Source: Tubiluchus corallicola (lineage: Eukaryota > Animalia > Priapulida). From it: a stretch of 64,000 nt of DNA. Under the pieces are notes generated by a model, which had not been told where the DNA came from, searched no databases, and saw only the letters and a list, made by a program, of their open reading frames with translations. Shown piece by piece: positions 1 to 64,000 of this stretch (its first letter is position 1; every line of letters starts with the position of its first letter). Location of the stretch: contig JAQGDQ010000186.1 in assembly GCA_030141605.1 (NCBI GenBank), positions 186,001-250,000 on the forward strand, read 5' to 3'. The position numbers and the translations under genes were made by a program.

Positions 1-767
1 ACAGTAGGTCTTTAAGTGACTGTTTTTTTTTCGTTGTTTTTGGGCACTTATTCTTTAGGCAAATTTATGTTTCAATTTAATTTTTTTTAATGTAGTTATC
101 CATCGAGTCTCTGTGATAGCGAGTGCTTTTAATTATTCATTTTTGTTTGACACGGTGGTGTATAACAACGTAAGTCATCTTATGTAATGCACAATCTGTT
201 TTTGCAATGCCTATAATAGGTTAATTCTTCCTGTGAGGATTATTAAGGTGCAGAACAGTGGCTGTGTCATCAAAGCAATGTAGCAGACAGTGTGTTAAAA
301 CTGAATTGTTAAAGCTGGCTTGATTCTGTGCATGTAGAGAGCATCACTAACATCCTTAATTTGCTTGTGGTAACAAACAGGTAACTTCAACTGTGTTATT
401 TTACTTTGAAAAATGGGAACAGCACCCGATATAGCAGCATTTTCTTAACCATAAATTAATAATATTAGGTACATGTTCTAATAATTGTATGAATTACTAG
501 TCAAAATAAAATTTTGCATTAATCAGTCAGAATTCTGTGTACTAGGGTTTCAGTACATCACAGTCTTGGTTTGATTTTTATCCGGTTTGATCCGGTTTGC
601 TAAGAAAACGTGATGTTACATATTGTCAACTGGCTTGTCAAGGACAAATATAAGTGAATTGAGGCAAAAAAAATCAGCTCTTTACTCTTGCATTTTTGGT
701 TTGAAATTTGCATTTTGTCATTTGATTTGTGCAAAAAAGGTGACATATCTATGTAATACATTAAATT

Positions 768-817
768 TTTATTACATTACAGCTTGTGCTTATTTCATTC
801 ACTTAGAGCATTTTATT
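768..817 (-). promoter_or_regulatory. Candidate polyadenylation signals of the GBD/FH3 gene
   Basis: Minus-strand AATAAA at 817-812 and 773-768, about 600 nt after the stop codon. The hexamer is frequent in AT-rich DNA. Confidence 0.3.
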
Positions 818-1407
818 TATAATATTAGACATGTCTTTGTAAAGAACATCTATTTTTCCATTTATGGGAAACAATCTTTTACATAACCTTCATTTCATGG
901 ACAATTTTGTCTAAACATGTGGTAAATCAGTGGCACAATGAAATACATTGTGCAGTGTACATGAGAGTAGCATTTGTAAGCAGAATATACCAATTGTAGT
1001 CAGTCTTGCACACTATGAGGGTATACAGTACATCGTTTAATTACTGTAATTTACTAAAATTGGTAATAGTATGATACATAGTATTGAGAAATATATATTA
1101 CTCTTGTTAGCAAATACATGAATAAAATATTGTATGAATAAACTATTTGCATAATCTAGTTTTCACAAAAACAAAACATAGCTTGAGCTAAACAATACTA
1201 TACACTGTACATCTGCATTGTAACAACTATTACTAAATAATTGGCATCCACTACTTAAAACACTGTGATCATACTTTTGCAGTAATGTGGAGCATTGTAA
1301 AAACAGTTAATCTAGAAAATTTTATAGAGTTGCAAGTGTGTAAAGATTTTAAAACTATCACTGAAAAAACACTTTTTGATAAATAATTTTTACATGATTA
1401 ATTAATG

Positions 1408-38767
<37,360 letters not shown>

Positions 38768-40075
38768 TTTGTTCTGAAACGCAAGCAAAAACATGAAAAA
38801 ACGCTGCTTATTGTTGCACTTTTTATAGCATACGCCCAAGTGTAAGGACAAAAACCCGACCAGGTAAACTACCACAACTGTCCAGATTTACCAGGCATCG
38901 TCGAAACTTGAAGCGTCCCAAAATAATTTCAATAGTTAAACGTTAATTTATCGAGATAGATCCGCGAAATGTGTAAATGTTTGACGTAGCCAATTTCGGC
39001 ATCTCATACAAGTTAGACAGGTATTTATTATCTGCAGTTGTAGCCGCAATTCCATAATTTTTATGTAGGTTGATAAAAATATTCTGATTTCAAATGCATA
39101 CATAAAACGTCAATAAAAGCAAGACGACAGAAAATCTGACCTACGTGATAGAATAAGCAATAGTCGCCTTTACTATTAATGCCAAAATCTCCTTGAATCC
39201 CAGAGAGTATAACACCCATACCATACAAATTCGCAGTTAATTCCTATATAGCACACAAGACACAAAGTGAGGCTGATTCATTCTCTAAATGATCTGCTGT
39301 CGTAGTGTCCACACAGGTAACATGATGACTTGATTAACGTGGTGGGAGAGCTGACACTTTTTCCTCAATACTCATCATTCGGAACAATTACACCTTAGCG
39401 TCCAGCATTTAATTTACCGAATAACTGTGCTACCTATGGTTATTTAAGCCGTAATTGCAATGTAAAACCAGTAGCAAGCAAAATTACGCTCAGCTGACAT
39501 AGGCAGGGATTCACAACATTTAAGGGGAACAACATCTAACTTGCTATAGTTTGAAGTTACAGGTGGAATGCTTTACATAACATTGAATGCTCAACACGTG
39601 AAGACGCAAGGCTAGCTTGCACTCGTACGTTCGCCCAAACTTAAAATTTGCAAGTTTTAATATGCATATACAATAACTTAAAGAAAAAACATATACATTT
39701 ACAATTTTATGCAAAAGTAGAGAGGTCCATTTAGAAGAAAACCAAAGTTACATGAAGCGATAAAAGTAATAATAGCATAAGATGCGAACCAAAAGAAAAT
39801 AAGTTTGGAGTGAGTACAACATTGTTTCGAAGTTATTCCATAGGCCTATAAAAATAATACTACTAGAGAAGAATAGTTGAAAATGTTTGGTCTTCCAAAA
39901 GCCGGTATCCAGCACTATCGTGAGTTATCATATCGAGTAGATGTGGCATGACTAGAATTTATCTCTTTATCACACAGATAAGATATTTAACCGGGGCGGT
40001 CTTAGCAGCCATGATATAAAGATAGCATTAAATACACACTCCTTGAAATAAACCTGAATCAGAAGCGCCAAATTA

Positions 40076-40150
40076 TTTAACTAGCAGGTCTAGCATTGCT
40101 TAACTATGGTCGCTAAATGCACGCTGTGATCACTCAGCTATATTCTCGCC
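40076..40150 (-). mobile_element. 5S rRNA-related SINE-like relic, copy 2 (more decayed)
   Basis: Shares CTAGC..GCTTAACT...ATGCAC..TGT.ATCACTCAGCTAT with 31312-31373. Confidence 0.5.
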
Positions 40151-42061
40151 CTTAAGTTGGTTAAGTTAAAGAACCAGTGCATGTTGCAGTGCTTCCATGT
40201 TGCAGAAAAGCTATAAGAGAAAGACCTGCTTTCTGGGCGAAATAAGTTTTCCATTTCTTAAGACAGACGAGACAGGTCCATTCTTGTTTATTACCAGAAA
40301 CCTTACAAGAGTTACAAGCCGAATTACATCTTACAACGCACTTTTGTTTGGGATATCTAGTTTTACTCGTCCTTTAAACTTGGTAATGAGCCGACAAGAA
40401 GATTACACAAGCCATAACTACCTACGCCGAATCTATCATTCAGTAAAATCAGTTCTGGTAAAAACGTCGTGCAAGAAAGTGTGAAATTGTTATAAACTCC
40501 AAGGCCCGATTTTCAATCACTGCTATCTGTCAGAAAACCGATCCCTGCAACCGGTAACCCTTCTCTTTGTTATAAACCAATAAAGCATAAATCTGCCTTA
40601 ATATGTAGCCCAAACAGCAATATTACTTTTTTCGTTCACACCAGGAAAATGAATACTTTCCGCTTAATGCCGTTTACTTATCTTGATAAAAATTTACTTT
40701 CCTTTAATAGCTGAATTCCTGTTTTTAGGTGCTTTATTTACCGTCCATTGGCATTTTCCGGAAATAGCAACACTATTACAGATAATTACAAATGGTTTCA
40801 CGTGTATTAATCTTAAGTGCATTTTATTAATACCACCGATTGTGGAACTTTAATAAATCTAAAACAGGTTTGGTTTTTTTACACAACACCGAACACTCTT
40901 GTGTCGGGCCAACAATTGAGGTTTTAGAAAGCTCCCAATTATCACAGCGCAGTACTAAAGGTTCCACAAAAACACCAACAGATTATTATTTTTCTAAGAT
41001 TAAACTTTGCCTAATAAAATTATTATACATAAGCTTGCTTAACAAAATTTAGGAATTTTTAAAATAACCTATTTGCTGTTTTCTCATTTTCGTTTTAGAA
41101 CAAATCGTTAGGACTCAATAAAAATATAACTATGTTGTACACTGTCTTATATATGCAAGTTCTCTGTCCATTTTAGCAACGAATCGTATTCTAACTAGTC
41201 TTGACAACTGCAATTGAAGAACTGGTGAATTAAAACTTTAGTTACTGATCTAAATATAGACCTCTAAGGCATAGAAGACATTAATTAAAAAGCCTTTTAA
41301 TTTAATGTAATTTTCACAGTTTATATTTGCAGTACACAGTGTTTGCATCTACATCATTCCCAATAAATGCTTCAGTGACTTAGAAAAAGAAAATCATTAT
41401 TTATACACAAACAAATTACCTGTCAAAATAATTAACGTACCCCCATTAAATCGTTAGCAGAACAGTTATTTGTTAGGAAGAACTAAGCCCATGGCTTTTT
41501 ATCAAGGTTGTCAAGTGACAGCGTTACTTCGCATAGCTCGTGAGTTAGAACGTGCGAACTAATAGAAATTCTAATATGTTACTATATTTTCATGTTTTTG
41601 AAAATTATTTTTAAGAATTCTTTTTGTTTAGTGTTTTCTTTAGGAGACATACAATTCTGCCGTTTACTTTAACTTAAACCCTGTTTACACCAGTCAGAAA
41701 GTACTCTACAATGTGTACTTTATAGATCTAGATCTAATGTAAAGAGTCGCACGACCACTGAAGGTACTATATTTTCCGCAACATCCTTGTAAGCTCAGAA
41801 GATCTACATAACAAAAATATGGATATTTATTTTAGTGCAAACAGACTATATACATGCTCCATCTTTTTCTACGCGCTCCTACGTAGTCTAGCAGTCTAAG
41901 ATATCTCCTTATAAGCAGAAAATCCCTGGTATAAACGTAGGCTGCGTTCCAACTTTGTAAGCTTCCTGTTTTTCAAGTGTGGTTTCAAAATTTAATTAAA
42001 TGTGGGTTTGGTTTGTCATTAGTATTAATCTTGATATTAGGATTATAAATTATACTACAGA

Positions 42062-42353
42062 CGTAGACGTACGAGCCAGGGGGCTGAGGGCTGCAGCCCC
42101 CCCCCCACGGATTAGGGCAAACACATCATTTTCGGGTACAAGTCAAATGATGAAAAAAAAATAAAATGATATTTTTCATAAAAAGAAATCTCGAAATTGC
42201 TACATGCCGCCAAATGAAGTGCCCGAAATCCGGGCATTTTTTTGATCATGAGGTTGGGTGAGACAATTTTCGTCTCGAGGTTGACCCCGAATTTTTCAGG
42301 CAAAAATGGCTCTGCCCCCCCCCCCCCCGGAAAAATCGGCCGGTACGCCTATG
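42062..42353. mobile_element. hAT-type non-autonomous DNA transposon (MITE), 292 bp
   Basis: 16-bp imperfect TIRs CGTAGACGTACGAGCC / GGCCGGTACGCCTATG (12/16), GC-rich subterminal C tracts, and an 8-bp TSD ACTACAGA (42054-42061) / AATACAGA (42354-42361), 7/8 match. Confidence 0.75.
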
Positions 42354-45300
42354 AATACAGAGTAGTTTTTAAGTGGCAAAATGATTTATCGTGGTCGTCG
42401 TCCTGATTGCTGACCTTTTTATTCTTTATGCTACTAAAATGAGTAAATTCCTCTACAAAAACAACCTGTGTATAGTATTAAAACTAATACTGACCCAATA
42501 ATCGAAACAGCAGGTAAGTCCAATCTTAAGAGCTTGTTTTGCACGAATAATTGTTTCTAAAAAGACAGACGTGGGCACTTCCATTATGCCGCCTTGTCAG
42601 CTGTTACACTTGTCTCTCCGGCCAGCGGCATTTTAGGATGATTAAGAAACTAAACAAATTGTTCAGCGAAATCGACCCCACTGTCGTCCCCTCAATCTTT
42701 TGCACTCTTTTTTTAGTTAGCTAAACAAGTAAATGAGTAGAATGAGAATCGCTTTATTTTGCACACACTGATAGTAACAGCACTATACCAAGATACAACA
42801 ATAGAAAATAGAATGCCAAATGCGAGGGCAACATACGTTCATACAGTCCTGTACATGTTGCCCTTGTTCTAATATTTTAGAATATGTCGTAATTGTACGG
42901 TGATAAAAACTAATCTTGATACAAGAAAGAATGTAATTAAGTTAGTGCAGAAATTGCCACATTTTATACTTGGGATTGTAAGTACATCTTTGAATATTTA
43001 TAAAAATATTAAAAATAAAGTATAACAATTAAATAGGTCTATTCTAGTGCTGGCTTTTTCATTAGCTACTGTAAAGGTATTGAACTGGTTTATTGAGATG
43101 GTTCATTGATTCATTTCTCGCTTAACGCCAGATTTTTTTTTCAAAAGAACTAAACGAAGACAGGTGCAGCCTTTTAAACGAGACAAAGAATTATTTGTAC
43201 ACATGCGCATGCAGCTAAGCAGGATGATCATTATAATTTAAACAGGCATCACAGGTAGTAAGTAATCACAGGTAATCAATGACTGAACGCCATATGCAGC
43301 TATTACAGCTGGAGTACAACTAAACTCATCATTTGTAACCATGCACTCACTCTATTAACGGTACTGTATCAGAACAATGGATAGTTCACTAAATGCATAA
43401 ATAGCAAGCATTTTTGTGGCAGCGAAAGTGAATTTAACAATCAATAATGATATAGCTGACTGACTAGAAATCTTTAGATACAATGCTTCTACGTAATGAG
43501 ATCAAAGTGGGTTTTGGCTATACACTGTGGGATGTATATTCATTAACAAGAAACGAAAAAAGTTAATGAGATATGACACACGAACTACAGTAAACATTTA
43601 ACAGCCATAGCAGAAATTACTTTTTAAATTTTCTTCTGCATTTGATTTTGAAATTGTAATATTTTACTAACACGGTTCTCGAAAGTGCTAGGCAAAAATA
43701 TTTAACTTACTGTGAGCTTATATTTTAGCGCGTATAAGAAACATATGATAACTTGATTACGCCTGCTATGATAATTAGTTAGGCCCTAACAAATTGTTTT
43801 AAAATTTTGTTATTGAAAAACAAAACAGCTGTTTAAAAAGGATGCATTAATTTTTCGTTACAAATTATAAACTGATAATTTATCCTCGTGCATGATTCAC
43901 ACTAACTAACAAATTATATTCGTCGGGATAACTAATGTGATACAAAATTATTAAAACAAAAAATAAACTACACTCGTACACCATCTACATGTTTTGCAAA
44001 AAAGAGTTGCACTAATCCTTGAAATACTGCCTGACTAGATCACATTTCGAGAACGATCACGCTACGGATACCAAAATGAAAGTCAAGACAATAAACAACT
44101 GCACAATGTAGGTTAGGTTGTGTATAATTATATACTCATGGAACAATAACAAAGTTTGTTGCGTGCCTGAAAACAGGACTTCACTACTATTTCTGATTTC
44201 TTAAATATATGTGTATATCATGCATTAATTATAGAGTATCTTGGCAAACTTTCTAATGTGACCTTCTTTGAATTACACCACCAGTACCGCATTTTCTGTA
44301 AACGCGACATGTAAATCTGAGACGCTTGTTTCAAATTTCCTTTTTGAAGCATAAAAATGTCTTTTTGAGCATATACAAGACCCAAAAAAACGAAAAACCG
44401 AGTTTGCTTTTTAGGTTAGCAAAACATTCAAATGAATAATTATACTGTAGCCCTGTTAATTATGAATCCATTTCTTGTTTTAAAGCTGCAACACCTCGAA
44501 GATGGTCATTGATAATTTCAACTTAATGAATAAAAATTCAAATGGCTTTAAAGTTTTCGAATTAACAAATAGCTAACGTGCAAATCTTGTTAATTACAGT
44601 AGCTGTACATATAGCTGCCTCCAATTACAAACTCGCAAAAATTAAAAATGGCTGGGCCTGCCTTCTCGAAAATTCTAATAAGCCCTGCCAGACAGAGAAC
44701 TAGAAGAGCGTTTTGGCCAGAGCCTCACTTCACTCTTTACGTGGCAGATTAGAAATGACGCCAATGACGTCATGTTGAATTTAAAATGGTAAATCGAAAA
44801 TCCGACTTTCAATTGATGCAGATCAGTCGACGCAGAGAATTCATTCTGAATTTTCCTATCGATCTGTTGCGAACTTACGAATCTTCAGCCTTTTCTGTAA
44901 GACAATATTATTGCTGCCATTTAGAACTCAAGATGACAGATCAAAAATGCGACTCAATCATCGCAACATATAAGTAGGCCTACACAATGAAATACATAAA
45001 CAAATATATTAAATTTTAGTTAAAAAATTAGCTTAACTCGTGTTTATTGGGCCTTCTGACTGTTTATTAGATATTATAATTATTGCATGTGCACCGTGAA
45101 TATGTGGTTTATTTTACAGAAGTTCCAAATTAGTTTTAATTCTTATTTCAAAAAAGTCCCTCATTCTTTAAATGTGTTATAGAATATTTGGCAACATTTT
45201 TGCACTGGGATATACTGCACACATATATGCGCACACACTGCTCGCACATATCTAAATGTACTGCGAATTCTATAAGCTAGATTTGAGAGAAGCATCTTGT

Positions 45301-48300
45301 GCCGAAACAACTTGGGCTTGGTTTCAAAACATCAATGCACAGCGGTGATGACAGGTTAGTAATGCATTGAAATGGGTGGCGGAAGTCAGAAGCCACGTAC
45401 GATATCTGAAAATGTCTGGGTCTCATTTGAGCTCTACAAACCTGTGATGTTTTATTGAATTACTAAACTGGGCCAGTGGGCCTGTTTGTAAAGAGGGAGT
45501 CAAAGTGTGAACTGACAATAATATCTATTAACTTTATATGGGAAGTATGTGCCTGAAGACTTGGAGAAGTAACTTTCCATTAACACGTAAATCGTCACAC
45601 AGTACTGGTCTGGGATTTATTGTTTGTCCTGAGGCAAAAATAATTTTGAAAATTAAGGTGTGCGCATGTACACTTCAGGTAATTTTGAAAATTATAGACA
45701 TTTCAAAAATTATAACTGCGAACAAGTATAATGAGTAAGTCTATAATTTTAGGCATACGTTCCACGACATATTTGGACTGCTGAACCACAGACAAAAGTT
45801 TTAGCTTGATCGTTAAGAGGAATTATATTATGCAATATATACGCTTAGATGTGTACACATTCAGCCATCGTGATTTTTTGTTTTGTTTTCAATGCTTTGA
45901 AGCTACAATAATTAAGTAAAATTCTCCACTGATTAGCAAGGTATAAGGATATCAAAACATCATGATATATATATATATGATATGCAAAGCAGTCTATGAT
46001 TAAGTCTATTATCTATTTTAATAGAAGTCAATGTCTCCTCTTGGCTTTGGTATGATCAGTATCATTATCAGGGGTTACAAATAGTAATCTTGGCACTAGA
46101 GAAATTCTCTTTCAGCAAAACTTCATGCAGAAGATTGAGCTTTTAACATTTTTGCAAAAATACATGTTTGGCTGCAAGTTTACCATTTTAAATTTACTAT
46201 TGTAAAGTGCTAATTCCTTGCTGTCTATCGCCTCAAACTCTCTTTCACTCCACGTAAAAGATAACGTTTTATTTTAAGCTAAGTTAAATATCGTGTAAAT
46301 TCCTTCTATTATGCTATTGTGAGTAGTTAAAAATAGATGACTAACGTGGCTGTTTAAAGTCAACGAAAATGGATTCCAATGTAGTTCATCGCATTGTGTC
46401 TAGCCTTGCTAAGCCTTAGTTAGTTTTCTGAGTATACATTAGCAGTCAGAATAACAAGGTTCGTGCACATCTTACTGGTCGTACAACTTCCGTGCAGAGT
46501 TTTTTCTTTGTCATATCACGCTTTTCCGAATCTAGTCAAGACATTTGGCACTTTTTTAAAACTAATTGGAGATTACCCGACAAAAGTATTTAAAAAATAC
46601 TGAACGCTTGTAAGTGGGCACGTCCAATTATTTAAAAATTAAGCATCATTGGAAGTCAACGAGCGCTCACACACCTTACAGTATTAAGCTTCTTGCACAT
46701 CTTAATGCTTGTGGACTGACCGTGCCCAGTTTTTTGTCAAATCACGTTTTAGTAAAATTAGTCAAAATAACGGCCAAGATCGTTAAGACAATAAACACTT
46801 TTAGAAGTGGAAGGTCTAATATATAAGAATTAAGGTTCTTAGTTCAACGTACAGCTGTGTGCTCGATATAAGCGTTTTTTCATAGGTTACGGTATTTGAA
46901 GAATATGTAATACAGTCATGACATACACGAAAGTATACAAAATTTTGTTCTTCGCTAAAATCTGGTCCCCTGCATTCAGCAAAAACACTGTTACAGTAAC
47001 TATTACAACACACACACAGAGAACTTGATTCTCATACTCACATATTTATTAACAACTAAGAAAGTCTGAGATTTATCAATAATTCTAGACATCAAGTGTG
47101 TTATTGATTTATGTCAATTACATGTGATAAACCATTAGAAATAGATTAAAAACACAATACAATTCCACGGCGCGAACTAAATTTTAGAAGGTAGAACAAG
47201 CTGAACAACCGCTACCTGAGAAGAGAAAAGTTCGTTTATGGGCGCAGTCACCCATCTGATTTAAAAAAACTACGAGCGTTTCACTCGTTCTGTAGATTTA
47301 AGAAACTAATTACTTTCTTCTAAAAATAACCTGTAGCTTTTACAAACTTTTTCCAATGTTTGCAACTATAAAAAAGCAAAATTGTAATTGTACTAAGTCT
47401 TAATTTCAATAGCCCTTTTGTATATGGTTTTAATAACGTACCAAGTGCCAATGGTTAGAATTCGAAATAAAACGACATTGTTTTCAGAATTGTACATTCA
47501 GCTGATATAATAACTATTTATTTTGGTTCATTATTAATCGTGCCTCATGTAATCAGTATACAAAATTTTGGTGAAAGTTTGAAGGATAAAAAGCCGAAAA
47601 ATGATAACGGCCACTTAACTTTAGATACAAGTTCGGTTTGAATGAATTCAGGAACAAATCTTTAAACATGATTCGGATATAGTGCAGCACGGTTGGTTTT
47701 TTGAGACCTTATATTCGACTAACTTACAAAGTGGATAATTACAAGGAACCAACCTAACGCCAAAGCCTGTCCGTGTAAATACAATGCTAGAAAGAAAACA
47801 CTGTGATTATAATTATGCTGTCGTGCACCCATCAAAAAAGTGTTCTACAACTTGATAGTGGGGTAAAAAATATCCGCTAACGATCAGCTTTGTGGTATCA
47901 TTTACAGACTGTAAATGGTTGCCTAATAGTCGAAAGAATTTACTTGAAATTATTGCAAGTTATTGACACATGACTTTCGCAAATCAAAATTTGTTGCTTA
48001 TATATTTTTCCAGCTTAGCTGCGAAGGGGTGTTACTGTTGCTCCTCGATCCACCCTCACCAAAGCTAATCAGAGCCTTGAGCACTCTGAAAAGCTAAGAA
48101 TTAGCAAATAGATCAGTGGTTACTTAACAACATAAAAAATCACTTTGTCAACAAATGGTTCAGCTCTGTTCTGAAGTGGTACCAACACAATTATCATTCG
48201 AGGACGCAAAGCGATCCATATTCTTCGGAAACTGATAGGGGTGGTTAAAAATTACTTTAAACTCAATCAATATTAATCACTATCACGATTGCTTTAATTA

Positions 48301-51030
48301 TTAGTAGTTAAAATAGCTGTAATGGATTTAGCATTAATTGTCCTACAAGTGTTGCAACAATTCTTTCCTCATTTGGAAGAAAATCAACAAGTCATTCATT
48401 GTTTTAGAGTCTGGTACTGGATAGCTGAAATTATGAATTTAGTAATGTCCGGACTACATGTAAACGTGAAATAACCCGCATTTATGAAGAGTTAAGCCTT
48501 AAAAAATTTAACTCTAATCCTACCTACAAGAGCCTTGCATTAAACCGTTTTACTGATAACAGAAATAAATCAACACAATTTCACCCGCTTCCTTTTGTTG
48601 AACCAATTAAATAAAATCTTAAACTTCACCGAAAGTGAATAAAATAACATCATGCGTGACATTTATTGATATAAATCCACTCTTTAAAGCACGATAAATC
48701 GCGCAACTAATTAAGAATACATGAAAATCGAACAATGCATTTATTAAGTGATTAAATTCTTCAATGCTTGGTACAAACACTCAATAATAGTCATTGCATG
48801 AATGAAGGGCTGGGTCAAGTACAAATATATTTTGTTGTCGTCTATTTGGAGCGTGATGATATTACATTTATTTTGGATTTAATGTTACTCACGTATAGGA
48901 AAGTTTCATGAAATATATTGATAAAAATTTTTGGAAATCGGAAATTCTTTATTACTGCTTTTACCTAAATTGATAACAGTGGGAAACTGTACTAGTTTAC
49001 CTATACACATGAGTTTAACAAGCAACTCATATTAAATAAAACATATATAAGCTAATGCCTCTTTGGAAGACTAGTCTTGTAGCTGACTTGATATACTACA
49101 ATAATGTCTGCAACGCCCGTTAGACGTTTTCAAGCATACTAATATAACAAAAGCCGCCCTCATAGCAGCCGCTACTTCTACAAACACCTTAACTCTCAAC
49201 TCTTAATAGCTTAACTATCAATCAATCCGACAATGCCATGCGCAGCTAACAACAAAATGCCTTGGACAGTTATTGCACGGCAAGTTAGCAGCAGCAGCAG
49301 CAGCAGCAGCACCATCACCCCAAACCATCCCATCTTGTAAATTAATGCATGCGAATTACAAAGGTGCTGAGAAGAAATAGAGGAGCTACCAGAAACGTGG
49401 TCGACTCGTGAGATCATCGTCTCATAGCAAGTGGAGGCAATGAAAAAGAGCGTATGTTGGCTGAATAGGCCTGTAATCATTTTCCGCAGTACTAGTTTGT
49501 AACGTGTTAAAAACAACATTCCAATAGAACAGACTAGCATTCATTCAATACTTGCAAACTTTCAGATTTTAATGAAATACCTGTTTGACATACTTTTGCA
49601 TAACATGCCAATTTCAACCAATAATTAAACAGGCTGCGTTTCATTAATTCGAAGATATAGTCAACCTAATTATGTCTGATGTCAAAATACTTCAAAGCGA
49701 ACATCTTACTTTTTGAATTAGATTTTTGCTCATATTTCATTATTTACCTGCTCATTATCATTGCAAAACGTCATTATTATTCATGCAGATACAGATATCA
49801 TGCACAACCAAAGACGACGTTCTATCTAACAGTGTCTATCTAAATCAAGGACGATATTAATAATAACCAAATTAATTTAATATCAACAAAAAAAGTTAAA
49901 ATAAAACACTAAATAGGTAAGAATCAAAATCATCCAGCAATTAAGTAAAGTGTGTGTTAATTTTATTAAGCGCTGAGAATTTTTGTGAAATAATTTGGTG
50001 AAATTTTGTCCAAGAATCCTGAACAAACTTAATCAGGAAGCTTTTTCAAAGCGGCTAGTATGCCACTCACAGCGTGTAATTTTGCCACGACGTGATACAA
50101 TTTTTTTTTAACTTTTGACGCATAAACAAGCAGACACAATGACTTCCTATAGGTTAAAATCTGTAGACACTCAAGCATGATCATAAAACAGATAATAGTA
50201 GCTAAACGTGCTTTTCGTCAACGCTGCTTGGCTAAACAAGGAAAGATAAGACAATAGTTAAGTTTTTTCTAAGGTCATGAAGGGCCAATGTGCATTTTAT
50301 GGTGAAATGTTAAACTTTACTGCACCGCCCTGTACTTTGTTAGGCTTGTTATGTTAATACGTCAAGGAGCCATCAATTAATGAAAAAGAGACCACTAAAA
50401 GAAGTAAAGTAGCATTCGTAAACATTGCTGAAACACTAATCCGGAATGCGAAGCATTGGGTAATTGGGTTTTCTGGCCCCAGTTGCCTGTATGTTGTTTA
50501 GAACACCATTAAAGCTTATCTTACACGGACAGGAAAAACATGAAACGAATCTGACGCCCATACATGCTAGAGAAAAACAAAAAATCTAGTTGGTTTTGCA
50601 AATCAAACACTGCTTGATATGCGAAACAAAAACAAGCGTCTTGCCTGTCGTTTCACGGAAAATATGGTGCCACAACCAACTAGACTGTGATTGAAGAAAA
50701 CGATTGCCTGTGCCGTAGTTGCTTGAGAATTCTGTTTTCCACGCGTTTTTTTTTTGTTTCTCCTTTTCGGTGGGCGGGACGTACCATCTGTGTGCGAATG
50801 CAACTGAGAAAACACGAAACGACTGCAAAATAAGTCGAAAAGCATTTATTTGGCGTTTTTTCTTAAACCGTGTGCACTTAACTTTATCGTTGCTATGGAA
50901 TCCATTTTGAGAAAATTTTATTTTTCATTTAGCATTGCCATAGAATTGTTTTTTATGTAAAAAATAGAAGACGAAGTTCCTCAATTGTAAAGCCGTAATA
51001 TAAAAATTGGCTAAAAAGTTATTACATTAA

Positions 51031-51043
51031 CACCACCACCACC

Positions 51044-51075
<32 letters not shown>

Positions 51076-51080
51076 CAACA
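51031..51080. repeat. Compound (CAC)n(CAA)n microsatellite
   Basis: Direct reading. Confidence 0.9.
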
Positions 51081-51713
51081 CGAACAGCTACAACAAAAAC
51101 AAAACAACAACGAGAATGAAAATATGTTTATAATGTCTATAGTCTTATATGGTGCTTCAAAACGCTGATAGTCAAAAGAATGACATTCAGAAGACATTCA
51201 AAACACTGAGCTCGTCCATATGTTCAGTTTTCACTGACGGTTACTTTCCACATAATTATATTTTGTTGAAGAAATGTCTTCACTTCTAACATAGCACCGC
51301 TTCGTTTTAGCGCTTGCTAAAACGGGAAATGGAAATAAACAAAGTGGTTTTGGCAAAGAAATGAAGCAAGAAATTACTATAAAAATATTCGCAAATTAAG
51401 AGCAGAAGTGCAAATGAATTTTTAAATTGTATTCGATAACATTAAGTATGATCGACTGCTAAGCAAATTTTCATCTTTATGTAATGCAGAAAACCGGGTT
51501 ATGAAAGCACTATAGTTTGCGCTTTTGCATGTTAGACACGGAGTGCAACTGCATTTCCCTGTGCAGCTTTAACTCTCCAGCTTCATATAATTACATCATA
51601 TATATTCAGATTCATATAGTCACAGAAATGTCTGCAATCATTCACTTACAAAGTATTATACAGTAGCTTTTTGTTGGTGACAAAGCGCGGTTTAGTACCA
51701 GCTGAAAATGGAA

Positions 51714-51825
<112 letters not shown>

Positions 51826-52390
51826 GGCTGTTCATTCCATGAGTGACGACCGACACTGCCGAATGTTAAGACTAGCTTGATATCATCAAACTTGAATGAC
51901 TTTCAAATTTCATTGTCATTCTCAGCGCCCACACGGTCCTTCAACACTAGACACTGACAGTGTTTTTAATTGACCGCGTCTGAATGGGTATCGCACAACC
52001 AAGCCAAAAACAGTAAAAATATAGCCTTAAATAAACGAAGTTTTGCATTTAATTACAAGCTTTTGTAAAGGCACTTGTAAAAGCAACGCCTACCAATACT
52101 TGAAATTTTAATAACCGCTACTGCAAAAAATTATCAATAGCACTATAACACATTTTGTCCTTCGCCCAACATAAAATACCTCAGTTGCTTTTTGGTTGTC
52201 ATTTAGATTACAAAGATAAGAGTTGGCATTTAGGGTACACGGAATTCGGGGTCTGTGTCATGTTATGACTTTCCCTGTTATGTGTTCACTGTTTCAAAAC
52301 ATCACTATGCACTATACGATATATCACTAGTACCGGACATGTGGCTCTGGTTAACTGTGTGCTACTAAGGTGAGAATTCGGACCAGCTCT

Positions 52391-52487
52391 GCCAGGTTGG
52401 CCCAGTTGCTTAAATGTTAGAGCACCTGTGTAAATGTTAGAGTGTCGTGTAAGCAGGAGGTTATGATTTCGAATCCTTGTTGGTCCA
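52391..52487 (+). pseudogene. Degenerate tRNA-like sequence (tRNA pseudogene or SINE head)
   Basis: A-box-like TGGCCCAGTTG, B-box-like TTTCGAATCC, ends in CCA. An internal duplication of TAAATGTTAGAG disrupts any cloverleaf. Confidence 0.45.
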
Positions 52488-54792
52488 GACTTACTTTTGA
52501 ATGCCTCGATCCTAATTCACTTAATCAGACGCACCTTTCAGGTAAAAATTAAATCAAAATAAGATACCGTCTTATTGACTCTATAATTTAAATTGCACAC
52601 ATTTTTAGGATACCAAGTTTCAGCTGCCTTTGGCGTCTGTTATGACCCCAACACCTCCCCTCATTCTCTCGGTGTGTAATAGTTATACTAGAATAGTATG
52701 TGCGAGTCATGAGCAAAAATGTTACATTTTTAAATGTAAGACCTTGATCTAAATCTCAGATAGTTTATAACGTGTAATGACATGTAACATTCCAAAATCA
52801 TCCTGCATCTCAACTTACTGCTACATAGAGTGATCTTCTGAGCTCCCTTTGACCTCCAACACGACATGGCGTGAAGATGAGCTTTTTTGCATTTTCGTCA
52901 AGATGAACTTGTCAACTTTAACCTAAATTTATAAACTCACGAACTCCGTTTTAGTTTCGTTGATAAATTTTTTGACTAATATTATCCGCCTGCACATTAA
53001 GCGGCATAAGAATTAGCCTAACGTTGAGAAGAAAGTAGCGCTGAAGACTTTCACATAACCAAGACTTGAACCCAGAAACGTGCGCTTTCAAAACGAGTTT
53101 GTAATGACTTATATGTGTTACAGTGTGCGTTAGCTAAATTCACAATTCATATAGTTTTTAAACAGCTTGTACTGTACTAATTAGAGTACATTATAATCTC
53201 TACTGCAAATCTAGCGAAAGGTGTTAGAGTTTTAAATCACCAATCCGCATTCTTGTGCATTCACAGCTATATTCAAGTGTTCTCTATTGTTTGATTCATA
53301 ATTGCCTTTTCGTAAACACATTGTGCATGTTTGACATAAATTTTAAATACATGTACGTAATATTTTTTGTGATTATTAACTAACTAAACTGTTGGTGTTC
53401 TCACTTCCACTCTATAAACAGGTTTTACTAATCTAACAAAGTAATTGGAACACCCCAACCAAAGAGCTACATTATGAGACTTGGTGCAACAATTTGTCAG
53501 CACGAAATTCAAAAATCTCAAAACGTGTTTGTGACATAGTTATAGCCTGGGTCTGCTGATCTTACCCAGTAAAGCTTTTTCTTCGCGTCCACAACCATGC
53601 TGAATTCGTTTAAGCTTAATTTTAATTATTCAAATAGTTTCACGTTGAAGTTGAACGAGATCATGAAGTCAGAAATTCCAGCAGAGCAAAAATTTGAGAT
53701 CGTTGTAGCATTTCGCAGCAAATTGTCAAAGTCTGTCAGACAGAACGAATATTCCTGGGCCGAGTGACGTTGACCTATTTCTTCCTAGTGCCTATGACCT
53801 AGTCCCTTCTATCTGCTTCCCTACCAAATTTCATTGAACCAGCTTTACAATTGCTGGAGAAGTGGAACTACGAAGAAACAACAAGAATAATAATTAATAA
53901 GCATAAAAAATAACAAACCCGACTGAACTCAACATGTCACTCACTCGTAGAAGTAAATGATGAAAACATCCAAAAAGGTCTTACCCAGTTTTTTTCGTAA
54001 GCTTGAGAGTTTATAGATTTACGTTTTGATCCCAATCGTCCTATTGACAGTTGGTCTCCTAAATCCAGAAATTTCAAGACTCTGGCATCGAACGTCTTGA
54101 TAAAATCAAAAATACCGTCAGAAGAGACGACTTTGTCTTCTGAAAAATCCATTCCAAGAAATAGTGCACTCTAGTTTTCGCTTGAGATTTACAACAGACA
54201 AAAAGGTTCAAGTACACACAAAACACAATATTTGACTTCGCACGTGTTACGAGATCACATTTTGTGCGAATTCTCAGCAAACATTACCATAAAAAACACT
54301 AGTTCACGAGAACGAAAAATTACTTCTAAACTACATAAATATTTCTCTGTGCGTGTTCTAAATGACTCTACCGTTAGTCAATCGGTAGGAGCCAATTTTC
54401 AGATTCTGTTCACGACTTGTGTTGAATATGAATTCGCCATTGACTTAGCCAGCAATGAGCATAGCTGTTGTTGGTCCAGTGAAGCGATAAATTGTATAGT
54501 TACAACCAAACAATACCAGGTGTAATGGAGGTAACGTTTATACATTATAGTGAGTAACAACAATCTGGAGATTTAGAAAAAACTGTTTGCTAGTGAAACA
54601 TAGAAAACAATGGATGCGTGTTATGTGTACAATGAAGCAATTTAAAATCAGGAATTGATACTGGTAAAAAATTCGCGGTCAGGGGCGCTTAAGCACATGA
54701 ATAATACTAAGATTTGACCGATAAGCTAAACGCGCAGTAATTTTAACGATTTTACCGTATTTCATAGGAAGTAGAAAGCAATTAGTAAAAAC

Positions 54793-55043
54793 ATAATTAC
54801 ATGGTAAAGGCAAATTAATTTTCAAAGGTAATTTGTTTGCATATCAATTTAATTACAAATAAAACAGTGTTCTTCTTTTAAAAAATAAGTTTTGATATGT
54901 AAAACCACAAACTTTTTTACATTAAACGTTTTTTCTCTAAAGCAATTATGAAACGCACTAACTTCAACACGGCTAAGTAATATTGTATTCGAGAAAAAGC
55001 AGCTAACTACTAGACTGAGTATATTTTGTCTAATTTATTATTA
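54793..55043 (+). repeat. Left copy of 251-bp direct repeat (putative target-site duplication)
   Basis: ATAATTACATGGTAAAGG...GTCTAATTTATTATTA matches 56756-57006 at constant offset 1963, with the single mismatch A54911/G56874. Confidence 0.95.
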
Positions 55044-56459
55044 GGCTCAAAACATGGCATGGGAGTTTTGCTGGAGACAGCCAATGGCTTCTTCACGAAA
55101 CGAGGCATGGCTTTAAACGCCAACAAATGCAAAGCCATGAGACTAGTCAAGGCATACCGGCGAAAGGCTATGAAAGTGCTAATAGAACCCACATGGGAGA
55201 TCAGCCAGACTCCTATTCCAATGCTGGGAGTCAGTGACGCATACAAATACCTGGGAATTCCTATGACTGCTAAGGGACGACCCACCATGGACACCAAGTC
55301 TCTTAAAGCATGGCTTATAAGAGTGGAAGGGGCACCACTCAAACCTCAACAAAAGGTGGATATGATCAGACAATATGTGATTCCGCGTCTGACATACCAC
55401 TTCCGTATATGTGAGGTTCATATGAATGGCCTCAAGGGAGCAGACAGGCTTATAAGATCAAGCCTAAAACGTATACTTCATATGGCGACGGATGTCCCGA
55501 ATGCATTCTTCTACATGCCAATGAAGAAGGGAGGGCTGGGATTTTCTTGTCTTGAAAAGGATGTTCCTTTGATGAAAGTCAAGATGCTCAGCCGATTGCA
55601 GGCCTCACCAGATCCGCTGGTGAACATGAGTGCATCTGCTCCAGTGTGGAATAGGGAGCTTGCGTGGGCTAAGAGGGTGGCGAGCCTCGAAGCCTACAGT
55701 AACGCAAAAGACATAAATCGTGCAAAAAGGGATAACGATCGCAAACATCTATCGGCATTCAACGGTAAAGTGCATGGGAAGGGTTTTGCAGCCGTGTCTG
55801 CTGACCCACTGAGTACCCATTACCTACGTAGCAGCACACTCCTGAGCGGGGGTGATTATATCTTGGTTCTCAAGATGATCACCAACTCTCTACCAGTTAG
55901 AGTTAACACCACGAGAGGACAACCCAATGCAATCAGGAGATGTCGCAGGTGCGGGAGACATGCAGAGAGTCAGGTTCACGTACTTCAACAGTGCATAACA
56001 GTAAACAATGCCATATCACGAAGGCACAATGCACTGTGCGAGGTGCTCGCCGAAGCCTTGAAGGGGCAGGGCTTTACGGTCGTCAGGGAACCTTGGTTCG
56101 AGATCAACAGAACAAGGTACCACCCAGACATCCTGGCGACCAAAGGTGGTCATACGTACGTTATCGATCCGACCATCTCGGCAGCAGGAAACATCTACTC
56201 GCTTAGGGCCAGGTGCAGGGACAAGGCCCTGAAGTACGAACCGATCCTCGATGCCGTCAAACAGCGGTGCGGCTCTGCCACTGCCTCGTCGCACGGCATC
56301 TGTGTGGGCTTTCGTGGGGAATGGGCAGGAGGAGAGAACGACGTTCTCCTGAAGACACTCGGTCTTCTGAACGTCAGAGCCAAACTAGTCCGCTCGGTGA
56401 TTAGAGGCTCATGTATGGTGTTTAGAAAGTTCCTGGGAAGGCAAAGGAGGGAGACCTAG
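55044..56459 (+). pseudogene. Truncated R2-like ORF (RT C-terminus/thumb, zinc knuckle, restriction-like endonuclease); no YADD catalytic motif
   Basis: ORF track 55026..56459. Its first 6 codons are host (duplicated) DNA. Element sequence starts GSKHGMGVLL, the segment that normally follows YADD. No internal stops or frameshifts. Confidence 0.9.
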
Positions 56460-56755
56460 GTCATCTCCTGCGCAGGATGTCACTCGAGTTCTTACATCCA
56501 AATGTGTGAAAGGTTTATACCTAGGGGAAATCCGACTACTCTATGAGTAGCCGGTGGATACCGTACCTTTACGGTATCGAAAAGGCGAGTTTTGTTGGGT
56601 CTGGAGAAATCCAGTTCCCACGGAATTGACGGATTCCGTATCTTTACGGAAGAATTTGGAATTTGGCAAGTTTGACTCGAGTCAAAAATCACACAGGTGA
56701 ACAGATCCGACGCCTGTGAAATCTGACAAAATAAAATAAAATAAAATAAAATAAA
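55044..56755 (+). mobile_element. 5'-truncated R2-clade (RLE-type) non-LTR retrotransposon, 1712 bp, inserted outside rDNA
   Basis: Sharp rise in GC content. Uninterrupted frame with RT C-terminal motifs (GMALNANKC, YKYLG), R2-type thumb (APLKPQQK..IR.YVIPRL), GGLG, CCHC knuckle (CRRC..ESQVHVLQQC), RHN and endonuclease PD..D..K..KY. A ~270-nt 3' UTR and (TAAAA)n tail (56728-56755) follow. Flanked by a direct duplication. Confidence 0.93.
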
Positions 56756-57006
56756 ATAATTACATGGTAAAGGCAAATTAATTTTCAAAGGTAATTTGTT
56801 TGCATATCAATTTAATTACAAATAAAACAGTGTTCTTCTTTTAAAAAATAAGTTTTGATATGTAAAACCACAAGCTTTTTTACATTAAACGTTTTTTCTC
56901 TAAAGCAATTATGAAACGCACTAACTTCAACACGGCTAAGTAATATTGTATTCGAGAAAAAGCAGCTAACTACTAGACTGAGTATATTTTGTCTAATTTA
57001 TTATTA
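56756..57006 (+). repeat. Right copy of 251-bp direct repeat (putative target-site duplication)
   Basis: Begins directly after the (TAAAA)n tail; 250/251 identical to 54793-55043. Confidence 0.95.
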
Positions 57007-59901
57007 TTCTCGTATCCTCAGTTTATAAATATCGTTTGTAATAACTGAGGCTGCACAGCATAACATGGTAAAATATGACATAGAGGATATAAGTGAACGT
57101 AGATACCATTTTACAAAAATCGCTTGACCTTGTTATTTCTGTTCTTTGGGAGAGAAAATACCTTAATATTGTAATTAGTAAGACTTTTTTGGGTCTAAAA
57201 TTATTTGTTTGAAAGCTTCTAGTACAATTTACTTGTGGTGTGTTACATTATCAGGTTTGGAAGTGACTTATTCAATATGATTTCTATCAAACTTATATGG
57301 TGCATTAAATATCACAAGGCATACGAGCATTACCAGTATGGTCAACAAATCTACTATAATATTTTTGTCTGATAATTGTTTCATCCGTTGCAGTATGTTA
57401 GCAAATTATAAGAAAAAGTCAATAATCGAAGGCTGAATAGAAAAAAAAACGACCAAACAACAGTCTGTCTGCTTTCAGGTGTCCTAACCGTACAGGTAAC
57501 AAATAGCTCACTCAGTAAACGTTCTGATGATTTTCCAGTTTAAGTTTAGGCAACATAAGAAATTTTTCACATAGATCATCTATACTATAGATTCTATAGT
57601 AACAGCAACACCACTCTCCATCACCGCTGCTGCAGTCCTCGCCACTGTAGCTATATGCAGTGCATATATATTAAATAAGTATCTTTTGCAGATCTTTGAG
57701 TCTCTATGATCAGGCTCATAATTATGTTTTACAGCGAATTAGATATAATGACATTACCTAGTAAGTTATAACAGTCTCCATCAATTTAAATTAGCCTTCC
57801 AGTTGAAATGCATCATGAAGTTTATTGGTCAAGTTTGGTTATAGATGCATCTGTATCACTTTATAGATTTTAAGTTGAAGTTTGATTATATCTGACTACT
57901 TTATTAGAACAAGTGACCACACTACTTATGATAAAATTGGTAATGCCTGCGGGCTGAATTGTTACGAAATATCTTTAACATAAACTAATTAGTGCGCAGC
58001 AAAAATAGGAAATGTCATACAAAATAATTCATCGAATGAGGCCAGTTAGTAAATATCACAGTAACTGACTACGTTTTCTGGATTACCTTTAGTCCATAAA
58101 AACTTTTTAAAATATTTATTTACATTTTGAAATCTTTCACAATTGTTTTGGAACGTAGCACTTTATACTTCCATATCCCTTTCGTTCATATAATTATTAC
58201 GGGTATATGACATTTTGCTGATTAGTACTTGGCTGTTGAAAATACATCATGCTGTGAAAACTCAAAGCGTGGTATGCATGATAGTACGGATTAACATAAT
58301 TTTTTTAAATATTACTCAAATGCAATGTCCTTGATAACAAATAGCCTCGTGAATTCGTAGTAAGAAACTGCGCTTTCCCACAACCAACAGTTAGATAGAG
58401 GACACAGGAAAATATTCAAGAATTACTACCCGTGTGAAAGGGAATCAGTAATTTATCTTAAAATTTTAAGCAGTTCCTTCGAATTGCAATTGCTGTGATC
58501 TCGCAATTACCAGTCTTGCTACGGCAGCATCACTATTATTTCATTCTTTGTACCTGGTTTTTCTGAGTGTACAAATTTGCTAAAACGTAGAGGCGCTTTA
58601 AGGATTATCGCCGCACAATGCCTTTGAGAAAACAACATTATTAGACGTACTTAAAAGTTGTCGCAAAGGCAGGACCTGGCGCAATGTTTTTCAATGTTTA
58701 ACCGTTCAAAGCAACAAACTGCCTTATCAAAACAATTTATTTTACTCGCTCATTTGACTTAAAGATTACCAAGCAACAAAAACTCTAAAGATTTGGCGTA
58801 AAAATGTTTCAGTGTGACATTTATGGATTACAGATCTAGCGTGTCAAAAATCGTCTTTGCTCAACGTCTGCTGTTGAAGTACATTTGTAAAAAAGCAAGT
58901 TGCTTACCCTTCAGTATTTTTCAGTCTGCTTCCTGTTTACGAAAACCAGTATTTAGACAAATTTCATCAATGACGGATCCTAAATTTTATTTACTATCAC
59001 TATCAACTGAGCGTCAATTTATGAAATTACTTCTTGGTCAACAATGGTGACTCTGACGACATACGTTTATTGTTTGCCTGTTGTGTACACGAATGTAATT
59101 GTTGTAACGTGCACAGAATATAACGACGCTATGCATCCGTAGCATCACTAATATTTACAAATACATCATTGTCGTAAGCCTAATTCAATAAGACAATGAT
59201 GTAGTTTTAGGTACTTGTATTCAGCAGGTGGTGTGCCAGAGCTATGCAGAACTTGTTTAAACCACATTCTTATCTTTCTATCACTATTATTCATACACTC
59301 TTCAGACATTCAGACAACTAGACAGACATTCATGCATTTATTGTCGGTTGGAACATCTGTTCGTATCTCTGACCAACTGACCTGCGGAACAAAAGATCAA
59401 AATAAAATTCATTCACAAAGAGCTTTTGACCAACGGTTTTGCTATTAATAACAATAGCACAGGCAGATTGACAGACAGACAAACTGTCATTAATGTAGTC
59501 GCTAGGCTTATTGATTAAACTGTTCAAAAATATATTATGACGCTTAATTTTGAGTTTATTTCATTATTAGTTGACAACATTGTAACTTATATTATAAACA
59601 ATAACAGCAAGTGCTGCTGTAACATTAACTGTGTGAAAATGCTGAATTCATTAAATAGCCGACCTTCGTTATGTATTTTTGTTAACGACTAATAAATAAC
59701 TTCTCATTCCATTGAAAAATACTGGAGATAAATCTCTGGTCACCCAAAACAACAATAGGTTTGTCAAATTAATTGTCTTTTTCGTCAAATGTTAAATGTA
59801 CTGAATTTATAGTTCATCATACCCAATCGTGTGTCTCACAATGTGCGAGTTTAGCAGTCTCTTTCAACGCACCTGATCACTTAAACGCTTGGGTATCTAC
59901 T

Positions 59902-60278
59902 CATTTCGCCATTTGACAGTTCACCAGCAGTACGTTTCGCCCGTGGTACAATTTGCCAATGGCACATTTCGCCAGAGGTAATTCTCACCAGTGGTATGTT
60001 TTGTCAGTGGTGCACTTTGCTAGTGTCCCAGTTCACCAGTAGTACATTTCGGCAATGGTATATTTTGGCAGTACAGATTTCGCCAGTAAAATCTCTCTGC
60101 CATATTCCCTTTTATTTGCCTTTCTATTTAACAAATGTTTCGTTTCGCTAGTGGTACACTGACAATCACTAATGAACTGTATCACTGCAAATGTACCATT
60201 GGCGAAATATACGACTGATGAAATGTGCCACGTGGCGAAATGTACTACTGAAGGATTGTGCACTAGCGATGTAACGTG
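59902..60278. repeat. Degenerate 16-bp tandem array (consensus ~CATTTCGCCAGTGGTA) followed by inverted copies; foldback-like element relic
   Basis: About 12 forward units at 59902-60087, one at ~60141, and about 6-7 reverse-complement units (e.g. TACCATTGGCGAAAT, GTGGCGAAATG) at 60167-60278. Confidence 0.7.
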
Positions 60279-62204
60279 CATTTGTGTGGTTCACAGTACT
60301 TCACAAACTCTCTACGTATCATACCAATCAAATCATTTGGAAAATTCTCGTTTGTTTTACATACTGTGTTATAATACTCGATAGATAACGCAGTTAGGCG
60401 GAACGTCCAATAAAACTCCATTTTTACCTTGCATTTGGCGAAATAATGTTTAAATTGAGTTTCTCATGAAGAAATAAACATTGAGACAACCCAAATATGT
60501 AAGAAACAATTACAGAAATGAGCCTCTCGTTAAAAATGAAATTTTATAGATATCACTGAAGTTTACGCTAATACTTATTCTTTAAAAAAATCTTATTACG
60601 CTATTAAATATAATTAGTGTTACAACTACACAACTTCCAGAATGTGGATGTTCTTAAATATTCGTTTGTGTTTAAATACCTGATCCTATCAATCATTTTG
60701 TTACAGCTCTTGATGATAACTTCACCTAATGCAGTTAGTAGTTTGTTTTCATAATGCTGTCACTACATGCACCTTTTGTTTATTAACAACCAATTCTTAA
60801 AGTTCAAAAATCAAGTCTGTCTCAAATTACAAAGTACACTGTATTTCAAAAAGCTAAAAATGTGAAATGCCAAACCTCCCAGTTTACCCCAGCAAACTAA
60901 GCAAGCTAACAACTTCAAATAGTAGAGAATTTCTCAAGAACTACTGCTATACCACTGATTAGTAATTTAGAAGGTAGCATTGACACGTTAGATACGTCTA
61001 ATTAGGTTGGGTAACGAACCGTTAAGAAGCAATTAATGACGTAACAGCAAACCTTCTTGGGATTTCTGGGAAGCTCCATCAGTGCCACTTCCAGTCACAG
61101 CAATGACAACATGAGCTTCATTTAATTTGGGTTACCAATGCAATAAATTTAAGTGATGTCACGTGATGACATCATAACATCACTGTTGTTCAGATTTTTT
61201 ATCTCTTCTGGTGCATGAAATACAGTTATGCAGTTTGAAAAATATGTAAGTATGTTAATACACAAACCTTGATTATTCATAGACGCACACATGATCGTCT
61301 AAAGAAGATTTTTTTCTAAAGCGGTTCATTTCCGCCTTCATTTCCGTAAATGCACGTTTTGCTTTCACTAAAAAAACCACTTGTTACAGAAACCTGAGCC
61401 TTATTCCAGGAAAGATACCAAGCAGTCTTTGAAAAATGACTTAGGCGTACCGGTGGTACCTTCGACGATAAGTCACTAAATTCCATCGCCTTGCACCTTC
61501 TTGTAGAAACTGCGAAGAAGGTTTTGATTTATTATGACAATCTGACAGTTGAACAATCAAAGGATTTGCAAATGTGGAGCAATTCGGTCAGAAATATGTA
61601 ACCCGATGAGCGCTTGCAAACAGTCGTTAGAAATTTTAATTATATAATTATTATAGATGCTCGAATATTTTGCTTTGTGAAGAGAGGACGAAAAACTAAT
61701 ATAATCTTATGAACCGCGACCTAAACTTGCACACGAGTAATCTCATTTTTGAACTTTTGTAGACATCAAAAAACTTGTTTTTGTTTATATACTAGTATGG
61801 CGTTTCTGATCGGTTAAAAATGCTAAAGTGTTTATGACAGGACAGCGCTTCTGGTGGCTTTAAAAATGTTTGAACCATTCACAGATCTGTATACGCATTT
61901 GTATATATGTATATATGCACACAGGCAAAGTGTGAAATAGCGTATTCTATAGAACACCAGGTAATGTGTCTAAAACAGTTTCTTTTACACTTTTCTTAGG
62001 CAATATATAATGCAAGGGTTTGTCTAGGTAAAGCGTGTAATTGGATTTGGAATTTACTTTTCTACGGTATTTTATAGAATGCTGAATAAATTTTAGTTAG
62101 TCTAAAAAAAATATTCAGTTGTAAAATTCAGTTTATATAATGTTCTTAGGCATTTTATATAATGCCAATTTTATTTTAGGGAATGTGTGAATTTGAATTT
62201 TACA

Positions 62205-62361
62205 GGTTGGTGGTTGATCGGTTGGTTAGATAGGTGGGTAGGTAGGCACTAAGTAGGTAGGTAGGGAGGGAGGCAGGCAGACAGACAGACACATAGATAA
62301 AGCGAGAGACAGAGAAAGACAGACAGAGAGAGCGAGAGAGAGAGAGTGAGAAAGAGAGAGA
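62205..62361. repeat. Compound tetra/dinucleotide simple repeat (GGTT/GGTA/GGCA/GACA/GA)
   Basis: Direct reading; the repeat unit drifts gradually along the tract. Confidence 0.8.
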
Positions 62362-64000
62362 TACAAGTTCTTATGGTCTGCCACGCTGGCTATAATTTGT
62401 AAATTGCTTTCATACAAAAGGTCTAATTTTAATCTATTCCAAAGAATTCATTTTCTGCACAGCAAATTTTTCGTATTAACCCCCTCTTCTTCAATAACAA
62501 CATCACTCACAGCCATTTTAACTGTGCACAACGTACAACATGGTATTTATAAACTAGCTTTGCGTAAAGTTACGAACAAATTTAAGATTTTTACGAAAAC
62601 TAGTAAGGTTAGCGAATCTGTGCGTAGCGCTGAGGACATTTCTACACACAAACAAGTTTATGAAGTAATTATTTGTAAGAACTAAATGAATCTGGCCCAC
62701 CCTTCATAAATATGGAAAGTGATCCATCTGATTGGGTAGCATGTCAGAAATGCTGATGCTGCGCCCATCTCCAACAAACCAATTAACTCACCGGGTTACT
62801 TGGACTCCTAGTTTAGTACCATGGCTAAATCATTAATTCCATACAATGCCTAGGTAAAGAATAAAATATCTGGAAAAAGTTCGATTCAACATAAATTAGG
62901 TCTATTTTACACATTGCCAAAGTCACTTTACGCATTTTACTGTTTTACATTTAATGTTACATTTTACGCATTTTACATTTAATGTTAGCTGTTATACAAA
63001 ACGTCAAGATAAGTGTGAAACATCCGTAGCAAAAAAGATTTGCTTCATATTTTTCCCGAAATGCATGGGTATTATACGAAATACCTAGGAATATCTACAT
63101 TTTACACATTATCTGTAATATATAAATTATAATAAATATGACAGTATAAACATTAAAGCAAATTGCCCAAGTAGTAACAAAAGTAACCTCAGTTGCCCAA
63201 CGTGCTGTAAAGAAAAACAGTCTAAAAAGCGTGTGTTAGAATGTAAGGAGCTAAAGTAGCCCAAGTGGACGCCATGCAACGACATTATCAAGACCGACTG
63301 GTTCAAACCTTACAACAGGTACATCAAACTATTGAAAGGCTATACATCTATAGAGAGGAAATTCAGTAAGCTCGAATTTCAACCAGCGTCAAATAGCATC
63401 AATATCAATTGTACAAAAAGTGATTCAGAGTATTATGCTTTGCACATTATGTGAGTGCCTGCCATTGGGTAGAAATTTGGTAGAGGGATACTGCACTCGA
63501 GCGTTAGTCGGTGATTTCCCATGTTGCTGGAATGGACCAATGGACTTAACATTTTGGTTGACAGTCCAATTATTTAAACTTTCCATGAACCAATTTACCC
63601 GTTAAAGATACCAAGGGGAGGTAGTTTGTTCACGTGGATGGATTTCACACAAAAAAACCCTTATGGAATATCTCTGATTTTGCAATATACTTCATAGTGG
63701 CTAGTGGCGGCAGAAAGTAGATTGTGTAATGTCATTAGACGATTGCTACATGATATGACGATGACGTTTTGGTTTGGAGTTGATCGGGCGTGCTGCCGAC
63801 AAGCCACTGGCACAGCATTGTCTAGTTGTTTTGCTAGATAACTGCTGTCATTACCTGTCTTGAGGCAGATTTATTTTAGAATTCTATTAGACATAATGAG
63901 TCTCTGATCATAAGATGATAATGTGTTCGATGCTGTAATCATACTTTCATGATCAGAGGTTAAGCGAGCAAATTCATTTTTCCAAAAAGTAATTGCCAGT

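Follow-up and report, generated by a model that had tools for sequence, protein, structure and literature searches.

How non-LTR retrotransposons make their second-strand break is named as an open question in the Discussion of a study of avian R2, which points to R9 (PMC13486585). R9 of Adineta vaga is an rDNA-specific R2 derivative and, as related in papers that cite it, leaves a 126-bp duplication (PMC13486585, PMC6895275, PMC9977147). The original prediction for the locus described here had named R9 as the notable exception with a long duplication, but R9 is not the only precedent: Dualen-4b, crippled avian R2 and some L1 insertions leave longer duplications of variable length. More than half of the de novo insertions of Dualen-4b_cRei in Chlamydomonas are reported to carry duplications of >50 bp, with a median of 900 bp (PMC9977147), and L1 duplications of >100 bp arise in up to 10% of events in HeLa cells and, for three lines deficient in NER, in 4 of 7, 21 of 23 and 22 of 28 (PMC5223499). 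In avian R2, the substitutions E1040Q and K1052A, singly or combined, move the 5′ ends of insertions towards heterogeneous ~1-kb duplications, and the junctions are of an end-joining type (PMC13486585).

R2-type proteins are also known outside rDNA, among them R2NS-1_SMed, R2NS-1_CSi, BLAG 1-6 of Blattella and R2-homologous elements of sponges (PMC5035012, PMC7650587, PMC13188248), with further non-rDNA R2-like families described elsewhere (PMC13580325). Term searches of the main texts of the first three papers returned no duplication lengths for the R2NS, BLAG and sponge elements. Most subscription papers and Repbase notes lay outside the literature searched, in which we found no natural non-rDNA R2-like family with a ~250-bp duplication. 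C. elegans RTE-1 is said to carry a flanking repeat of ~200 bp; a literature search did not confirm this, and we do not use it as evidence.

We analysed a 64-kb stretch of DNA, the window, in which a young, 5′-truncated copy of a dispersed R2-like retrotransposon lies between the two copies of a 251-nt direct repeat of host-like DNA. We take the element to be a new R2-like family member that bears a single long scar of known type. A 251-bp duplication is not a record, longer ones being in print for other LINEs; a long duplication is unusual, yet an already described outcome. Like the R2NS, BLAG and sponge elements as described in print, the element has an R2-type protein and is inserted outside rDNA. 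It shares with R9 an R2 derivation and a long duplication, but R9 is rDNA-specific, whereas the window site is non-rDNA, its duplication is twice as long and a single length was measured. As in Dualen-4b, an RLE-bearing LINE is associated with long duplication; Dualen, however, also has an APE endonuclease, which its authors suggest as the cause (PMC9977147), whereas the relatives of the window element have R2 architecture.

Anatomy of the repeat and the insert

Self-comparison of the window returned an ungapped direct repeat of 251 nt, identical at 250 of 251 positions, and outside both copies sequence identity drops sharply. The features of the locus are as follows.

54793–55043, + strand: repeat copy 1 (upstream) of the putative target-site duplication; position 54911 is A; final base common to the element (1-nt microhomology)
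55044–56459, + strand: 5′-truncated open reading frame with the end of the RT, thumb, linker, CCHC knuckle and restriction-like endonuclease; 471 codons plus stop, no internal stop
55941–55994, + strand: CCHC zinc knuckle; C300, C303, H312 and C317 of the 471-aa frame
56022–56237, + strand: restriction-like endonuclease core (RH, E, PD, D, K..KY), from alignment to 9nl3 and 8gh6
56088–56090, 56127–56129 and 56166–56168, + strand: endonuclease acidic residues E (avian E1040), D (avian D1054) and D (avian D1067); numbering checked against PMC13486585
56121–56123, + strand: His codon at the avian R2 K1052 position, from alignment to 9nl3
56460–56727, + strand: 3′ UTR of 268 nt, a strongly structured multi-hairpin RNA (z −4.58; 0 of 200 shuffles as stable)
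56728–56755, + strand: (AAAAT)n tail; TRF array 56728–56759, 6.4 copies
56756–57006, + strand: repeat copy 2 (downstream) of the putative target-site duplication; position 56874 is G

The A of copy 1 against the G of copy 2 is the sole mismatch between the copies. GC content is 24.7% in the repeat versus 49.1% in the 1712-bp insert (55044–56755), which the repeat copies bound precisely, one at the truncation point and the other at the tail; a 250/251 match placed in this way at both element ends is far beyond chance. The original prediction of a bracketing 251-bp repeat without indels is borne out, as is that of a 1712-bp R2-like element, which has a stop-free frame and Bombyx R2 (R2Bm; 8gh6, E = 5e-43) as its best solved-structure match. 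The 64-kb window holds no third full copy of the repeat, the sole extra match being 36 nt at 83%. A hairpin in the repeat was considered and rejected, as its folding is not more stable than that of shuffled sequences (z 0.63). The 3′ UTR holds several near-perfect hairpins and has no Rfam match at E ≤ 1.

We compared positions 53500–58500 with four runs (X1–X4), taken as assembled short-read contigs (k = 31); X1–X3 come from a single sample, possibly the one that was assembled, and X4 is the sole independent sample compared. Longer copies of the element, seen in X1, X3 and X4 as loose ends before 55043, align through 55043 and then encode the RT catalytic motif that the window copy is missing. 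It follows that 1 nt at the 5′ junction is common to repeat and element, and that the element was cut directly after this motif. At the other end, the AAAAT phase of the tail extends 4 nt into repeat copy 2, to 56759. Given these two microhomologies, the stagger or duplication comes to 246–251 bp. The repeat is best read as a real, long target-site duplication; that much of the earlier claim stands, with its 251 bp restated as this range.

The family is multi-copy with diverged subfamilies: depth over the element in X1 is 2,500–8,600, versus 170–194 in the flanks. Among the 24 loose ends listed (114 in total), 2 join the element to other AT-rich DNA (X2 at 56234 and X3 at 56127). Dating the duplication by private letters was tried and rejected, the X1 letters at 56398, 56503 and 56480 recurring in other X2 or X3 contigs. 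At 56237–56345, in the endonuclease region, each of the four runs also has a copy with 27 other letters in place of 107 nt, for the most part at roughly single-copy depth; this is an older copy common to both samples.

Relationship to R2 and the insertion site

All five solved-structure matches of the window protein were R2 proteins, and the alignment to R2 structures spans residues 8–473 of a 481-aa frame (RT-thumb, CCHC knuckle and PD-D-K endonuclease). The R2-superclade feature of a C-terminal CCHC knuckle and a PD-(D/E)xK restriction-like endonuclease after the RT is present with intact knuckle and endonuclease motifs; a Pfam zf-RVT match on the knuckle reached E = 0.0036, below the Pfam cut-off. 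With R2 (R2Bm 8gh6, avian R2 9nl3 and 9dou), the element shares these domains, a structured 3′ UTR and 5′ truncation, but it lies outside 28S, ends in a simple-repeat tail and has His at the K1052 position. Its duplication of hundreds of bases also differs from the small deletion or short duplication of R2.

HMMER found 3147 relatives at E ≤ 0.001, the best 150 of the 3147 all being ≤36% identical, and word-index protein searches gave 3, 3 and 1 distant matches. A metagenome scan with the window protein confirmed none of 44 candidates; one with a three-protein alignment confirmed 3 of 550, all distant (28–35%), and self-BLAST of these three loci returned no direct repeat. One of the three, the metagenome contig L003, carries at 1–4374 an apparently full-length canonical R2 that has 28S flanks and whose residue equivalent to K1052 is K.

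In a quick tree of 58 rows (the window protein, two loci, P0001–P0005 and 50 of the top 52 representatives, with P0008 and P0022 omitted), the window protein falls in an unnamed set of 20 rows with an SH-aLRT of 96, separate from the set with the tree's one 28S-anchored R2 (L003). It is split at SH-aLRT 100 from the distant RLE proteins P0002, P0003 and P0005, which we take to be 'HERO-like'; the tree has no named NeSL, Utopia or R4. On these alignments, the element is closer to R2 than to other RLE groups among the tree rows and structure matches. Several full-length relatives in its tree set have N-terminal zinc fingers; the window copy's own N-terminus is missing through truncation. The strict Myb pattern occurs in 1 of 20 proteins of or tied to this set (relatives 30–36% identical), and a Myb-like stretch is visible by eye in P0011, P0015, P0017 and P0158, with the N-terminus of P0011 aligning to avian R2. 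One of the omitted proteins, P0008, has 2328 aa and six stretches matching the R2 C-terminal half, and is possibly a mis-joined gene model.

The whole 64-kb window gave no Rfam matches, and the 28S target halves taken from L003 agree with the insertion site at 13–15 of 30 positions, no better than with random window stretches. The insertion site is not rDNA. The element is thus R2-like but non-rDNA, and does not count as a canonical R2.

Read contigs and the origin of the duplication

One X2 contig leads out of the left flank, across the repeat and on for 29 nt of the element, short of the tool's 31-nt bridging bar; because it enters the element, 31-mers across the 5′ junction exist in the reads. 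The X1 contig over the repeat has 446 nt, of which 430 align: left flank, repeat and then 16 unaligned letters that, judged by lengths, most likely exit into the right flank. As proof of an empty allele this contig was rejected, since the repeat is longer than k and a k = 31 graph yields the same contig with or without the insertion. Contig depth, which by the tool's own warning is not equal to copy number, is 216.4 over the repeat in X1 versus 194.1, 178.3 and 170.4 in the flanks (ratios 1.11–1.27). In a k-mer model, an empty site would have a repeat-to-flank ratio of 1.00, and an insertion with both copies one of 1.23 if heterozygous or 1.46 if homozygous; the X1 values weakly fit a heterozygous insertion with both repeat copies. 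In X2, the repeat contig shows no excess (5.09 versus 4.71–6.09). X4 is without a contig over the repeat and the share of X5 is zero; neither counts as evidence. The tail-to-repeat junction falls in 56720–56767, skipped as repeat, and no contig spans the whole element. Both X1 and X2 read G at the mismatch, with A at 54911 in none of the read contigs, and none of the seven joints listed goes back from the end of the repeat to its start.

We think it probable that the duplication was made in the insertion itself, no second-strand nick having been placed near the first and joining having occurred at a distant, probably incidental break. The bottom strand would have been nicked at 54792–54797, and the freed end could have paired with 4 nt of the RNA tail to prime the cDNA. 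Synthesis would have halted after ~1.7 kb, the cDNA end would have been joined through the 1-nt microhomology to a top-strand break 246–251 nt downstream, and host repair would have filled in the stretch between the two breaks. The duplication length would then be set by the chance place of the distant break, so that sister copies are expected to show a spread of lengths and not a peak at 250.

Precedents of variable length (Dualen-4b, the avian R2 variants and L1) likewise suggest a second break that is far off and variable in place, not one set by a ruler. They argue against a fixed long-range stagger, the mechanism put forward in the original prediction, in which the protein itself would nick the second strand ~250 bp downstream at every insertion, as is reported for R9 at 126 bp. 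The element is R2-like, and R9, an R2 derivative, is reported with its 126-bp duplication, both of which fit such a stagger; yet R9 is site-specific in rDNA and the window site has no rDNA likeness, the repeat structure holds no hint of a ruler, and the one insertion measured is a single copy, from which a family habit cannot be read. We consider a fixed stagger very unlikely. Had the assembly instead merged haplotypes or two insertions 251 bp apart, no molecule would carry both repeat copies and the A/G mismatch would be allelic. The lack of a contig over the whole structure, the unseen tail junction, the G-only read contigs and the inferred fit by length of the 16 X1 letters to the right flank are all in keeping with such an artefact, but the graph gives that X1 contig either way, X1 depth over the repeat is above the flanks and not at or below them, and the 5′ junction is present in X2 reads. 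It would also be improbable a priori for a dispersed family to have inserted once in each of two haplotypes at points 251 bp apart, and an artefact seems to us quite unlikely.

Repair offers a further source for the second copy: with an ordinary short scar, a template switch at the 4-nt tail microhomology, in the course of integration or shortly afterwards, could have recopied 251 bp from the empty homologue or the sister chromatid. The microhomology is there, and copy 2 has the G of the read contigs where copy 1 has A, as expected if the copies stem from different homologues. The same 4-nt match is, however, needed for priming, one later mutation or fill-in error explains the mismatch, and collapsed contigs give no phase; we regard this course as unlikely. 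Finally, a tandem 251-bp duplication could have preceded the element, which then landed at its junction. Data that lack an empty allele are compatible with this, but it requires a landing exact to the base and the joints listed include none going back, making it the least credible course, with hardly any weight. Insertion with joining at a distant, incidental break thus stays our preferred account.

The K1052 position of the endonuclease

In the alignment to 9nl3, counted from residue 1034, avian E1040, D1054 and D1067 fall on the conserved E, D and D of the window protein, and the same count aligns avian K1052 to its His. A single-sequence AlphaFold model was unusable (pLDDT 39.9), so the equivalence rests on sequence alignment. 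K1052 of avian R2 is a loop residue needed for second-strand nicking, and K1052A is one of two substitutions that selectively cripple it (PMC13486585). Across 147 of the 149 aligned representatives (two rows are without the column, and P0008 was omitted), this position, two residues before the catalytic Asp, is K in 93, R in 26 and another residue in 28, with His in 1 of the 147. A sister copy in X3 (loose end behind 56118) reads Tyr there. None of the 40 variant rows covered, out of 180 listed, lies at 56121 or 56122, so His seems to be the common state.

With His (Tyr in the sister copy) where avian R2 has the loop K1052, the family as a whole may nick the second strand weakly, a lead taken from the aligned residues. 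The avian variants resemble this locus in that loss of the nearby second nick leads to large, heterogeneous duplications and the window protein is non-wild-type at K1052; they differ in being engineered, in human rDNA and with duplications of ~1 kb, whereas the window protein has His and keeps E1040. That E1040, the partner residue of K1052, is kept tells against the lead, and it was the E1040Q/K1052A double mutant that had the strongest effect in the avian R2 study (PMC13486585). It also counts against the lead that 28 of 147 relatives are likewise without K or R, making the substitution uncommon, not rare. His at K1052 is absent from the avian R2 variants reported in the sections consulted of that study, where the tested residue was Ala (PMC13486585), and the sections consulted of PMC4838377 contain no test of this lysine.

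Taken further, and with considerable doubt, a recently active R2-like lineage might have left rDNA, largely lost its own second nick through His or Tyr at K1052, and come routinely to duplicate hundreds of host bases at incidental distant breaks. If true, such a nick-deficient lineage would be the natural equivalent of avian R2 engineered to be nicking-deficient. Since the family is young and multi-copy, has its endonuclease intact and is naturally altered at a nick-uncoupling residue, duplication lengths in the genome could test whether loss of the second nick leads to long duplications in nature. What is learnt from the family would also bear on R2-based tools for gene insertion, in which long duplications are unwanted. 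A duplication that happened only this once would be an ordinary, rare tail event of known kind.

The rest of the window gave several minor observations. At 5251–5475 on the − strand lies an exon with a weak match to formin FH3 (PF06367, E = 0.00024, below the cut-off), with more exons probably at ~1400–10200. On this weak match, the formin-like exon points to a spliced eukaryotic host gene, and there is no sign of that gene reaching the insertion site. The stretches at 9621–9700, 8505–8646, 10553–10730, 33553–33674 and 51714–51825 comprise an 80-bp palindrome built around a run of TA, together with long microsatellites of ATA, AG, CT and TAT. A degenerate array with a 16-bp period (59917–60070 and 60189–60261) has an inverted partner ~190–260 nt off, and the two could be subterminal repeats of a small non-autonomous DNA element. 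In X2 and X3, the stretch 58017–58056 has loose ends to its left and right, which suggests that this 40-bp piece is repeated elsewhere in the genome.
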